Source of the DNA: an uncultured Desulfobacterales bacterium
Lineage (GTDB): Bacteria; Desulfobacterota; Desulfobacteria; Desulfobacterales; Desulfococcaceae
Direction of reading: 5' to 3'
Assembly: GCA_964573705.1 (NCBI GenBank)
Contig: CAZNLT010000009.1
Coordinates: 143-64,142, forward strand
Length of the DNA: 64,000 nucleotides
Below the pieces are notes generated by a model. The model ran no database searches. It was given only the letters and a program-made list of their open reading frames with translations, and was not told the DNA's origin. The translations under genes were made by a program, and so were the position numbers. This document shows positions 1 to 64,000 of this stretch, one piece after another. Positions within the stretch are counted from its first letter, which is position 1; every line of letters starts with the position of its first letter.

Positions 1-307
1 GAAATTGAACAGGGGTCCGGGAATACCGGAATGCCATGCAGGGTATTCTGGATAGCCAGGATGCCTTGGGAGAAACAGCATTTCCAGCTCCTCCGAGTAG
101 CTTTTTTCGGTCTCGACCCAGACGACCTGATCGGCGGAAGAGATAAACTTCCAAAAAAAAATCGTGGCCGTCCGCTTCGGAGCGGGTCAACGCCGGGGGA
201 GAGAGGGTGGCCTCGGGAATCTTCCAAAATGTTGACGGAGATGGTCTCGGCTCTGACCCGAGTCGTGGGGCGGTTCAGGAAAGGAGAAATATGAAAGCGG
301 GAGGATA

Positions 308-1483
308 GTGGGGGATCTATTTAAAATCCTGGTGACCGATGAATTGGTGACCTATCGGCGTATTCTGGCCGACCTGGTGTCGAAAATGGACGGGGTTCGG
401 GTGGTGGGAACCGCGCCCAATGAAAAGGTGACGCTGCTCAAGATTGAGCTGAATGAACCGGATCTGGTGCTTTTGGACTTATTTTTGCCGGAAACCGACG
501 GTCTGACAGTGCTCAAGAAGATCAAGGCCCGGTTTCCGGATGTGGAAGTCATTATGCTGAGCGGACAGGACAGAGAGGATGCCCAGCTGACGGTTAAGGC
601 CTTGGAGCACGGGGCCCTTGATTTTCTTACCAAACCCCACCATGGGTCTGAAGCGGGGATTCTGGAGCTGAAAAAATCCCTGATCCAGCTGGTTCAGATG
701 GCCAAATCCCGGCGGTATTCCAAACAGATTCAGCGCCTTTCTCCGGAAAAGCCGTCGAACCCGCCCCTTTCGGCACCGCCTCGAAAACCTCCCCGGGCCA
801 AACCGCCGGCGCCCCCGGTCCGGCGAGTGGTGTCATGGAAAATGGGCAAAGAGCAGGTTCTGACCCCCGCCTCGGCGCCCCCCAAAACCGGGCGCATCGA
901 TGTGGTGGCCATCGGGGTCTCCACCGGCGGACCCAATGCCCTTCAAGAGATCATACCCCTGCTGCCCGAAGATTTGCCGGTCCCCATCCTGACGGTTCAA
1001 CACATGCCGCCCATGTTTACCGCCTCCCTGGCGGCCCGGTTGGACCAGGTTTCCCGAATTCAAGTGGTGGAGGGGCGGGACGGAGAGGGGGTCCGTCCAG
1101 GGGTCATGTACGTCGCTCCGGGGGGCCGCCATATGACCGTCCGCCGGGTGTCCACCGGCCGGGTGGAGATCGGATTGAACGGCGACCCGCCGGTCAACAG
1201 CTGCCGGCCGGCCGTGGACAATCTGTTTTTATCGGTAGCCCAGGTTTACGGCGGGAATGTGCTGGCCGTCATCCTGACCGGCATGGGCAACGACGGATTG
1301 GCCGGGGTCTCGGCCATCTTCGGTAAAGGCGGCTACACCTATGTACAGGACCGGGAAAGCAGCGTGGTATGGGGAATGCCCGGCGCGGTGGTGGAGACGA
1401 ATCAGGCCGACGGCATTGTCCCTCTGAACCAGATCGCCGCCAAAATTACCGGCATGATTCAAAGGTGCTCGATACCGTCTTGA
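308..1483 (+). CDS. cheB: Chemotaxis protein-glutamate methylesterase CheB (receiver + methylesterase) with a long Pro-rich linker
   Basis: 391-aa ORF. N-terminal receiver (ILVTDE.., DLVLLDLFLPETDG). C-terminal esterase motifs GVSTGGP, HMPPMFT, GMGNDG. GTG start just after GGGAGGA. Confidence 0.9.
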   Translation: MGDLFKILVTDELVTYRRILADLVSKMDGVRVVGTAPNEKVTLLKIELNEPDLVLLDLFLPETDGLTVLKKIKARFPDVEVIMLSGQDREDAQLTVKALEHGALDFLTKPHHGSEAGILELKKSLIQLVQMAKSRRYSKQIQRLSPEKPSNPPLSAPPRKPPRAKPPAPPVRRVVSWKMGKEQVLTPASAPPKTGRIDVVAIGVSTGGPNALQEIIPLLPEDLPVPILTVQHMPPMFTASLAARLDQVSRIQVVEGRDGEGVRPGVMYVAPGGRHMTVRRVSTGRVEIGLNGDPPVNSCRPAVDNLFLSVAQVYGGNVLAVILTGMGNDGLAGVSAIFGKGGYTYVQDRESSVVWGMPGAVVETNQADGIVPLNQIAAKITGMIQRCSIPS

Positions 1484-1737
1484 AAATCACCCCGCCGGAA
1501 CAGATGCTTATGCGGTCCTATATCGAGGAGCATTGCGGCATTCAACTGGGGCATGACAAGGAATATCTGATCGAATCACGCCTTTCCGAGCCGGGGTGCC
1601 GCTCCTTTCAGGAGTTTTACAAAGTGCTCACCCCGGACGGGGTTCCGGTTCTGGGCGCCATCGAATCGCTTCGCGAGTTTTCTACCGATTTCGACATTTC
1701 ATACTTCAACTGCGCGTTCATCAAGACGCGGAAATAG
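1480..1737 (+). pseudogene. CheR N-terminal-domain remnant; the SAM methyltransferase domain is absent
   Basis: The frame overlaps the cheB stop (cTTGA). The translation ITPPEQMLMRSYIEEHCGIQLGHDKEYLIESRLSE..SFQEF resembles the helical CheR_N domain. The ORF stops after ~85 codons, 8 nt before kdsB, and no MTase motifs appear in any frame. Confidence 0.5.
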
Positions 1738-1744
1738 AGAGTCC

Positions 1745-2533
1745 ATGAAACAGGATCAGGGTACTCAGCATCAGAATCGACAAGTAGTGGTCGTCATCCC
1801 CAGCCGGTACGGATCGACCCGGTTCCGGGGCAAACCCCTTGCCATGATCCAGGGCAAGCCCATGATTCAGCGGGTGTATGAAGCGGCCTGCAAGGCCGAG
1901 AATGTCACGCAGGTGGTGGTCGCCACCGATGATACGCGGATACAAGCGGCGGTGGAAGGTTTTGACGGACGAGTGGTGATGACCTCGGCCGACAACCGGT
2001 CGGGCTCCGATCGGGTGGGAGAAACCGCCGAACGGATGGGGCTGGCCATGGCCGACATCGTGGTCAATGTGCAGGGGGATCAGCCGCTTCTGGACCCCCG
2101 CTGTATGGATCAGGTCACCGCCCCTTTTCTTGAACACCCGGACCTGGAGATGTCCACCCTTGCACGAGTCATCACCAGACCGGAACAGATTACCAACCCC
2201 AAACACGTCAAAGTGGTCATGGACACGCAGGGGTTCGCCCTCTATTTTTCCCGGTCGCCCATCCCCTTCGGCCGGGATTTCGGGATCCGATTCGACACCT
2301 ACAAGCACCTCGGGATCTATGCCTATACCCGGCGGTTTCTGGACCTTTTTCGAAAACTGCGCTTGGGGCGGCTCGAGGATATCGAAAAACTGGAGCAGTT
2401 GCGGGCCCTGGAAAACGGCCACCGCATTAAGGTGGTGATCACCGATCATGATTCCCCTGAGGTGGACCTGCCCGGGGACATCGCCGTGATCGAGGATCTG
2501 TTGCGGGAAAAAACAGGGCCTGACGACCGGTGA
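1745..2533 (+). CDS. kdsB: 3-deoxy-manno-octulosonate cytidylyltransferase (CMP-KDO synthetase)
   Basis: 262 aa. The N-terminus VVVIPSRYGSTRFRGKPLAMIQGKPMIQRVYE and NVQGDQPLL are typical KdsB signatures. Confidence 0.9.
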   Translation: MKQDQGTQHQNRQVVVVIPSRYGSTRFRGKPLAMIQGKPMIQRVYEAACKAENVTQVVVATDDTRIQAAVEGFDGRVVMTSADNRSGSDRVGETAERMGLAMADIVVNVQGDQPLLDPRCMDQVTAPFLEHPDLEMSTLARVITRPEQITNPKHVKVVMDTQGFALYFSRSPIPFGRDFGIRFDTYKHLGIYAYTRRFLDLFRKLRLGRLEDIEKLEQLRALENGHRIKVVITDHDSPEVDLPGDIAVIEDLLREKTGPDDR

Positions 2534-2556
2534 AACACTGGCCGGCCGGGTTGGGA

Positions 2557-3465
2557 TTACTGAATATCCTCTTCGAGAATGGTGCCCGGTTTGGGCGTGC
2601 CCAAACTTCGGCGGCGGTTGAGGGTGTCCACCTGGCGCTCCAGATCCCGCATACGGTTTCGCAAAGTGGCGATGGCCCGCTCGTTCTGGGCGAAATTCTG
2701 GGTCAGGTATCCGATTTCGCCCTGGTATCGGTCGGCCTGGTTTTTGATGGCGGCTTCCAGCGCTTTCTTATCGATGGTGGTGGAGAGAACATCCACCAGG
2801 TCCTTTTTCATTCGAGCCAGTTCGGCCCGCACCGTCTCCGATTCTTGTATCGCCGTCTCCATGACCGTCATGAGATTGGCCAAATCGGCCGAGTATTGGG
2901 CTTCCAGGGCCTCGATCCGGGTTTGGGTCTCCTGAACCGATTCCCGCACCGAGCCCAAGGATTCGGTAAGCCGAACGATCTGTTGCGACAATTCCTGCTT
3001 GTCCGCTTCGAGCGCGGCTCGATCCACCGTTTTGGCATCCAGGGCTTCGATCTGATTTCGGATCTCCTCCAGACCTTCCCGCAGGGAGGCGGTGGTCCTT
3101 TCAAACACCAGAAATGCCTCGTTCATGGGTTCGTCCTGTTCATCCATCGATTTTTCAAGGGCCGCATATTTTTCGGCGATGGCCCCGAGCCGCGCCTCCA
3201 GGTCCTGGGACACGGTTTCCACTTCGCTGAAGCCGGAGGTTTGCATGGCCTCGAAACGGGTGTTGATCTCCCGGAATCCCCAGTACAGGACCCCCGCCAG
3301 TAAGCAGGGGAGAACGACGGCCAAAAGGGTCAGCCGCCGACTGATTTTATCCAGCCGGCGGGAATCCTTCCGGTTTTTCGGAAAATTCTGACTGGACGCG
3401 CGGCTGTAAGCCGACCCTTCCTCGTCCATGCCGATTTTAAAACTTGAAGGTTGTCTGTTATCCAT
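2557..3465 (-). CDS. Membrane-anchored coiled-coil protein of unknown function
   Basis: The ORF is open to 3516, but the ATG at 3465 (MDNRQ..) avoids overlap with the guaA stop. One TM segment (LTLLAVVLPCLLAGVLYWGF) is followed by ~220 aa of heptad-like E/Q/L/A-rich sequence. Confidence 0.7.
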   Translation of the reverse strand: MDNRQPSSFKIGMDEEGSAYSRASSQNFPKNRKDSRRLDKISRRLTLLAVVLPCLLAGVLYWGFREINTRFEAMQTSGFSEVETVSQDLEARLGAIAEKYAALEKSMDEQDEPMNEAFLVFERTTASLREGLEEIRNQIEALDAKTVDRAALEADKQELSQQIVRLTESLGSVRESVQETQTRIEALEAQYSADLANLMTVMETAIQESETVRAELARMKKDLVDVLSTTIDKKALEAAIKNQADRYQGEIGYLTQNFAQNERAIATLRNRMRDLERQVDTLNRRRSLGTPKPGTILEEDIQ

Positions 3466-3472
3466 GATTGTA

Positions 3473-5005
3473 TTATTCCCATTCGATAGTGGCCGGGGGC
3501 TTGGAGCTGATATCATAGACCACCCGGTTGACCCCCTTGACTTCGTTGATGATTCGGTTTGAAATGAGGCCCAGCAGTTCGTGGGGGAGTCGGGCCCAGT
3601 CGGCGGTCATGGCATCCTTGCTGGTGACCGCCCGAATGGCCGCAATATTTTCGTAGGTGCGTTGATCCCCCATGACGCCGACGCTTTTCACCGGCAGGAG
3701 CACCGCAAACGACTGCCAAAGCTTTCGATAATACCCGGCCTTTCGAATTTCTTCAAGAAGAACCGCGTCCGTCTCCCGAAGGATGGCCAGCCGTTCCGGG
3801 GTGACCTCCCCCAGAACCCGAATGGCCAGACCCGGCCCCGGAAAAGGCTGCCGCCAGACCAGGTCGGCCTCCAGCCCGAGTTCTTCCCCCAGTCGGCGCA
3901 CCTCGTCTTTGAATAGATATCGCAGCGGTTCGATCAGCTTCAGCTTCATTCGCTCCGGAAGCCCGCCCACGTTGTGGTGGGACTTGATCACCGCCGTGGG
4001 GCCGCCGAAGGCGGAAACCGATTCGATGATATCGGGGTAGAGGGTGCCCTGGCCCAGAAAATCGGCATCCTGAATTCGGCCGGCTTCATCTTCGAAAACC
4101 TCCATAAAGACCCTGCCGATGATTTTTCGCTTTTCCTCCGGGTCGATGACACCGGCCAGAGCGTTCAGAAAACGGCTTTCCGCATCCACGAAGACGATGT
4201 TCAACTGCAGGTGCTGCTCGAATATTCGGCGAAGCTGGTTCGCTTCATTCTTTCGCAGCAGGCCATTGTCCACGAAAATACCGGTGAGCTGATCCCCGAT
4301 CGCCTTGTGAAGGAGCAGCGCGGTGACCGAAGAATCGACCCCGCCGCTGAGGCCCAGAATGACCCGTTTACCTTCCACCTGACCCCGTATTTGGTCGATT
4401 ACCTCCCGGGCAAAGGATTTCATGGTCCAATCGGGGCGGCATCCGCAGATGTCGAACAAAAAATTTTTTAACATCTGCTGGCCCTTGGGGGTGTGCTCGA
4501 CCTCGGGGTGAAACTGAAGCCCGTAAAATTTCTTCTCCGGATCTGCGATGGCGGCCAGTTCGGTGTTTTCGGTGGAGGCGGTAATCTCGAAGCCCGCCGG
4601 CAGAGAGCAGGCCGAATCCCCGTGGCTCATCCAGCAGGGGGTTTTGTATTGGTCGATGCCTTTAAACAGCCCTTCGGGGTTTCGAATCACCAGCTCCGCA
4701 AACCCGTATTCCCGCTTTCCGGCGCCTTCCACCTTTCCGCCCAAGGCATCGATCATAAACTGCATGCCGTAGCAGATCCCCAGAACCGGAATCCCGAGTT
4801 CCAGAATCCCGGGGTCGGCCTTGGGGCTGTTCGCCTCATAGATGCTCGAGGGGCCGCCCGACAGAATGATCCCTTCCGGCGCCAGATCCCGAATCCGGTC
4901 GAGGGTCAGGGTGGGGGGCACGATCTGACAGTAGACATGGTTTTCCCGCACCCGGCGGGCGATCAGCTGATTGTATTGTGAACCGAAATCGATAATGAGT
5001 ATCAT
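3473..5005 (-). CDS. guaA: GMP synthase (glutamine-hydrolysing)
   Basis: 510 aa. GATase domain ([27 protein letters not shown]), ATP-PPase SGGVDSS motif and the conserved C-terminal ..PPATIEWE. Confidence 0.97.
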
Positions 5006-5162
5006 TCTTCGTCCTTAAAGAGTAAAGAAGGTCGGTCTTGGTCCCGAAACGACTGAAATCATTGATTCCAAATATGAATATTACCATGAAACGGTTTGCG
5101 GAAACAGGACGAATATGGTAAACACCGGGCTAAAAGTCAACTCAATTCTCTAAATCCGGCGG

Positions 5163-5969
5163 GTGGCGGTATCGATGAAACACACGATTGTCCAGATTTA
5201 CGAAATCCAGACCCCGGAAGAGGCCCAATCCATGGTCGAAGCGGGGGTGGATCATATCGGCGGGGTATTGACCTCGGAAAGCGACCGGCAGGACCCTCAA
5301 ATTCAAAAGGCGGTTGATTTTGTGCGCCGGACCCAGGCCAAAAGCAGTCTGATTCCCCTGTTCAGCACCCCGGAATCGGTCTTTCGGGTGATCGATGACT
5401 ACCGCCCCGACATGATCCATTTCTGTGAAGCGCTGGCCGATTCCAGAGGGATATTCGAGATCTGCGAAGAACTGGTCCGACTTCAGGAGGGGGTCCGAAG
5501 CCGGTTTCCCGAAGTGCGGATCATCCGATCCATCCCCATTTGCCCCCCCGGCCCGGGGGATCGCGTGGACAGCCTGGGTCTGGCCCGAATGTTCGAGGGC
5601 GTGAGCGATTATTTTTTGACCGATACCCTGATCCTGTCGGGCGCCGAACCGGTTAGAGAACAGCAGCCGGTCAGCGGGTTTGTGGGGATTACCGGACGCA
5701 TCTGCGACTGGGACCTGGCGGCGGAACTGGTGAGGATCAGCCCCGTTCCGGTGATTCTGGCCGGGGGCATCTCCCCAGGCAATGTGGCCGAGGCGGTTTT
5801 GAAGATTCAGCCTTTCGGTGTCGACAGCTGCACCGCCACCAATCAGGTGGATGCGGACGGGCGTCCCATCCGGTTTCGCAAGGATATCCAAAAGGTGCGT
5901 CGCTTGGTGTCGGAGACCCGCCGGGCCGACCGAATCTTGTCGGAAAGATCGAGTCCGTCTTTGAACTGA
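5163..5969 (+). CDS. Phosphoribosylanthranilate-isomerase-like (TrpF/PRAI family) TIM-barrel protein
   Basis: 268 aa. IVQIYEIQTPEEA..GVDHIGGV at the N-terminus and VILAGGISPGNVAEAV..GVDSCTATN near the C-terminus match the PRAI pattern. No other trp genes are nearby. Alternative ATG start at 5175. Confidence 0.65.
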   Translation: MAVSMKHTIVQIYEIQTPEEAQSMVEAGVDHIGGVLTSESDRQDPQIQKAVDFVRRTQAKSSLIPLFSTPESVFRVIDDYRPDMIHFCEALADSRGIFEICEELVRLQEGVRSRFPEVRIIRSIPICPPGPGDRVDSLGLARMFEGVSDYFLTDTLILSGAEPVREQQPVSGFVGITGRICDWDLAAELVRISPVPVILAGGISPGNVAEAVLKIQPFGVDSCTATNQVDADGRPIRFRKDIQKVRRLVSETRRADRILSERSSPSLN

Positions 5970-6019
5970 CATCCACATGATAATGATAAATATAGCCATT
6001 CGAGGAGGCGTATCAACCC

Positions 6020-6583
6020 ATGTATGAAAGCAGCGATTTAAGAAAGGGGCTCAAGGTCGAAATCGACGGAGAGCCCTATGTGATCACCCAGTTTCAATTT
6101 GTCAAACCCGGCAAGGGGCAGGCGCTGTATAAATGCCGGCTGAAGAATATGGTGACCGGGACCCAGTTCGACCAGACCTTTCGATCGGGCGACAAATTCA
6201 ATGAACCCAACCTGGAAGAGCAGGAGATGGAGTATCTCTATTACGATGGAGATGCCTACTGCTTCATGAACACTTCCACTTATGGCCAGGAATTTCTGAC
6301 CGAAAATCAGGTGAGTGAAGCCAAGGATTTTCTCAAAGAGAACACCGTCTGCGATGTGCTCTTCTTTGAATCGACCCCCATCGGCATTACCCTGCCCAAT
6401 TTCGTGGAACTGAAAATCACCGAGTCGGAGCCGTGGGCCAAAGGGGATACCGCGGCGGGAAGCACCAAGCCGGCTACCCTGGAGACCGGGTATGTGGTTC
6501 AGGTGCCGCCCTTCGTCAATGAGGGAGAGGTGATTCGGGTGGACACCCGAACCGGGGAATACGTGGAACGGGTCAAGGAGTAG
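6020..6583 (+). CDS. efp: Translation elongation factor P
   Basis: 187 aa. LRKGLKVEIDGEPYVITQFQFVKPGKGQALYKCRLKN carries the conserved KPGKGQA loop. Confidence 0.97.
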   Translation: MYESSDLRKGLKVEIDGEPYVITQFQFVKPGKGQALYKCRLKNMVTGTQFDQTFRSGDKFNEPNLEEQEMEYLYYDGDAYCFMNTSTYGQEFLTENQVSEAKDFLKENTVCDVLFFESTPIGITLPNFVELKITESEPWAKGDTAAGSTKPATLETGYVVQVPPFVNEGEVIRVDTRTGEYVERVKE

Positions 6584-7340
6584 CCGAAAACCGGATATCC
6601 CCGTAAAAGGAGACGGCCGAATCCCCGGTATTATCCGTATCGGTCATGACCGCCACTCCGGAAACGGCGGGCGGTTCATGGCCGAAGGCCCGCCGATAAT
6701 CTTCGAGAATGTTCCGTTTTTCTTCCTTCCAGGTGTTTCGTTCGGCTGAACCGCTTTCCACCGCGATCATCATCACCCGGCCGGTATACGGGTTGGGAAC
6801 CATCGTCCCTTTGGGCGCGGTGGAAGCCCAGATATAGGAGATCGCTCCGGTGGGGGGATATTCGCCGTAAACCAGCTTGGCGGCCTGGTACCTGGCCCGC
6901 TGAAATAAGGAGAGCTGGTCCGGATCATATTCAAAGGTGATGTAGATTCGGGCCGGGTAATCATCCCCGGATTTTTTTCGGACATTTCCTTCGGGAAAGA
7001 TACGGGTGACCCGCCATCGCCACCGAAGGATCGGATATCGACGCGGATCGATTCGTATTTTTCGAATCAGTCCCGATGCGCTGTTTCGGCTTTCGGCTTT
7101 GAGGACTGTGGCGCCGTTTTCGGAAACCAGGGAATACCGGGTGTGGCGCTCGATCTTGTCAAAGGTCATCGGCTCCCATTCGGGGGGAAGAATTTCTCCC
7201 GGAGACAGGCTTGAAAAAGGACCCACATGAAGAATTTCCGGCATCCCTTTTCCGAATCCGGCAACTTGAATCAGGAGTACCGACACCATCACCGCCACGC
7301 CTGCGACCGGCCCAGCCGCTTTTCGAATCAGGGATCCCAT
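6573..7340 (-). CDS. Secreted/periplasmic protein, DUF3047-like (family assignment tentative)
   Basis: 255 aa with an N-terminal hydrophobic signal/anchor. The pattern ..TRYSLVSENGATVLKAESRNSASGL..YPILRWRWRV.. is recalled from DUF3047 proteins. The start overlaps the stop of the upstream protease gene by 13 nt. Confidence 0.6.
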   Translation of the reverse strand: MGSLIRKAAGPVAGVAVMVSVLLIQVAGFGKGMPEILHVGPFSSLSPGEILPPEWEPMTFDKIERHTRYSLVSENGATVLKAESRNSASGLIRKIRIDPRRYPILRWRWRVTRIFPEGNVRKKSGDDYPARIYITFEYDPDQLSLFQRARYQAAKLVYGEYPPTGAISYIWASTAPKGTMVPNPYTGRVMMIAVESGSAERNTWKEEKRNILEDYRRAFGHEPPAVSGVAVMTDTDNTGDSAVSFYGDIRFSATP

Positions 7341-8053
7341 CGAATCACCTGATTCTGAAGATCCAGGCGGTAATTGAAGTGGCGCAGAAAGTTCATTCCC
7401 AGAAGCCCGTCATGCCCGTCGGCCGCTCCCTCGAAGTCGAGAATCCCGGCGATCGGGTTTTCCACCCGATTGGCGCCTACCTCGATGTAGCTCAGCCGGG
7501 CGATTCGGGTGTCGATGATTTTTCCGTCGGCCACCTGGGCTTTGGCCTTTTTGAAATCACGTATCCGGAGTTGTTCGGCGATGCGGTGGTGAATCGCGGT
7601 AATGGAGGCGCCGGTGTCCAGGATCAGGGTGATTTGCACCTTCTGGGTGCCGTAGCCCAGATGGACCGGGACCAGAATCTGATTCCCCCGGACCTCGATG
7701 GCGGTTTCTTTCATCCGCTGCTTTTTTTCGGCCAGTTCCTGTTCCCGTATTCTGCGGCGGATTTCAAGCTGTTCTATGTACTCCCGATAAGACCGCCGCC
7801 GTTCGGCCTCCGCGGCCTGATCCTGCTCCTTCTTGACCTGCTTTTCATCTTCGGAAAGATGGTCATATTTTTCCCGGTAGGTTTTTACATCGAAATGGTA
7901 TTCGTCCGGCACCTTGGTGAGGTCGTCCACGAAGTGGGTTTTGCCTTCCTTGTCGGTGAATTTGTAGAATTCGGCCCGGACCGGATGCGAAAACAGGGCG
8001 AAGAGGAGCATTTCCCCGACGAGGAGGGCGAGTAATCCGAAATTTTTTATCAT
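7328..8053 (-). CDS. Retropepsin-like (clan AA) aspartic protease with a DUF4124-like N-terminal module and a charged coiled-coil
   Basis: The ATG at 8053 (MIKNFGLLALLVG..) gives a signal peptide. FYKFTDKEGKTHFVDD resembles DUF4124. LILDTGASITAI is the D-T/S-G-A aspartic protease motif. The upstream in-frame extension to 8188 overlaps the CPBP gene. Confidence 0.75.
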   Translation of the reverse strand: MIKNFGLLALLVGEMLLFALFSHPVRAEFYKFTDKEGKTHFVDDLTKVPDEYHFDVKTYREKYDHLSEDEKQVKKEQDQAAEAERRRSYREYIEQLEIRRRIREQELAEKKQRMKETAIEVRGNQILVPVHLGYGTQKVQITLILDTGASITAIHHRIAEQLRIRDFKKAKAQVADGKIIDTRIARLSYIEVGANRVENPIAGILDFEGAADGHDGLLGMNFLRHFNYRLDLQNQVIRWDP

Positions 8054-8109
8054 AAACCTACATGTTCCTTTCAACGCATGCAACAATGCTTTATCCCCAC
8101 CGCGGTCGG

Positions 8110-8787
8110 CTACCAGAATGCCCATTCTCCGCTCATTAGAACGTAAATTCCCAGCAGCAGATTGGTGATCCCGTGGGCGATAATGCACATCCAGAGGCTG
8201 CGAGTCTTATAGAGCAGAAGGTTATAGAGAAATCCGGCCACGATGCCGGCCAGCCACAGGTTGTGCTCGGTGCCGAAGAGGGCGGCCGAGATCAGAAATG
8301 AGGGCCAGGAAAAGGTGCCCAGCTGAACGGTGGTAAAATTTGGATTGATGATGTAGCGAAGGATGAAAGACCGCCAGAAAATTTCTTCGAAAACCGGCAC
8401 CACGACCGCGGCTCCGAAAAGACGAATTGCGATGAACAGGTAAAACCACGGATCGGGAAGGGTCCGGGGATTATAGGCATCCCGATCCCCCATGACGGCG
8501 AAGTCCCAGTCCATTTGAATCCAGAGCACGAACACCAGCACCCCGATGCCGGCGGCATACAACAGATCCCGGGTTTTGAACCGGTCTTCTTGCACTTCAT
8601 CATAGGTGGGCCAGAACCAGGCCAGGGCCGCCATTACTCCGAGAATGCGAATCGGATAGGTGAGGGCGATCAGATGGTCGGCCAAGGGGCCGGGAGGCAG
8701 AGCTTTGCCCAAAAGATCATGAATTACAATGAACAGCATATAGACGCCAAAGGGGAGGACCCGCGGAAACCAGGGCTGTCGTATCAT
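8110..8787 (-). CDS. CPBP-family (CAAX/Abi) intramembrane metalloprotease
   Basis: The start at 8787 (MIRQPWFPRVLPFGVYMLF) gives a polytopic membrane protein with CPBP motifs EEIFWRSF, FGTEHNLW and HGITNLL. Confidence 0.8.
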   Translation of the reverse strand: MIRQPWFPRVLPFGVYMLFIVIHDLLGKALPPGPLADHLIALTYPIRILGVMAALAWFWPTYDEVQEDRFKTRDLLYAAGIGVLVFVLWIQMDWDFAVMGDRDAYNPRTLPDPWFYLFIAIRLFGAAVVVPVFEEIFWRSFILRYIINPNFTTVQLGTFSWPSFLISAALFGTEHNLWLAGIVAGFLYNLLLYKTRSLWMCIIAHGITNLLLGIYVLMSGEWAFW

Positions 8788-8981
8788 GTGGCGAACTCCT
8801 GAAGTGGTTGAGCAGTTGATTGTAAATCCTGTAGCCGATTCAGACCCCTTTTTCAAGCTTTTTCCAGGAAAAATCAGACCAGGAAAAAGGCGGCTCCGGG
8901 CAGGGGGCCAGGACAAATGCGGTGGGCTCATTGTCCGGAAAAAGAGTTTTTGTTGAAGTCAAGGTGAAAGCGGAAGCCCTG

Positions 8982-9057
8982 AATTGAAGAAGGGGCGGCC
9001 CCTATGGCCGCCCCCAAAACAAAGGAGATAGGAAGAAAGAAGGAGGAAAATTACAGC
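8982..9057 (-). ncRNA. Candidate ~75-nt CU-rich small RNA (or the 5' attenuator of the CPBP operon)
   Basis: Bounded by a sigma70-like promoter (9064-9093) and the 8992-9014 terminator. The predicted RNA is ..UUUUCCUCCUUCUUUCUUCCUAUCUCCUUUG.. with anti-Shine-Dalgarno-like CCUCC/CUCCU tracts. No ORF is present. Confidence 0.25.
8992..9014 (-). terminator. Rho-independent terminator candidate (perfect 9-bp GC stem, 5-nt loop)
   Basis: GGGGCGGCC-cctat-GGCCGCCCC. On the minus strand the stem is followed by UUCUUCAAUUC. On the plus strand no U-run follows. Confidence 0.55.
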
Positions 9058-9063
9058 TGACTA

Positions 9064-9093
9064 TTTCTATTGCAGTTTGAATGCCAATGTCAA
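9064..9093 (-). promoter_or_regulatory. Sigma70-like promoter candidate (TTGACA-N18-TAGAAA) with an A/T-rich upstream tract
   Basis: Minus-strand reading: ..atttaattttttcTTGACAttggcattcaaactgcaaTAGAAAtagtcag. Confidence 0.35.
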
Positions 9094-9136
9094 GAAAAAA
9101 ATTAAATCTGAAATAATTCAAGGCGCTTAAAAGAAT

Positions 9137-9219
9137 TTCAAATGATTTGAATCATCCCGAAAACCGGCTGCGGTTACAAATTTTGTAGGTTTTGCCCCCG
9201 ATCTTTACAAATTTTGTAA
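9137..9219. repeat. Three palindromic boxes: TTCAAATGATTTGAA, plus two copies of TTACAAATTTTGTA spaced 31 bp apart
   Basis: 9137-9151 is a perfect 15-bp palindrome. 9174-9187 and 9205-9218 are identical 14-mers, each containing the palindrome TACAAA-T-TTTGTA. All lie upstream of the 9064-9093 promoter candidate. Confidence 0.6.
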
Positions 9220-9238
9220 CCCGTTCTGCCTGTTTTGC

Positions 9239-10003
9239 TCATCGAAGCCGCCGGGTCTGGCGGGAAAAGGATTTCACCCGGTCCGACATGAACTTGGCAC
9301 AGGTCGGGCAGTAGTGGTGCTCTTCCTTCACATGGGGATGGAGACCGGTGCGGGCTTCGATGTGCGCCAAAAATTTCGGTGTGGCGTATCGCTTGCCGCA
9401 CGCCTCACAGATCTCCAGGGGATGGCGGCCGATCACCCGGTCCCGAATCGATATGGTCCGGATATTGTCGAGGTCCTCCATTCGAATCACGTCGGTGGGG
9501 CAGATGTTGACGCAGGTGCCGCATCCGATGCATTTCCCTTCAATCGGCGCCACATAATCGGCCCCGTCTTGTTTTTCCATTCGAAGGGCCGCCGCGCCAA
9601 CGATCTCTTTGCACACCCGGACGCAGAGACGGCACCGGATGCATCCGTCGGGGGGCGGGCCCAAATCCACCCCGTAGTGGGCTGCCAATTTCCGAATTTT
9701 CATGGATTGCGGGGCCATGGTGAGGAGTTTTCGAAACGCCTTGATCCGCGCATTGTCGACCAGTTCGCTTCGGGTTTTGACGGACAGCCCCTCCTTTACT
9801 TTCAGAACACAGGAGAGGATGGTGGTGGCCCGCCCCGAGGAGCCGGTGACCTCCACCGCGCACAACTTGCAGGCCCCCGAGGGCTGAAGCGCGGGATGAT
9901 AGCAGAGGGCGGGAACATCGATTCCATTGGCCCGGGCCGCCTCCAGGACGGTTATCCCCTTTTCGACCGAATGTTCCACTCCGTCGATGATGATGGTGAT
10001 CAT
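9239..10003 (-). CDS. 2Fe-2S plus 4Fe-4S iron-sulfur protein (NuoG/HndD N-terminal-like)
   Basis: 254 aa. MITIIIDGVEHSVEKGITVLEAARANGIDVPALCYHP..SGACKLCAVEV is the NuoG-type 2Fe-2S module. CIRCRLCVRVC and CIGCGTCVNICP are ferredoxin-type motifs. Confidence 0.85.
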   Translation of the reverse strand: MITIIIDGVEHSVEKGITVLEAARANGIDVPALCYHPALQPSGACKLCAVEVTGSSGRATTILSCVLKVKEGLSVKTRSELVDNARIKAFRKLLTMAPQSMKIRKLAAHYGVDLGPPPDGCIRCRLCVRVCKEIVGAAALRMEKQDGADYVAPIEGKCIGCGTCVNICPTDVIRMEDLDNIRTISIRDRVIGRHPLEICEACGKRYATPKFLAHIEARTGLHPHVKEEHHYCPTCAKFMSDRVKSFSRQTRRLR

Positions 10004-10030
10004 GTCTCCTCCTGACCGATTCTCGGTGGG

Positions 10031-10243
10031 CTAATCCTCCAGCACCCGCAGGCAGTCCTGGGGCAGACGGTGGGTCCCCTTGCCTTCCAGGCTGACCTCG
10101 ACCAGGGCCTCCGGATCATTGACCGAGGTATCCGGGTCCACCACGATGCCGTGGCGACCGATGTATTCATCCATGAAACTTTTCCAGCTTTCGTCGGACG
10201 AGCGCTGGAAGACTTCGACCCGTTGACCTCTGCGAAATGCCAT
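10031..10243 (-). CDS. Small hypothetical protein (70 aa) within the oxidoreductase operon
   Basis: Tightly spaced between two Fe-S/flavoprotein genes (gaps of 9 and 27 nt), with coding-like composition. No recognisable motif. Confidence 0.55.
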   Translation of the reverse strand: MAFRRGQRVEVFQRSSDESWKSFMDEYIGRHGIVVDPDTSVNDPEALVEVSLEGKGTHRLPQDCLRVLED

Positions 10244-10252
10244 TTTGCCCCC

Positions 10253-12427
10253 TTATTTTGCGGACGGAATGTCCACGGTTGCGGTTGCACTCTTTTTTCG
10301 AAGACAGGCGTCGCAGACCATTTTATCCGCCGCGACCACCTCGCCGACCGGTTTGATCCGCTTCTGAATATAATCCAGATACCGGTTGGGACCCATTACG
10401 GCCCCGCATTCCGTGCAGTGGATGAGCTTCTGCCGGTTGAGGACGGTGCCGCACAAAGAGAGCACCCGTTCCCCGTTCTCGTCTCGAATCTGCATGGCCT
10501 GGTTGGGACAATTGTTGGCGCAGGCCCCGCAGGCGATGCACCGTTCCTGAGTCTTGCGGAAATCGGTTTCCACCGGGTGGTCGAAATCGAAATAGCCCAT
10601 CTGCAGCGCGTCCACCCCCATTTTATCCCGGCAGACCTCGACGCACTCTCCGCAGCGTCGGCAGATATCGCACCGCAGACACCGACGGGCCTCTTCCCGA
10701 ACCGCATTTTCGGGATACCCCAGCTCCACCTGCTGAAACGTGGTGCGGCGTCGATCCAGGTTCAGCAGCGGCATTTCCGGCTGCTTCAGAATCATCTTGG
10801 TGGAGGCGGGCACCTCGGTGCAGGGAACCCGGTCCCGGCGCACCGGCACCGGCGGCATTTTCGGCTGGGGGATACCCTTCAGAAACCGGTCGATGCCCTC
10901 GGCGGCCCGTTTGCCGCCGCCGATGGCCTCCACCACCGTGGCCGGGCCGGTGACCGCGTCTCCGGCGGCGAATATCCCGGGTTCGGAGGTTTCCATGCTG
11001 ACCATGTTGACGTCGATGGTGTTTCGCCGGGTCCAGGCCAGTTCGGTCAGCTCCAGCATGGTCTCTTTGTCTACCTGTTGGCCGATGGCCCCGATGACGG
11101 CGTTGGTTTCGATGACGAATTCACTTCCTTCAATGGGTACCGGCGACATCCGTTTGCTGCCTTCCCGGGCCACCAGTTCGGCCCGCAGGCACCGAAGCCC
11201 GGTAGTTTTTCCGTTTTCTCCCACGATCTCCACCGGTACGGTCAGAAAATCGAACCGAATACCTTCCTCTTCGGCCTGTTCAACTTCTTCTTCGTCGGCG
11301 GGCATTTCGGCCCGGGTCCGGCGGTAGGCCAGAATGATCTCTTCACTGCCTAGACGCAGGCTGGTTCGGGCCGCGTCGATGGCCACATTGCCGCCCCCGA
11401 TCACCACCACCCGTTTGCCGGGGCGGCGGCGTTCTCCGAGGGCCACCCTTTTGAGGAAATCGATGGACTCGATCAGGCCGTATTCGGTCTCTCCCGGAAT
11501 GTTCAGTTTAAACGCCTTGTGGGCCCCGATGGCGAAGAAAAAGGCGTCGAACCCCTCTTCTTTCAGCTCCTCGAGGGTGAGGTCTTCTCCGAACCGGGTG
11601 TTGAATACGAACTCCACCCCCAGATCTTCCAGCATGGCCACCTCCCGGTCGATCACCTCCCGGGGCAGCCGGTACCGGGGGATGCCGGCCAGGATCATGC
11701 CTCCGGCCGTGGGAAGCGCTTCGATGATTCGGACCCCGTATCCCTTGAGGGCCAAATAATAGGCGCAGCTCATTCCGCCGGGGCCCGCCCCGATAATGCA
11801 GACCTTTTGGCCTGTGTCCGGCTCCTTGGGCGGGTTTTCATACCGCCGTTCGGACATGGCCCGTTCGGCGGCGAATGCTTTGAGAAATTTGATGGAGATC
11901 GGCTTGTCGATTCGCCCCCGGACGCACATGAATTCGCAGGGCCGGGTGCAGACCAGACCGCAGACCCAGGGAAAGGGATTGTCCTTTCGAATCACCTCGA
12001 TGGCCTCGGCATCCTTGCCTTCCCCGATGAGGGAAACATAGGTCGGAACGTCGATTCCGGAGGGGCAGGCCATCTGGCAGGGCGCCGGCGCCAATTTGAC
12101 GCAGGCCCCGGTGGGGCAGTTATGGGTTTCCACATGGCTGATGAATACTTCGCGGTATTCATTCAGGGACTTTTGAACCATCTTACCGGCTTCGATGCCG
12201 GCCTGGATGGGGCTGTCTTCGGTCAGTTCACCGGCCAGGGATTCGATGGCCGGCAGGTGCTCTTCACCGGCCCGGCCCCAGGCTACGTCTTCCAGCAGTT
12301 CATGGACCTCTTCGGCGATCCGGCGGGTTCGGGGATGGGTCAGCCGCCCCGACTCGATCGTCGCCTCAAGGGCCGAAATGGTGTCGGTGACCGGGCAGGT
12401 TTGATCCGCGCAGGTTTGATTCGGCAT
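10253..12427 (-). CDS. NAD(P)H-dependent FAD/Fe-S oxidoreductase, GltD/NfnB-like, with C-terminal ferredoxin domains
   Basis: The ATG at 12427 (MPNQTCADQ..) follows AAAGGAGGGG. The GltD-like core includes CQMACPSGIDVPTYV, NPFPWVCGLVCTRPCE and the dinucleotide folds VCIIGAGPGGMSCA and VVVIGGGNVAIDAA. C-terminal CLRCDICRRCGECVEVC and CIACGACANNCP. The ORF extension to 12754 overlaps the upstream gene. Confidence 0.85.
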   Translation of the reverse strand: MPNQTCADQTCPVTDTISALEATIESGRLTHPRTRRIAEEVHELLEDVAWGRAGEEHLPAIESLAGELTEDSPIQAGIEAGKMVQKSLNEYREVFISHVETHNCPTGACVKLAPAPCQMACPSGIDVPTYVSLIGEGKDAEAIEVIRKDNPFPWVCGLVCTRPCEFMCVRGRIDKPISIKFLKAFAAERAMSERRYENPPKEPDTGQKVCIIGAGPGGMSCAYYLALKGYGVRIIEALPTAGGMILAGIPRYRLPREVIDREVAMLEDLGVEFVFNTRFGEDLTLEELKEEGFDAFFFAIGAHKAFKLNIPGETEYGLIESIDFLKRVALGERRRPGKRVVVIGGGNVAIDAARTSLRLGSEEIILAYRRTRAEMPADEEEVEQAEEEGIRFDFLTVPVEIVGENGKTTGLRCLRAELVAREGSKRMSPVPIEGSEFVIETNAVIGAIGQQVDKETMLELTELAWTRRNTIDVNMVSMETSEPGIFAAGDAVTGPATVVEAIGGGKRAAEGIDRFLKGIPQPKMPPVPVRRDRVPCTEVPASTKMILKQPEMPLLNLDRRRTTFQQVELGYPENAVREEARRCLRCDICRRCGECVEVCRDKMGVDALQMGYFDFDHPVETDFRKTQERCIACGACANNCPNQAMQIRDENGERVLSLCGTVLNRQKLIHCTECGAVMGPNRYLDYIQKRIKPVGEVVAADKMVCDACLRKKSATATVDIPSAK

Positions 12428-12441
12428 GGTTCGCCCCTCCT

Positions 12442-12951
12442 TTATTCCTTTTCCAGCGCGGCCACCTGCCGGGCGTGTCGTTCCCGCCGGACCTGCGGCG
12501 CCTCTTCTGCGTTGTTGAAGCTGAGGCACTGGGTGGTGCATGCGGTGACGCAGGCCGGCTTCAGGCCCTGGTCCACCCGGTCCATGCAGTAGTCGCACTT
12601 GACCACCTTTCCGGTCTCCGGGTTCCACTGGGGGGCCCCCCAGGGGCAGGCGGAAATGCAGGTTTTGCAGCCGACGCAAAGGTTTTTGTCTACAAAAACG
12701 ATCCCGTCGGATTCCCGTTTCCGCATGGCCCCGGTCGGGCAGGCGGCCACGCACCAGGGATTTTCACAATGGAAACATGACATGAAGATATACGAAGATT
12801 TGGGCAGGTTCCCTACCGCTTTGGGTCCTACCGGAATCACCTGGCAGAGTTTCGGCCCGGCGGGCAGATTTTTGTTGCTTTTGCACAGCACTTCGCAGGT
12901 GTGGCATCCGATGCATTTCTTGGTGTCTTGAAAAAGATAGTATTTGCTCAT
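12442..12951 (-). CDS. 4Fe-4S dicluster protein (DmsB/HybA-type polyferredoxin)
   Basis: The ATG at 12951 (MSKYYLFQDTKKCIGCHTCEVLC) follows GGAGGAATAAATTATAAC. Further clusters: CFHCENPWCVAACP, CVGCKTCISACP, CDYC..CVTAC. Confidence 0.85.
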   Translation of the reverse strand: MSKYYLFQDTKKCIGCHTCEVLCKSNKNLPAGPKLCQVIPVGPKAVGNLPKSSYIFMSCFHCENPWCVAACPTGAMRKRESDGIVFVDKNLCVGCKTCISACPWGAPQWNPETGKVVKCDYCMDRVDQGLKPACVTACTTQCLSFNNAEEAPQVRRERHARQVAALEKE

Positions 12952-13061
12952 GTTATAATTTATTCCTCCGATGTGATTTGCGAGGTATCTTCTGCGATTG
13001 GGTCCCGTTTGTAAAGGGAATTGTATTGTATAAATAAGGATATAAATCGATCCTTCCCTTG

Positions 13062-13091
13062 AGTATACCCGAACCGGGCCTTCTTTTTCAA
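13062..13091 (-). promoter_or_regulatory. Sigma70-like promoter candidate for the Fe-S/flavin operon (TTGAAA-N18-TATACT)
   Basis: Minus-strand reading: ggaTTGAAAaagaaggcccggttcgggTATACTcaag, about 100 nt upstream of the 12951 start. Confidence 0.35.
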
Positions 13092-13515
13092 TCCTTAAAA
13101 CGATAGCAAAAAATATACCATTGATATTATCCATGGACCGACCTTGCCAACAGTCTTAAAAAGCATTCGAATATTCCAATATATCAGATAGATGACATTA
13201 TTCTACAGGGTCGTAAAGCGTTTCTTTCACAAGAAAGGGAATTGTCGGCGCCTTCCAAAGAGCAATATAAATAATGCACCGAATAAATTTTTATGCAACG
13301 ACATATCCTGTTGAAAAATCAAAGTAAAAATTATATGCAATAAATTAATTGCAATAAAAGATTGGCGACGGCATCCTATTTCTTATCGGCGCCTGCGGCT
13401 GCTATATTCCATCGGCAATCGAGCCGTTAGTCAGGTGCAACTTGTTTAAATCATATAGAAATCTGCTTGAACTTCCGGAGTGATCGGGATGCCCGGCATC
13501 GGTCTGCTTCGAGAG

Positions 13516-13531
13516 TGGCACAGGGGTTGCA
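13516..13531 (+). promoter_or_regulatory. Sigma-54 (RpoN) promoter, -24/-12 elements
   Basis: TGGCACaggggTTGCA matches the TGGCAC-N5-TTGCW consensus exactly, with correct GG/GC spacing. It lies ~130 nt upstream of the 13660 gene, and a sigma-54 activator is encoded at the end of the same gene string. Confidence 0.7.
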
Positions 13532-13659
13532 CAATTCCGGGTAGTTTTTGCGGAAGTTGTAGATTAAACAGTGCGAGGTGGATTTGCAATGGGAATCGCG
13601 GATTGGAAGTCGGTTTTTTATAGCAATTCAAACAGTTAATCAAGAAAGGAGTTATTGCG

Positions 13660-14967
13660 GTGAAGAGAACGAAATTTTACCTGGCAACAGGACTGATGGT
13701 GCTTTTGACCTTCGTCACAGTGGCGATGGCGCAGACCGGCGCCGAACTGACGTCCCCGGAGATGCCCGATAAGATGCGACGGGCCATCGAGAGCAGCCTC
13801 GAAGACCCGGAAATGGCGGCCCAGACCCAGGCGGTGATTCCGGCCGGCGGTGAACCCGGTTTTCTGGGGATTCCGGGGGCCCCCGATCTCAATATCATCC
13901 TCGGTCTGCTCTGGGCCATCTGGGTGGGCTGGATTTTTTCAACCGTGGGCGCCTTCGGCGGGATTATGGCCGGTGTGGGACACATCACCATTTTCGGGCT
14001 GGCCGACTATGCAAAGGCCTTCGGAAAAGGAAACCCGGTCAACAATCTGATCACCGATTCCATTCGGGTGTCCAACCAGTGGCTGGTGGGGTTGAGCGGG
14101 ATGATCTCTTCCTTCAACTATTACCGGATGGGCCGACTGGTGGCCCCCCTGGGCATCTGCCTGGCCATCGGCGGGGTCGGCGGTTCCTGGCTGGTGCCGG
14201 AGCTGACCGCCGGAAAAATCTCTCTCAAGGCCTATATCGGGTATTTCGGACTGATCGTGTTCGTATTGGGTTTTTTCCTGGTCTATGAAATGACCCCCAA
14301 AGGCGAAGCTCGTAAAAAAGCGGCCAAAGCCGCGGCCCAGGCCTTTGAAAAAGCCACCCGTGAAAAAACCGCCACGGCGGATCAGGGCGTCAAAATCATC
14401 GAAGGTTCCTGGACCTTTATGTGGATTGCGGTAGTAACCGTGGTGGCCTCGGCCCTCTGGATCAATCTGATCGATTTTGCCAAATGGGTGGCCTATGTAC
14501 TGGTTCTGGTCGGATGGGCCCTGACCTTTATGATCGGTACGATCCGATTCACCTTTTTCGAGCAGGAGTTCGAGTTTAAAGCCTATGTGCCGATGATCGG
14601 CGGTATCATCATCGCAGCGCTGGCCTCCTTTCTCGGGGTGGGCGGCGGCTTTCTCTACGTGCCCTTTCTGACCTCGGTGGCCGGTCTGCCCATGTTTATC
14701 GTGGCCGGGACCTCGGCCCTCTGCGTGTTGATCGGGATGATCGTCTCCATCTTCTCCTACATGATCGGCAAGGGCGTCGTCATCGCCTGGGGTCTGGTGG
14801 GCGCCGAGCTGATCGGCATCTTCATCGGCTCCATGATCGGACCCCGAACCTCCAAGTACATCCCGGACAAGGTCTTGAAGATCATCTTCATCGTCCTGGC
14901 CTTTTACGTGGGCCTTCGGTACACCACCAAGGGATTTCTGGGATACAGCGTGGTGCCCCCGTTCTAA
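13660..14967 (+). CDS. TauE/SafE-family (DUF81) anion exporter-like membrane protein, long form
   Basis: 435 aa with a GTG start after AAAGGAG. Two halves carry the family-typical glycine-rich TM motifs (VGAFGGIMAGVGH.., LGVGGGFLYVPFL), separated by a Lys/Ala-rich cytoplasmic loop. Confidence 0.75.
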   Translation: MKRTKFYLATGLMVLLTFVTVAMAQTGAELTSPEMPDKMRRAIESSLEDPEMAAQTQAVIPAGGEPGFLGIPGAPDLNIILGLLWAIWVGWIFSTVGAFGGIMAGVGHITIFGLADYAKAFGKGNPVNNLITDSIRVSNQWLVGLSGMISSFNYYRMGRLVAPLGICLAIGGVGGSWLVPELTAGKISLKAYIGYFGLIVFVLGFFLVYEMTPKGEARKKAAKAAAQAFEKATREKTATADQGVKIIEGSWTFMWIAVVTVVASALWINLIDFAKWVAYVLVLVGWALTFMIGTIRFTFFEQEFEFKAYVPMIGGIIIAALASFLGVGGGFLYVPFLTSVAGLPMFIVAGTSALCVLIGMIVSIFSYMIGKGVVIAWGLVGAELIGIFIGSMIGPRTSKYIPDKVLKIIFIVLAFYVGLRYTTKGFLGYSVVPPF

Positions 14968-15084
14968 AGAAATACGGTTGTGATTTTGAATCGATCCGGA
15001 AAGAAATAGAAAACGCCACGGGGCGGTCCGGTTTGTGAAGTTGAAACCGGCCGCCTCAGAGGCATACTGCTCAGAGGCATACGC

Positions 15085-15630
15085 ATGGACCCTTTGGATA
15101 TCCTACTGAGAATCATTGATCCGGTGCTCATCCAGCCCTATCGGCTGTTCGAGAATCCCATGGCGGGATGGTGGGCCGGAACCGCACTGCTGGCCTTCTG
15201 GTCGGTGCTCATCGGAGAGCTGACGCTGGCGACGGCCTATTATATCAATCGCGCCGCCGTATCCAAGAACCTGGACGAGACGCTTTATTTCCATGAACAA
15301 TCGATGAAAGCCAAGCAGGCGGGGGATGAAACCGCCTACAAGGGGATCAACAAGCTGGCCAACGAAGCCTACGGCAAATCCTTTTTTCTGCTGATGGCCA
15401 TGGGCATGGCCTCTTTGTGGCCGGCTTTTTTCGCCGCGGCCTGGCTCGACAAGCGGTTCGGAGACATCGTTTTCACGATGCCGTTCTGGGCCGGCGGATT
15501 TGAATTGAGCTTTCTGGCCCCCTTCATCATTTTATACGTATTGATGCGGGTGGCCTATGGGAGGGTGAAAAGATGGGTCCTGTCCAATGGATCGGAATCG
15601 CCCGCCCGTGAACCGGAACCCGTCGGTTGA
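15085..15630 (+). CDS. Hypothetical integral membrane protein
   Basis: 181 aa with 3-4 predicted TM segments and no recognisable family. Co-directional within the sigma-54-promoted gene string. Confidence 0.6.
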   Translation: MDPLDILLRIIDPVLIQPYRLFENPMAGWWAGTALLAFWSVLIGELTLATAYYINRAAVSKNLDETLYFHEQSMKAKQAGDETAYKGINKLANEAYGKSFFLLMAMGMASLWPAFFAAAWLDKRFGDIVFTMPFWAGGFELSFLAPFIILYVLMRVAYGRVKRWVLSNGSESPAREPEPVG

Positions 15631-15681
15631 TTCGCCCGGCGTCGGCCGTTCCGCCGCCGGTCCGATAAAGGAGGTCGCCCC

Positions 15682-16167
15682 ATGAGAAGGTTCGGTTCGG
15701 GGGCAGCCGCGGTTGCCCTGATCCTGATGGCGGCCACCGCCCTGGCCACCCAGGGGCATGGTGATCCCGAGGGGCTGGTGGTTCATCAGATGTCCCACAT
15801 CTTTTTTGTGTTTTCCATGGGCATCCTGATTTATTGGCTGAGGGCCAGGGACCTGGTTCGTCACGTCGGCTGGCGCTATATCCAGTATTCATCCGTTTTT
15901 TTTATCCTGTGGACCCTGGATGCCTTTACCGTACATCTCCTGGACGAGGGGATGGGCCTCATAGAGGTGACCCGAATCGATCCCTGGCATCTGCGGATCG
16001 AAAGTCCTTCGGGTTCGGGCTGGGTCAGGGTGCTCTACTATGCGGTGAAGCTGGATCACCTGCTCTGCGTGCCGGGACTGATATTCCTGTATCTCGGCAT
16101 CAAACGGTTGTTGAACGAGACACGAAAAGGGGAGGGGGGCCCTCGGTATGAGGAAGAGATCTCATGA
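15682..16167 (+). CDS. Hypothetical integral membrane protein, translationally coupled to the histidine kinase
   Basis: 161 aa with an AAGGAGG RBS. It has a signal/TM N-terminus and His-rich TM segments (HGDPEGLVVHQMSHIFFVF). Its stop overlaps the kinase start (ATGA at 16164-16167). Confidence 0.65.
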   Translation: MRRFGSGAAAVALILMAATALATQGHGDPEGLVVHQMSHIFFVFSMGILIYWLRARDLVRHVGWRYIQYSSVFFILWTLDAFTVHLLDEGMGLIEVTRIDPWHLRIESPSGSGWVRVLYYAVKLDHLLCVPGLIFLYLGIKRLLNETRKGEGGPRYEEEIS

Positions 16168-17312
16168 TCGTTTCCGCCCTGCCCATCTGGTTCGTGGATA
16201 TGGCCGGCTCGGTGCTCATGATCCTCTTTTCTTTCATGAGCATTCGGCTGGTCCGTCTGATATACCGGAATGATCCTAACAGCATTATCTGGACCTATCT
16301 GAGCTGGGTCTGTTACTGTCTGGCCGGGTTCGCCATTTCCCGCTCGGCCGGGCATATCCTGAAGCAGATTCTGTTCATCATGGGTCGAAACGAGGTATGG
16401 GACGGCATTCGGCCCTTCAGCGGAAGCATCAATACCTTCATGCTCATCATCGTGTCTTCGGTCACCCTTTTTTTTCAGCGGGCCTGGCACATCTATCAGG
16501 AGATCAGCCGGGACAAACATGCGCTTCAGACCGCTCACGCGGAGCTGCTCTCGCTCAATCAGAATCTGGAGCAGCGGGTAAAGGAAAGAACCGAGGCCCT
16601 GGCCCGCCATGAAAAACAGATGGCCCAGGCCGACAAGCTGGCCTCCATCGGACAACTCTCCTCGGGGATCGCCCACGAGATCAACAATCCGCTGGGAATT
16701 ATTCTGGGATATACCCAGCTGTTGCTGCGCAGTGAGGACCCGGAGTCCCAGAAGCACGAAGACCTGAAAACCATCGAAAAACATGTCAAAAGCTGCAAAA
16801 CCACGGTGGAGGACCTGCTCAATTTCGCCCGGAGTTCCAAACCCAAAAAGGAGTTCTTCAACATCCATGAGACCATCGACGACGTGCTGAATTTCGTTCG
16901 GCACCGGTCGGACATGCACGGGATGTTCATGGAAAGGCGATATGGACCGGAGGTCCCCCGAATGCTGATGGATGAAAAAAAGATCAAGCAGGTCCTGATC
17001 AACCTTCTGATGAACGCCAAACACGCCGTCGGCGAAACCGGCACGATTACCGTTTCCACCGCATATGATCCGGAACGGGACCGGGTTTCGGTGATGGTTC
17101 AGGATACCGGATATGGAATTGAGGAAAAAAATTTTTCCCGGATTTTCGACCCGTTTTTCACGACCAAACCCACCGGAGAGGGTACCGGGCTGGGGCTGGC
17201 GGTCAGCTACGGCATCGTCAAGACCCATGGCGGGGACCTGCTGGTGGAGAGCGAACCGGGCAAAGGGTCTACATTCACCATGGTGCTGCCGGCGGGCGGC
17301 AAAAGCGGATAG
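16164..17312 (+). CDS. Sensor histidine kinase (membrane-embedded sensor, HisKA + HATPase_c)
   Basis: 382 aa with ~4 N-terminal TM segments. H-box SSGIAHEINNPLG, N-box LINLLMNAKHA, G-boxes DTGYGI and GTGLGLAVS. Confidence 0.9.
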   Translation: MIVSALPIWFVDMAGSVLMILFSFMSIRLVRLIYRNDPNSIIWTYLSWVCYCLAGFAISRSAGHILKQILFIMGRNEVWDGIRPFSGSINTFMLIIVSSVTLFFQRAWHIYQEISRDKHALQTAHAELLSLNQNLEQRVKERTEALARHEKQMAQADKLASIGQLSSGIAHEINNPLGIILGYTQLLLRSEDPESQKHEDLKTIEKHVKSCKTTVEDLLNFARSSKPKKEFFNIHETIDDVLNFVRHRSDMHGMFMERRYGPEVPRMLMDEKKIKQVLINLLMNAKHAVGETGTITVSTAYDPERDRVSVMVQDTGYGIEEKNFSRIFDPFFTTKPTGEGTGLGLAVSYGIVKTHGGDLLVESEPGKGSTFTMVLPAGGKSG

Positions 17313-17324
17313 GCGGAAGGTGTC

Positions 17325-18722
17325 ATGAGCGTCCCGTCGATTCTTATCGTGGATGACGAACCCGATATGCTTCAGCTCCTGAAACGGAGTCTGGAACCGG
17401 ACCTGAACTGCAAGGTGGAGATCGCCTCTTCGGCCAAATCGGCCCTTCACCTGATCTCCCAGAAGCATCCGGATCTGGTGCTGGCCGATATCAAGATGCC
17501 GGAGATGGACGGGCTGGAGCTGCTCGACCTGGTCAAGCGGAGCTGGCCCGAAATGACGGTGGTGATGATGACCGGTCACGGCTCCATTGAAACGGCGGTG
17601 GAGGCCATGAAGAACGGGGCCTATGATTTCATCACCAAACCCTTCGACCATGATGCGCTCCTGCTTCGGCTCGAAAAGGCCCTGGAACGTTCCACCCTGC
17701 TCAAGGAGAACATTCGGTTGAAGCAGGCCGAGGAATCCCCCCACCGGTTTCAGGGGCTGGTGGGCAAAAGCGCGGCCATGCGGCGGGTTTTCGATACCCT
17801 GCGGATGGTGGCCAACACCGATCTGACCGTGCTCATCACCGGGGAGTCGGGTACCGGCAAGGACCTGACCGCCCGGGCGGTCCACAAGCTGAGCACCCGC
17901 AAAGCGGGGCCTTTTGTGGCGGTCAACTGCCCCACGGTCCCGGAGCATATCCTGGAAAGCGAACTCTTCGGCTATAAAAAGGGGGCTTTTACCCATGCTA
18001 CCCAGAACAAGATCGGTCTGTTTCAAGAGGCCGGCGGCGGGTCGATTTTTCTGGATGAGATCGGCGACGTCAGCCCCACCATTCAGACCAAGCTGCTTCG
18101 GGTGCTTCAGGAAAAAGAGATCAAACCGTTAGGGGATACCCGATCCATTACCGTGGATGTGCGCATCATCTCTTCCACCAATCAGGACCTTCGGGAAAAA
18201 ATCCGCAAAGGCGAATTCAGGGAAGACTTTTTCTACCGGTTGAACGTGCTTCCCATTGAACTTCCCCCGCTTCGGGAGCGGCGGGAGGACATTCCCCTGA
18301 TCGCCGGCCATCTGATGGAAAAGCACTGCGCCAAACTCAACAAGCCTTTGAAGGTACTCTCGCCGGAGCTTCTGGAAAGCTTTCAGGAAAGGAGCTGGGA
18401 AGGAAATGTGCGGGAACTCGAAAACGTCATCGTCCAGGGAATTCTGTTTTCCACCACCGAAACCATTCGGCCGAGGGATGTCGGGTTCCCCCGAAAACCC
18501 GAGTCCACGCCCTGCCCGGGAGAGGTCACCTTTGAAGACCTGCCCTACAAATCCGCCAAAGAGGCGGTGCTTCATCGGTTCAACGCCGCCTACATCGGCG
18601 GGCTTCTGGAACAGACCGGCGGCAACGTCACCCAGGCCGCCAAACAATGCGGCCTGGAGCGCCAGTCCCTTCAGCAGATCATGCGTCGGTATGACATCGA
18701 TGCCGATGATTATCGATCCTGA
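17325..18722 (+). CDS. Sigma-54-dependent response regulator (NtrC family: REC + AAA+ + Fis-type HTH)
   Basis: 465 aa. REC (ILIVDDEPDM, LVLADIKMPEMDG), Walker A GESGTGKD, sigma-54 contact loop GAFTHA (a GAFTGA variant), C-terminal HTH NVTQAAKQCGLERQSLQQIMRRY. Confidence 0.93.
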   Translation: MSVPSILIVDDEPDMLQLLKRSLEPDLNCKVEIASSAKSALHLISQKHPDLVLADIKMPEMDGLELLDLVKRSWPEMTVVMMTGHGSIETAVEAMKNGAYDFITKPFDHDALLLRLEKALERSTLLKENIRLKQAEESPHRFQGLVGKSAAMRRVFDTLRMVANTDLTVLITGESGTGKDLTARAVHKLSTRKAGPFVAVNCPTVPEHILESELFGYKKGAFTHATQNKIGLFQEAGGGSIFLDEIGDVSPTIQTKLLRVLQEKEIKPLGDTRSITVDVRIISSTNQDLREKIRKGEFREDFFYRLNVLPIELPPLRERREDIPLIAGHLMEKHCAKLNKPLKVLSPELLESFQERSWEGNVRELENVIVQGILFSTTETIRPRDVGFPRKPESTPCPGEVTFEDLPYKSAKEAVLHRFNAAYIGGLLEQTGGNVTQAAKQCGLERQSLQQIMRRYDIDADDYRS

Positions 18723-18935
18723 ATTCGGTCTTTCGGGTCGGCGCGTCCATGATCTTACCGGTTTACAAAAACCGGCAAAAAAATCGGTGATCCCGATTCG
18801 ATCGATTCGATCAAATGATGTTGCATCCGTCCCGGCGGATATGGTAGCATCCCTTTCGTCCCTTTGAACCGGGCCCTAAATCGGCCCGACCCTTCGACAA
18901 CATCTTATTACGACTCCGAGTTGATATTTTTACAT

Positions 18936-20039
18936 ATGCGGTATTTCTGTTGGTTTGTTCTGGTAATGGTTTTCTTCTTTCCGGCAGCTTCCGTGTCGTC
19001 TGCGGAAGCAATTTCTTCCGACCTGTCGCGTTTTCCTTCTCTGATATCGAGTCTGCGGATCGATCCGCCGATGGATTTCTGTGGGGAGCCGGTTCCGCTG
19101 GGCTATCCGGAAGTTCGGGAGCGTTTGGAAAAGCAGATTCTGCTGGCCCTCTGGGACCGGGCCCAGGTGATTTTGTGGATCAAGCGATCGGGCCGGTATA
19201 TGCCTTATATCGAGAAGATGCTCAAGCAGCACGGTCTTCCCGACGATCTCAAGTATGTCGCCATCGTGGAGAGTGCGCTTCGACCCCATGTCGGGTCTTC
19301 CGCGGGGGCAGTGGGATATTGGCAATTTATCAGATCCACCGGCCAGCGGTACGGGCTTCGCATCGACCGCTATGTGGATGATCGGAGAAATATATTCAAA
19401 TCCACCGAAGCGGCGATCGCCTATTTGAAAAAGCTGTATCAGGATTTCAATTCCTGGACCCTGGCGGCGTCCGCCTACAACATGGGGGAGCGGGGCCTTC
19501 AGAATGCCATCAACGAGCAGAAGACAGCCGACTATTATCATCTCTATCTTCCACTGGAAACCCAGAACTACATACCGAAAATCCTGGCGGTCAAGATGAT
19601 TCTGAGCGATCTGCCCAAATACGGGTTTCACATTTCCCGGAATGACCTCTATACGCCCCTTCAGTTCGACCGGGTGGAGATCGACCTTCCGGATTCGGCC
19701 CATATACAGCTGATCGCCGAAGCCGCCGGGACTTTTTTTAAAACCATCAAAGATCTCAATCCGGAACTCCGGGGCAGTTATCTGACCAAGGGACACCACG
19801 CCGTTCTGATCCCGGAGGGGGCCGCCAAAACCTTTGCCGCCCGATTCAAAAAATTGTATGAAAGTTCCGCAGTCCGAAAAGAAGATGCTGAAAAGATCAC
19901 CCATGTGGTAAAACCGGGAGAGTATCTATCCGGCATCGCAGAAAAATACCGGGTCCCCCTCTCTCATCTGCTTCGCTGGAACAATCTGAATATGGACAGC
20001 AAAATCCATCCCGGAAATCGGCTGATCATCCTCAAATAA
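18936..20039 (+). CDS. Lytic murein transglycosylase (SLT domain) with a C-terminal LysM
   Basis: The ATG at 18936 (MRYFCWFVLVMVFFF) gives a signal peptide. SLT catalytic region AIVESALRP..GAVGYWQF. LysM HVVKPGEYLSGIAEKYRVPLSHLLRWNNL. The track ORF starts earlier at a TTG (18864). Confidence 0.85.
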   Translation: MRYFCWFVLVMVFFFPAASVSSAEAISSDLSRFPSLISSLRIDPPMDFCGEPVPLGYPEVRERLEKQILLALWDRAQVILWIKRSGRYMPYIEKMLKQHGLPDDLKYVAIVESALRPHVGSSAGAVGYWQFIRSTGQRYGLRIDRYVDDRRNIFKSTEAAIAYLKKLYQDFNSWTLAASAYNMGERGLQNAINEQKTADYYHLYLPLETQNYIPKILAVKMILSDLPKYGFHISRNDLYTPLQFDRVEIDLPDSAHIQLIAEAAGTFFKTIKDLNPELRGSYLTKGHHAVLIPEGAAKTFAARFKKLYESSAVRKEDAEKITHVVKPGEYLSGIAEKYRVPLSHLLRWNNLNMDSKIHPGNRLIILK

Positions 20040-20040
20040 G

Positions 20041-21798
20041 TTACAAATAGGGATCTTTGATCCCATCGAACCGGTGCCGGTTCGGGGGGCGGCCCACCGA
20101 TTTGTCCGCCGGGCGGCTTTTCAGGTCCGCTATTCGATAGGCGGACCGGATTTTTCGCTTAAAATTGGTGGCATCCAGGTCCTTGCCCAGAACGATTTCA
20201 AACACCCGCCTCAGTTCCGGCCAAGTGAATTCCTTCGGTACCAGCTCAAATGCGATCGGGGTATAGGAAATCTTCCCCTGAATCCGCGTCAGAAGATCCT
20301 GCAATATTCGATCATGGCCGAAAACGATTCCGTCCCCCCGGGATTCGGCTTCTTTCTGAAACTCCTTCAGGGAAAACCAGGCGGTTTCTGAATCGCCTTC
20401 CGATTCCAAATCCTTCAGGGGCAGCTTTTCCTCCGGGATCAGGGCAAAGTAGGCGGTGGTGATCATACGGTTCAGGGGGGTGTGATCCGGCGGATCATAG
20501 GTCTTCAGTTGTTCCAGATAGATCCCCTCGGGATGAACCAACTCCTCCAGCCGCCGGGTCACGGTCTCCTCCAGGTTTGGGTTTTCAGCCGCCTCCAGAA
20601 AACCGCCCGGTATGGCCCAGGATTCGGAACAGGGGCCGGATTTCCGTTTTACCAACAGCACTTGAAGGGCCTCATCCCGAATGGTACAGACGGCGATGTT
20701 TACGGACACCCTCGGCTTTTCGGGCCCCGGTTCAGGCCGGGCAATTGAATTCGGTGGATTTCGGGACGTGGGCGGCTGATCTCCCTGCGGGTCGGGGTTT
20801 TCGTCGCATTCCCCTTCATACAGGTGATGCTTCCGTATGAACCGCCGCACCGGTTCCGGAACCATCCCCTCAACCGATTCGCCGCATCGGATTTTTTGAC
20901 GGACTTTCGTGGAGCTGATATCCGGCATATCGGCATCGGTCAAGTGGATGTGCGGAGGGCGGGAAAGCAGTCCGTCGTAGCCTTTCAGATCATATCCGGG
21001 ACGCGGCACGATAATGAAGGTGACCATTCGGGCCAGCAGATCGGCATGCTTCCATTTATCGTCGAATTCGAGGACGCAGTCTGAGCCGACCACCATATGA
21101 AAATCGATAATGTCCTTAAAGCCGGGGTCCTGAAGCAGCCGGTTGAAGGTGACGTAGGTTTCACCGCTGAGTTTGTGGTCGATTTCATAGCTGAAGTAGC
21201 GCAGTCGCTCGGTTTCGACCATTCGAATCATTCGGATTCGTTGTTCGGCGTATTCATCATGCTTTTGAAAAGGGTGGCGAAAGGCGGGCATCATCCAGAC
21301 CTGGTTCATGTCCGGAATCTTTTCCAGGACCGTCTCCCCCAGTTTCAGATGGCCATGGGTAATGGGGTTGAAGGACCCGCCCATGATCGCGACCTTTGTT
21401 TTTCGCCGGGGAATCCGCCGTTCATAGAACCGGGCGTAGGGAGTGGTGAAATGGCGGCCGTAGACATCCGAGCGGTCGATATGAAGGTCAAGATTCTGTT
21501 CTCGACAGTAATCGGCTTTGGTCCGATTCCATATTTCCTCATCCATGTAGGGGGACCCCTGAATATAGGTGATCTTCACCCCCCGGGACTTTTGATAAGA
21601 GGTGACGGAGAAAAGGCGGGTCCAGGACAGTCGCAGGTCTTCCCGAAGATATTTTTCGAGGGCCGGGGTGAGTTCTTCTTCGGTCAGCAGGTGAACCTCA
21701 TGGCCGTTTTCCACCAGAAGGCGGGAAAGTTCGGAAAAAAAAGAATTCTTCACCGCCCCCACCTGATGGATATCGATTCCGAGTTTGATCTTTTTCAT
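20041..21798 (-). CDS. nadD: Three-domain fusion: unknown N-terminal domain + nicotinate/nicotinamide-nucleotide adenylyltransferase (NadD-like) + Nudix/winged-helix NrtR-like module
   Basis: 585 aa. aa 134-327 carry GGSFNPITHGH and ISSTKVR (the nucleotidyltransferase HxGH and ISSTxxR motifs). aa 363-505 form a Nudix fold with a degenerate Nudix box (GGFLEAAENPNLEETVTRRLEEL). aa 490-585, IVFGHDRIL..ISYTPIAFELVPKEFTWPELRRVFEIVLGKDLDATNFKRKI, match the NrtR C-terminal wHTH signature. Confidence 0.85.
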   Translation of the reverse strand: MKKIKLGIDIHQVGAVKNSFFSELSRLLVENGHEVHLLTEEELTPALEKYLREDLRLSWTRLFSVTSYQKSRGVKITYIQGSPYMDEEIWNRTKADYCREQNLDLHIDRSDVYGRHFTTPYARFYERRIPRRKTKVAIMGGSFNPITHGHLKLGETVLEKIPDMNQVWMMPAFRHPFQKHDEYAEQRIRMIRMVETERLRYFSYEIDHKLSGETYVTFNRLLQDPGFKDIIDFHMVVGSDCVLEFDDKWKHADLLARMVTFIIVPRPGYDLKGYDGLLSRPPHIHLTDADMPDISSTKVRQKIRCGESVEGMVPEPVRRFIRKHHLYEGECDENPDPQGDQPPTSRNPPNSIARPEPGPEKPRVSVNIAVCTIRDEALQVLLVKRKSGPCSESWAIPGGFLEAAENPNLEETVTRRLEELVHPEGIYLEQLKTYDPPDHTPLNRMITTAYFALIPEEKLPLKDLESEGDSETAWFSLKEFQKEAESRGDGIVFGHDRILQDLLTRIQGKISYTPIAFELVPKEFTWPELRRVFEIVLGKDLDATNFKRKIRSAYRIADLKSRPADKSVGRPPNRHRFDGIKDPYL

Positions 21799-21803
21799 CG
21801 ACT

Positions 21804-22583
21804 CTATTTCGCTGCTTCCTGAATCGGGGCGATTCGGGCCCCGGCGGATTTCATTCGATCAAAAAATTCATCGGCCGCCTCCTCGAACCCCTTTACCGGC
21901 GACATGGCATCCGACAGAAGCAGGATTTTTTCGGCGATTTCGGGATTGTCACTGTACCGGACGATATCGCTGACCGTGTCGTTGACACAGTGGGAGGATG
22001 CCTCGCCGGCCACCCAGATCTCGTCGGCCTGGTCCAGAGATCGAATCAGGGCGGTGTTGAGCTGGGTATACGGGTTTCCCGGCACCTCCACCGCCGCCTT
22101 GACGGCCGAAAAATGTTCGGTGAACCGGTTTTCTCCCTTCAACACGAAATCGAGTTCATGACGACGCTCCCGCCATCGGTTGAGCACCTCGAGCAGGTCC
22201 GGAAAGATTTCATGCCCTCGGGTGCCGATCAGGCAGTGAAACGGCCAGATGACATGGGTCTCGATCGTTTTCATGTATTTTTCGGACCACTCCTGATAGT
22301 CGGGATTGGCGGCCCGCCAGGCGCCGTTTTCAATATCCGCATAGGAGATCCGGGTGAAGGGCTCCGGGTGATTTCCGTCTGTATCGGTCCACCAGATGGG
22401 GTGGGCGATATGGATTTTATTGTGGGAATCCTGGGTGGCGGTGATCCGATCCATTTTGTTTTCATGATCGGCGATAAAATCCGCCAATCGCTTCATGTCT
22501 TTTTCGGCGCCGTTCACATACATTTCGCCTGAAGGATCACAAAAAGAATTCTGTGCGTCGATAATCAATAGGTGGATGGTCAT
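21804..22583 (-). CDS. pncA: Nicotinamidase / isochorismatase-family cysteine hydrolase
   Basis: 259 aa. LLIIDAQNSFC, TQDSH, WPFHCLIGTRGHE and VAGEASSHCV (catalytic Cys region). The start overlaps the pncB stop by 4 nt. Confidence 0.8.
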   Translation of the reverse strand: MTIHLLIIDAQNSFCDPSGEMYVNGAEKDMKRLADFIADHENKMDRITATQDSHNKIHIAHPIWWTDTDGNHPEPFTRISYADIENGAWRAANPDYQEWSEKYMKTIETHVIWPFHCLIGTRGHEIFPDLLEVLNRWRERRHELDFVLKGENRFTEHFSAVKAAVEVPGNPYTQLNTALIRSLDQADEIWVAGEASSHCVNDTVSDIVRYSDNPEIAEKILLLSDAMSPVKGFEEAADEFFDRMKSAGARIAPIQEAAK

Positions 22584-23767
22584 GGTCGGTCTCCTTTTTG
22601 AATCTTTTCTGTAAAGACGGTTTTCAAATAGTTGAGAAAGCTTTCATCCTTGCACATCTGCTTTCCGGGGCTGTCTGAAATTTTGGCCACCGGAGATCCC
22701 TGGCATCGGGTCAGCTTCAGGACGATCTGAACCGGCTTGCCTGCCACATCGTTGGTGAGATTGGTGCCGATGCCGAAAAAGGTGCGAATGCGGCCTTTGA
22801 AATGGCGGGCCAGTTCGACCGCCTTCGGAAAGGAGAGACCGTCGCTGAAGACCGCCCGTTTGGCCCGGGGATCGATGCGCAGCCTTTCATAGTGGGCGAT
22901 CAGCCGGTCCCCCCATTCAAAGGGATCGCCGCTGTCGTGGCGGCAGCCGTCGAAAAGCTTGGCGAAGTACATGTCGAAATCCTGCAAAAAAGCGTCAAAC
23001 CCCACCGTATCGGAGAGGGCGATTCCCAAATCCCCCCGGTATTCCTGGGCCCAGTGCTCCAGGGCGAACTGCTGGCTGTCGGACAATCTGGGGCCCAAGG
23101 CCTGGGCCGCCATAATCCATTCATGGGCCATGGTGCCGATGGGGGTGATGTCGTGCTTTTTGGCGAAGAGCACATTGGAGGTGCCGGAGAGATGGCCGGG
23201 GATTTCCGCTTTCAGGGCAGCGATGATCCGATCCTGCCATTCTCTGGAAAAACGCCGCCGGGCGCCGAAATCGGAAAAGGTGAATCCCAGGTTTTCCGCC
23301 TCGGAATTTTTGACGATCTCAATTTTTTCCTGAAGCTTTTTTTCGGGGATCGTGAAATCCGGCGCCGGGTGCAGGTCCCGAAAATAGATTTCATTGACGG
23401 TGGCCAGCACCGGCACCTCAAACAGGATGGTGTGGAGCCAGGGTCCTTGGATGCGCAGGAAAAATTCCCCGTTTTCTACCCCGAGCCGAACGAAGTCTTT
23501 CTGGAAGTGAAAGAGCCTCAGAAACTGGATGAAGTCTTCTTTCAGAAACCGCAGGGTTCGCAGGTAATCCAGTTCTTCCTGAGTGAACCGCAGGCCGCAC
23601 ATATGGTCGATCTCTTTCCGAACCGTTTCCGCGATGGGGCTGAGGTCGACCCCGGGAGTGCGGCATTTGAATTCATACTCCACCGTGGCCCAGGGAAACT
23701 GGTGCAAGACCCCCTGCATCATGGTCAGTTTGTACAGATCGGTGTCCAGCAGGGATTCAATGATCAT
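22580..23767 (-). CDS. pncB: Nicotinate phosphoribosyltransferase
   Basis: 395 aa. N-terminal SLLDTDLYKLTMMQ, GTSNVLFAKKH, PIGTMAHEWIMA. Confidence 0.93.
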   Translation of the reverse strand: MIIESLLDTDLYKLTMMQGVLHQFPWATVEYEFKCRTPGVDLSPIAETVRKEIDHMCGLRFTQEELDYLRTLRFLKEDFIQFLRLFHFQKDFVRLGVENGEFFLRIQGPWLHTILFEVPVLATVNEIYFRDLHPAPDFTIPEKKLQEKIEIVKNSEAENLGFTFSDFGARRRFSREWQDRIIAALKAEIPGHLSGTSNVLFAKKHDITPIGTMAHEWIMAAQALGPRLSDSQQFALEHWAQEYRGDLGIALSDTVGFDAFLQDFDMYFAKLFDGCRHDSGDPFEWGDRLIAHYERLRIDPRAKRAVFSDGLSFPKAVELARHFKGRIRTFFGIGTNLTNDVAGKPVQIVLKLTRCQGSPVAKISDSPGKQMCKDESFLNYLKTVFTEKIQKGDRP

Positions 23768-23852
23768 GGTCCGGCTCCTGTAAAAAAAGAAAAATGAGCG
23801 GGGTGTGATGGGTCCCCGCTGTTCTCAACCTGATACATCGGCGGGCGCTTGT

Positions 23853-23887
23853 CAAATATTTTTGGTAAAAATAACTAAAAATATTTG
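23853..23887. repeat. Perfect 11-bp inverted repeat CAAATATTTTT-N13-AAAAATATTTG in the pncB / enoyl-CoA hydratase divergent region
   Basis: Read directly from the sequence. It is nested inside an outer inverted pair CTTGTCAAA (23848-23856) / TTTGACAAG (23924-23932), each of which contains a TTGACA box facing outward. Confidence 0.7.
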
Positions 23888-23992
23888 CGGATTTTTCGAT
23901 AGCTTGAAAAAAGTGGAATTTCCTTTGACAAGCCGGGGACCCGGCGATAAAGCAGGTGGATGAAAAGTGAACCCTGAAAAGGAGCAGAATCC

Positions 23993-24760
23993 ATGGATTT
24001 CGAGTGTATCCTGTATGAAAAAGATGCCGGGATTGCGGTTATTCGGCTGAACCGGCCCCGGGTCATGAATGCCATGAACAAGCAGCTGTGGGTCGATTTT
24101 CAGGCCGCGCTCACGGATGCTCGGGAGGATGCCGAGGTCAAGGCGGTCATCGTCACCGGAGAAGGCCGGGCGTTTTCCACCGGCGCCGATCTGAAGGAAT
24201 CCAAAACCCGAACCATAGAAGCCTATCGGGCGTATCTGGAAGAACTTCAGGAAGCCTCCCGAATGATCCTTCGGTTTGAAAAGCCGACCATCGCGGCGCT
24301 GAACGGATACGCGCTGGGGTCCGGGTATGAACTGGCCCTGGCCTGCGACATCCGCATCGCGGCGGAAGACGCTCAGATCGGTTCTCCCGAGGCCCGGGTC
24401 GCCTCTTCGGTGACCGGCGGCGCCTTTCGTCTGATTCAGGACCTGATCGGCCCGGGAAAAGCCAGGGAGCTACTGTTTACGGCGGAGAACATCGACGGCC
24501 GGGAGGCGGAACGGATCGGCCTGGTGAACCGGTCGGTTCCGGCGGACCGGCTCATGGATGCGGCCCGCGAGATGGCCGGGAAGATCGCCGCCAATTCCGG
24601 GTTTTCCATTAAGATAATCAAAAAGGGGCTTCGCATGGCCCAGAGCGAGGTGAGCCTGGAGGCCCTGATGGATTTCGAAATCGAGGCCTGCCTGGCCTGC
24701 GTCTCCACCAAAGAACGCGAAGCCTCACTGAAACACTTCGAGGACCGGAAGAAGCACTGA
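23993..24760 (+). CDS. Enoyl-CoA hydratase/isomerase (crotonase family)
   Basis: 255 aa. IAVIRLNRPRVMNAMN, VIVTGEGRAFSTGADLKE, PTIAALNGYALGSGYELALACDIRIA. Confidence 0.92.
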   Translation: MDFECILYEKDAGIAVIRLNRPRVMNAMNKQLWVDFQAALTDAREDAEVKAVIVTGEGRAFSTGADLKESKTRTIEAYRAYLEELQEASRMILRFEKPTIAALNGYALGSGYELALACDIRIAAEDAQIGSPEARVASSVTGGAFRLIQDLIGPGKARELLFTAENIDGREAERIGLVNRSVPADRLMDAAREMAGKIAANSGFSIKIIKKGLRMAQSEVSLEALMDFEIEACLACVSTKEREASLKHFEDRKKH

Positions 24761-24789
24761 ATTGAATACCGGGTGAAGGAGAACATAAA

Positions 24790-26952
24790 ATGGCAATAGA
24801 CCAGGTCTTGAAAGCGGAATCCGTGGCCATTGTCGGCGCATCCAAAAACGAAACCAAACGCGGATTTCAGGCCATACGGACCTTGCTGGATGAAAATTAC
24901 GAGGGCAGAATTTTTCCGGTCAACCCCAAACTCAAGAATATCCTTGGGCTGAAATGCTATCCGAAGGTTTCGGATATCGAAGACCCGGTGGATATGGCCC
25001 TGATCACCACGCCGGCCAAGACCATTCCGTCGGTATTAAATGACTGCGGCAAAAAAGGGGTGCGCGGGGTGGTCATCATCGCCGGGGGATTCCGGGAAAC
25101 CGGCGCCGAAGGCGAGCTTCTGGAAAAAGAGATCGTGGAGGTCGCCCGCAAAAACGATATCCGGCTGATCGGCCCCAACACCTCGGGTATGATGAACCTG
25201 ACCATGAACATGAACCTGGTGGGGCTGCGGGAGGTGCCCAAGGGCGATATCGGCCTGCTCTCCCAGAGCGGCAACATGGCCCTGACCCTGATCACCGAAG
25301 CCAAACTCAAGAGCCTCAACGGGTTTTCCTACTATGTGGGGGTGGGAAACGAGGCCGACATCAATTTTCATGAATATCTGGAATTTTTTCAGGATGATCC
25401 CAACACCCGGGCCATTCTGATGTATGTGGAAGGGATGCGCGACGGCCGAAAATTTCTTCAGCAGGCCTATAAAACCACCCTTCAAAAACCGATCGTTCTT
25501 CTCAAAAGCGGTCGATCGGCCACCGGCAAGCGATCCGCCGGCTCTCACACCGGGGCCATGGCCGGGATGTCCGAGGTGGCCCGGTCCGCATTCAAACGGG
25601 CCGGCATCCTGGTCATCGAAAACTCGGACGAGCTTTACCCGGTGGCTGAAACTGTGGCCCGTCAGCCGGTGATCAAAAATAACCGGGTAGCGGTCTTGGC
25701 CGACGGCGGCGGCCATGCCACCATCGCGGCCGACCTCCTGACCGATCTGGGGGTCACCATCCCCGAACTGGCCCCCAAGACCCGGGAAAGCCTCAGAAAA
25801 ATACTGCCGTCCGCGGCCGCCGTGCGAAACCCGGTGGACGTGGCCGGCGGCACCGACGCCGATCCGACCATTTTTGCGGACTGCGCCGATATCCTTCTCA
25901 AGGATGCCAATGTGGGCGGGCTTCTGATCGTGGGGCTTTTCGGCGGATACGGCATTCGGTTTGCCGAAAGCCTGGCCCTGATGGAAGAAGACGCGGCCCA
26001 TCGCATGGGAAAGATGGTCTCCAAACGGAACAAACCCATCGTGGTCCACAGCCTTTACAGCTCCGCAAAACCCCATTCGCTCCATCTGCTTCGGTATTAC
26101 GGCATCACCGTCTACGACTCCCTGGATGTGGCCTGCAAATGCATCGGTTCCCTGGCCGAACGCGGTGAATACCTCAAGGGGTATCATGCCAAAACCAATT
26201 TCGTGTTCAACTGGGAGGCCAAAGCGAAGACCGAGGGCAGAGAGATCATTCGCAAGGCCAGGGCAGAAGGGCGGAACGTGCTTCTGGAGCATGAGGCCAA
26301 GGCCCTGCTGCGGCTGCACGGCGGCGAAAGCGCCGGGGACCGGCTGGCGAGAACCGAAGAAGAGGCGGTCGCCACATTCCAGAGCATCGGCGGGCCGGTG
26401 GCCATGAAGATCGTTTCACCCGATATTCTACACAAAAGCGATGCCAAAGGGGTTCAATTGAACCTCAACTCGGAGGCGGCGGTTCGGGAAGCGTTTACGC
26501 GGATTCTGAAAAACGGACGGGCCTACCGCCCCGATGCCGATATTCGGGGGGTCCTGATTTCCCCCATGGCCGACAATGGGGTGGAAGTCATTATTGGCAC
26601 CAAAATCGACGACCAGTTCGGCCCGGTGATCATGTACGGCCTGGGCGGCATCCTGGTGGAGATCATGAAGGATGTGGCCTTTCGGGTGCTGCCCATTTCC
26701 CCCAATTCCGCCAAGACCATGATCGAGGAGACCAAATCGGCGCCCATTCTGGACGGCGTACGGGGACAGCCTTCGGCGGATAAACGCGCTCTCAGAAATA
26801 CCCTGCTGATGTGTTCCGAACTGATCGAGTCTTACCCCGATATTCAGGAAATGGACCTCAATCCGGTGATCGTGCATGAACGGGGAGTGAGCCTCGTGGA
26901 CGCTCGAATCATTTTGAAACCGCCGTCCGTGAAAACCGATGCGCCGATCTGA
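24790..26952 (+). CDS. ADP-forming acetyl/acyl-CoA synthetase (fused alpha-beta: CoA-binding + ligase-CoA + ATP-grasp)
   Basis: 720 aa. SVAIVGASKNETKRGF (CoA-binding), GPNTSGMMN, SQSGNMA, and a C-terminal ATP-grasp region (LLEHEAKALLRLHG, VAMKIVSPDILHKSDAKGV). Confidence 0.9.
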   Translation: MAIDQVLKAESVAIVGASKNETKRGFQAIRTLLDENYEGRIFPVNPKLKNILGLKCYPKVSDIEDPVDMALITTPAKTIPSVLNDCGKKGVRGVVIIAGGFRETGAEGELLEKEIVEVARKNDIRLIGPNTSGMMNLTMNMNLVGLREVPKGDIGLLSQSGNMALTLITEAKLKSLNGFSYYVGVGNEADINFHEYLEFFQDDPNTRAILMYVEGMRDGRKFLQQAYKTTLQKPIVLLKSGRSATGKRSAGSHTGAMAGMSEVARSAFKRAGILVIENSDELYPVAETVARQPVIKNNRVAVLADGGGHATIAADLLTDLGVTIPELAPKTRESLRKILPSAAAVRNPVDVAGGTDADPTIFADCADILLKDANVGGLLIVGLFGGYGIRFAESLALMEEDAAHRMGKMVSKRNKPIVVHSLYSSAKPHSLHLLRYYGITVYDSLDVACKCIGSLAERGEYLKGYHAKTNFVFNWEAKAKTEGREIIRKARAEGRNVLLEHEAKALLRLHGGESAGDRLARTEEEAVATFQSIGGPVAMKIVSPDILHKSDAKGVQLNLNSEAAVREAFTRILKNGRAYRPDADIRGVLISPMADNGVEVIIGTKIDDQFGPVIMYGLGGILVEIMKDVAFRVLPISPNSAKTMIEETKSAPILDGVRGQPSADKRALRNTLLMCSELIESYPDIQEMDLNPVIVHERGVSLVDARIILKPPSVKTDAPI

Positions 26953-26999
26953 ACCGAACCCCTTCAACCGAAAGCCTATTAACCAGAAAGCATAATAAA

Positions 27000-28256
27000 A
27001 TGATTGCTGAAATTCTATCCACCGGAGATGAAATCCGAACCGGGGCCTTGACCGACACCAACGTCGGATACCTGGCCCGACACCTCGAAGGGATCGGGGT
27101 GGATGTGGTCCGCCACCACTGCGTGGGGGATGATCCCGACATCCTTCAATCCATGCTGACGGAGATCGGCGGAAGGGCCGATATCTGCTTGGTGACCGGC
27201 GGCCTCGGACCCACCGAGGACGATATCACCGCCCCGGCCGCCGCCGCAGCCTGCGGCGCCGAATTGGAACTCGATGCCGAGGCCCTGAAGTCGATCGAAG
27301 ATTTCTTTTCCTCACGGAAACTGGAGATGCCGCCCTCGAATAAAAAACAGGCCCTGCTGCCCCGGGGAGCCGAAGCTCTGTACAATCCGGTCGGCACGGC
27401 GCCGGGGTTTGCGGTGACGATCGGTCGGTGCCGGTGTTTTTTCATGCCGGGGGTGCCTTTTGAAATGCGGCGCATGTTGTCGGATCAGGTGCTCCCGCGT
27501 CTGGAAGACCTGATGGAGGGGTCCCGGACCTTCCATCGGGTCCGGACCATCTCCACCTTCGGGCTCACCGAATCGGCCGCCGGCGACCGGCTCACCGGTC
27601 TGGTCGATGCGTATCCGGACCTTAAACTGGGAATGCAGGTTCGGTTTCCGGAAATCCACGTCAAGCTCTATGCGGCGGGGCCCGAAGAAGCGGTGATCGA
27701 TCAGCGTCTTGAGGAGGCGACCGGCTGGGTCCGGAAGCGGTTGGGGGAAAAGATCTTTTCCACCTCCGAGGAGTCGATGGAAGCGGTGGTCGGGGAACTG
27801 CTTCGAAATGCCGGCGCAACCGTCGCGGCCGCGGAAAGCTGCACCGGCGGTCTGCTGGCCCATCGGCTCACCGACGTGTCCGGAAGCTCCGATTATTTTC
27901 TTTTCTCCGGGGTCACTTATGCCAATGAGGCGAAAATAAAGGTGTTGGGGGTGAAGCCTGAAACCTTGGCGGATTACGGCGCGGTGAGCATCGAAACCGC
28001 CGAAGAAATGGCTGAAGGGGTGCGAAAATTGACCGGCGCCGATTACGGTATTTCCACTACCGGCATCGCCGGTCCGACCGGCGGAACCGACGAAAAACCG
28101 GTAGGCGCCGTTTGCATCGGGCTGGCCTCCCGGTCCAGCGTCGAGGGACGCAAATTTACCTTTCACTTTCCCCGGCGCTCCATGAACAAGCGCATATTCG
28201 CTACCACCGCATTGGACCTGCTTCGTAAAGCGCTCCTTCAGGAGACTGCCCGGTGA
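27000..28256 (+). CDS. cinA: CinA-family protein (MoCF-binding domain + PncC nicotinamide-mononucleotide deamidase domain)
   Basis: 418 aa. MIAEILSTGDEIRTGALTDTN, VTGGLGPTEDDIT and C-terminal AAAESCTGGLLA..GISTTGIAGPTGG. Confidence 0.9.
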   Translation: MIAEILSTGDEIRTGALTDTNVGYLARHLEGIGVDVVRHHCVGDDPDILQSMLTEIGGRADICLVTGGLGPTEDDITAPAAAAACGAELELDAEALKSIEDFFSSRKLEMPPSNKKQALLPRGAEALYNPVGTAPGFAVTIGRCRCFFMPGVPFEMRRMLSDQVLPRLEDLMEGSRTFHRVRTISTFGLTESAAGDRLTGLVDAYPDLKLGMQVRFPEIHVKLYAAGPEEAVIDQRLEEATGWVRKRLGEKIFSTSEESMEAVVGELLRNAGATVAAAESCTGGLLAHRLTDVSGSSDYFLFSGVTYANEAKIKVLGVKPETLADYGAVSIETAEEMAEGVRKLTGADYGISTTGIAGPTGGTDEKPVGAVCIGLASRSSVEGRKFTFHFPRRSMNKRIFATTALDLLRKALLQETAR

Positions 28257-28388
28257 TCACATACATGTATAAGAGTGCTTAAAATGCTGGAAATCGAAGA
28301 TTTTGATATTTACAGCCTGAATGAGGTATGCTGAAGCAATACCGAATGGAGGTGAACCGTAAATACTCAACTACAAGAAAAGCGTCGA

Positions 28389-28982
28389 ATGACGCCGGAA
28401 GAGTATCTCGAGTTCGATAGCGTTTCAGATATCAGGCATGAATACTCCGATGGTGAGATATTCGCCATGACAGGCGGAAGTTTGAACCATAACCAAATCA
28501 ACATCAATATCGCCGGCCAATTGAAAAATAAGCTTACAGGCACCCCATGCAGACCGCTTGCAAGTGATATGAGAGTGAAAATCGAAGAGCTTGGCAAGTA
28601 CACGTATCCCGACATCGTCATTGTCTGTGGAAATATCGAGTTGGAAAAATTCAAAGGAATAGAGACATTACTCAATCCCGTGGCCATCATAGAGATTCTT
28701 TCCGATTCCACCGAGGCATATGACCGGGGAAAAAAATTCACCGATTATCGGCTTATTCCTTCACTTCGCGAGTACATTCTTGTGTCCCAAAATCATTGCA
28801 ATGTGGAGCAATTCTCTCGTGGCGACAGGGGTATCTGGCAAATTCTGAACCCATGCACGGATATGGAGCGGTCCATTACAATCGAGTCCATTGGTTGTGA
28901 ATTGCTGCTTTCCGATATCTATGAACTAGTTGAATTTGAGACTGACAGCCGGTCCGACCAACCGGCAGAGCCGATCGCGTGA
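28389..28982 (+). CDS. Uma2-family (DUF820) endonuclease
   Basis: 197 aa. EYLEFDSVSDIRHEYSDGEIFAMTGGSLNHNQI and ..YTYPDIVIVCG..VAIIEILSDST..DRGKKF..Y fit the PD-(D/E)XK Uma2 pattern. The gene is visibly lower in GC than its flanks. Confidence 0.8.
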   Translation: MTPEEYLEFDSVSDIRHEYSDGEIFAMTGGSLNHNQININIAGQLKNKLTGTPCRPLASDMRVKIEELGKYTYPDIVIVCGNIELEKFKGIETLLNPVAIIEILSDSTEAYDRGKKFTDYRLIPSLREYILVSQNHCNVEQFSRGDRGIWQILNPCTDMERSITIESIGCELLLSDIYELVEFETDSRSDQPAEPIA

Positions 28983-29036
28983 ACGATGAGGATTAAAATT
29001 CGAGCTTTCCCATGCACAATAAAAAACCTGAAGAAG

Positions 29037-30179
29037 TTATTGAGGGTGAGGTGATTTCAGTCCATCCTTTATTTTCCTGAGCCGGGATTCGGAAGGGGAC
29101 GCCAGCAGGTTCTCGAGTCGGGGTACTTTGAGAAAGGCTGGCGGCGGGACAATTTCCGACTGCGGGCGATACCCGTATTTTTTGGCTGCAAACTTCTGTA
29201 CCTCTTCAGAATTCAAAGCATCAAGAAGCCTTTTGCCTTTGGGGGTGAGTGCGACAAAGGGATGGGGAATATTCAGGGTCGGCTCCGGATAGAGCACCCG
29301 AATCCGGGATTCCATCTTCTCTCGATAGACCGGAAAAGCCTGATAGAATGCGATGATCTGGCTTTCAGTGGCCATTGCAAAAGGATAGGCCCAGGGGCCC
29401 TGTTTGAGGAATTTGCTGAAGAGCGCCTCTTCGGAGTCGGGGAGCGGGCCCATGATCTCATACAACTGCTTCAGGCCGGCTGCCGGCAGGGGACCGTTTG
29501 AAGCGTCGGAAGGGGTATCGGGTAAGGCTTCCGCGATCAAATAAGCGGAAAGCCGCCCGACCGGGCTGTCCACAGGATCAGCGGTTCGAAGCACTACGGT
29601 TCCCTCCATATTCCGCAGGCCGAGGGTGTTCCAGGTTCGGCCGTCCCGCATCAGTTGAAGCAGGCGAGGGAAGTCGATGAGGTAGGGAACCTCATCGCTG
29701 ATCTTCGCGATTCCTTCTCCGATCAGGGTATGGAGAATATCGGACCAGGAATAGATCACAAGGGGAGAAGAAAACACATTCGCCTTCGAACCGGAATTCT
29801 CTGACGAGAAATTCTCTGGAATCGACTCTGAAAAAGGCCCGATCGTCCAGACCCCGTCCATCCTTTCCAAAGCCCCAGCGGGTATTCCTTCGGGGCCGTA
29901 TTTTTCACCGATCAACACTATATCGAACCGGCTCTTCAGAAGATCCCGGAAATCGGTGTCCTGAATCAACCCCTTTTTGTCTTCGCTGAAGAGGATGTGT
30001 ACGGTTTCCAGTTCACGGTCCGGCCCATTCTCCTGCTTCGGGTTTCGAACGGTTCCGAAAAGCAGAATTACCGCCAGAACCCCTGATCCAATGCACAGAC
30101 CGAAAAAAAGTTTCCATTTTCTGGTGCTTGCCAAAATCAGAAACAAAGCGAGAAATACCAGCAGCAGGATGCGACCCAT
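29037..30179 (-). CDS. Hypothetical membrane-anchored extracytoplasmic protein (possibly solute-binding-like)
   Basis: 380 aa with an AGGAGAA RBS and two N-terminal TM segments followed by a ~330-aa soluble domain. I recognise no motif. GC is lower than the core genes. Confidence 0.65.
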   Translation of the reverse strand: MGRILLLVFLALFLILASTRKWKLFFGLCIGSGVLAVILLFGTVRNPKQENGPDRELETVHILFSEDKKGLIQDTDFRDLLKSRFDIVLIGEKYGPEGIPAGALERMDGVWTIGPFSESIPENFSSENSGSKANVFSSPLVIYSWSDILHTLIGEGIAKISDEVPYLIDFPRLLQLMRDGRTWNTLGLRNMEGTVVLRTADPVDSPVGRLSAYLIAEALPDTPSDASNGPLPAAGLKQLYEIMGPLPDSEEALFSKFLKQGPWAYPFAMATESQIIAFYQAFPVYREKMESRIRVLYPEPTLNIPHPFVALTPKGKRLLDALNSEEVQKFAAKKYGYRPQSEIVPPPAFLKVPRLENLLASPSESRLRKIKDGLKSPHPQ

Positions 30180-30399
30180 TCTTTTCTCCTGTATTGCCTA
30201 TACCGGGGGTGTACCCCGGAAAAAGGATGCGTGATAATATATCGAACACCGCCCTTTTAGTTCGTGTGTGATTGAAAATCAAGGCTTTGGTCATCGTTTC
30301 GGCCAAGACTGAATGCAAGTCCGCAAGGGGCGGGGTCGCAATGAAAGAGGAGCAGAATGGGAAAATTCGGAAGCTTATTTCGTTTTTGAAGTGGGGGTG

Positions 30400-30474
30400 C
30401 CGGTCATGCCGGGGAGACATGACCGGCGGCGTCGTAAAGAAGGAAAAAATAAGGAAAGAAGGAAAGAAAGGAAA
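30400..30474. other. Perfect 9-bp-stem hairpin followed by a ~40-nt GGA-rich polypurine tract, in a ~500-bp non-coding stretch
   Basis: CCGGTCATG-ccggggaga-CATGACCGG (30400-30426), then aaagaaGGAaaaaataaGGAaagaaGGAaagaaaGGAaa (30436-30474). The hairpin-then-purine-tract order matches that at 8992-9050. Confidence 0.5.
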
Positions 30475-30676
30475 CCGGTTATCAAAACCGGTTGATTGAT
30501 GTATGCCATAGCCCGGAAAATGAAGCAATGGGCTGAGGCCTGTATTGTGAGGTAGAAAAAACCTACCCGCAGGTCGGGTTCGGTCTTGCAGATCGTGAAT
30601 AGAGGACGGATTCGGAAAGGAGGGGAGGGGAGACGACCCGAAGGCCGTCTTTCGTCCGTCTTCCGTCGAGCAGGGA

Positions 30677-31124
30677 TTAGACGTGTTCGGACATCCGTTC
30701 CGCTATGGCGTCGAAAGCATCGGTAACGCCGGTGTTTTTGTGGGTCACCTGATAACAGGTACCGGAATCGCCGCAAACCACCACCTGTGGGTCAAGGGGA
30801 ATCCGGCCCAGAAAGGGAACCCCGAAATCCTTTGCGGTCCGCTCTCCGTCGCCGCTTCCGAAAATGTCGGTTTCATTGCAGTGAGAGCAGGCGAACCCGC
30901 TCATGTTTCCACCATACCGAATACTTCCATTCGAGGTCCCCCCAATCCACATCCGAGATGTACTGCCGAATCACCGAATGTTTGACCGGCCCCCGCCAGA
31001 TGACGGTGGCATCCTTGTCCGGCGTGAGGGATTCGATGGAGACTGCGGAGAGGTTCTTGGAGTATTCATTTCCATCAACTCTTTCACACCTTCTGATGAT
31101 TCTCATGGGGAACATACGGCTCAC
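30677..31124 (-). pseudogene. Decayed Mrp/ApbC/NBP35-family Fe-S cluster carrier ATPase (P-loop lost, internal deletion/frameshift)
   Basis: Two out-of-frame fragments. ..SIESLTPDKDATVIWRGPVKHSVIRQYISDVDWGDLE.. matches the mid-protein WRGP.. / W..LD region. ..GGNMSGFACSHCNETDIFGSGDGERTAKDFGVPFLGRIPLDP.. matches the ENMS..C..C C-terminal region. The Walker A and the DxPPGTGD segment are missing. Confidence 0.7.
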
Positions 31125-31206
31125 GGCGAAAAGTAAGCGCTACTGTCAGGGGTTTCCGTCTTTGAGCGATCCTTCGCTGTGAACCGTATGTGGTTGTATG
31201 TTTCGG

Positions 31207-31623
31207 TTAATGTTCGGTGACCCGGTGAAAATACTGGCCTCCACAGGAGGGGCATTTTTCCGGTTTGCCGGCGCCCATCGGCTCTTCCCACTTGTTTTCG
31301 CATTTTTCACAGACGAAAATTCGGGATTCTTCCATCAGGGTGAAATTGCCGCCCTCGACATTAATGGCCTTTCCGTTGATAAGGGCATCCGCGATGACCT
31401 TGCGGGCGCGCTGGATAATCCGGCCGAAGGTCGCCCGGGAGACGCCCATTCGCTGTCCCGCCTCTTCGTAAGACAGGCCGAGAAGATCCGACAGTCGAAT
31501 GGATTCGCGTTCATCAACCGTCAGGCAGATTTCCTCAAGGCTTACCATGGGGATGCCTCTGGGTTTGAAATAGCTGATTTCCGGATTGAACCCGACGAGG
31601 CGATTTTTTTTGGGTCTGACCAT
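31207..31623 (-). CDS. DUF134 (UPF0251) predicted DNA-binding protein with a C-terminal zinc ribbon
   Basis: 138 aa. MVRPKKNRLVGFNPEISYFKPRGIP..LTVDERESIRLSDLLGLSYEEAGQRMGVSRATFGRIIQRARKVIADAL is the DUF134 HTH signature. C-terminal CEKC..CPSC. Confidence 0.85.
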   Translation of the reverse strand: MVRPKKNRLVGFNPEISYFKPRGIPMVSLEEICLTVDERESIRLSDLLGLSYEEAGQRMGVSRATFGRIIQRARKVIADALINGKAINVEGGNFTLMEESRIFVCEKCENKWEEPMGAGKPEKCPSCGGQYFHRVTEH

Positions 31624-31693
31624 ATCTCTCTCTCCTTTATATTGAGTTTACCTCTGTGTAGGGTGTTAATCGCTGTACTGTTTTTTTTCAATA

Positions 31694-31731
31694 CCTTTTC
31701 TCATCTTTTATCGAAAAAAAATGAGAAAAGG
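31694..31731. repeat. Perfect 11-bp inverted repeat CCTTTTCTCAT-N16-ATGAGAAAAGG
   Basis: Read directly from the sequence. The spacer extends the pairing (CTTTT-atcg-AAAA). It lies in the ~35% GC divergent region between the DUF134 gene and the large helical-repeat gene, ~70 nt from the DUF134 start. Confidence 0.7.
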
Positions 31732-32090
31732 GGCTGAAAGAACCATTTCTTCTCAAAATAAGTATCGACTTACCCTTTTCAATTCTTTTTATCAAGAAAA
31801 TTTGAAAAAAGCGGGTATTTTTTTTACGCCGGTTTCATATATACTAATTTGGGATTTTGGGAAAGCATTATTTCATCTATTTTATCTTTACGCAAATTTG
31901 GTTTTATTATTTGTTGATCGGATGCAAGAAATTTGATACTGATCAGTTTTGATTTTGTGAGTTATCAATGAAATCTGTTTAAGTAACCCAGGGAGAAATC
32001 GTTCGGGTGAAACGGTTTTATTCCGCCGAAGAGCGCGGATGTTTCACAAACGATTTTTTTTTATTGGAACCGATTCGGGTGGGCGGAGCG

Positions 32091-34859
32091 ATGGCGGCTA
32101 AAAAGAAAAAGCGAAAAGAAAAAGGGACCTACAAACAATTTGAAAACCTGTCTTTTGATGATATTGTTCAAAAAATTGAGAATGCGCTTTCCTCTGAAAA
32201 TCCCCGGGACGCCCTCTATACCCTGAAATTTGCCATGAAAAAATTCGGGGAATCCGCCCCGATTCGGTCTCTTTTTTTTCGGGCATATCTGCTGCGGGAG
32301 AAACAGCTCAGAGCCAAATCGCTGCATGACGAAGCCGATGCGGTTCGGGAGCTGGCAAACCGGTTCCTGCCTGAATTCGATCAAATGTCGGAAGCGGTTC
32401 TGATCGATTACATATCCAACGCATCTGAAAAAAAGGCGGTCGAAGCCTATGCCGGTTATCTGAAAAACAGGGCCAGGTCTCCGAAAATCGAGCAGACTCT
32501 GGCTCATCGCCTGTTCATAGGCCGGGATTGGAAAGCCGTCGACATATTGGAGACGGACCACCCGCTCCGCCGGGACGCGGGCCCGGTTCAAAAGGCGGTG
32601 ACTCTGATGAACGATGCGGCCTGGGAACAGGCCCTGGATGCCTTGAACCCGATTCCCCGAACCTCCTCCTATGCCTCGATTCGGGTGTTCTGCCGGGCCA
32701 TGGCCTCTTTCTTCAGGGGGGATGACAAAACCGCGTCGCGAGCTTTGGAGATGATTCCCTCCGATTTTCCCCTTTCCCGAACCATCGGGGACCTCAAGCG
32801 GATTCTCCGTGAATCCACCCCGGAGGATGAAAAAAGGGCCGCCATGGAGGCGGTGGGTTACCTTTGGGACGGGCCGGTCAATCTCCAACGGGACATTCAA
32901 GACCTGATCGAGTGCATCGATCATAAACGCTTCAAACAGGCGGTGGAAAGGGTTCAGGCAGTCGCCTCCGCCTTCAATCCGTCGGAACCGCTGAGGGTGA
33001 CCACCTTCATCACGGAATGCCTGTGGCGGTTTTCCGCTACGGGGCGGCTGGAAGACTACGATTTCCAAAAGATGGCTCAGGCCCTTCTGCCCAAAAAAAT
33101 AATCGAGCCGATGTTTGTCAAGGTCCGCCTCGTCAGCAGCATCAAACCGTTTACATCGGCGGGCTTGTACATTTCCGAACTGGACAAGGAGTTCCCCGAT
33201 CCCGAAGAGCGAAAAATCGCCCATGCCCTGACTCTTTTGCAGACGGCTATCTATCTATTCGCACAGGACGGGCACATGCAGTTTCGGGTCGAACGACCGG
33301 CTATCGAAAAATACCGGGAACCACTGGGGATTCGCTCCGATACTTACGAAGGGGCCCTCCTGGACATGGTTTGCTTCAGCACCCGCATCGATCCGGGAAA
33401 CCGAAAAGCCTATGAATTTTTGGCCGATCTTCCCAGAAATTCCAGAGAGGACAAAAAAAAGGTGGAGAGCGGCTTCGGTGTGATGCTGAAGGAATTTCCG
33501 GATGATCCCTTCCCCTGCCTGGAATTGGCTTCTCTGTTCTACGAAAGCAATGCCTTCCGAAAGGCTGAAAATATTCTGGAGGAGGCGATGAAACGGGCCC
33601 CCCATGACGCCCGGGTACTCGATCGGCATGTCCTGTCGCTGCTCATTTCCTCTGAAATCAATATACGTCGGGAGAAATATCATCTGGCGGAGCGGGACCT
33701 GGACCGGGCGGCATCTTTTGAAAATAAAAAAATGGAACCCTTTGTTCTGGAGAAAAAACTCCTGTTCGACCTCAAAAAGTCCGCGAAGCATCTCGATCCG
33801 GATGAGCCCGATATGAAAAAACAGAGGTCGCTCTTCGGAAAGCGACGCACCCCCGCTTCCCTGATAATGGAAACCCTGACCGAATACTCCCTGTATGACC
33901 GGCTCAAGGTGCTGTCTCTTCTGCTCCTGGATATTCATGGAAAAAAACTGCCCAGGAAAACGGTTCTTCTGAAATCGGTGAATCCGCTTCTGGATGCGGA
34001 GCTGAAAGCGGGCGTCAAAAGCCTCGGCTCATCCGAAATATTCCAACTGCTCACTCCGCTCCCGAAGGAATATGATCCCCTTTATGAAAATCTACATCCA
34101 GCGGCCCTGTTGATCGAAAGATCCAAGTCGCTTCTGAATGTGCTGGACACCGAGGATGCCCTGCGCCTGTATGAACGCATTCTGATCCCCTCACTCTACA
34201 CGGTCATCATAAAGGACCTTCGGTCCCGGGCCAAAAAGGCATCAGAGAAGGACCGCCGGCTTTTGGATTTTTTCCGCGTGACGGTCGACCATCTCTCCGG
34301 TAAAAAAGAGGATTCCGAATTGTTTTATGAGGTGATCGATGAGGTGGAAGAAAGGCCGACCCTCGAAGCGCTGCGCGCCCTGTCCCGACGGCTGGCCCGG
34401 CATGCCGCGGGAAGGCTTCGAATGGCCCTTGAGGAGTTCGATTTTGAGATTCTGGATGAACCCATGGGGTTTCCGGGGCTGCCATTCGATCTCGACCTGG
34501 AAGACCTTATTCCCCGGATGGAAGACCTCATAGGGGATATGGAGGACGACGAATCGGATGAGGAGCGGCTGTTTGAAGCGCTGGAGGTCCTGTCGAAAAT
34601 CGGAATGACCGAAAACGACGCCTTCAAAGAAGAATTGGGGTTCGTCATCGAGGAGGCGGAAGACTGGGTCGACTCCCTCGAAATCAGGGGATATCCGAAC
34701 CACCTGATCAAGCAGATGCGGAACATGGTGTTTAAAACCGACCCGGATGTCAAGCGGGAATTGAACATGATCGGCCGGGTATTGGAACAGACCGGCACGC
34801 ATTCCAAACTCTCCCGGGAGGCTCAGGTCCTCTTGTACGGGAAGGCCCGAAAGAAATAG
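32091..34859 (+). CDS. Large (~922-950 aa) all-helical / TPR-like repeat protein, first gene of the non-canonical Hsp70 operon
   Basis: The ORF is open from GTG 32007. The ATG at 32091 (MAAKKKKRKEKG..) follows GGGCGGAGCG. The protein has a Lys-rich N-terminus, TPR-like stretches (e.g. LELASLFYESNAFRKAENILEEAMKRAPHDARVLD) and an acidic C-terminal third (DLDLEDLIPRMEDLIGDMEDDESDEE). No enzymatic motif was seen. Confidence 0.8.
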   Translation: MAAKKKKRKEKGTYKQFENLSFDDIVQKIENALSSENPRDALYTLKFAMKKFGESAPIRSLFFRAYLLREKQLRAKSLHDEADAVRELANRFLPEFDQMSEAVLIDYISNASEKKAVEAYAGYLKNRARSPKIEQTLAHRLFIGRDWKAVDILETDHPLRRDAGPVQKAVTLMNDAAWEQALDALNPIPRTSSYASIRVFCRAMASFFRGDDKTASRALEMIPSDFPLSRTIGDLKRILRESTPEDEKRAAMEAVGYLWDGPVNLQRDIQDLIECIDHKRFKQAVERVQAVASAFNPSEPLRVTTFITECLWRFSATGRLEDYDFQKMAQALLPKKIIEPMFVKVRLVSSIKPFTSAGLYISELDKEFPDPEERKIAHALTLLQTAIYLFAQDGHMQFRVERPAIEKYREPLGIRSDTYEGALLDMVCFSTRIDPGNRKAYEFLADLPRNSREDKKKVESGFGVMLKEFPDDPFPCLELASLFYESNAFRKAENILEEAMKRAPHDARVLDRHVLSLLISSEINIRREKYHLAERDLDRAASFENKKMEPFVLEKKLLFDLKKSAKHLDPDEPDMKKQRSLFGKRRTPASLIMETLTEYSLYDRLKVLSLLLLDIHGKKLPRKTVLLKSVNPLLDAELKAGVKSLGSSEIFQLLTPLPKEYDPLYENLHPAALLIERSKSLLNVLDTEDALRLYERILIPSLYTVIIKDLRSRAKKASEKDRRLLDFFRVTVDHLSGKKEDSELFYEVIDEVEERPTLEALRALSRRLARHAAGRLRMALEEFDFEILDEPMGFPGLPFDLDLEDLIPRMEDLIGDMEDDESDEERLFEALEVLSKIGMTENDAFKEELGFVIEEAEDWVDSLEIRGYPNHLIKQMRNMVFKTDPDVKRELNMIGRVLEQTGTHSKLSREAQVLLYGKARKK

Positions 34860-34874
34860 ACAGGAACGGATGAT

Positions 34875-35174
34875 ATGCTGCCCTATTATTATATTCTGAA
34901 TGTGTCTGAAGATGCCACCGACGAAGAGATTCGAAACAGCTATCTGCGGCTGGTCAAACAGTATACCCCGGAAAAGGACCCGGTTCGGTTTCAACAGGTG
35001 ACCGAGGCTTATGAAGCCCTTCAGAACCGGCGGCGGCGCATTCTCGGGAAGATTTTCGGCGGCCTCAGCATCAAAGAACCGGAGAACGGGCTGTTGACCC
35101 TGGCCGCATCCCGCCGACCGGTCCGGCGGCCGGTGAGTCTGCAAACCTTGTTTGATGCGGAAAATGAAGACTGA
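34875..35174 (+). CDS. Minimal J-domain-like protein with HPD replaced by TPE
   Basis: 99 aa. YYYILNVSEDATDEEIRNSYLRLVKQYTPEKDPVRFQQVTEAYEALQN aligns position for position with J-domain helices I-III (canonical ..KYHPDKNP..). No G/F, zinc-finger or C-terminal client-binding domains. Confidence 0.8.
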   Translation: MLPYYYILNVSEDATDEEIRNSYLRLVKQYTPEKDPVRFQQVTEAYEALQNRRRRILGKIFGGLSIKEPENGLLTLAASRRPVRRPVSLQTLFDAENED

Positions 35175-36030
35175 TATCCGCCGGAGAATCGCCGCCTGCC
35201 GTAGATGGCTCGGTGACATGATGCGGGAGCGCCTGGTTCGGCCGGCGCAACGGTATTTTTCGATTCAGCATAGACCTTCCGCCGAAACGGACTTCAATGA
35301 AGAAAGCGGGTGGAAGGAAAAGGCCATGGCCGATTTCCGCACCTGGCTGGAATCTCTTCCCGAAACCCCTCCGCCCGCTGAAGATCCGGGACCCGAATCA
35401 GCCGATCTCCTGACGCTGCTTGCCGAATTCACCGCCCTTCAGCAGGAGGTGCGGCTGCAGAACCGGGAGCAGAACAAGGGGGTATTGGCGCTCAATCGAT
35501 TCATTGAGGATTTTCAAAAAACCGATGCGACCCTCGCTTCGATAGGGGATAAAAACCGGCGAATGGCCGAGGCGATCACCGCACTGGCCGGGGAATTGGA
35601 AAAAGTGGAAGATCGTATTCGAAACACGGTTGAAAACCGAGACGACGCCCGCCAGGCCCAGTGGAAGCAGGACATCGAAAAAAGCGCCGTTCGTCCCTTT
35701 CTGGATGTACGGGACGCCTTGGTCCGCGGGTTGAAAGCGGCCCGGGAGGCATCCGGGTCCGGCGGCTTTTTCAGGGCTTCGCCCAAAAATATCGAAGGGG
35801 TGATCGAAGGCTATTCCATGGCCCTGCGCCGTTTTGACCGGGCCCTGGCGGTGGTCGGGATTCGTCCGGTGGAGGCGGTGGGCAAACCCTTCGACCCCAA
35901 AATCATGCGGGCGGTGGACACCCGCCCCGGCCCTGAAGAAAAAAAAGGAATCGTGGTCGCAGAGCAGCTCGGCGGTTTTGTCCGCGGGGACGAGGTGATT
36001 CGAACCGCCGAAGTGGTGGTCGTATCCTAA
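35152..36030 (+). CDS. GrpE-like nucleotide exchange factor
   Basis: The helical segment LLAEFTALQQEVRLQNREQNK corresponds to GrpE AEFEN-type helices. The C-terminal beta domain GIRPVEAVGKPFDPKIMRAVDT..GIVVAEQLGGFVRGDEVIRTAEVVV matches the GrpE G.pFDP..HeA..v..GY.l.drvlRpA.V.V pattern. Start is uncertain: TTG 35152 or ATG 35155/35164 overlap the J-like gene, and ATG 35326 follows GGAAGGAAAAGG. Confidence 0.75.
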   Translation: MMRKMKTDIRRRIAACRRWLGDMMRERLVRPAQRYFSIQHRPSAETDFNEESGWKEKAMADFRTWLESLPETPPPAEDPGPESADLLTLLAEFTALQQEVRLQNREQNKGVLALNRFIEDFQKTDATLASIGDKNRRMAEAITALAGELEKVEDRIRNTVENRDDARQAQWKQDIEKSAVRPFLDVRDALVRGLKAAREASGSGGFFRASPKNIEGVIEGYSMALRRFDRALAVVGIRPVEAVGKPFDPKIMRAVDTRPGPEEKKGIVVAEQLGGFVRGDEVIRTAEVVVVS

Positions 36031-36080
36031 CCATATTTTATCATTGTTAAAATTAAGAAGAAGAAAGAAGGGGAAAACGT

Positions 36081-37826
36081 ATGGAACCGATCGTCGGTAT
36101 CGATCTCGGAACCACCAATTCCGAAATCGCTTATATCATCAATGAAAATGCGGAAGTGTTGACCGACCGGGATAACGGCATCTTTCCCTCCTGCGTCGGA
36201 ATCGATGCCCAGGGCAAAATCATCGTCGGCGCCGAAGCCAGAAACCAGGCGGTGCTGGCACCGGAGCGGACGGTGATGTCGGTAAAACGGCTGATGGGGA
36301 CGGAGACCCAGATTCCCATGGGAGAAAACCTGTATCGGCCCCAGGAGATTTCCGCCTTCATCCTGAAAGCCTTGAAGGCCCGGGCCGAAAAGGTGCTGGA
36401 CCGGGCTGTGTCCAAAGCCGTGATTACGGTGCCGGCCTATTTTACCGACGCCCAGCGGCACGCCACCCGGGAAGCGGGCCGGCTGGCCGATCTGGAAGTG
36501 GTGCGGATCATCAATGAACCCACCGCCGCGGCCCTGGCCTATGAAAGCACCCAGTCGGAACCCAGACGCATCCTGATTTACGACCTGGGGGGCGGCACCT
36601 TCGACGTCTCCATCGTCAAAATCGAACAAGGCGTGGTGGAGGTGCTGGCCAGCACCGGAGACAATCACCTGGGCGGCGACGATTTCGATCAAAAGATCGC
36701 CGACCGGCTGATGGAATACTGCACCGGTGAGCTGAAGCTGACCGACAGGAATGATCCGGTTTTGAAGGCACGTCTGAAGCGTGCCGCGGAAAAGGCCAAA
36801 ATCGAGCTCTCCTCCGCCCCCTACGCTCGAATCGAAGAAGACCACCTCGGCAAACGGGGTTTCAAGGATGTGCATCTCTCCTACGAACTTTCCCGGGAGG
36901 ATTTCGAAGAGATGATCGAAGACGACCTGGCGCGTACCATGGAATCGGTCAATAAGGCGCTTAAGGATTCGGAGTCGCTGCCCTCGGCCATCGACAAGAT
37001 CATCCTGGTGGGCGGGTCGACCCGGATTCCCAGAATTTCCGCCATGCTGGAGGAAAAATTCCAAAAAATGCCTCACGGCGAGATCGATCCGGATCTCTGC
37101 GTGGCATTAGGGGCGGCCATTCAGGCCGGCAGGGAAATGGGCCTGGACAGCTCCGGAATTTTGCTGGACATCACCCCCTATACCTTCGGGACCTCGGCCC
37201 TGGGGGAGGTGAACGGGATCCCCACCCACCATCAGTTCGTGCCGATGATCCGCAGAAACACCAAGCTCCCGGTCGCCAAAACCGAAGCCTTCTACACGGT
37301 CTATGACGACCAGGAGGCGGTGGAAATCAATGTGTACCAGGGGGAGGAACCGATCGCTCTCGACAACGTGCGGATCGGAAATTACCGGTTTGAACTCACC
37401 AAGGCGCCTCAGGGGAGCGTCATCCTTCTCAATTATGATCTCGACCTCAACGGGATTTTGAAGATCCAGGCGGTCGAAAAGAAAACCGGCCGCAAAATCA
37501 ACGCGGTCATCGAAAATGCCTTTTCCGAATTTTCCGAAGAGGCGTTTTCCGAGTCCAAGGAGCGGATCGCCGCTTTATGGGCTGAGGATGAGGAGGCTAC
37601 AACCGGCTTCAGCGGAGAGGTCGAGGCCGATCAGCTGGATATGCCGGAGGATATCGCCGAAACCCTGAACCTGGCGAAGTCAAAACTGGATGCCGCTCCG
37701 GAAGAGGATCGGGATCAGATGATCGACCTGATGGAGGATATCCGGGATTCGGTTCAATCCGGCGATCTTGAAAACGCGAAACGGCAGCAGGCCGAACTCG
37801 ATGACATCCTTTTTTACATCGGATAG
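36081..37826 (+). CDS. Hsp70-family ATPase (DnaK/HscC-like) with a shortened acidic lid
   Basis: 581 aa. IVGIDLGTTNS, VITVPAYFTDAQRHATREAG, VRIINEPTAAALAY, IYDLGGGTFDVSIV, ILVGGSTRIPRI. The SBD-beta is present (LLDITPYTFGT.., INVYQGE). After it only ~100 mostly acidic residues remain. Confidence 0.93.
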   Translation: MEPIVGIDLGTTNSEIAYIINENAEVLTDRDNGIFPSCVGIDAQGKIIVGAEARNQAVLAPERTVMSVKRLMGTETQIPMGENLYRPQEISAFILKALKARAEKVLDRAVSKAVITVPAYFTDAQRHATREAGRLADLEVVRIINEPTAAALAYESTQSEPRRILIYDLGGGTFDVSIVKIEQGVVEVLASTGDNHLGGDDFDQKIADRLMEYCTGELKLTDRNDPVLKARLKRAAEKAKIELSSAPYARIEEDHLGKRGFKDVHLSYELSREDFEEMIEDDLARTMESVNKALKDSESLPSAIDKIILVGGSTRIPRISAMLEEKFQKMPHGEIDPDLCVALGAAIQAGREMGLDSSGILLDITPYTFGTSALGEVNGIPTHHQFVPMIRRNTKLPVAKTEAFYTVYDDQEAVEINVYQGEEPIALDNVRIGNYRFELTKAPQGSVILLNYDLDLNGILKIQAVEKKTGRKINAVIENAFSEFSEEAFSESKERIAALWAEDEEATTGFSGEVEADQLDMPEDIAETLNLAKSKLDAAPEEDRDQMIDLMEDIRDSVQSGDLENAKRQQAELDDILFYIG

Positions 37827-37832
37827 CCAAGT

Positions 37833-38111
37833 ATGGACCGCTGCCCCACATGCCGGGCCGATTACCGGGGCGGGGATTTCTGCCACCGGTGCAAAACCGA
37901 TTTGAAGCCGGTGCTGGAGATCGAAACGCGGGCCGAAGACCACCGAACCGAAGCGGTTCGGGCGTTTCACCGGAAGGATTTCAGGTCCATGTATTATCAC
38001 GCCCGGCGGTCCCGGGCCTTGCATCGCACCCCTGAATCCGACCGGCTGCTGGCCTGTGCGGCCATGCTTTCCGGAAATTTTGGTCTTGCGATTTCCCTCT
38101 GGAATCCTTAG
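37833..38111 (+). CDS. Small zinc-ribbon protein (CxxC-N10-CxxC) with a helical tail, last gene of the Hsp70 operon
   Basis: 92 aa. MDRCPTCRADYRGGDFCHRCKTD.. The start is 6 nt after the Hsp70 stop. Confidence 0.6.
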   Translation: MDRCPTCRADYRGGDFCHRCKTDLKPVLEIETRAEDHRTEAVRAFHRKDFRSMYYHARRSRALHRTPESDRLLACAAMLSGNFGLAISLWNP

Positions 38112-38227
38112 AATCAGGCAAATGGGAAGATCTCCCATGATCCCCGATCCGAAATACAAAGCATTCCTGAAGGACGGGTCGGTTTCGCGGGAACCTGGTT
38201 TACGGAGAATCGAATTTTTTTAAGCCC

Positions 38228-39148
38228 ATGGCCCAAGCACCCGATCTGAGCGTCCGCATCGCCGGCGTTCCCATGAAAAATCCGGTCATGACCGCATCCG
38301 GCACCTTCGGCTACGGTAGAGAATTCTCCCTGCTGGTCGACCTGAACCGGCTGGGGGGAATCATCGTCAAGGGGCTGTCCCTGGAACCCAGCCGGGGAAA
38401 TCCGCCTCCGAGAATCGCCGAAACCCCTTGCGGAATGCTGAACGCCATCGGCCTGGAAAACGTAGGCATCGAGGCCTTTGCCGCGGAAAAACTTCCCTAT
38501 TTACAGACCCTTTCCACGCCGGTCTGGGTCAATATTTACGGTAAATCGGTAGAGGCGTACGCCCGTCTGGCGGAGCGGATTCAAGAGATCGACGGGATCG
38601 CCGGGGTCGAAGTCAATATTTCCTGCCCCAATGTCAAAAGCGGCGGGATTGCCTTCGGAGTGGACCCCGAGGCCGCCCACTCGGTCATTCGTGCGGTTCG
38701 AGAAAGAACCGATCTGCCGTTGATGGCCAAGCTGTCGCCCAACGTCACCGATATTACGCTGATCGCCCGCAGCGTGGTGGAGGCGGGGGCCGATGCCGTT
38801 TCGCTGATCAATACCATCACCGGCATGGCGGTCGACGTGGAAAACCGGCGCCCTCGAATCGCCAATATCACCGGCGGGCTTTCCGGGCCGGCGATTCGGC
38901 CCGTAGCGGTGCGGATGGTCTGGCAGGTGGCCCAAGCTGTGGATGTGCCGATCGTCGGCATCGGCGGTATTTTGACCGCTGGGGATGCCCTGGAGTTTCT
39001 GATCGCCGGCGCAACCGCGGTCCAGGTGGGCACCGCCAATTTTGTGAATCCCCGGGCGACCCTGGATATTATCGACGGCATCGAAGCCTACATGGTCCGC
39101 CATCGATTCATCCGGCTGACGGATGTGATCGGTTCATTGCAATTTTAA
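38228..39148 (+). CDS. pyrD: Dihydroorotate dehydrogenase, class 1B catalytic subunit
   Basis: 306 aa. [54 protein letters not shown]. Confidence 0.93.
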
Positions 39149-39200
39149 TATACTCTACTCTTTTAACAGACCACATAATAATAGGAAAAGGAGGGAAAAT

Positions 39201-39668
39201 ATGGATTTTAAAAATCTGAGAGGAATTGTTGATTTTGCCATTGAAAAGGAGCAGGAAGCGGCCGATTTTTACCTGGAAGCCAGCGAACAGGAACCCTTCT
39301 CCGGTTCCAAGGAGATGCTCAAAGAATTTGCCCAGCAGGAGCTGAAACACAAGCACATGCTGGAGAATCTCGAAGACCACGGGGTGGATGACAGCATTCA
39401 GGATTACAATTTCAAATGGATTAAAGACATCAAGCGCAGCAACTACATGGAAGATATCGAATACAAACCCGGCATGGGATATCGGGATATGCTGCTTCTG
39501 GCCATGAAACGGGAGGAAAAAGCGCTGGATCTCTATAGGGATCTTCATGACAAGGCCGACGACCAGAAGGTAAAAGACCTCTTCAAGGTGCTTCGCCAGG
39601 AGGAGGCCAAGCACAAACTCTCCCTTGAATCGATCTATGATGATTATATGGCCGAGATGGGAGACTGA
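39201..39668 (+). CDS. Ferritin-like / rubrerythrin-family di-iron protein (no rubredoxin domain)
   Basis: 155 aa, a duplicated four-helix pattern with E..ExxH pairs (EKEQEAADFY..QQELKHKHML and KREEKALDLY..RQEEAKHKLSL). Confidence 0.75.
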   Translation: MDFKNLRGIVDFAIEKEQEAADFYLEASEQEPFSGSKEMLKEFAQQELKHKHMLENLEDHGVDDSIQDYNFKWIKDIKRSNYMEDIEYKPGMGYRDMLLLAMKREEKALDLYRDLHDKADDQKVKDLFKVLRQEEAKHKLSLESIYDDYMAEMGD

Positions 39669-39750
39669 GACCGGCTGTCGAATCACCCGGGTTTTCCGGA
39701 CCGCATCTACTATGAGTGGTTTGGATGCAACCGCAGTGAATGACATAAAT

Positions 39751-39787
39751 CCCCCATTCCCTGGATTGCCGGGGCGTGGGGGTTTTT
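39751..39787 (+). terminator. Rho-independent terminator candidate
   Basis: CCCCCA..(CCC..GGG inner stem)..TGGGGG followed by TTTTT, 83 nt after the ferritin-like gene stop. Confidence 0.5.
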
Positions 39788-39807
39788 AATGGAGATAAGG
39801 AGCGGAT

Positions 39808-40374
39808 ATGATAATGAAACGGCTTTTGGTCGCCTTGGTGGTTTCTCTTTTCCTGGTCCCCTGGGGATATGCGGCTGAAATTGGCGGCGTCACCCTTTCG
39901 GAGACTCTGGTGGCCGGTAACGAAACCCTTAGTCTAAACGGTGCCGGGCTGCGAAAGAAGTTTTTCATTAAAGTCTATGCGGGCGGATTGTATTTGACCG
40001 AAAAATCGGCGGATGCAGAGCAGATCATTCAGGCGAACGCACCCATGGCCATTCGAATGCATTTTATTTATGACGGGGTCTCCGCTGAAAAGTTGATCGA
40101 CACCTGGAATGAGGGGTTTTCCGCGGCTACCGGCGGAAAAACCGGCTCCCTTCAGGAAAAGATCGATAAATTCAACAGCTTTTTCATTGAAGAAGCCAAA
40201 AAAGGAGATGTCTACGACATCATCTACACCCCCGGGGAAGGCACCCGGGTCTACATCAAAGAACGGCTGATGGGGGTCATTCCCGGTCTCGATTTCAAGC
40301 AGGCATTATTCGCCATCTGGCTGGGAGAAAAGCCCGCGGATGAAGGTCTCAAGGAAGGAATGCTGAGTTTGTAG
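39808..40374 (+). CDS. Chalcone-isomerase-like (CHI fold) periplasmic protein
   Basis: 188 aa with a signal peptide. LNGAGLRKKFFIKVYAGGLYL and FKQALFAIWLGEKPAD are typical of bacterial CHI-like proteins. Confidence 0.75.
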   Translation: MIMKRLLVALVVSLFLVPWGYAAEIGGVTLSETLVAGNETLSLNGAGLRKKFFIKVYAGGLYLTEKSADAEQIIQANAPMAIRMHFIYDGVSAEKLIDTWNEGFSAATGGKTGSLQEKIDKFNSFFIEEAKKGDVYDIIYTPGEGTRVYIKERLMGVIPGLDFKQALFAIWLGEKPADEGLKEGMLSL

Positions 40375-40389
40375 ACGGGGGAACGAACC

Positions 40390-41061
40390 TCACCGGTCGA
40401 AAAAACATCGCTTGGAGGGTGCATATCCTTCCAGGAACGCCTCCCACCGGCTGTTGAACATCACCCGATTCCGGTCGGCAATCCGTTTGGCCGGATCGCA
40501 GTGGGGAAGGTGGAACCGGCGGGAGGCCCTGTTCCCGACCAATGTCCGGGGTTTTTTCAGGGCCGGATTTCTCCAGATCCCTTTGCCCGCAGCCATGGCC
40601 CTGCGCTGTGCGTTCAACAGCGCATCGGCGTATTTTGCGGTTTTCCGATCATACAGGCAAAATGCCATTCCCGCTTCCACCAGGCGACGATTGACCAAAA
40701 GATTTCGGTCCGGAAAGACATAGGCCAGGGTTCGGCCGTACCGGTCGGTTTTCTTTTGATCATATTCGAGTCGGACGGCTTTTCCCTCCACCAGTTGTCG
40801 GTTGAACCGTTCCGCGGCCTTTCCAAAGGGTTCCCCGGGTCGGTCCCTGTGGGCCACCTCGGGGCAGTTGATGCCGATGTAGCGCACATGCCGGCCGTCT
40901 TCAAGAATAATGGTGTCGCCGTCGATGACATAATCCACCCGGACCGAATCCATTCGCGAAAGGAGGGCGGATTCGGCCCCGGCCCGAGGTGCGGCCGATA
41001 CAAAGGAAAGGCAGATAAAAAAGCAGGTCAGGGGTTTTGATAAGAACGATTTCATGAGCAT
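40390..41061 (-). CDS. Thermonuclease (SNase) family protein with a C-terminal Ada-like metal-binding tail
   Basis: 223 aa with a signal peptide. VDYVIDGDTIILEDGRHVRYIGINCPE, DRYGRTLAYVF, VNRRLVEAGMA. C-terminal ..RRFHLPHC..FNSRWEAFLEGYAPSKRC. Confidence 0.85.
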   Translation of the reverse strand: MLMKSFLSKPLTCFFICLSFVSAAPRAGAESALLSRMDSVRVDYVIDGDTIILEDGRHVRYIGINCPEVAHRDRPGEPFGKAAERFNRQLVEGKAVRLEYDQKKTDRYGRTLAYVFPDRNLLVNRRLVEAGMAFCLYDRKTAKYADALLNAQRRAMAAGKGIWRNPALKKPRTLVGNRASRRFHLPHCDPAKRIADRNRVMFNSRWEAFLEGYAPSKRCFFDR

Positions 41062-41152
41062 GGTTCATCCCGGTGGCGTGGATTAGAGAAGCGCATTCAA
41101 GTAAGATTCTGTTTATCGTGGAACCCGGTGCGGGTCAAGGAGGATTCAGGTA

Positions 41153-41965
41153 ATGGTCGGTTTCGTCGGTGTCATCGCGCTTCTGACGGTGCTTTTTCTT
41201 TCGCTGTTGATCACCCGGTTGGCATCGGTGGCCCTGAAACTCACCGGACTGTCTTCGGAGGCAGCCCGTTTTCAGGCCCGATCCGCCTTCACCGGCACCG
41301 GGTTCACCACCGGTGAGACCGAAAAGGTGGTCAAGCATCCGGTCCGCAGAAGAATCATCATGCTGTTGATGATCACCCGAAGCGCCGGACTGATCAGTAT
41401 CATCATTTCTCTGATCCTTTCCTTCGCCACCGCGGGGGAGGAATCGGGCCGCATGGTTCGACTGCTGTGGATGGTCGGCGGCATCATTTGCCTGTGGCTG
41501 GTGGCCAATATCAAATTCGTGGACCGTGCCATGAGCGGGGTGATGGAATGGGCGCTGAAACGATGGACCGATCTGGACACCCGGGATTACACCGGCCTTC
41601 TCAATCTCCACGGCGAATACTCGGTACGGGAATTGAGAATACAAGAGGATGACTGGCTGGTCGGGAAAAAACTGAAGGATTGCAAACTGAACAAAGAGGG
41701 GATTACCGTGTTGGGAATTTACCGGGAAAACGGCAGCTATGTGGGCGCGCCCCGGGCCGATACCGAAATGTACACCGGTGACCTGTTGATCCTTTACGGC
41801 CGGGGAAAACGTCTACGGGAGCTTGACGAGCGCCGGGCCGACGCCAGGGGTGAAATGGCCCATGAAAGGGCCGTGAGTGAGCAGCGGGAGCATGAAGAAG
41901 AACAGGAACGTCAGGAACAGGCCCACAAAAAGAAAAAAGAGCGGGAAGAAAAAAGAACAGGATAA
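41153..41965 (+). CDS. Membrane protein with a C-terminal RCK_C/TrkA-C domain
   Basis: 270 aa with an AAGGAGG RBS and 3-4 TM segments, then ELRIQEDDWLVGKKLKDCKLNKEGITVLGIYRENGSYVGAPRADTEMYTGDLLILYG (TrkA-C pattern). The C-terminus is a charged E/K/R tail. Confidence 0.75.
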   Translation: MVGFVGVIALLTVLFLSLLITRLASVALKLTGLSSEAARFQARSAFTGTGFTTGETEKVVKHPVRRRIIMLLMITRSAGLISIIISLILSFATAGEESGRMVRLLWMVGGIICLWLVANIKFVDRAMSGVMEWALKRWTDLDTRDYTGLLNLHGEYSVRELRIQEDDWLVGKKLKDCKLNKEGITVLGIYRENGSYVGAPRADTEMYTGDLLILYGRGKRLRELDERRADARGEMAHERAVSEQREHEEEQERQEQAHKKKKEREEKRTG

Positions 41966-42085
41966 GCGGGAGGAAGAATAAGCTTTTGGCATTTGACGCG
42001 TCAGCTTTTATGGTGTAAAGGAGACGAAAATTTCCCCAAACGTTTTTAACTGACGGTTTTATCCGCAGAGAGATTCAGAGGAGAA

Positions 42086-42481
42086 GTGACCATGACCGCA
42101 GCCATGAACGAAATATTCACTCCGGAAACCATGGAACGTCTGTTTCCCAAAGAACGCTCCGATCAGTTCTTTGATGCGCTGTTCGGAGACGCCGACGAAG
42201 GGGCCTATGATATTCGGCTGGCCTATCGCAGCGCCGCCGAGGATGAGCTTCGTTTTGAATTTCAACTCACCCAGCGGCCGGGGAAATGCCTGGCCTGCAA
42301 TCTGACCTACGGGCTTCCCCAGGTGTTTGCCCGCCATCCCATCATCAATGTCGACGGGGTGGTCAAAAAGATTCAAAAAGAGATCGACCATCAGGCACAG
42401 TGCGCCGGTTGGCGGCTGGGTTCGACGCGGGAGGTTTCTAGAAATTTGCATGTAATCCCCCTTTTCATTTCTTTGTCCTGA
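42086..42481 (+). CDS. Hypothetical cytoplasmic protein
   Basis: 131 aa with coding-like composition, followed by a strong terminator. No motif recognised. GTG start at 42086 or ATG at 42092. Confidence 0.55.
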   Translation: MTMTAAMNEIFTPETMERLFPKERSDQFFDALFGDADEGAYDIRLAYRSAAEDELRFEFQLTQRPGKCLACNLTYGLPQVFARHPIINVDGVVKKIQKEIDHQAQCAGWRLGSTREVSRNLHVIPLFISLS

Positions 42482-42516
42482 GGTCCTTTCCCCGGATTTA
42501 CATTCTTGCATGCCCT

Positions 42517-42546
42517 GAAGGGCCGGACATCCGGCCCTTTCTTTTG
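42517..42546. terminator. Rho-independent terminator between convergent genes
   Basis: GAAGGGCCGG-acat-CCGGCCCTTT followed by CTTTTGG on the plus strand. It lies between the 42481 and 42568 stop codons. Confidence 0.7.
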
Positions 42547-42567
42547 GCGGGAACCGGAAAGTGATGG

Positions 42568-44211
42568 CTACCGGTCGGAGCCGGCCTCCTTTTTCTTTCC
42601 GGGGCCGGGTCGCGGCCGTTTTCTCGGTTTTCGCTTTCGCGGTTTCGTGGGGCGGTCACCGGAAGAAGCCTCCTTGGGAGGCGGCGGAAGCTTCAGCCAG
42701 TCCTCTTCCGGATGGATGCAGGAAATCTTGTGCCCGAGGAACTCCTCGATGGCCGGGATGTAGAAGGAATCGGTCTCGTCGGCAAAGCTGATGGATACCC
42801 CGGTGGCCCCGGCCCGGCCGGTGCGGCCGATTCGGTGGACATAGTTTTCAGGGTCCTGGGGCAGGGTATAGTTGATGACATGGCTGACCCCTTCGATATG
42901 AAGCCCCCGGCCCGCCACGTCGGTGGCCACCATCACCCGGATGTTTCCCGATCGAATATTTTCGAAGATTCTCAGGCGCTTCTTCTGCGGCACATCCCCG
43001 GAGATGACCGAACACTTGATCCCGTATTTGCTGAGAAGATCACCGATTCGCTGGGTTTCATCCCGTCGGTTGCAGAAGATGATCACCCGCTCCAGGTTCT
43101 GCCGCTGAATGATATTGTACAGCAGGGCTTTTTTTTCGCCGGCGGTGACCAGGTAGATGACCTGCTCGACCGTATCCACCTCGATCTGTTCCGGTTCGAT
43201 CTCCACCTCCACCGGGTCGGTCATCCACTGGGAGGCGGCCCGCTCTACATCCCCGATCATGGTGGCGCTGAACATCAATGTCTGGCGCCGGTCCTTATGG
43301 GGCGTCTGCCGGACGATGCGGCGAATCTGGGGCATGAATCCCATATCCACCAGGCGGTCGGCCTCGTCGATCACCAGGATTTCGATTTTGCCGAGATTCA
43401 CATCCCCATGTTCGGAAAAATCGATCAGCCGGCCGGGGGTGGCCACCACGATATCCACCACCCGGTCGGTGAGCTGCCGGCGCTGCTTCTGGTAGTCCAT
43501 GCCCCCGAAGACATTGGCGATATGGCAGGGAAAATATTTGGAGAGCATCTTGGCTTCGTCCGAGATCTGCACCACCAGCTCCCGAGTTGGGGCGAGAATC
43601 AGGACCCGGGGCGTTCCCGGGGGCCGCTCGCCCTGAATCGGGTTTCGAATCATATGGGTCAGAATGGAAATCAGGAAGGCGGCGGTTTTTCCGGTGCCGG
43701 TCTGGGCCTGACCGGATGCGTCGCGGCCCGCCAGGGTGGGCGGAAGGATTTCCGTCTGAATCGGCGTCGGATACCGGTAGTTCAGGTCCGCGACGGCGTG
43801 CATCACCTCTGAGGGAAGATCGAAGTCGTGGAACCGCTGTTTTCCTTCCTCGGGGTCCACATCGAACATTGAAATATCCCAAGACTCATGGGCCTGAACC
43901 CGGTCCGGGGCAGGCGCCGGCTGAGAGGGAGACCCGGTGTTTTCGGGTTTTCGGCGCCTTCGGGAGCGCTTTCGTTTTTCCGGCCCGGTCGATGCCCGGC
44001 CCTCGGTTTTTGAATCGGAAGCGCTTTTCCGACCCTTTTTTCGGGATTCGGCCTGCAGCGATGTGTCGCGTCCGGTGTCGGCTCGTTCCGCAGAAGGGGT
44101 TTTCGCTCCGGGTTCTTGGGGCCGGGATTCTTCAGACCGGGTTTCAGATTTTGCGGTCTGGGTGAGTCCTTTGAATTTGTTTCGAATAGTGTTGATTAAT
44201 GATTTCACCAT
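42568..44211 (-). CDS. DEAD-box ATP-dependent RNA helicase with basic low-complexity N- and C-terminal extensions
   Basis: 547 aa. Q-motif region YPTPIQ, Walker A AQTGTGKT, DEAD (VIDEADR), SAT, and motif VI HRIGRTGRAG. A ~120-aa K/R/S/E-rich N-terminus and a K/R/P-rich tail. Confidence 0.93.
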   Translation of the reverse strand: MVKSLINTIRNKFKGLTQTAKSETRSEESRPQEPGAKTPSAERADTGRDTSLQAESRKKGRKSASDSKTEGRASTGPEKRKRSRRRRKPENTGSPSQPAPAPDRVQAHESWDISMFDVDPEEGKQRFHDFDLPSEVMHAVADLNYRYPTPIQTEILPPTLAGRDASGQAQTGTGKTAAFLISILTHMIRNPIQGERPPGTPRVLILAPTRELVVQISDEAKMLSKYFPCHIANVFGGMDYQKQRRQLTDRVVDIVVATPGRLIDFSEHGDVNLGKIEILVIDEADRLVDMGFMPQIRRIVRQTPHKDRRQTLMFSATMIGDVERAASQWMTDPVEVEIEPEQIEVDTVEQVIYLVTAGEKKALLYNIIQRQNLERVIIFCNRRDETQRIGDLLSKYGIKCSVISGDVPQKKRLRIFENIRSGNIRVMVATDVAGRGLHIEGVSHVINYTLPQDPENYVHRIGRTGRAGATGVSISFADETDSFYIPAIEEFLGHKISCIHPEEDWLKLPPPPKEASSGDRPTKPRKRKPRKRPRPGPGKKKEAGSDR

Positions 44212-44245
44212 TGGGTGTTGAAATTCTCTCCTTCCATAAGAATGC

Positions 44246-45064
44246 TTATCTGCTGACGGTGTCCGTCAGGTGTTTGACCGCGCGCATGTATTCGGAAAAA
44301 CCGACATGCATCAGGTCGTTGTGGTTGGCGCCGGAAATTTTCAGAAGGGTTTTGTCGGAGGCGCCGGCGGCGTTATACAGGGCCTCCCCCTCGGAAAAAG
44401 GGATAATATGATCGTTTTGAGCATGAATAATCAAGGTGGGGCCCCTGAATGCGGCGATTTTGTCCACATTTCGGAACCCGTCTTTTTCCTCGAATCCGAT
44501 GGCGCGAATATCGATGCCCAAGAGTTCCAGGAGGGGGGCGGCGCGGGCGAACCCGCTTTCCACGATCAGTCCGTCTACCGCATCCGGGTAGTGGTACACC
44601 AGTTCCAGAACCGACGCGCTTCCCAGAGACCGGCCCATCAGAATCAGCGGGCCGGTAAACCCTTCTGAGCGGAGCCGACCGCGGGTAAAATCGAGGATCA
44701 CATGGCTGTCTCGCATCATGGCGGTGACGGTGGGAATCCCGTCGGATCGGCCGTAGCCCCGGTAATCCACCGGCAGGAAATTGATCCCCAGTCGGTTATA
44801 GACAGGTCCCAGGCCATCGTAGTCAGAGACGATCTCTCCGTTTCCGTGAAAGAAGAGGATGTTGGGGGCGGAAGCATCCGCCGTGTGAAAGCGCCCGCCC
44901 ACCCGGATATTTTCTTCCACCGGGATCAATATATCCTTCCCGGGGCCGGTGTTCAACCCGCCGCCCGTTTCCGTCCGGGGATGAAATAAAAAATGGATCA
45001 CTTCCGGGCGATCCAGGACCGAATACTTTATTTGGGATAAATCAATCATTGGAAAATCCATCAT
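44246..45064 (-). CDS. Alpha/beta hydrolase
   Basis: 272 aa. FFHGNGE, nucleophile elbow GRSLGSA, IIHAQNDHIIP, ..ANHND. Confidence 0.85.
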   Translation of the reverse strand: MMDFPMIDLSQIKYSVLDRPEVIHFLFHPRTETGGGLNTGPGKDILIPVEENIRVGGRFHTADASAPNILFFHGNGEIVSDYDGLGPVYNRLGINFLPVDYRGYGRSDGIPTVTAMMRDSHVILDFTRGRLRSEGFTGPLILMGRSLGSASVLELVYHYPDAVDGLIVESGFARAAPLLELLGIDIRAIGFEEKDGFRNVDKIAAFRGPTLIIHAQNDHIIPFSEGEALYNAAGASDKTLLKISGANHNDLMHVGFSEYMRAVKHLTDTVSR

Positions 45065-45189
45065 GAACGGTTAAGGATATCGATTGAATATCATTTCCTT
45101 ACTGAAATATCAACCGATACCGCCGATCCCGAAATGAGGGAAACCGGAGCGGGTGAAGGGAGTGGAAAGGCCGGCAGAAAAGGAACGGG

Positions 45190-45912
45190 TCAGTTGACCA
45201 CCACCAGATCATTCAGGTCGAGTTGTGCGGAAGCCGTCGATCCTTGACGGGCGGGCCTTCCGGCGGAAACAAAATGCTTTCGAAAATACCGCCGGTTGAG
45301 GTCGCTGATGGTCACCCCCCGGGACTGGCTGGCATGGACAAAACGATTGTTTTTCAGATAGATGCCCATGTGAGAAACCGGCTTTCTTTTAATCTGGAAA
45401 AAAACGATATCGCCCTCCCGCAAATCCTCCTGAGCCACCGGAACCAGATCGTATTTGTAAATGAACACGGAGGTCCGGTTCAGGGAAACGCCGTACACAT
45501 CTTCATAGATCTGTTTGACCAGACAGGAACAGTCGATACCCAACTGCGAGCATCCCCCCCACTGGTAAGGAGTTCCCATCCATTGTTCAATCGCCTTCAG
45601 CAGCTCCTTGTTTTCCGAGCCGTCGAGCAGAAGACCCAGTCTTTTGGAGTATTCGGAATAAAACAACAGGTCGGGATCAGCCGGGGGAGGGGGCGGTTTC
45701 TTTTGTTCTTTCGGGGTCGGTTCGGTTTCCTTTCGGAGATTCGGCGAAAGGATCGGTCTTTTTTCCGTTACAGACAGGGAGGGGTTTTCAGATCGGAGGT
45801 GAACCCGCAGGGCGGGATTAGGCGAAAGATTTCCGGCACAGGCGCATAAAAAGAGCATCAGCAGACCGCTGAAAACCATGGTTGAATATGATTTTGATCT
45901 ATTTGTCGGCAT
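45190..45912 (-). CDS. NlpC/P60 (C40) peptidoglycan endopeptidase lipoprotein
   Basis: 240 aa. Lipobox LFLCAC. GTPYQWGGCSQLGIDCSCLV (catalytic Cys), GDIVFF, SHMGIYL. Confidence 0.9.
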   Translation of the reverse strand: MPTNRSKSYSTMVFSGLLMLFLCACAGNLSPNPALRVHLRSENPSLSVTEKRPILSPNLRKETEPTPKEQKKPPPPPADPDLLFYSEYSKRLGLLLDGSENKELLKAIEQWMGTPYQWGGCSQLGIDCSCLVKQIYEDVYGVSLNRTSVFIYKYDLVPVAQEDLREGDIVFFQIKRKPVSHMGIYLKNNRFVHASQSRGVTISDLNRRYFRKHFVSAGRPARQGSTASAQLDLNDLVVVN

Positions 45913-46145
45913 GACCCTCTCCCTGATAATTTGGTGAACGCATCCCCTGAAGCATCGAAAGGCCGTTTTTATAACCGAAGTTATGACGGTTTATTAATTT
46001 ATTTCAAGTACTTAGGTTTTCCTATAAAAAACAGGGAGGATCAATGGGGCTCGGAGGGTAATCAGAGGTAGGGATGCGCTACCTGTAAGGATGGTGAAAA
46101 CAGGGCCGACGGTGTCGGAAAAAGCTCATGGCGGGTGCGAACCGC

Positions 46146-46544
46146 TCAGGAGGGAAACTCCATGAACAGATCGCTGTCTTGTCCGTCGACCTCCGGTTTG
46201 TTTTCCTTCCAGTTGAAGATTCGGCATTTTTCGGCTGCCTCGGAGGGGTTGGCGCAGCCGATATAGGGCATGGCGGGATCGCCGATGATCGACTTGTAGT
46301 GGGTCATCACCGGCTGTTGTCGAGGAATATCATCCAATTCAAGCACCTGGACCAGAAAGATTCGGCACTCTCCTTCGAACAGGCTGCTGGATTCTCGAAA
46401 CCCTTGAATTCGGCTTTCAAAGCGGTCGAGGGCCTCCCTGCGGGAGTCGGCCTGAATCACCAGATGGAATTCTCCGTGCCGTCGTTCTTCTTCATTTTCT
46501 TCCTGCTGACTGGTGGTATGCAAAAAATTTCCGATATAGACCAT
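46146..46544 (-). CDS. Hypothetical protein
   Basis: The ATG at 46544 (MVYIGNFLHTTSQQEE..) gives 132 aa. No motif recognised. The track ORF extends to 46619. Confidence 0.5.
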   Translation of the reverse strand: MVYIGNFLHTTSQQEENEEERRHGEFHLVIQADSRREALDRFESRIQGFRESSSLFEGECRIFLVQVLELDDIPRQQPVMTHYKSIIGDPAMPYIGCANPSEAAEKCRIFNWKENKPEVDGQDSDLFMEFPS

Positions 46545-46666
46545 ACCGATTCTCCTGATGTGAAAAGGTTTGCAAAGCGGGTTCGAAGAACTTCCCTTCG
46601 GCTTTCTGCATATCAGCACCGGTGCGGTCAGTCAAAAAGAATTTGAGGACCACCCGGTCGGTGTTT

Positions 46667-47563
46667 TTAACCTCTCGGATGATGCCGGCTGTGCATTTCC
46701 TTTAAACGGCTTCTCGCCAGATGGGTGTAAATCTGAGTCGTGGAGATGTCGGCATGACCCAGCATGAGTTGAATGGCGCGCAGATCCGCGCCGCCTTCCA
46801 GAAGATGGCTGGCAAAGGCGTGGCGCAGGCTGTGGGGGGTGATCGTTTTCCGGATTCCGGATTGATCGACGTATCCTTTCAGGATCTTCCAGAATCCCTG
46901 ACGGGTCATCGGTTTTCCGGCCCGGGCCGCGAACAGGTAGGGGCTGTTCTTGCCTTTCAGGATTTTGGGCCGGGCGGTCTGAAGGTAAAAGAGGAGTTTC
47001 TCCCGTGCATGAATTCCGATGGGGACGAGCCGTTCACTGGAACCTTTTCCCCGGACTTTGACGAAATTGGCATCCAGATTGACATCCTGAATCCTGAGAT
47101 GGATCAGCTCGGATACCCGCAGCCCGGCGGCATAGAGGGTTTCCAGCATAGCCGCGTTTCGAACCCCGGTGGGTTTGCCGGTGTCGGGCATGCTCAACAG
47201 GCGGCGGACCTCCTCCACCGTAAGAATGTCGGGCAACTTGAGCCCGGTTTTCGGCAGATCAATGGGCGCTGAAGGATCCCGCTGCAGAATGTTTTCCCGC
47301 ACCAGAAATCGGTAAAAGCCCCGAAGGGTCACCAGGTGCCGTGCCCGGGAGCGTTTATCCATTTGTTCATCTTTCAGATCCTTTAGGTGCTCCAGAATGT
47401 GGGCGGTATCGGCTTCCGAGGGCTGGCGAATTCCGATCTCCCTGAGAAAACCGAGGTACCGGTTCAGGTCTTCTCCGTAAGCCTCAAGGGTCGCCTTCGA
47501 AAGCCCTTTTTCCACCAACAGGTATGTGAAATACTGATCCGCGAGTTGATCCCAGGTCGTCAT
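46667..47563 (-). CDS. xerD: Tyrosine recombinase XerD
   Basis: 298 aa. LVEKGLSKATLEAYGEDLNRY, RNAAMLETLYAAGLRVSEL, PHSLRHAFASHLLEGGADLRAIQLMLGHADISTTQIYTH. Confidence 0.9.
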   Translation of the reverse strand: MTTWDQLADQYFTYLLVEKGLSKATLEAYGEDLNRYLGFLREIGIRQPSEADTAHILEHLKDLKDEQMDKRSRARHLVTLRGFYRFLVRENILQRDPSAPIDLPKTGLKLPDILTVEEVRRLLSMPDTGKPTGVRNAAMLETLYAAGLRVSELIHLRIQDVNLDANFVKVRGKGSSERLVPIGIHAREKLLFYLQTARPKILKGKNSPYLFAARAGKPMTRQGFWKILKGYVDQSGIRKTITPHSLRHAFASHLLEGGADLRAIQLMLGHADISTTQIYTHLARSRLKEMHSRHHPRG

Positions 47564-47790
47564 CTATTTGGTTTCTCCGATGCAGGTGTTTTTATGCTTA
47601 AGCCGTTTAATTTCCTTCATTATACCGAGTTTTTTCGGTCATTGACAAGGGCGGTTTTTTTAATTATCATCGTGCTTAGATAGATTGATCTCAAAGATTT
47701 TTTCTAAAGCACCGGTTCTTTTTGGCCCGAAATTTTCTTTTTCGACCTTTTTTCCACCCGGGCGAACGCCCTTCGGTTGTCGAGGAATAG

Positions 47791-48783
47791 ATGAACAAAT
47801 ACATTCTGGTCGTCGGCGGTGCGGGGTATATCGGGGCGCATATGTGCAAGTATCTCGCCGCCCAAGGGTATATGCCGCTGGTTCTGGACAATCTGGTATA
47901 CGGTCACCGTGAGGCGGTTCAGTGGGGTCCGCTGATCGAAGAATCGATCGAAGACACCCGGCTGCTGGATGAGGTCTTTTCCAAACACGATATTTCAGGG
48001 GTCATGCATTTTGCGGCCTATGCCTACGTGGGCGAATCCGTGGAAGACCCGGCCAAGTATTACCGGAACAATGTGGCGGCGACCCTGAATCTGCTGGAAG
48101 CCATGGTTCGACACCGGGTCGATTGTTTTATCTTTTCTTCATCCTGCGCCACCTACGGGGAACCGGTCCGGATTCCCATGGCCGAGGATCATCCCCAATT
48201 TCCGATCAACCCCTACGGACGAACCAAGCTCATGGTGGAGCAGGTGCTGGATGATTTCGAACAGGCCTACGGGCTTCGTTCCGTTTGTCTGCGCTATTTC
48301 AATGCGGCGGGGGCCGATCCCGAGGGACGATTGGGCGAAGATCACAGTCCGGAAACCCACCTCATTCCACTGGTGCTTCAAACCGCCCTCGGGCAGCGTA
48401 AAGAGATTCACATTTTCGGGGACGACTACGATACCCCGGACGGCACCTGTATTCGGGATTACATCCATGTGGAAGATCTGGCCCAGGCCCATCTCACCGC
48501 AATGGTACGGTTACTGGACGGCGCCCCCGGAGACAAATTCAATCTCGGCAACGGAGAAGGATATTCGGTAAAGGCGGTAATCGACACCGCCCGCCGGATC
48601 ACCGGCAAACCGATTCCGGCCCGAATCGATCCGAGAAGGCCCGGAGATCCGCCGTCTCTGATCGGTTCCAGCGAAAAAGCGATGCGGGATCTGGAATGGA
48701 CACCCGCGTACCCGGATCTCGACACCATCATCGAAACCGCCTGGCGGTGGCATCGGCGCCATCCTCAGGGGTTTGGAAGGTAA
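47791..48783 (+). CDS. galE: UDP-glucose 4-epimerase
   Basis: 330 aa. ILVVGGAGYIGAH, FSSSCATYG, YGRTK, LRYFNAAGA. Confidence 0.93.
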   Translation: MNKYILVVGGAGYIGAHMCKYLAAQGYMPLVLDNLVYGHREAVQWGPLIEESIEDTRLLDEVFSKHDISGVMHFAAYAYVGESVEDPAKYYRNNVAATLNLLEAMVRHRVDCFIFSSSCATYGEPVRIPMAEDHPQFPINPYGRTKLMVEQVLDDFEQAYGLRSVCLRYFNAAGADPEGRLGEDHSPETHLIPLVLQTALGQRKEIHIFGDDYDTPDGTCIRDYIHVEDLAQAHLTAMVRLLDGAPGDKFNLGNGEGYSVKAVIDTARRITGKPIPARIDPRRPGDPPSLIGSSEKAMRDLEWTPAYPDLDTIIETAWRWHRRHPQGFGR

Positions 48784-48863
48784 AAACTCCTGTTTTTCAG
48801 AATGAAACGATGACAGAATAGACATGCGGATTGAAATTTCATTTTCAACGAAAGGACGGTATA

Positions 48864-49349
48864 ATGAAGAAGATGAGGCGAAGCGGCAAATGGCGAATGG
48901 TTGCGGGGTTGTTCTTCTCCCTGGTGTTGCTGGCCGGATTTTCAGGCTGCAGCGGGTTGAGAGGCGGTTCGAGCGGATACGACGCACAGGGTGTTGCGGC
49001 CGACATGGGCAGCCCGCTCTATTACGGTTTCAATGACGTGCTGATTCCGCCGGAATTGAGGGCGGATCAGAAGAATTCCTATATTGTTCAATCCCATGGT
49101 TTTTCCGCCGGGATTTTATCCTTCAAAGGCCGGGTGGACCGGGGATCCCTGGTCGCCTTTTTTCGGGATAATATGCGTAAAGACAACTGGAAGCCCACCG
49201 GCTCTTTCATCTCCTCGAGAACCATTCTTTTGTATGAAAAGCAGAACCGCTGGTGCGTAATCTACATCACCGAGGGCGATTTCTACACCAATGTGGAGGT
49301 CGGGGTTATTCCCCGGATCGATGAAGGCAGTGGACAACTGATTCGATAA
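48864..49349 (+). CDS. Hypothetical lipoprotein
   Basis: The ATG at 48864 (MKKMRRSGKWRMVAGLFFSLVLLAGFSGC) gives a lipobox. 161 aa with no recognised family. The stop abuts the coaBC start. Confidence 0.65.
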   Translation: MKKMRRSGKWRMVAGLFFSLVLLAGFSGCSGLRGGSSGYDAQGVAADMGSPLYYGFNDVLIPPELRADQKNSYIVQSHGFSAGILSFKGRVDRGSLVAFFRDNMRKDNWKPTGSFISSRTILLYEKQNRWCVIYITEGDFYTNVEVGVIPRIDEGSGQLIR

Positions 49350-50555
49350 ATGACCGGCCGTCTTCAGGATAAACAGCTCATCCTCGGGGTGTGCGGCGGG
49401 ATTGCCGCCTATAAAAGCGTCGAGCTGCTTCGGCTGATGAGCAAGCAGGGGGCCCGGGTGCGGGTGGTCATGACCCGCCATGCCGGTGAATTCGTGGCGC
49501 CGCTCACCTTTGAGGCGCTCTCCGGAGAACCGGTCTGCATCGACCTTTTCGATCGCACCGACCGGGACGCCTCCATTCGACACATCGACTGGGCGCAGGA
49601 GGCCGACGCCGCGGTGATCGCGCCGGCCACCGCCAATCTGGTCGCCAAGCTGGCCAACGGAATGGCCGATGATGCCCTATCTACTTTTCTGTTGGCCATG
49701 ATCTGTCCGGTGCTGGTCTGTCCCTCCATGAACACCCATATGTACCAGCACCCCTCGGTTCAGCGGAACCTGGACCGGTTGAAAACGGATGGCCACATGG
49801 TCCTGGAGCCGGGCGCCGGGCAGCTGGCCTGCGGCACGGTGGGGCCGGGCAGACTGCCGGAGCCGGAACAGATTCTGGATCGGCTTATCGCCCGCCTTAC
49901 CCCCAAGGACCTGGCCGGCAAACGGGTGCTGGTGACCGCCGGGCCGACCCGGGAGTTTATCGACCCGGTCCGGTTCATCTCCAATCCGTCATCGGGAAAG
50001 ATGGGGTTTGCCGTGGCGACCGCCGCCGAACACCGGGGCGCCGAAGTCACGCTGGTGGCGGGTCCGAGCCATCTCTACGATCCGACCAATATTCAAACGA
50101 TTCGGGTGGTTTCGGCCCGGGAGATGGCCGAAGCGGTCTTCGACCATTTCGAGGCGGCGGACATCATCATCAAAACCGCGGCCGTATCCGATTACAGCCC
50201 CCGGGAGACCGCCGATCACAAGATCAAGAAGGGGGCCGAGGAGATGGACCTGGTGCTTCAAAAAAATATCGACATCCTGCGGACCCTCGGGGGCCGAAAG
50301 CGCCCGGATCAATTCCTCGCCGGATTTGCGGCGGAAACCCGGGACCTTCGGGAAAACGCCTGTAAAAAACTGGTTGAAAAGAACCTGGACATGATCGTCG
50401 GCAATCTGGTGGGAAATCCCGATTCCGGATTTTCCGCCGATACCAACCGTGTGACCCTCTTTTTTCCGAATCGGGAAAAGGAGCCCCTGGAGATCATGGA
50501 CAAAGCCGCGGTGGCCCATCGCATTCTCGACCGGATCATGGAGCGACTATCGTGA
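49350..50555 (+). CDS. coaBC: Bifunctional phosphopantothenoylcysteine decarboxylase / phosphopantothenate-cysteine ligase
   Basis: 401 aa. ILGVCGGIAAYKS, PAMNTHM-like CPSMNTHMY, VTAGPTREFIDPVRFISNPSSGKMG, AAVSDY. Confidence 0.95.
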   Translation: MTGRLQDKQLILGVCGGIAAYKSVELLRLMSKQGARVRVVMTRHAGEFVAPLTFEALSGEPVCIDLFDRTDRDASIRHIDWAQEADAAVIAPATANLVAKLANGMADDALSTFLLAMICPVLVCPSMNTHMYQHPSVQRNLDRLKTDGHMVLEPGAGQLACGTVGPGRLPEPEQILDRLIARLTPKDLAGKRVLVTAGPTREFIDPVRFISNPSSGKMGFAVATAAEHRGAEVTLVAGPSHLYDPTNIQTIRVVSAREMAEAVFDHFEAADIIIKTAAVSDYSPRETADHKIKKGAEEMDLVLQKNIDILRTLGGRKRPDQFLAGFAAETRDLRENACKKLVEKNLDMIVGNLVGNPDSGFSADTNRVTLFFPNREKEPLEIMDKAAVAHRILDRIMERLS

Positions 50556-51382
50556 GCCGGGAACACGCCCCGTTGGCCCGGGAGCGGCGGGCCGCATTCG
50601 CGGAGACCCTGAGTCAGGTCCGGAACACCCTCTCTTTCATGGCCGATCTGGGGTGCCGCGGATTCGACCTTTCGGGGGAGGCCCTCGATATTCTGGATCG
50701 GCTGGGTAAAATCGACCGGCCGCAAACGCCGAAGCGGCAGGAGCAACCGGCTGCCGCGAAAAGGAAGGATCCTCCTGCTGAATCGAAGCCCTGGAAAAAG
50801 CCGGAAACCCCGGCGGAATCGATCCGCCCCGAATCCCTGAAAGATATTCGGGAAGATCTGGGGGAATGCCGGCGCTGCAAGCTATGCGAGCGTCGCACTC
50901 ATATCGTTTTCGGCGCCGGAAATGCCGGGGCCCGGCTGATGTTTGTGGGGGAAGGCCCCGGACGGGATGAAGACCTTCAAGGGGAACCTTTTGTCGGGGC
51001 CGCGGGCCGGCTCCTGACCAAGATCATTCAGGCGATTCAACTCACCCGGAAAGAGGTGTATATCGCCAACATCATCAAATGCCGTCCTCCGGGAAACCGG
51101 AATCCGGAGCCCGAGGAGATTCGAACCTGCTATCCTTTTCTGGAACGTCAGATTCAGGCGATACGACCGGAATTCATCTGCGCCCTGGGAAGTTTCGCCG
51201 CCCGGACCCTGTTGAGCACGACCCAGCCCATTTCCCGACTGAGGGGACGTTTTCATAATTACAAAGGGATCCGGGTGGTCCCTACCTTCCACCCCGCCTT
51301 CCTTCTTCGCAATCCGGAGCGGAAGCGGGATGTCTGGGAGGATATGAAAATGCTTATGCGGGAGATGGGCCATGAAATCTGA
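50552..51382 (+). CDS. Family 4 uracil-DNA glycosylase with a ~100-aa N-terminal extension
   Basis: 276 aa. CRRCKLCERRTHIVFGAGNAGARLMFVGEGPG, GEPFVGAAG, ANIIKCRPPGNRNP, PTFHPAFLLRNP. The GTG start overlaps the coaBC stop (GTGA). Confidence 0.9.
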   Translation: MSREHAPLARERRAAFAETLSQVRNTLSFMADLGCRGFDLSGEALDILDRLGKIDRPQTPKRQEQPAAAKRKDPPAESKPWKKPETPAESIRPESLKDIREDLGECRRCKLCERRTHIVFGAGNAGARLMFVGEGPGRDEDLQGEPFVGAAGRLLTKIIQAIQLTRKEVYIANIIKCRPPGNRNPEPEEIRTCYPFLERQIQAIRPEFICALGSFAARTLLSTTQPISRLRGRFHNYKGIRVVPTFHPAFLLRNPERKRDVWEDMKMLMREMGHEI

Positions 51383-52730
51383 TCTCGTTTTTTCCGTCCT
51401 CGCTGTTCTGTTCTTCTTTATCCCGCTTCCGGCCGACCTGAAGGCCGAGGAGCCCGGCGACATCTATATTATTTCCATTTCGGACCCCATCGGTCCGGGG
51501 GTCTCCGGTTTTGTAGCGTCCGGCATCGAAGAGGCCAATGCGGAAGCGGCAGAGTGCCTGATCATTCTCCTGAATACCCCCGGCGGTCTGGTGGATGCCA
51601 TGCGGGATATCGTGCAGACCGTTCTGGGAAGCGGGGCGCCCGTGGTGGTCTATGTGGCGCCCCCGGGGGCCCGGGCCGCATCGGCCGGGGTGTTGATCAC
51701 CTTGGCGGCGGATATCGCGGCCATGGCTCCGGGCACCAATATCGGCGCGGCCCATCCGGTCGGCGCCGGCGGAGCGGAAATGGAAGGCCCCATGGCCGAC
51801 AAGGTCCTGAATGATATGGCTGCCTATGCCCGGACCCTTGCGGAACGCCGGGGCCGGAATGTGGAATGGGCTGAAAAGGCGGTTCGGGAGTCGGTATCGG
51901 CTACGGAAAACGAGGCTTTGGAAGAGGGGGTCATCGACCTGATCGCCGCCGATATGGAGGACCTGATTCAAAAACTCGACGGCCGGACGGTGGCGGGGAA
52001 AAAGAAGCTGAATCTTCAAAACGCCCGGCAAGTGCCGATAGAGCCGAATTTTCGCACTCAGGTCCTCAAAGCCGTCAGTGATCCCAATATCGCCTTTATC
52101 TTGCTGATGATCGGGCTGGCCGGCCTCTATTTCGAGCTGGCCCAGCCCGGGGCCATTTTTCCCGGTGTCATCGGGGGGATCAGCCTGATTCTGGCATTTT
52201 TCGCCCTTCAGACCCTTCCGGTCAATTATGCCGGGGTGCTTTTGATTATCGCGGGCCTGGTTTTGTTTCTTCTGGAAATCAAAATCACCAGCTACGGGCT
52301 GTTGAGCCTGGCCGGAATCGGAAGCCTGTTTCTGGGCTCCCTGATGCTGTTCGAGAGGGAAATGCCGGGGTTTCGCCTGTCCTGGAGCGTGCTCATCACC
52401 ACGGTGGCGATGTTTTCCGGGTTTTTTATCGCGGTGGTGGCCCTGGTCTGTCGATCTCAATTTCTTCAACCGAAAACCGGCGCGGACGGATTGATCGGAC
52501 AATCGGGAGAGGTTCGGGAGGCGCTTTCCCCCCGGGGAAAGGTCTTCATCCACGGAGAAATCTGGAACGCGGTTTCGCAAACCCCGGTGCTTCCGGGGGA
52601 GGCCGTCCGGGTCATCGGGGTCCAAGGGCTTCTCCTTGAGGTTCAGCCTCTGGCGCTGATTGAAACGAATTCGGGCAAAGCGGCGCGGCCCCAGGGGAGG
52701 GCGCCCGGAAACTCGCTGAAGAAACCCTAA
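51372..52730 (+). CDS. NfeD-family membrane-bound ClpP-class serine protease
   Basis: 452 aa. Signal peptide, ClpP-like domain ([26 protein letters not shown]), 4-5 TM segments and a C-terminal OB-fold NfeD tail ([14 protein letters not shown]). Confidence 0.9.
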
Positions 52731-52750
52731 CAAAAGGCGGGAGGTATATA

Positions 52751-53509
52751 ATGCCGATTATCCTGATCGTCATTCTCATCCTGACGGCGCTCTTTCTCTG
52801 GGCCGCCATTCGGGTCCTGAATGAATATGAGCGGGGGGTGATTTTTCGGCTGGGGCGGGTGATTCGGATCAAGGGCCCCGGTTTGATCATCCTGGTTCCG
52901 GTCATCGATAAAATTGTGCGGGTGAGTCTGCGGCTGGTCGTCATGGATGTCGATCCCCAGGACGTCATCACCCGGGACAACGTCTCGGTCAAGGTCAATG
53001 CGGTGATCTATTTCCGGGTGATCGATCCGATCAAGGCGGTCATCGAGGTGGAGGATTACCGGTATGCCATCGGCCAGCTGGCCCAGACCACCCTGCGCTC
53101 CATCTGCGGCCAGGCGGAACTGGATGAACTGCTGTCCGAACGGGAGAAGATCAATTCCAGTATCCAGGAAATTCTGGATACCCAGACCGACCCCTGGGGA
53201 ATCAAGGTCACCACCGTGGAATTGAAACATATCGACCTTCCCCAGGAGATGCAGCGGGCCATGGCACGGCAGGCCGAGGCGGAAAGAGACCGGCGGGCCA
53301 AGGTGATCAACGCCGAAGGGGAATTTCAGGCCGCGGCCCGGCTGGCCGATGCGGCCGAAATCATCGAAGCCCGGCCCATCGCGCTTCAGCTTCGGTATCT
53401 TCAGACCATGAATGAAATGTCGGCCGAAAGAAACACCACCACCATCTTTCCGGTGCCCCTGGACCTGTTCAAACCGATTTTCGATCTGATTTCCAGACAG
53501 GGGAAATAG
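52751..53509 (+). CDS. SPFH/Band 7 stomatin-like protein
   Basis: 252 aa. N-terminal [56 protein letters not shown]. The classic nfeD-stomatin pair. Confidence 0.93.
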
Positions 53510-53561
53510 CCGGCATTGGGTCTTTTTTTATCGGCCGAAGTTCAAAAGCCTGCTTTCCCGG

Positions 53562-53591
53562 TTGACAGCATAAGAACAATTAATTTATAAA
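53562..53591 (+). promoter_or_regulatory. Sigma70-like promoter candidate (TTGACA-N18-TATAAA)
   Basis: ccggTTGACAgcataagaacaattaattTATAAAac, ~95 nt upstream of the 53687 start. Confidence 0.45.
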
Positions 53592-53686
53592 ACACATTTT
53601 TCCAATTCCACGAATTATGCAGATAATGCCAGGGTGGGGGTTCACCTCCGCTTCTACTTTTTTGAAAGAAAGGAGCACGACGGAAG

Positions 53687-54007
53687 ATGGCCAAGAAAGA
53701 AGCCAAAGAAAAACCCCTTGAAAAGATGACCGCGAAAGAACTGAGGGAACTTGCCATGTCTCTGGAGGAGATTACCGGGGCCAGCGGCATGAACAAGACG
53801 GAGCTGATCAGCGCCATTCGAAAGGCACGGGGTATCCAGGAGCCGGTCGGCCGAAAAAAGAGCGGCTCCGTTCGGGAAATAAAACACAAGATGAAGGAGC
53901 TGAAAGCCAAACGGGAAGCCGCCTTGAAAGAAGAGGATGAAAAAATGGCCGACGTCTTGCGGAAACGGATACTCCGGCTCAAGAAAAAGACCCGGCGGGT
54001 CGCTTGA
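53687..54007 (+). CDS. Small Lys-rich protein with a Rho_N/SAP-like helix-hairpin motif
   Basis: 106 aa with a GAAAGGAG RBS. KMTAKELRELAMSLEEITGASGMNKTELISAIRKA resembles the Rho N-terminal/SAP motif. The rest is K/E-rich. Confidence 0.65.
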   Translation: MAKKEAKEKPLEKMTAKELRELAMSLEEITGASGMNKTELISAIRKARGIQEPVGRKKSGSVREIKHKMKELKAKREAALKEEDEKMADVLRKRILRLKKKTRRVA

Positions 54008-54062
54008 TTCCGGTGAATTCATTTTTCCGAAAATCCGCCGGCGAATACGCCGGAGGGCCGCT

Positions 54063-54650
54063 TTGAAAATCGACCCGAATCGGTTGGCTTTTGACATCGA
54101 CGGGGTGGTGGCCGACACCATGCATCTGTTCCTGGATATCGCCCGTGAGGATTTCAATATTCGGGATCTTCGGTACCAAGACATCACCTGCTATATGCTG
54201 GAAGAGTGTCTGAACCTCGAAGAAGCGGTGATCGAATCCATTGTGGTGAAACTCCTGGACGGCAGCCGGGATGCGGGGCTGCGGCCGATCCCGGGGGCCC
54301 CGGAGGTTCTGGAACGGTTGGGCAACGACCACGGACCTGTGCGGTTCGTGACCGCCCGCCCCGACGATGAAGCCATTCGGGAGTGGATGCACCGAATCAT
54401 GCCGCTTCCGCCTTCCCATCTGGACATCGTGGCCACCGGTTCTTTCGAGGCCAAAGCCACGGTGCTTCGGGAAAAGGGGATATCCCATTTCGTGGAAGAC
54501 CGGCTGGAAACCTGTTTTCTGCTTCAGGAGGAAGGGCTTACACCGATCCTGTTCAAGCAGCCCTGGAACCGGGAATCCCATCCCTTTGTGGAGGTGGAAA
54601 ACTGGAAGGAACTGGCCGCTCTGATCGATTTTCCGGACCGGAATTCATGA
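54063..54650 (+). CDS. HAD-superfamily hydrolase (5'(3')-deoxyribonucleotidase-like)
   Basis: HAD motif I in LAFDIDGVVADT, then ..FVTARP.., and C-terminal ..FVEDR..ILFKQPWN. A TTG at 54063 is the first plausible start after the upstream gene's stop. The track ORF begins at 53937 inside the preceding gene. Confidence 0.7.
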   Translation: MKIDPNRLAFDIDGVVADTMHLFLDIAREDFNIRDLRYQDITCYMLEECLNLEEAVIESIVVKLLDGSRDAGLRPIPGAPEVLERLGNDHGPVRFVTARPDDEAIREWMHRIMPLPPSHLDIVATGSFEAKATVLREKGISHFVEDRLETCFLLQEEGLTPILFKQPWNRESHPFVEVENWKELAALIDFPDRNS

Positions 54651-55552
54651 AGGACCGGATCGAAGCCTTTATCGGGGCCCTGGCCTTTGAAAAAGGGTAT
54701 TCCGACAGCACCTGCCGGGCTTATCGGTCCGATCTCGCAGAATTTTCCGAATACCTCGAGCCTCTGAGGCCGGAGAATGAATCGGCGCCGATGGGCCCCG
54801 AGGGGGTGGACGGCCGGATGATTCGAGGCTATCTGGGATATCTTCACCGAAAGAACAAGAAGAGCACCATTTCCAGGAAATTGGCGGCGGTTCGGTCCTT
54901 TTTCGGTTTCCTGATTCAGCGGGAAGAAATTCAGGCCGACCCCACCGATCAGGTGGCGACCCCGAAACAAGAGAAGCCGATTCCTGAATATCTTTCGGTG
55001 GATGATATGTTCCGGCTGCTGGAATCGATCGACACCGACACCCTGCTGGGCCGCCGAAACAAGGCCCTGTTTGAAACCCTCTATTCCGGCGGAATCCGGA
55101 TTTCCGAATTGGTGGGGATGAACCTCTTCGATGTCGATTATTCCCGGGGGCTGATCCGGGTGAAGGGAAAAGGCGACCGGGAGCGGATCGTGCCGGTGGG
55201 GCCGAAAGCCCTGAATGCGGTTTTGCACTATCGAAAGACCTTACAGGCTGAAGAGAAGATTTCAATGGAGACCGACGGCCCCCTCTTTTTGAACAAGGAT
55301 CTCGGCCGGCTGTCGGCCCGATCCGTTCGGCGCATTTTAGAGAAACTCACCCGGGAATGCGGGCTCCTGGTGTCGATATCGCCCCATGGGGTGCGTCATT
55401 CCTATGCCAGCCACATGCTCGATTCCGGTGCGGATCTGCGGTCCCTTCAGGAATTGTTGGGCCATAAAAATCTGTCCACCACACAAAAATACACCCATGT
55501 CAGTATCGAAAAGCTGATGGAGACCTATGACAAGGCCCATCCCCGCAAATAA
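54647..55552 (+). CDS. xerC: Tyrosine recombinase XerC
   Basis: The ATG at 54647 overlaps the HAD gene stop (ATGA). AFEKGYSDSTCRAYRSDLAEF, RNKALFETLYSGGIRISEL, PHGVRHSYASHMLDSGADLRSLQELLGHKNLSTTQKYTH. Conserved xerC-hslV-hslU synteny. Confidence 0.9.
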   Translation: MKDRIEAFIGALAFEKGYSDSTCRAYRSDLAEFSEYLEPLRPENESAPMGPEGVDGRMIRGYLGYLHRKNKKSTISRKLAAVRSFFGFLIQREEIQADPTDQVATPKQEKPIPEYLSVDDMFRLLESIDTDTLLGRRNKALFETLYSGGIRISELVGMNLFDVDYSRGLIRVKGKGDRERIVPVGPKALNAVLHYRKTLQAEEKISMETDGPLFLNKDLGRLSARSVRRILEKLTRECGLLVSISPHGVRHSYASHMLDSGADLRSLQELLGHKNLSTTQKYTHVSIEKLMETYDKAHPRK

Positions 55553-55576
55553 ATGCTTTCCGAAAAGGATGAACCC

Positions 55577-56110
55577 ATGAAAACCTTTCACGGCACCACC
55601 ATCCTGGCGGTTCGCCACCGGGGAAAAATCTGCGTGGCCGGGGACGGCCAGGTCACCCTGGGGGATAACATCGTCAAACACCAGGCCCGAAAGGTGCGGC
55701 GGATCTATAATGAAAAAATCGTGGTCGGATTCGCCGGGGCTTCGGCCGACGCCCTCAACCTGTCCGAACGGCTGGAAGGCAAGCTGGAACGCTACAACGG
55801 CAATTTGACCCGCAGCGCCGTGGAACTGGCCCGGGACTGGCGTACCGACAAATACCTTCGCCGGCTGGAGGCGATGATGATCGCCGCCGATGAAGCCAGC
55901 ATGTATCTGATCTCGGGAAACGGGGATGTGATCGAGCCGGACGAAGGCGTAGCGGCCATCGGTTCCGGCGGTGTGGCGGCCCAGGCCGCCGCGATGGCCC
56001 TGGTCCAAAAAAGCGATCTCGACGCTCGGTCGATCGTGGAAGAAGCCATGAAGATCGCCGCCGCCATCTGCATCTATACCAATAATGTCATTACACTTGA
56101 AACCCTGTAG
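55577..56110 (+). CDS. hslV: ATP-dependent protease subunit HslV
   Basis: MKTFHGTTILAVRHRGKICVAGDGQVTLG.., GFAGASADA, GSGG. An alternative upstream ATG lies at 55553. Confidence 0.93.
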   Translation: MKTFHGTTILAVRHRGKICVAGDGQVTLGDNIVKHQARKVRRIYNEKIVVGFAGASADALNLSERLEGKLERYNGNLTRSAVELARDWRTDKYLRRLEAMMIAADEASMYLISGNGDVIEPDEGVAAIGSGGVAAQAAAMALVQKSDLDARSIVEEAMKIAAAICIYTNNVITLETL

Positions 56111-56238
56111 CGGGTCCCCGGGGCCTGATTCGAATTTCGCGTTTATCGGTCCGGTGGGTTTGAATACCTCGGCGGGATTCTTATGTTGTTGGAACGGACT
56201 TTTTTTCCCATCGAATCGAATGAACAAGGGGTTGACCC

Positions 56239-57618
56239 ATGAGTGATTTAAAACCATCCGAAATCGTCACCGAACTGGATAAATACATAATCGGTCAGCA
56301 CCGGGCCAAACGATCCGTGGCCATTGCGCTGCGCAACCGGTGGCGCAGACGACAACTTGCGCCGGAGCTTGGGGAGGAGATCGCTCCCAAGAACATTATC
56401 CTGATCGGCCCCACCGGGGTCGGAAAGACCGAGATTTCCCGCCGGCTGTCCAAATTGACCGATTCCCCTTTCAACAAGGTGGAGGCATCCAAATTCACCG
56501 AGGTGGGGTATGTGGGCCGGGATGTGGAATCGATGGTCCGGGACCTGGTGGAGATCACCGTCAACACCATGAAGCTGCGGGAGCAGGAGGCGGTCAAAGA
56601 CAAGGCCCGCCGAATCGCCGAAGAGCGTCTTTTGGACCTGCTGCTGCCCAAATCCAGAGAATCCCACGGAAACCGGGACGAAAACACGGAAGGCTCTTCG
56701 GTGGAGCTGGTCACCCCGGAGCGCACCGGCGCGTCATCCACCCGGGAAAAGCTTCGCGGCATGCTTCGAAAAGGCAAGCTGGACGACCGGTATGTGGACC
56801 TGGACGTCTCCGACCGGTCCATGCCGATGGTGGAGATTTTCTCCAATGCCGGCATGGAGGAACTGGGAGTCAATTTCAAAGACATGTTCAGCAACCTCAT
56901 GCCCAAAAACACCAAGCGGCGCAAGGTGAAGGTCTCCGAGGCCATGGATCTTCTGGCCCAGGAAGAGGCCCAGAATCTGGTGGACATGGACAAGGTGGTC
57001 AAGGAATCCATCGAAAAGGTGGAGCAGTCGGGGATCATCTTTCTGGACGAGATCGATAAGATCGTGGGCAAGGATTCGGGCGGGGGCCACGGCCCGGATG
57101 TTTCCCGGGAAGGGGTGCAGCGGGATTTGCTGCCGCTGGTGGAAGGCTCCACCGTCACCACCAAATACGGCCCGGTCAAAACCGATCATGTCCTCTTTAT
57201 TGCGGCGGGGGCTTTTCATGCCATCAAGCCCTCGGATATGATTCCGGAACTTCAGGGTCGGTTTCCCATTCGGGTGGAGCTCGATTCACTCAGCCGGGAA
57301 GACTTCATCAAGATTTTGACCGAACCGAGAAACGCCCTGACCCTGCAGTATGAAGCGCTTCTCAAGACCGAAGGGGTGGCGGTGGTTTTTAAGGAAGACG
57401 CGGTGGAGACCATCGCCCAATATGCCCAGGAGGTCAACGAAAACACCGAAAACATCGGGGCCCGTCGGCTTCATACCATCCTGGAATGCCTTCTGGAGGA
57501 TATCCTGTTCGATGCACCGGACATGAAGGAGAAGCGCGTAGTCATCGACCGGGGGTATGTCGAGGACAAGCTTCAGGACATTAAATCGGACGAAGACCTG
57601 AGCCGGTACATTCTTTAG
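56239..57618 (+). CDS. hslU: ATP-dependent protease ATPase subunit HslU
   Basis: 459 aa. [15 protein letters not shown], Walker [44 protein letters not shown]. Confidence 0.97.
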
Positions 57619-57627
57619 GAGACGGAC

Positions 57628-58503
57628 ATGAACGAACAGGTCGCCGACATTCTGATCGAGGCCCTGCCGTACATCCGCCGGTTTTCCGGGATGACCATCG
57701 TCATCAAGTACGGCGGCCATGCCATGGTGGACGAGCAGCTCAAGGAGGATTTTGCCCGGGACATCACTCTTTTGAAGCTTATCGGGATCAATCCGGTGGT
57801 GGTCCACGGCGGCGGTCCCCAGATCAGCAAGGTCCTGGAACAGATGGGGATCGCCTCCAGATTCGTCCGCGGAATGCGCCTCACCGACGCCCCCACCATG
57901 GATGTGGTGGAGATGGTGCTCGGCGGCAAGGTCAATAAATCGATCGTGGCCCAGATCAATCAACAGGGGGGCAAGGCGGTGGGGCTTTCGGGCAAGGACG
58001 GGCGGCTGATCATGGCCAAAAAGATGCACATCGTTTATCAGGAAGACGAGACCAAACCGCCGGAGATCATCGATCCCGGCCTGGTGGGGGAGGTGACCCA
58101 TGTGGACCCATCGGTCATCAACACCCTGACCGCCCGGGGATTTATCCCCATCATCGCCCCGGTGGGCGCCGGGGAGTCGGGAGAGACCTACAACATCAAC
58201 GCCGATCTGGTGGCCGGCAAGATCGCCCAGGCCCTCTCCGCCGGCCGGTTCATTCTGCTCACCGATGTGGACGGGGTGCTCGATGAAGGGGGGGAACTGA
58301 TCTCCTCCATCGATGCCGCCACCATCCAGCGGATGGTGGATGAAGGGTCCATCTCCGGCGGCATGATTCCCAAGATCGAACATGCCCTGGAGGCGCTTCA
58401 AAACGGGGTGGGAAAAACCCACATCATCAACGGCAAAAAACGGCACGCCCTGCTTCTGGAGCTTTTTACGGACAGCGGGATCGGGACTCAGGTGACGGTA
58501 TGA
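57628..58503 (+). CDS. argB: Acetylglutamate kinase
   Basis: 291 aa. [51 protein letters not shown]. Confidence 0.96.
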
Positions 58504-59678
58504 CGGAAGCATTGAGAAAACAGGCGGATGCGGTCATGATGAGTACCTATCTTCGGCAGCCGGTGGTCCTGACCCGCGGCCGGGGATGCCGGGTCTGGGA
58601 CAGCGAAGGAAAGTCCTACCTCGATTTTATCGGCGGCATCGCGGTCTGCTGTCTGGGTCACGGACATCCCCGGGTGGTTCGGGCTTTGTGCCGGCAGGCC
58701 GAAGCCCTGTTTCATGTGTCCAACCTATACTACACCGCTCCCCAGGTCGACCTGGCCGCCTGGCTGGTGGACCATTCTTTTGCGGACCGGGTTTTCTTCT
58801 GCAACAGCGGGGCGGAAGCCAATGAGGCCGCCATCAAGCTGGCCCGGCGGTATTTTCATGAAAAGGGAGAGACCGGCCGGTTTCGAATCGTCTCCGCAGA
58901 AAAATCCTTTCACGGCCGCACCATGGCCGCTCTGTCGGCCACCGGTCAGGACAAGATCAAGACCGGTTTTTCACCGGTTCTGGAGGGCTTCGATTTTGTC
59001 CCCTTCAATGATCCGGAATCCGTCGAAAAGGCGGTGGAACCGGATACCTGCGCAGTGATTCTGGAGCCGATTCAAGGCGAGGGCGGGGTGGTGGAACCGG
59101 ACCCGGATTATTTAAAAAAGGTGCGGGAAATCTGCGACCGGTCCGGGGCTCTGCTGATCCTGGATGAGATTCAGACCGGGGTGGGTCGAACCGGAAAGCT
59201 GTTTGCCCATTCTCATTTCGGGATCACACCCGATATTATGACCCTGGCCAAGGCCTTGGGCAACGGCCTTCCCATCGGGGCGATGCTGGCCACGGAAACG
59301 GTGGCGTCGGCTTTCGGTCCGGGGGCCCACGCCACCACCTTCGGCGGCACTCCGATCATCACGGCCGCGGCACTGGAGACCCTCAAGACCCTGGAGGAAG
59401 AAGGGATCATCGATCATTGCGCCGAGATCGGGGCCTATTTCAAAGACCGCCTGATCGGCCTCCAGAAAGCCCATGAGAGCGTGGTCGAGGTCCGCGGAAG
59501 AGGGCTTTTGCTGGGCCTGGAACTGAGGGAATCGGGGGCCCCTCTGGTGACCGAGTGCCTGAGGCGCGGATTCCTGGTCAACTCTATTCAGGATCGCGTG
59601 CTGCGGTTTGCGCCGCCCCTGATCATTCAAAAAGAAGAGGTCGATTCGCTGGTGGAATGTCTGGACAACCTGCTGTAA
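58500..59678 (+). CDS. argD: Acetylornithine aminotransferase
   Basis: 392 aa. [48 protein letters not shown] (PLP lysine). The start overlaps the argB stop. Confidence 0.95.
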
Positions 59679-59718
59679 ATCTCGTGGATTGAATTGGATT
59701 GGAATCGGAAACGGGCTA

Positions 59719-59857
59719 TGATCACCGTTTCGGCCACCCCGGGATATTTTCCCGGCCCGGCAAGAACTCGCTGTCGCTCAAACAGCTTCCCGGCCCGGGA
59801 AAATATCCCGGGGTGGCCTTCCTGCCATTCAGGTAAGTTTGGCCGAAACGATGATCA
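59719..59857. repeat. Large imperfect palindrome / extended hairpin element in the argD-argG spacer
   Basis: Arm 59732-59760 (GGCCACCCCGGGATATTTTCCCGGCCCGG) is the reverse complement of 59790-59818 with 1 mismatch in 29, around a 29-nt loop. An outer pair, 59719-59735 / 59841-59857 (TGATCACCGTTTCGGCC vs GGCCGAAACGATGATCA, 1 mismatch), is offset by a 22-nt bulge and competes for the same GGCC. Confidence 0.8.
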
Positions 59858-59929
59858 AAGCCCGGACAAGTGGTGCCGAAAACGGAAGACCGCTGACGGC
59901 GCAGAAATAAGAACATTCAGGAGTATTTC

Positions 59930-61135
59930 ATGTCGGAAAAAGTCAATAAAGTGGTGCTGGCCTACTCGGGCGGACTGGATACCTCGGTAATTCTGAGATG
60001 GCTGATTGAAACCTATGACTGCGAGGTGGTCGCCTTTTCGGCGGACATCGGCCAGGATGAGGAACTGGATACGATCGAAGACAAGGCGACCCGCACCGGG
60101 GCGTCCAAGGTCTATATCGACGATCTTCAGGAAGAGTTTATTCGGGACTATGTTTTTCCGGCATTTCGGGCCAATGTACTCTACGAGGGGCAGTACCTTC
60201 TGGGGACCTCCATCGCCCGGCCCCTGATCGCCAAACGGCAGATCGAAATCGCCAACCTGGAAGGGGCCGATGCGGTCAGCCACGGCGCTACCGGCAAGGG
60301 CAACGATCAGGTCCGATTCGAGCTGAGCTACTATGCCCTGAAACCCGACATCAAGGTGATCGCCCCCTGGCGGGAGTGGGACCTCAATTCCCGGACCGCC
60401 CTGATGGAATTCGCCGCCACCCACCATATTCCGGTGCTGTCCACCCGGGCCAAACCCTACAGCACCGACCGGAACATGCTCCACATCAGCTATGAGGGCG
60501 GGATTCTGGAAGATCCCTGGGCCCCGCCGCCGGAGGATATCTATACCGTCACGGTATCCCCCAAGGATGCGCCGGACCAGGCCGAAGAGATCGAGATCAC
60601 CTTTGAGCAGGGGGACCCGATCGCGATCAACGGAAAGGCCCTGTCGCCGGCGACCCTGTTCCGGGAGCTGAACCGCATCGGCGGCAAACACGGCATCGGC
60701 CGGGCCGACCTGGTGGAGAACCGGTTCGTGGGCATGAAGTCCCGCGGGGTATACGAAACCCCCGGGGGCGCCATTTTGAGGACCGCCCATATCGCCATGG
60801 AATCGATTACCATGGACCGGGAGGTGATGCACCTTCGGGATTCCCTGATGCCCAAATACGCCCAGCTGATCTACAACGGGTTCTGGTTCTCCCCGGAGCG
60901 CGAGCTGATGCAGAAGATGATCGACGAATCCCAAACGGCGGTTTCCGGTATCGTGCGGCTGGAGCTTTACAAAGGAAACTGCAGAGTGCTGGGGCGGAAA
61001 TCCGATTTCACCCTCTACAGCGAAGCCTTCGCCACCTTCGAGGACGACACCGTCTACCGGCAGGGGGACGCCGAGGGATTCATCAAGCTGAACGCGCTTC
61101 GGCTTCGAATACGGGAAATGAACCGCAAAAAATAG
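59930..61135 (+). CDS. argG: Argininosuccinate synthase
   Basis: 401 aa. [42 protein letters not shown]. Confidence 0.97.
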
Positions 61136-61158
61136 GGGTTACGGAGAGCATAGAAAAA

Positions 61159-62553
61159 ATGGACCGGAAGCTGTGGGACGGAAGATTTCAGGAAGGCACC
61201 GATTCCCTGGTGGAGCGGTTCACCGCTTCCATCGGGTATGATCGGCGGCTGTATGCCTGCGACATTCAGGGCAGCATCGCCCATTGCACCATGCTGGCGA
61301 AATGCGGGATCATCGGCCGGGAAGAATCGGACACCCTGATTCAGGGGCTGGTCCAGATTCAAAGGGAGATCGAGGCCGGCGACTTTACCTATGACGACCG
61401 CCTGGAAGACATTCACATGCACATCGAGTCGCGGCTCGGGGAGATCGTGGGCAAGGTCGCCCAGAAGCTTCACACCGCCCGAAGCCGAAACGACCAGGTG
61501 GCTTTGGACATTCGTCTCTATCTTCGGGAAGAAGTCCGGCGGATGATCGACGCGCTGAAAAACCTGCGGACCACCCTGGTCGACATGGCCGAGGAACATC
61601 TCGGCGCCGTGCTGCCCGGGTACACCCATCTTCAGCGGGCCCAGCCGGTGCTTCTTTCTCACCACCTCATGGCCTATTATGAAATGTTCACCCGGGATGC
61701 CGAGCGACTGGCCGACGGTCTTACCAGAATCAACATCATGCCTCTGGGCAGCGCGGCACTGGCCGGCACCACCTATCCCATCGATCGATCGTATGTGGCG
61801 GAGCTTCTCGGGTTTCCCCGGGTTTCAACCAACAGCATGGACACGGTGGCCGACCGGGATTTCGTTCTTGAATTTTTATCGGCCGCCGCCATCTGCATGA
61901 TCCACTTCAGCCGCCTTTCCGAAGAACTCATCCTCTGGTCTTCTTCCGAATTCGGGTTCGTGGAAATCTCCGATGCCTTTACCACCGGCAGCAGCATCAT
62001 GCCACAGAAAAAGAACCCGGACGTCTGCGAACTGGCCAGGGGAAAAACCGGCCGGGTGGTGGGGGACCTGGTGGCCCTGATGACCTTGATGAAATCGCTG
62101 CCCATGGCCTATAACCGGGACATGCAGGAAGACAAGGAGCCGCTCTTTGACGGGGTGGACACCCTCAAGATGATCATCGAGGTCTATACCCGAATGCTGC
62201 CCAACATCCGGTTCAATAAAGAAGCCATGGAGAACGCCACCCGAACCGGATTTTTGAATGCCACCGATATGGCCGATTACCTGGTGACCAAGGGGATGCC
62301 TTTTCGGGAGGCCCACGGCTGTGTCGGGCGAGCGGTCGGTCACGCCCTCTCGGAAAACCTGGAACTCCATGAGCTGAGCCTGGAAGCACTAAAGAAATTC
62401 TCCGATAGAATCGAAGCGGACATTTTCGATTATCTGTCCACGGATCAGGTGGTGAATCGACGGAAATCCGCCGGGGGAACCGCTGTTGAAAACGTTCGGG
62501 AAGCCATCGCTCTCGCGAGTGGTGCAATCGATAATGAACCGATCTACACCTGA
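61159..62553 (+). CDS. argH: Argininosuccinate lyase
   Basis: 464 aa. LWDGRF, HTARSRNDQV, GYTHLQRAQP, GSSIMPQKKNPD. Confidence 0.97.
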   Translation: MDRKLWDGRFQEGTDSLVERFTASIGYDRRLYACDIQGSIAHCTMLAKCGIIGREESDTLIQGLVQIQREIEAGDFTYDDRLEDIHMHIESRLGEIVGKVAQKLHTARSRNDQVALDIRLYLREEVRRMIDALKNLRTTLVDMAEEHLGAVLPGYTHLQRAQPVLLSHHLMAYYEMFTRDAERLADGLTRINIMPLGSAALAGTTYPIDRSYVAELLGFPRVSTNSMDTVADRDFVLEFLSAAAICMIHFSRLSEELILWSSSEFGFVEISDAFTTGSSIMPQKKNPDVCELARGKTGRVVGDLVALMTLMKSLPMAYNRDMQEDKEPLFDGVDTLKMIIEVYTRMLPNIRFNKEAMENATRTGFLNATDMADYLVTKGMPFREAHGCVGRAVGHALSENLELHELSLEALKKFSDRIEADIFDYLSTDQVVNRRKSAGGTAVENVREAIALASGAIDNEPIYT

Positions 62554-63004
62554 GGCCGGGATTCAGCGTAAAATTTTTTTATCGGTGATGATGGCGTTTT
62601 TCTCTATTACAGGGATTCTGGCCGGATGTGGGGTAAAAACCCCCCCGGTGCCTCCTCAACTAGAGCCGCCGCCGGCGGTGACCGATCTGGCCGGCTCCAT
62701 CGAGGGCGATGTCATTCAGCTGCGCTGGACCATTCCGGACTGGGAATCCGATAAAGACGATCTGGCCGGTTTTCGAATCTATCGGTCGCAAATTCCGCTC
62801 TCTGAAATGTTCTGTGAAGACTGCCCGATCACCTTTGAGCTGATTGATGAAGTTCCGATTACCCGGGCGAATCAAGAAACCGGCAACATGACCTACACCG
62901 ACCGACTGGAAAAGGGAAACCGCTATATTTATCGAATTCTTCCCGTCACCGAACTGGGGCTGATCGGGCCGGAATCCAACGTGATTCGCTTTACGCATTC
63001 CTGA
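62534..63004 (+). CDS. Lipoprotein with a fibronectin-type-III-like beta domain
   Basis: The ATG at 62534 (MNRSTPEAGIQRKIFLSVMMAFFSITGILAGC) gives a lipobox and overlaps the argH 3' end by 20 nt; the alternative ATG at 62588 does not overlap. ..IQLRWTIPDW..LAGFRIYRS..YIYRILPV.. looks FN3-like. Confidence 0.65.
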   Translation: MNRSTPEAGIQRKIFLSVMMAFFSITGILAGCGVKTPPVPPQLEPPPAVTDLAGSIEGDVIQLRWTIPDWESDKDDLAGFRIYRSQIPLSEMFCEDCPITFELIDEVPITRANQETGNMTYTDRLEKGNRYIYRILPVTELGLIGPESNVIRFTHS

Positions 63005-63036
63005 ACCTCGAATCGCACCCGACCGGAGTGGGGTCT

Positions 63037-63867
63037 ATGGACAAAATTCCTTTTTATAAAATGAGCGGCAGCGGAAACGATTTTATCATCATCGACAACC
63101 GCGAGGGGATCATGGATGAAGATCTCCTCAAGGAATTTATCGTTAAGGTCTGCGCCCGGGGAGTATCGGTCGGTGCCGACGGGTTGATCCTGATTGAACG
63201 ATCCGAATGGGCCAATTTCAAATGGCGGTTTTATAATGCCGACGGTTCCTCCGCCGAAATGTGCGGAAACGGATCCCGGTGTGCGGCCCGATTCGCCTTT
63301 CTGAACGGCATCGGCGGCCGCAGACTGACCTTTGAAACCGATTCAGGGATTATCCTCGCAGAGCTTATCGGGCGCCGGGCCAAGGTTCAACTGCCGGACC
63401 CGACCGACATGATAATCGGTCGGGAAATCGATTTGGAGGGGTCTCCGGTGGCCCTCAGCAGTCTTCGTGTGGGGGTGCCGCATGTGGTGGTGAAATCCGG
63501 CGAAATGGATGACCGGGAACTGGTGGCGTTGGGTCGGAAGGTCCGGTTCCATTCGGAGTTCGCTCCCGAGGGAGCCAATGTCAATTTCGTCCGCAGGGAA
63601 TCAGATGGTACCCTTCTCAACCGAACTTACGAGCGAGGGGTGGAAGGGGAAACCCTGGCTTGCGGCACCGGTTCCGCTTCCGCGGCCCTGGTGATGGCGG
63701 AAACAGAAGGAGAAGCATCGCCCATTCGCGTCCATACCAAAATCGGTACCCGGTTGAGCATCCATTTTGAAAGAACCGAAGCGGGCGAATATTACAACCT
63801 GTTCCTGGAAGGAGATGCGCGTCTGATCTACACCGGCGAACTCCGAAAAGAGGCCTGGAAGTGGTAA
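63037..63867 (+). CDS. dapF: Diaminopimelate epimerase
   Basis: MDKIPFYKMSGSGNDFIIID, AEMCGNGSRCAARF, LACGTGSASAA (both catalytic Cys regions). The track start is GTG 63028. Confidence 0.95.
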   Translation: MDKIPFYKMSGSGNDFIIIDNREGIMDEDLLKEFIVKVCARGVSVGADGLILIERSEWANFKWRFYNADGSSAEMCGNGSRCAARFAFLNGIGGRRLTFETDSGIILAELIGRRAKVQLPDPTDMIIGREIDLEGSPVALSSLRVGVPHVVVKSGEMDDRELVALGRKVRFHSEFAPEGANVNFVRRESDGTLLNRTYERGVEGETLACGTGSASAALVMAETEGEASPIRVHTKIGTRLSIHFERTEAGEYYNLFLEGDARLIYTGELRKEAWKW

Positions 63868-63884
63868 ACCGGAGCGCCTCCGAA

Positions 63885-64000
63885 ATGCACCGGGCCTGGG
63901 TTTCCATCGGGTCCAATATGGGGGACAAGGTCGGCCACTGCCGATTGGGAATGAAAGGATTGGAGGCATCCGGTCATTCGGTCATCATTGGGGTTTCCCG
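63885..64000 (+). CDS. folK: 2-amino-4-hydroxy-6-hydroxymethyldihydropteridine pyrophosphokinase (HPPK), 5' partial that runs off the window
   Basis: MHRAWVSIGSNMGDKVGHCRLGMKGLEASGHSVIIGVS matches the HPPK N-terminal pattern (..a.i.lGSNlGd....l..a...L......v..vS). Only 38 codons are visible. Confidence 0.5.
   Translation, partial: MHRAWVSIGSNMGDKVGHCRLGMKGLEASGHSVIIGVS

Follow-up and report, generated by a model that had tools for sequence, protein, structure and literature searches.

What would an Hsp70 do when it is encoded in an operon with a giant helical-repeat protein, a J-like protein that lacks HPD, a GrpE-like protein and a zinc-ribbon protein? These genes lie at 32091-38111 of the 64-kb stretch of DNA analysed here (the window), with the following layout:

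31624..32090, no strand: AT-rich intergenic region; presumed promoter/regulatory region of the module (base composition, position)
32091..34859, + strand: giant TPR-like alpha-solenoid, 922 aa (ORF, homologue-supported start, AF2 model)
34875..35174, + strand: J-like protein, 99 aa (Pfam DnaJ, alignment to solved J domains)
35155..36030, + strand: GrpE-like nucleotide exchange factor (Pfam GrpE)
36081..37826, + strand: divergent Hsp70, 581 aa (Pfam HSP70 E = 2e-140, AF2 model)
37833..38111, + strand: zinc-ribbon protein, 92 aa (ORF)

The tightly packed five-gene module described in a first-pass annotation is confirmed, with all five ORFs present on the + strand at the coordinates it gave. The spacings of 15, -23, 50 and 6 nt are likewise reproduced, the second becoming -20 when the GrpE-like protein starts at ATG 35155; TTG 35152 is also a possible start, and the gene overlaps the end of the J-like gene. 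No obvious Shine-Dalgarno sequence precedes the zinc-ribbon gene, which begins 6 nt past the stop codon of the Hsp70. The giant protein had been put at ~920-950 aa; its ORF is real, opening at GTG 32007, and its start was moved to ATG 32091 (M29 of the long frame), giving 922 aa. This is most likely the true start, because it is preceded by a GGAG Shine-Dalgarno sequence and 19 of 19 aligned homologues begin MAKKKK there. Upstream, a 467-nt AT-rich stretch (GC of 0.446 in bin 31001-32000) separates the giant gene from a divergent DUF134 gene on the - strand. This region, 31624-32090, contains several A/T-rich inverted repeats and no sigma-54 site was found in it; a sigma-70-like match at 31616-31643 is single, weak and no better than those in shuffled sequence. 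A scan of the whole 64-kb window found no CIRCE element, and the module is probably not heat-shock wired.

Comparison with other genomes indicates that the five genes belong together. The module occurs in ~50 Desulfobacterales species genomes, and the order giant-J-GrpE-Hsp70-zinc ribbon is kept without exception at the roughly 50 loci of that order whose downstream sequence extends far enough to show it. All five genes are also found at four high-GC loci of other lineages (L072, L073, L074 and L076), on contigs with flanks of planctomycete-like and gamma/beta-proteobacterial appearance; those of L072 are planctomycete-type, while L076 is flanked by COQ7/YggX/MutY. A further locus, L075, carries the J-like, GrpE-like, Hsp70 and zinc-ribbon genes with no giant gene upstream, and its contig stops directly after the zinc-ribbon gene. 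The recurrence of gene order is far above chance, because it is seen in about 50 independent genomes with differing flanks. The five proteins also co-diverge: across the 45 complete loci, their pairwise identities are correlated (r = 0.75-0.92). With gene order kept and identities correlated, the whole set is inherited together in several phyla, which settles in favour of strong synteny a point that the first-pass annotation had left to further searching. Our literature searches found no published description of this architecture, as had been suspected; it probably provides a second, specialised Hsp70 with unusual helpers. We assign a probability of about 0.5 to the reading, drawn from sequence comparison, that the five genes encode a specialised, self-contained Hsp70 machine built around a TPR scaffold, most likely working beside, and insulated from, the housekeeping DnaK.

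The Hsp70 itself combines a canonical core with several clade-wide departures:

about 36288-36311, + strand: site of the 24-aa NBD-IB deletion (mapping on E. coli DnaK)
37155-37178, + strand: interdomain linker GILLDITP (mapping on E. coli DnaK)
37212-37235, + strand: 8-aa insert NGIPTHHQ in the beta1-beta2 hairpin of SBD-beta (mapping on E. coli DnaK)
about 37578-37646, + strand: acidic disordered segment in place of lid helix B (mapping, AF2 model)
37806-37823, + strand: invariant C-terminal ILFYIG (C-terminal motif statistics)

Its AF2 model superposes on full-length DnaK/BiP with the same two-domain fold (Foldseek TM 0.75-0.79). The NBD and SBD-beta motifs were rightly called canonical: the catalytic and allosteric residues examined (D8, K70, E171, T199, D201, R151, R167, N170, T173, L391, D393 and P419) are kept in 9/9 sequences, Q378 is kept in the window protein and in all 9 except L073 (His), and the interdomain linker and hydrophobic substrate pocket are retained. 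By score the protein is atypical and not a housekeeping-type DnaK, again as anticipated, reaching 498.1 bits against the cut-off of 648 for the DnaK equivalog NF001413 and 492.2 against 822.55 for TIGR02350; NCBI annotates members of the clade as 'Hsp70 family protein' or 'DnaK-like'. The 24-aa NBD deletion, the 8-aa SBD-beta insert and the replacement of helix B by an acidic linker are signatures of the clade, throughout which the latch residues D540/H544 are lost. The description of a short lid replaced by ~100 acidic residues did not hold up. The C-terminal segment spans 96 aa, against 98 aa for the E. coli lid, with a net charge of -21 vs -9 for E. coli; it is predicted as helix A, then an acidic disordered linker of 23 residues, then a three-helix bundle modelled with confidence. 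As modelled, the lid is remodelled and more acidic, neither replaced nor short. Such an Hsp70 would run an ordinary ATP/ADP cycle reset by its dedicated GrpE, and its longer substrate hairpin and lid without helix B and latch would tune it to a single client or a small number of them instead of unfolded proteins at large.

The proposed exchange factor has a recognisable GrpE domain behind a long N-terminal extension, as previously noted, in which two motifs are conserved:

35311-35364, + strand: N-terminal motif WK..AL.DF..WL..LP (conserved in 16 loci)
35401-35472, + strand: N-terminal motif CDLYTLLSEFxALRQEIxxQNREQ (conserved in 16 loci)

Residues 127-291 of the 292-aa protein match positions 12-164 of the 165-position PF01025 profile (E = 4.7e-22), placing the protein in the GrpE fold, and it scores under every NCBIfam GrpE equivalog cut-off.

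Set against known systems, the module resembles KJE in that its Hsp70 has a complete NBD, linker, SBD-beta and helical C-terminal domain and is co-encoded with a GrpE-fold exchange factor and a J-domain-fold partner. It differs from KJE in an Hsp70 that falls under the DnaK equivalog cut-offs, is missing the 24-aa NBD insert, the disordered C-tail, lid helix B and the latch, and carries the additional 8 aa in SBD-beta; in a J partner of only 99 aa, stripped of HPD and accessory domains; in two added obligatory genes, for the TPR solenoid and the zinc-ribbon/TPR protein; and in the lack of CIRCE. With HscA/HscB, HscC/DjlC and SglK/GrpS it has in common a second Hsp70 whose lid or substrate specificity is altered and which is served by co-chaperones of its own, whereas the five-gene architecture is absent from all three, and HscB and DjlC retain HPD. 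Relative to HscA/HscB, the Hsp70 reaches 413 bits against the HscA equivalog cut-off of 708.55 and has no isc context, with no isc genes among the module's neighbours in the window. Myxococcus SglK has its own GrpE (GrpS) encoded immediately upstream (PMC13580251); however, sglK, described as bicistronic with grpS, has no J-domain neighbour, its candidate partner SgmC being encoded elsewhere, and a TPR or zinc-ribbon partner is not mentioned.

The last gene of the operon encodes a CxxC-N10-CxxC zinc ribbon, present as the first-pass annotation reported, followed by ~65 aa of TPR-like helices amounting to about two repeats:

37842-37892, + strand: zinc-ribbon motif CxxC-N10-CxxC (sequence)

The four Cys are invariant in 54 sequences, and the family comprises 45 clusters, every one annotated hypothetical and without a Pfam domain. 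Pfam searches returned weak DZR/zinc-ribbon matches under cut-off only and no match to the zf-DNL (Hep1/Zim17) domain, while the profile searched against the PDB recovered only TPR and L32/TniQ-type ribbons. The helical half matches TPR domains weakly per stretch, best those of Hop/STIP1 (summed E = 3.6e-5). This protein would be a small Hsp70 cofactor or escort, translationally coupled to the Hsp70. A possible point of contact is the Hsp70 tail, (I/L)L(F/Y)Y(I/L/M)(G/E), which lies <=2 residues from the C-terminus in 54/54 full-length ORFs and is also present in L072-L076. This ILFY[IL][GE] motif may be a peptide that docks in a TPR groove, whether on the solenoid or on the zinc-ribbon/TPR protein, by analogy with the EEVD bound by Hop or CHIP. 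Like the Hop/STIP1 and CHIP systems, the module pairs an invariant Hsp70 C-terminal motif with co-encoded TPR proteins, and the best solved-structure matches of the zinc-ribbon helical half are Hop TPR domains, although these are weak and generic. Unlike EEVD, the motif is hydrophobic, and in place of EEVD with a three-repeat TPR carboxylate clamp there is a small protein of about two repeats whose binding is putative.

The giant protein is the candidate scaffold of the proposed machine:

32091-32126, + strand: polybasic N-terminus (sequence)
33495-33617, + strand: TPR core of highest conservation, FPDDPFPCLELA...APHD (homologue alignment)
34437-34457, + strand: FDFEILD motif (sequence)
about 34461-34556, + strand: acidic disordered linker (sequence)
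34809-34856, + strand: C-terminal helical domain, ending LSREA..LLYGKARKK (sequence)

Pfam gives a single TPR_19 match, and the AF2 model (pLDDT 81) is an all-alpha, confident alpha-solenoid with disorder at residues 1-40, 602-610 and 819-850. The family numbers 199 clusters at 50% identity (E < 1e-30), and the polybasic N-terminus is found in all lineages with the module. As the first-pass annotation had supposed, the giant and zinc-ribbon proteins stand outside known families, neither belonging to a curated family in Pfam or NCBIfam searches, and no match ties the giant protein to a characterised client family. Foldseek returned only generic TPR scaffolds (TM 0.13-0.22), and scaffold and client roles are therefore both compatible with the fold. 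As a scaffold, the solenoid would serve as a platform and, with the J-like protein and the Hsp70 as its partners, recruit the chaperone to the place where it acts, and its polybasic ends may anchor it to a polyanionic surface such as nucleic acid, ribosome, membrane or polyphosphate.

A possible, if less than likely, alternative is that the solenoid is a dedicated client whose oligomer or coat is assembled, disassembled or recycled by the Hsp70, J-like and GrpE-like proteins. Hsc70/auxilin acts on clathrin in this way, and HscA/HscB on IscU from the same operon. The solenoid gene is first in the operon and evolves fastest, yet shows the tightest co-divergence with the Hsp70 (r = 0.92). The polybasic ends and the oppositely charged, acidic disordered linker could drive self-association, the conserved hydrophobic FDFEILD beside the disordered region is a candidate Hsp70 binding site, and a single folded client would suit the remodelled substrate loop and lid. 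However, the solenoid is modelled as a confidently folded monomer without polymer-forming features, and the giant proteins of the planctomycete-type loci L072 and L073 lack the entire acidic linker and C-terminal domain, with the remaining four genes unchanged.

How a specialised Hsp70 machine would be triggered depends on the J-like protein, in which HPD is replaced:

34965-34973, + strand: TPE at the HPD position (alignments to solved J domains)

The protein has a J-domain fold (PF00226 E = 9.1e-13; 48.6 bits vs a cut-off of 27.8), and of the 41 PDB chains that it matches at E <= 0.01, 38 belong to J-domain (DnaJ-family) proteins. The domain occupies aa 1-57, with a shortened helix II-III loop, and is followed by a conserved tail of ~40 aa with RRRxGLxEL; Pfam search and alignment agree with the earlier account that G/F, zinc-finger and client-binding domains are absent. 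The loss of HPD extends well beyond the window: 58 distinct Desulfobacterales sequences share the motif [HYF]-[TSP]-P-E, with the His and Asp of HPD missing from 58/58, and sequences outside the order have PPS/PPA/PPG. In J-domain helix II, K26 contacts the Hsp70 at E206/D211 (PMC8215388); here K26 is Leu, and the module Hsp70 lacks D211 and has Lys/Arg or some other non-acidic residue in place of E206. The J-like protein would still dock at the NBD-linker-SBD interface and would pair exclusively with its cognate Hsp70, because the HPD His and Asp are absent and charge has been lost both from helix II and from the Hsp70 surface that it faces. It might trigger hydrolysis through a modified contact or act as a Pam16-like tether or regulator. 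It may give no ATPase stimulation at all, since the motif has no acidic residue outside Desulfobacterales, yet R167 of the Hsp70 is kept.

Taken further, this points to a rather doubtful alternative in which the J-like protein is a non-stimulating pseudo-J like Pam16/Tim16 that just tethers or restrains the Hsp70, leaving hydrolysis to be set off in trans by an HPD J-protein of the housekeeping system or else by the client on its own. Each HPD substitution tested to date abolishes stimulation (PMC8215388), and the Hsp70 keeps the residues that contact a canonical HPD, R167 in all sequences and Q378 in all but one. On this account the module would be akin to the mitochondrial import motor, which consists of mtHsp70, Pam18, Pam16, Mge1, Zim17/Hep1 and Tim44 (PMC9695410; Hep1: PMC3461517). 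The parts lists run parallel in an Hsp70, a GrpE-type factor, an HPD-less J-like protein, a small zinc-binding protein devoted to the Hsp70 and a scaffold for positioning the motor, as an analogy only. In contrast to the motor, the module has no HPD-bearing Pam18 equivalent, and at no locus does the conserved unit include a J gene with HPD; its zinc-ribbon protein lacks a zf-DNL match, its scaffold is a TPR solenoid rather than Tim44, and membrane or translocase context is missing. The charge swap on the Hsp70 surface also makes it less likely that a canonical DnaJ would be used efficiently.

An anti-phage or conflict system with the Hsp70 as NTPase sensor or effector, one of the roles floated in the first-pass annotation, is very improbable. 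The Desulfonema magnum module adjoins toxin-antitoxin and Type ISP restriction genes, a PIN gene is inserted at one locus, and the distribution beyond Desulfobacterales looks patchy. However, the five proteins match no PADLOC-DB family (nothing better than E = 0.005, such matches being unrelated coiled-coil regions), a search of 2.9 million viral contigs found no relative, and the five proteins contain no effector domain such as a nuclease, protease or pore. The unit is moreover co-inherited, its Hsp70 54-96% identical across an order, and most loci, like the window, have core-metabolism flanks.

Least credible of all is a divergent housekeeping DnaK-DnaJ-GrpE, for although the three core chaperone functions are encoded together and no second dnaK turned up in the 64-kb window or in about 20 kb of sequence flanking each of 71 loci, the Hsp70 scores far under the DnaK equivalog cut-offs, the J protein lacks HPD and the G/F, zinc-finger and client-binding domains, the window has no CIRCE element, complete Desulfonema genomes annotate the module Hsp70 as 'DnaK-like', and the clade occurs in a minority of lineages whereas dnaK is found in 98.9% of bacterial genomes (PMC11019930).

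The surroundings of the module in the window had been read as a decayed accessory patch. They consist instead of the 467-nt AT-rich intergenic region and a fragmented Mrp/NUBPL-type gene, in a window whose gene content is core metabolism; DUF134, pyrD and a rubrerythrin-like gene are neighbours of the module. The Mrp/NUBPL-type P-loop gene near it is split over two frames.

ORF calling and Pfam searches recovered the five co-directional genes that the first-pass annotation had described, arranged with intergenic gaps of 15, -23 (or -20), 50 and 6 nt:

32007/32091-34859, + strand: ORF for the giant protein, with one TPR_19 unit (Pfam)
34875-35174, + strand: ORF for the J-like protein, 99 aa, with a J domain (Pfam, E = 9e-13)
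35152/35155-36030, + strand: ORF for the GrpE-like protein, 292 aa, with a GrpE domain at residues 127-291 (Pfam, E = 5e-22)
36081-37826, + strand: ORF for the Hsp70, 581 aa (Pfam Hsp70, E = 2e-140)
37833-38111, + strand: ORF for the zinc-ribbon protein (ZnR), 92 aa, with a CxxC-N10-CxxC motif

For the giant gene, the ATG at 32091 is the most probable start: MAKKKK opens 19 of 19 aligned homologues at this point, and a GGAG lies upstream.

Together these genes make up a module co-inherited across phyla, in which a TPR solenoid (the giant protein), an HPD-less J-like protein, a dedicated GrpE and a zinc-ribbon/TPR protein accompany an Hsp70 of a monophyletic subfamily whose catalytic machinery is intact. 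A word-indexed search returned only 21 relatives of the giant protein; an exhaustive profile search gave a family of 199 50%-identity clusters at E < 1e-30. Scanning one genome per GTDB species placed the giant gene in 67 loci, nearly all from Desulfobacterales, with representation in Desulfonema, Desulfococcus, Desulfobacter, Desulfocicer, Desulfatirhabdium, Desulfamplus and Desulfosalsimonadaceae. The synteny expected from the first-pass annotation was borne out by tblastn, as the J-like, GrpE-like, Hsp70 and zinc-ribbon genes follow in identical order in all of the approximately 50 loci with sufficient downstream DNA, within flanks that vary between genomes. Pairwise identities of the five proteins are correlated (r = 0.75-0.92 over 45 complete loci), with conservation highest for Hsp70 (mean 64%) and lowest for the solenoid (33%). 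All five genes are also present on high-GC contigs of other lineages (loci L072, L073, L074 and L076), where L072 is flanked by PSCyt1, PSCyt2, PSD1 and DUF1501 genes typical of planctomycetes and L076 by COQ7, YggX and MutY, giving it a gamma/beta-proteobacterial look. The gene caller overlooked the zinc-ribbon ORF in two of these four loci. In L074 it is a separate, uncalled ORF, and a ZnR-Hsp70 fusion was ruled out there, the 633-aa Hsp70 being longer solely through a longer acidic insert. At a further locus, L075, the J-like, GrpE-like, Hsp70 and ZnR genes lie at the contig end with no giant gene upstream; its 1053-aa neighbor was rejected as an inverted giant gene (hhalign probability 0.2%).

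Several loci depart from the common arrangement. In L009 (12700-20845), histidine-biosynthesis genes and others in the same direction, approximately 8 kb in all, lie between the giant and J-like genes, and in L042 (11494-14200) the giant gene, which is split, stands apart from the J-like gene and a PIN-domain gene is inserted; the giant gene thus need not always lie next to the rest. Three contigs of the MAG UBA4064 (L044, L045 and L058) carry three distinct giant-gene copies, 31-40% identical to the window protein, of which at least two have the full downstream module, so that either one genome has true paralogous modules or the bin is mixed. A 'Pseudomonadota bacterium' MAG holds only a piece of the giant gene (L070, 9944-12119), matched over residues 388-816 and spread across two ORFs, and the J, GrpE, Hsp70 and ZnR genes are all absent within 10 kb downstream; this fragment looks like a decayed remnant.

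We compared the Hsp70 clade with an E. coli DnaK reference sequence checked at 20 literature-numbered positions, all of which were placed correctly. The catalytic residues D8, K70, E171, T199 and D201 and the interdomain linker are retained. Among the J-contact residues, R167, L391 and P419 are likewise kept in every lineage, and Q378 everywhere but in L073, which has His. Other features differ throughout: NBD subdomain IB lacks its 24-aa insert, four residues are deleted around D211, the E206 position is non-acidic, the β1-β2 hairpin that forms part of the substrate cleft is eight residues longer, and the lid latch D540/H544 is lost. The lid itself, which the first-pass annotation took to be short or replaced, is remodeled and not absent, given that the C-terminal segment is similar in length to the E. 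coli lid (96 vs 98 aa) and shifted in net charge (-21 vs -9). In the AlphaFold model (pLDDT 75.6), a short helix (486-499) comes after SBD-β and leads through an acidic, disordered stretch (500-522) into a confidently predicted three-helix bundle (523-580), and the model superposes on full-length DnaK and BiP with TM of 0.75-0.79. The Hsp70 owes its smaller size, relative to DnaK, to the NBD deletion and a missing C-terminal tail. All 54 full-length Hsp70 ORFs examined carry (I/L)L(F/Y)Y(I/L/M)(G/E) at the C-terminus or no more than two residues from it, and the motif extends to the distant lineages.

The TPE of the J-like protein aligns on the HPD of solved J domains, with a shortened II-III loop. 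The lack of HPD noted in the first-pass annotation is shared by its relatives: 58 distinct Desulfobacterales sequences share [HYF]-[TSP]-P-E with an invariant P-E, and the other lineages have PPS, PPA or PPG. With HPD missing, the protein cannot be classed as a functional HPD J-protein. In the DnaK-DnaJ complex, R22, K26 and the HPD residues make the functional contacts with matching Hsp70 residues, and every HPD substitution tested abolishes stimulation (PMC8215388). Helix II of the J-like protein keeps R22 and has Leu at the K26 position, the counterpart of the acidic patch lost on the Hsp70. Beyond the J domain comes a conserved 40-residue tail (RRRxGLxEL).

The GrpE-like protein has a variable extreme N-terminus and, N-terminal of the GrpE fold, the conserved motifs WK..AL.DF..WL..LP and CDLYTLLSEFxALRQEIxxQNREQ. 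The solenoid is modeled as all-α (pLDDT 81), with disorder at the polybasic N-terminus, at 602-610 and in an acidic linker at 819-850. Its N-termini are polybasic in all lineages. A Foldseek search against the PDB gave no specific fold relative, only generic TPR scaffolds (Ski3, Naa15, Ctr9 and IFT-A; TM 0.13-0.22), and the sequence profile matched nothing significantly in the PDB. The planctomycete-type solenoids of L072 and L073 are without the acidic linker and C-terminal domain, stopping at or just past the FDFEILD position, with FDFEILD itself present in L072. The GrpE-like protein of L072 (9832-12480) reaches 882 aa, in which approximately 230 aa of normal GrpE are followed by approximately 650 aa of acidic, Ala/Gly-rich low-complexity sequence. 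The giant protein there has no acidic linker, and the acidic disordered region may have been transferred between subunits. ZnR combines four invariant Cys residues with a helical half, and its family comprises 45 clusters, all annotated as hypothetical and without a Pfam domain. The family profile matches TPR domains weakly, best Hop/STIP1 (summed E = 3.6e-5, with individual stretches weak); ZnR does not belong to Hep1.

The module has Hsp70, J-domain and GrpE folds, and we place it with the specialized Hsp70 systems, as one joined to two unannotated protein families. Membership of housekeeping DnaK and of HscA was rejected by score, as the Hsp70 falls below the NCBIfam cut-offs for each, and the module as a whole does not classify as HscA/HscB. 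NCBI labels the protein 'Hsp70 family protein' and Desulfonema genome annotations call it 'DnaK-like'; these score cut-offs, this naming by annotators and the near-universality of dnaK are the grounds for taking a second, canonical dnaK in the same genomes as probable, a search of the fetched flanks of the loci having given no such gene. The nearest bacterial precedent is GrpS-SglK of Myxococcus, described as a bicistronic unit, but this is not the same system: no J-domain gene adjoins sglK and the candidate J partner SgmC is encoded elsewhere. The mitochondrial import motor, with Hsp70, Mge1, the HPD-less Pam16 and the zinc-finger escort Zim17/Hep1 (PMC9695410, PMC3461517), resembles the module by analogy rather than homology, as does the eukaryotic EEVD-TPR pairing. 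Reviews describe bacterial DnaK derivatives beyond HscA and, less so, HscC as largely unexplored (PMC13580251), and dnaK duplication is reported to correlate with proteome complexity (PMC11019930). We found no description in the literature of the five-gene architecture, the Desulfonema DnaK-like proteins or HPD-less bacterial J proteins.

We infer that the module may act as a dedicated Hsp70 machine that works in insulation from its housekeeping counterpart. The solenoid would serve as a platform or, less likely, as a client; the J-like protein would confer partner specificity and would either tether in the manner of Pam16 or provide a modified trigger; the conserved Hsp70 C-terminal tail is a candidate docking peptide for a TPR groove; and the zinc-ribbon/TPR protein is a putative Hsp70 cofactor. 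In its fullest form, to which we give roughly a one-in-five chance, this proposal is of an HPD-independent prokaryotic Hsp70 motor in which ATP hydrolysis is triggered or gated by an xPx J-like subunit jointly with a TPR platform capturing the hydrophobic Hsp70 C-terminal tail, the whole being dedicated to one cellular structure and anchored via the polybasic ends of the solenoid. If true, bacteria would have independently invented two arrangements considered typical of Hsp70 networks in eukaryotes and organelles: the reading of the Hsp70 C-terminus by TPR co-chaperones, and J-like subunits of the Pam16 sort accompanied by a zinc-protein escort.

As a whole Hsp70 cycle encoded compactly with its dedicated partners, and conserved in at least three very different kinds of genome, the module is a clean, tractable case. 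Its J partner has lost the one motif regarded as indispensable yet is under strong selection, and the module could therefore reveal how an Hsp70 is driven or regulated without HPD. It could also show how specificity between parallel Hsp70 systems of one cell is enforced and whether bacteria have TPR recognition of the Hsp70 C-terminal tail, and it provides a first functional context for two unannotated families, the 900-aa solenoid and the zinc-ribbon/TPR protein.

Neither the decayed accessory patch nor the defence or conflict role proposed in the first-pass annotation found support. The low-GC bin by the module is mainly a 467-nt intergenic region, and the window is core chromosome, with guaA, NAD salvage, an ADP-forming acetyl-CoA synthetase, a DEAD-box helicase, pyrD and a rubrerythrin-like gene. 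A defence system was rejected, as no component matches PADLOC and no relative lies on viral contigs. In Desulfonema magnum (CP061800; L001, 1-9900), the module has 5' of it a dense patch of toxin-antitoxin genes (HicAB, PIN/RelB-like and PemK) together with a Fic protein and a restriction enzyme of Type ISP, an arrangement that the other genomes do not show.

Scans for CIRCE, sigma-54 sites, promoters and terminators gave nothing above chance near the module. Upstream of it is a divergent DUF134 gene (31207-31623, - strand), found intact at 99% identity in the close relatives L005-L007, and this adjoins a gene for an Mrp/NUBPL-type iron-transfer P-loop NTPase (30677-31124, - strand) that is split over two frames into fragments of 91 aa (profile positions 173-245) and 83 aa (70-113), as either a pseudogene or an assembly frameshift. 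Between this gene and the CinA gene are a Uma2-family putative endonuclease gene (28389-28982, + strand) and a 380-aa ORF with no Pfam match (29037-30179, - strand); GC falls to 0.48 in the 28001-29000 bin. Elsewhere in the window, a perfect sigma-54 promoter consensus, TGGCACAGGGGTTGCA (13516-13531, + strand), lies approximately 130 nt 5' of a TauE/SafE-family exporter gene (13660-14967), with a sigma-54 response regulator nearby at 17325-18722.

Follow-up and report, generated by a model that had tools for sequence, protein, structure and literature searches.

A J-domain protein with Thr-Pro-Glu in place of His-Pro-Asp, encoded in an HscC-like Hsp70 operon of an uncultured Desulfobacterales bacterium

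The His-Pro-Asp (HPD) tripeptide is regarded as the defining, indispensable feature of J-domains. What, then, is the role of a predicted bacterial J-domain that reads Thr-Pro-Glu (TPE) at this position and shares an operon with an Hsp70 and a GrpE-like exchange factor? Such a gene was found in a 64,000-nucleotide stretch of DNA from an uncultured Desulfobacterales bacterium (contig CAZNLT010000009.1; here, the window). HPD-less J-domains have been treated as mainly eukaryotic oddities of “enigmatic” significance, and whether HPD deviations reflect accident or selection is stated as not known (PMC13254874); one large J-domain survey removed non-HPD sequences before analysis (PMC10410713). Here, an Hsp70 and an exchange factor of its own accompany the deviation, which makes the pair directly expressible and assayable.

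Gene and predicted fold

The J-like gene (34875..35174, + strand; open reading frame [ORF], 99 aa) is predicted to encode a stand-alone J-domain protein of a [P/T/S]-P-[E/D] family. Its ORF translation starts MLPYYYILNVSEDATDEEIRNSYLRLVKQYTPEKDPVRFQQVTEAYEALQNRRRR, identical to the sequence quoted in the initial annotation, and is laid out as a J-domain (approximately residues 1 to 58) followed by a conserved C-terminal extension (approximately residues 60 to 99). Compared with class A/B J-proteins, it is short and lacks the G/F region, the zinc finger, and the C-terminal client-binding beta-domains. The Pfam DnaJ model (PF00226) matched residues 4 to 55 at 48.6 bits (gathering score, 27.8; E value, 9e-13), and the NCBIfam models TIGR02349 (40 bits; cut-off, 377) and CbpA (21 bits; cut-off, 403) stayed far below their cut-offs. 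With phmmer against PDB sequences, 35 solved J-domains were recovered, “YTPEKDP” being aligned over “YHPDKNP” of human DNAJA1. An AF2 model (mean pLDDT, 71.7) contained a helix II/loop/helix III hairpin (helices at residues 16 to 29 and 36 to 61) and, at low confidence, two helices in the C-terminal extension (69 to 79 and 89 to 98). Searched with Foldseek, this model returned J-domains only, among the 50 of 80 matches listed, including the DnaJ J-domain bound to DnaK (5nro_B; root mean square deviation [rmsd], 1.6 Å over 52 columns). The initial call of a J-domain is borne out by the PF00226 score, phmmer, the AF2 model, and Foldseek alike, and the product is best described as a genuine J-domain in which HPD has been replaced.

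The replacement itself, also claimed initially, holds: codons ACC CCG GAA (34965..34973, +) encode T31-P32-E33, aligned on H33-P34-D35 of Escherichia coli DnaJ. The further claim of a gap-free alignment to helices I to III stood in part. It is true of E. coli DjlB/DjlC, against which MAFFT opened zero gap columns, but not of DnaJ or DNAJA1. Relative to DnaJ, six to eight residues are missing from the loop to helix III (six by phmmer; eight gap columns by MAFFT), and three are missing relative to DNAJA1 (phmmer alignment). Helix II also differs from that of E. coli DnaJ, with Glu at R19 and Leu at K26, and its positive patch is gone.

Conservation of the replaced tripeptide

TPE was invariant in 13 to 14 homologues, down to 40% identity, drawn from a 5.8-billion-protein collection. 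When species-representative genomes were scanned, seven syntenic loci emerged, each from a Desulfobacterales MAG, with TPE in six and SPE in one. Across nine compared orthologues (TPE in eight, SPE in one), the codons of the motif varied (ACC/ACT/ACG/TCG, CCG/CCT, and GAA/GAG), and pairwise dN/dS ranged from 0.06 to 0.43, with synonymous sites near saturation between clades; the J-like gene therefore appears to be under purifying selection. The initial annotation had proposed aligning orthologues from syntenic operons and had named normal HPD in them as evidence of a mutation or a sequencing error. The replacement was kept, as all 26 J-like proteins of the retrieved loci read [PTS]P[EDS], and His occurred in none of these 26 and in none of 141 short family representatives. 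Judged on sequence, the HPD replacement has clearly been selected and is not accidental. Elsewhere in the source genome, six other aligned J-domain proteins are encoded, all with HPD.

The family was sampled with a profile built from 14 sequences and searched against 1.84 billion cluster representatives (50% identity), which gave 279 matches below 1e-10. The best 150 of these 279 contained 141 proteins no longer than 140 aa, in many of which the match spanned most of the sequence, and these 141 short representatives from the best 150 are the basis of the following counts. At motif position 1 (DnaJ H33), Pro was found in 74, Thr in 37, and Ser in 24. Position 2 (P34) was Pro in 138, and position 3 (D35) was acidic in 122 (Glu in 98 and Asp in 24), the others having Ser (11), Ala (3), Gly (3), or Thr (1). 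Pro34 and an acidic residue occurred together in 87% of members. Outside the motif, Y25 was Tyr in 139 of the 141, F47 was Phe in 134, A53 was Ala in 138, and K26 was Leu in 126. In approximately 13% of members, the third residue is not acidic (PPS, PPA, and PPG), and their Hsp70 retains R167. Within the best 150 matches, HPD was carried by long canonical J-proteins only.

TPE is one variant of a motif, [P/T/S]-P-[E/D], that runs through the whole family, a point absent from the initial annotation. We considered whether the Thr hydroxyl substitutes for the His hydrogen-bond donor. This would fit the source clade, which has [T/S] only, but it fails for the family as a whole, because Pro is commonest at position 1 and cannot donate a hydrogen bond.

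Of 401 sampled genomes from the source phylum, 13 encoded a family member at full length (81 bits or more), while canonical J-proteins reached 62 bits at most; this separation marks the family as discrete, and this occurrence marks it as patchy. For one member, the source name gives Magnetococcales, an order in Pseudomonadota and so outside the phylum of Desulfobacterales. Full-text literature searches found no description of the J-like family or its operon, and the family is apparently widespread and undescribed.

Operon organization

The operon opens with a large helical/TPR-like gene (32091..34859, +; ORF, 922 aa from ATG 32091; longest ORF, 950 aa from GTG 32007). Its product has a poly-Lys N-terminus, MAAKKKKRKEKG, ends in ...REAQVLLYGKARKK, and matches Pfam TPR_19 over residues 493 to 537 (34.5 bits); relatives likewise begin MAAKKKK or MAKKKK. 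The J-like gene follows after a gap of 15 nt. Next come the gene for a GrpE-like nucleotide exchange factor (35155..36030, +; 291 aa; Pfam GrpE, 78.9 bits over residues 127 to 291), the Hsp70 gene (36081..37826, +; 581 aa; Pfam HSP70, 469 bits) after a gap of 50 nt, and, 6 nt further on, the last gene of the operon (37833..38111, +; ORF, 92 aa), which encodes a small zinc-ribbon protein that carries MDRCPTCRADYRGGDFCHRCK and has a weak Pfam DZR_2 match. The J-like and GrpE-like genes overlap, as stated initially, by 20 nt from ATG 35155 (the start used by the closest relative) or by 23 nt from TTG 35152, and are probably translationally coupled. The accompanying statement that the J-like protein is encoded right beside its Hsp70 was wrong, since the Hsp70 gene lies two genes downstream with the GrpE-like gene between. 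That the protein is a dedicated partner of this Hsp70 is nevertheless supported by a fixed gene order and the coupling to the GrpE-like gene.

Retrieved loci of sufficient length all have the same order, namely, the large helical/TPR protein, the J-like protein, the overlapping GrpE-like protein, and an Hsp70 of approximately 580 aa, with the zinc-ribbon protein in most. In 22 of the 25 loci examined, the large gene immediately precedes the J-like gene; it is absent from one complete locus, and two loci are cut off. J-like/GrpE-like overlaps measure 4 to 38 nt in most related loci, the GrpE-like gene lies within the operon at all examined loci, and a family J-like gene is followed by a family Hsp70 gene in 19/19 loci with enough flank. 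In most related loci, the gene after the Hsp70 gene encodes a CPxC...C.RC protein. Three distant loci with PPS, PPE, and PPD members keep the operon order of the source (large helical protein, 750 to 960 aa; Hsp70, 577 to 599 aa; zinc-ribbon protein, ~100 aa), and a further PPE locus keeps the common order through GrpE, where its contig ends. The operon order was thus found around PPS, PPE, PPD, SPE, and TPE members. An HPD J-domain inside the operon was not found at any examined locus. PADLOC defence models gave no meaningful match to the five operon proteins, and the conflict systems that combine GTPase, Hsp70, and GrpE (Kaur et al., PMC7159879) were rejected as a counterpart, as genes for a GTPase, FNIII, or effectors are all absent here.

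The partner Hsp70

In the DnaK-DnaJ structure, H33 bonds the backbone carbonyl of L391 in the linker, P34 packs against P419, and D35 bonds R167 and Q378 (PMC8215388). By alignment, DnaK R167, N170, E217, Q378, L391, D393, and P419 correspond to R142, N145, E187, Q348, L361, D363, and P397 of the operon Hsp70, and all seven are kept in 19/19 paired Hsp70s. The operon Hsp70 thus retains every HPD-contacting DnaK residue (R167, Q378, L391, and P419), and its J-site is intact. The position of DnaK E206 is Lys, Arg, Ala, or Val in 17 of 19 pairs (Lys/Arg in the source clade and Ala/Val in most others), and that of T417 is variable among family Hsp70s, with Lys in the operon Hsp70. Covariation of motif position 1 with Hsp70 positions 206 and 417 was examined over the 19 pairs, and the pattern tracked clades only.

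The operon Hsp70 ends in ELDDILFYIG and scored below the NCBIfam cut-offs for DnaK (498 bits; cut-off, 648) and HscA. In a 25-sequence tree, the family Hsp70s stood apart from DnaK and HscA, and E. coli HscC fell on the family side, though weakly supported (70/88) and with a very long branch. The hallmarks given for HscC are a deletion of DnaK 76-101 and a 4- to 8-aa insertion in SBD-beta loop L1,2 (PMC8215388). The operon Hsp70 has a 24-aa deletion (DnaK 76-99), an 8-aa L1,2 insertion in SBD-beta, and Pro-Tyr after the linker. Deletion of DnaK 76-101 is also common in non-proteobacterial DnaKs. By the hallmarks of PMC8215388, the operon Hsp70 is classed as HscC-like in build, at 33% identity to HscC and 36% to DnaK. 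Its “GrpE loop” is full length, which fits the private GrpE of the operon. Taken as a whole, the operon would encode a J-domain/Hsp70/GrpE machine of HscC-like build.

Proposed function and alternatives

We give about even chances to the reading that the J-like protein has co-evolved with the operon Hsp70 as its dedicated J partner, docking on it at the canonical site and still supporting its ATPase cycle. Its J-domain would dock at the usual NBD/linker/SBD-beta site, where conserved Pro32 would set the loop against P397 (DnaK P419) and Glu33 would reach R142/Q348 (DnaK R167/Q378), presumably as the HPE of DjlC contacts HscC. Helix II would bind via its less charged, more hydrophobic face (Tyr23-Leu24), and the C-terminal 40 residues may tie the protein to scaffold or client. 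The usual signal of His33 would be weaker or carried by other contacts, and the altered interface would insulate the operon machine from housekeeping DnaK/DnaJ.

Several observations argue for such an activator. As an exchange factor is always in the operon, the ADP state must be populated, and because the operon always has its own exchange factor and never an HPD J-protein, the J-like protein would still promote ATP hydrolysis. The combination of Pro and acid in 87% of members lends further support, together with JDM37, a designed Hsp70 activator that stimulates ATPase with NPD at the HPD position (PMC11928274), from which it follows that His is not chemically indispensable. Against the activator reading, all natural systems tested lose ATPase stimulation when His is replaced by H33Q or H33A (PMC8215388, PMC13254874), and in simulation H33A still binds and is suggested to be unable to activate (PMC13012618). 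It is also weakened by the prevalence of Pro, which has no hydrogen-bond donor, at position 1, by the ~13% of members without the acid, and by Leu at K26. In DnaJ, K26 is needed for DnaK binding.

If the J-like protein does activate, the role of His33 needs rethinking. The broader proposal, of a widespread bacterial Hsp70 lineage switched on by His-less J-domains (xPE/xPD, where x is Pro, Thr, or Ser), is put forward more tentatively, at somewhat less than an even chance. If it is true, His33 would be no universal requirement for J-domain-triggered ATP hydrolysis, and the operon would be a natural system separating J-domain docking (Pro and acid versus R167/Q378/P419) from the His-to-linker signal.

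Less probable, though the strongest of the alternatives, is a pseudo-J-domain that binds its own Hsp70-ATP canonically without triggering hydrolysis and serves as a tether to the large scaffold or as a brake; we regard this as rather unlikely. It would account for a position at which His is never present and Pro is commonest (141 short representatives, best 150 of 279) and for the PPS, PPA, and PPG members, which lack the R167-engaging acid, and the C-terminal extension, being conserved, points to a part in docking. Outside the family, it agrees with the simulated H33A, which keeps binding and loses activation (PMC13012618), with designed NPD binders closely related to JDM37, which inhibit rather than activate (PMC11928274), and with the possibility, already discussed, that pseudo-JDPs act as recruiters or competitors (PMC13254874). 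The operon itself is harder to reconcile with it. No locus has an HPD J-domain with the operon, unlike Pam16 with Pam18; the constant presence of a private, translationally coupled GrpE implies that the cycle proceeds to the ADP state; and Pro34 with an acid in 87% of members is seemingly beyond the needs of mere tethering. Under the tether or brake reading, hydrolysis could be triggered instead by a client, by the scaffold, or by a J-protein encoded elsewhere. If the J-like protein does not activate, the operon would be the first example in bacteria of an Hsp70 system with a pseudo-J-domain at its core.

Recruitment of the J-fold into the scaffold complex in a structural capacity, making no contact with the Hsp70 J-site, is improbable. 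The protein is tiny, its gene begins 15 nt after the scaffold gene, and the positive patch of helix II is lost (R19 to Glu, K26 to Leu), all of which such a subunit would explain; yet the residues on which Hsp70 contact depends in DnaJ (Y25, P34, F47, and acidic 35) are the best conserved of the family, and the overlap couples the gene to GrpE, not to the scaffold gene. Nor is the uncharged helix II decisive, as that of DjlB/DjlC is equally uncharged and DjlC still activates HscC (PMC8215388).

We consider it likewise improbable that the J-like protein targets housekeeping DnaK, competing with or modulating DnaJ/CbpA, in place of the operon Hsp70. The family Hsp70 follows the J-like gene in 19/19 loci with enough flank, and the family occurs in 13/401 sampled genomes of the phylum, whereas DnaK is found in nearly all bacteria. 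The J-facing position 206 is Lys, Arg, Ala, or Val rather than Glu in 17/19 pairs, which suggests a private interface. These points outweigh the presence of canonical DnaK, GrpE, and HPD J-proteins in the genome and the finding that designed non-activating J-site binders inhibit DnaJ-DnaK in E. coli (PMC11928274). That TPE stems from a fault in sequencing or assembly, from a recent mutation in this lineage, or from gene decay has in its favour the prior expectation of an invariant HPD only, and orthologue alignment and codon analysis leave it practically no chance, as independent assemblies carry the same tripeptide with synonymous codon differences, dN/dS is well below 1, and His is present in 0 of the 141 short representatives among the best 150 of 279.

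Comparison with known systems

The source operon shares with the canonical DnaK-DnaJ-GrpE system the joint encoding of the same three functional classes, and its Hsp70 retains the catalytic and allosteric DnaK residues D8, K70, E171, T199, R167, D393, and P419. It differs from that system in the extra scaffold and zinc-ribbon genes and in the lack of HPD. The source genome has separate housekeeping DnaK, GrpE copies, and HPD J-proteins.

The HPD-less eukaryotic proteins used for comparison were Pam16/Tim16 and pseudo-JDPs (“type IV”), DNAJB13 among them. Pam16 has lost the Pro as well (DKE/DKS) and functions in a heterodimer with Pam18, which is a true HPD J-protein, whereas the J-like protein keeps Pro and acid and has a private Hsp70 and GrpE. 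The initial analogy with Pam16/Tim16, as regulators rather than activators, is therefore weakened, since Pam16 needs an HPD partner and no operon examined encodes an HPD J-domain, although one of the six HPD J-domain proteins encoded elsewhere in the source genome could conceivably fill that place.

AtcJ of Shewanella oneidensis carries HPD and works with the housekeeping DnaK. Its J-domain is followed by a 21-aa C-terminal extension, an architecture like that proposed here, and is called functional by its authors (PMC6715715). The J-like protein was rejected as an AtcJ by the corresponding model (NF050028; 93 positions, for J-proteins of roughly 90 to 100 aa), at 25.8 bits against a cut-off of 150. 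JDM37, for its part, is artificial, unrelated in sequence to the J-like protein, and tested on human Hsc70, and sibling NPD designs inhibit. The GrpS-SglK operon of Myxococcus xanthus is a different operon, in which SglK is of DnaK type and complements E. coli dnaK and the J partner is unlinked (PMC8265645; bioRxiv 10.64898/2026.08.28.747804).

The closest likeness is to E. coli HscC and its J-proteins, compared here at the locus ybeQ-ybeR-djlB-ybeT-ybeU-djlC-hscC (DjlC is YbeV and DjlB is YbeS). DjlC is the sole J-protein that activates HscC, as DnaJ, CbpA, and HscB do not (PMC8215388). HPE has been called the only replacement of HPD that is tolerated, and it is found in ~1% of J-domains (PMC13254874, PMC10410713), and DjlB/DjlC with HPE work with HscC (PMC13254874, PMC8215388). 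The J-like sequence, compared as ...EIRNSYLRLVKQYTPEKDPVRFQQVTEAYEA, aligns with DjlB/DjlC without the eight gap columns that DnaJ needs and matches them in “AYL” (in which Leu takes the place of DnaJ K26), in the Glu that closes the motif, and in a short loop, “PExDPxxF”. HPE and Leu in DjlB/DjlC are a functional precedent for the Glu of TPE and for the lost basic residue of helix II, and the new element is the loss of His. The precedent for Glu, and the resemblance of both the J-domain and the Hsp70 to the HscC/DjlC system, had been overlooked in the initial annotation. The two Hsp70s share the 24-residue deletion with the same boundaries, the L1,2 insertion, Pro-Tyr, and a length of ~580 aa, and repeat proteins are encoded alongside both (Sel1/TPR at the E. 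coli hscC locus and TPR-like in the source operon).

There are differences as well. DjlB and DjlC keep His (HPE) and are tail-anchored membrane proteins of 475 and 483 aa (PMC8215388), whereas the J-like protein has Thr and 99 aa. HscC has no GrpE loop and presumably works independently of GrpE (PMC8215388), whereas the operon Hsp70 has the loop and its own GrpE. J-domain identity is lower to DjlB (36%) than to DnaJ (44%), and what the J-like protein and DjlB/DjlC share is thus judged to be build rather than family membership. On this likeness, the poorly understood HscC/DjlB/DjlC of E. coli can be linked to a far wider set of specialised chaperone operons.

In Desulfobacterales bacterium HSG2 (locus L014, positions 4119-7001), the genes for the J-like protein, the GrpE-like protein, and the Hsp70 are neither immediately preceded by a large scaffold gene nor immediately followed by a zinc-ribbon gene, so this three-gene core can, at least locally, exist apart from the genes that normally flank it. 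In a groundwater "Deltaproteobacteria" clade, the zinc-ribbon gene is followed on the same strand by a gene for a 524-aa AAA_16/ATPase_2-type protein (L009, 11325-12899; L010, 5442-7016). On one ENA contig (L012, 1012-3762), both the GrpE-like gene (110 plus 129 aa) and the Hsp70 gene (340 plus 251 aa) are broken into fragments, owing either to a frameshift in the assembly or to decay of this copy. CRISPR-associated (cas1, cas2) or IS transposase genes lie close to some distant copies of the operon (L044, 93-1952; L041, 11906-12871; L042, 14105-14986); the operon proteins themselves gave no match to defence models.

The same genome carries a second odd Hsp70-like gene outside the window (contig C137, about 7900-10400; loci L031 and L037), which adjoins another GrpE-like gene and sits inside a 1,575-aa open frame. 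Its product is missing the J-site residues (R167 replaced by Gln and Q378 by Tyr, DnaK numbering), and its linker reads DIIQN; no J-domain match was found along contig C137.

The longest open reading frame of the lead (scaffold) gene begins at a GTG at window position 32007 (5' region, 32007-32093). Relatives start at an ATG giving MAAKKKKRKEKG, equivalent to window position 32091, and a poly-Lys N terminus is frequent across the family; the true start is probably 32091, yielding 922 aa. At the opposite end, the scaffold proteins of L017 (6917-6981) and L044, a distant member, terminate in QLSLF and QLDLF, respectively, and Q-x-x-L-F-like terminal peptides occur in many further relatives; these ends fit the consensus motif for binding to the beta sliding clamp. 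The window's own scaffold protein ends in ...REAQVLLYGKARKK (34794-34856), with no exact Q-x-x-L-F copy.

The window Hsp70 ends in ...ELDDILFYIG (last nine codons, 37797-37823). Of the 19 family Hsp70s examined, 18 share a C-terminal motif, [D/E]-[I/L/M]-L-F-Y-[L/I]-[E/G], which persists at overall identities as low as 42%; the sole exception, L090, ends in LLYELER. The motif was not found in DnaK, HscA, or HscC. By analogy with EEVD, this motif may serve as the peptide on which one of the TPR-like partners docks.
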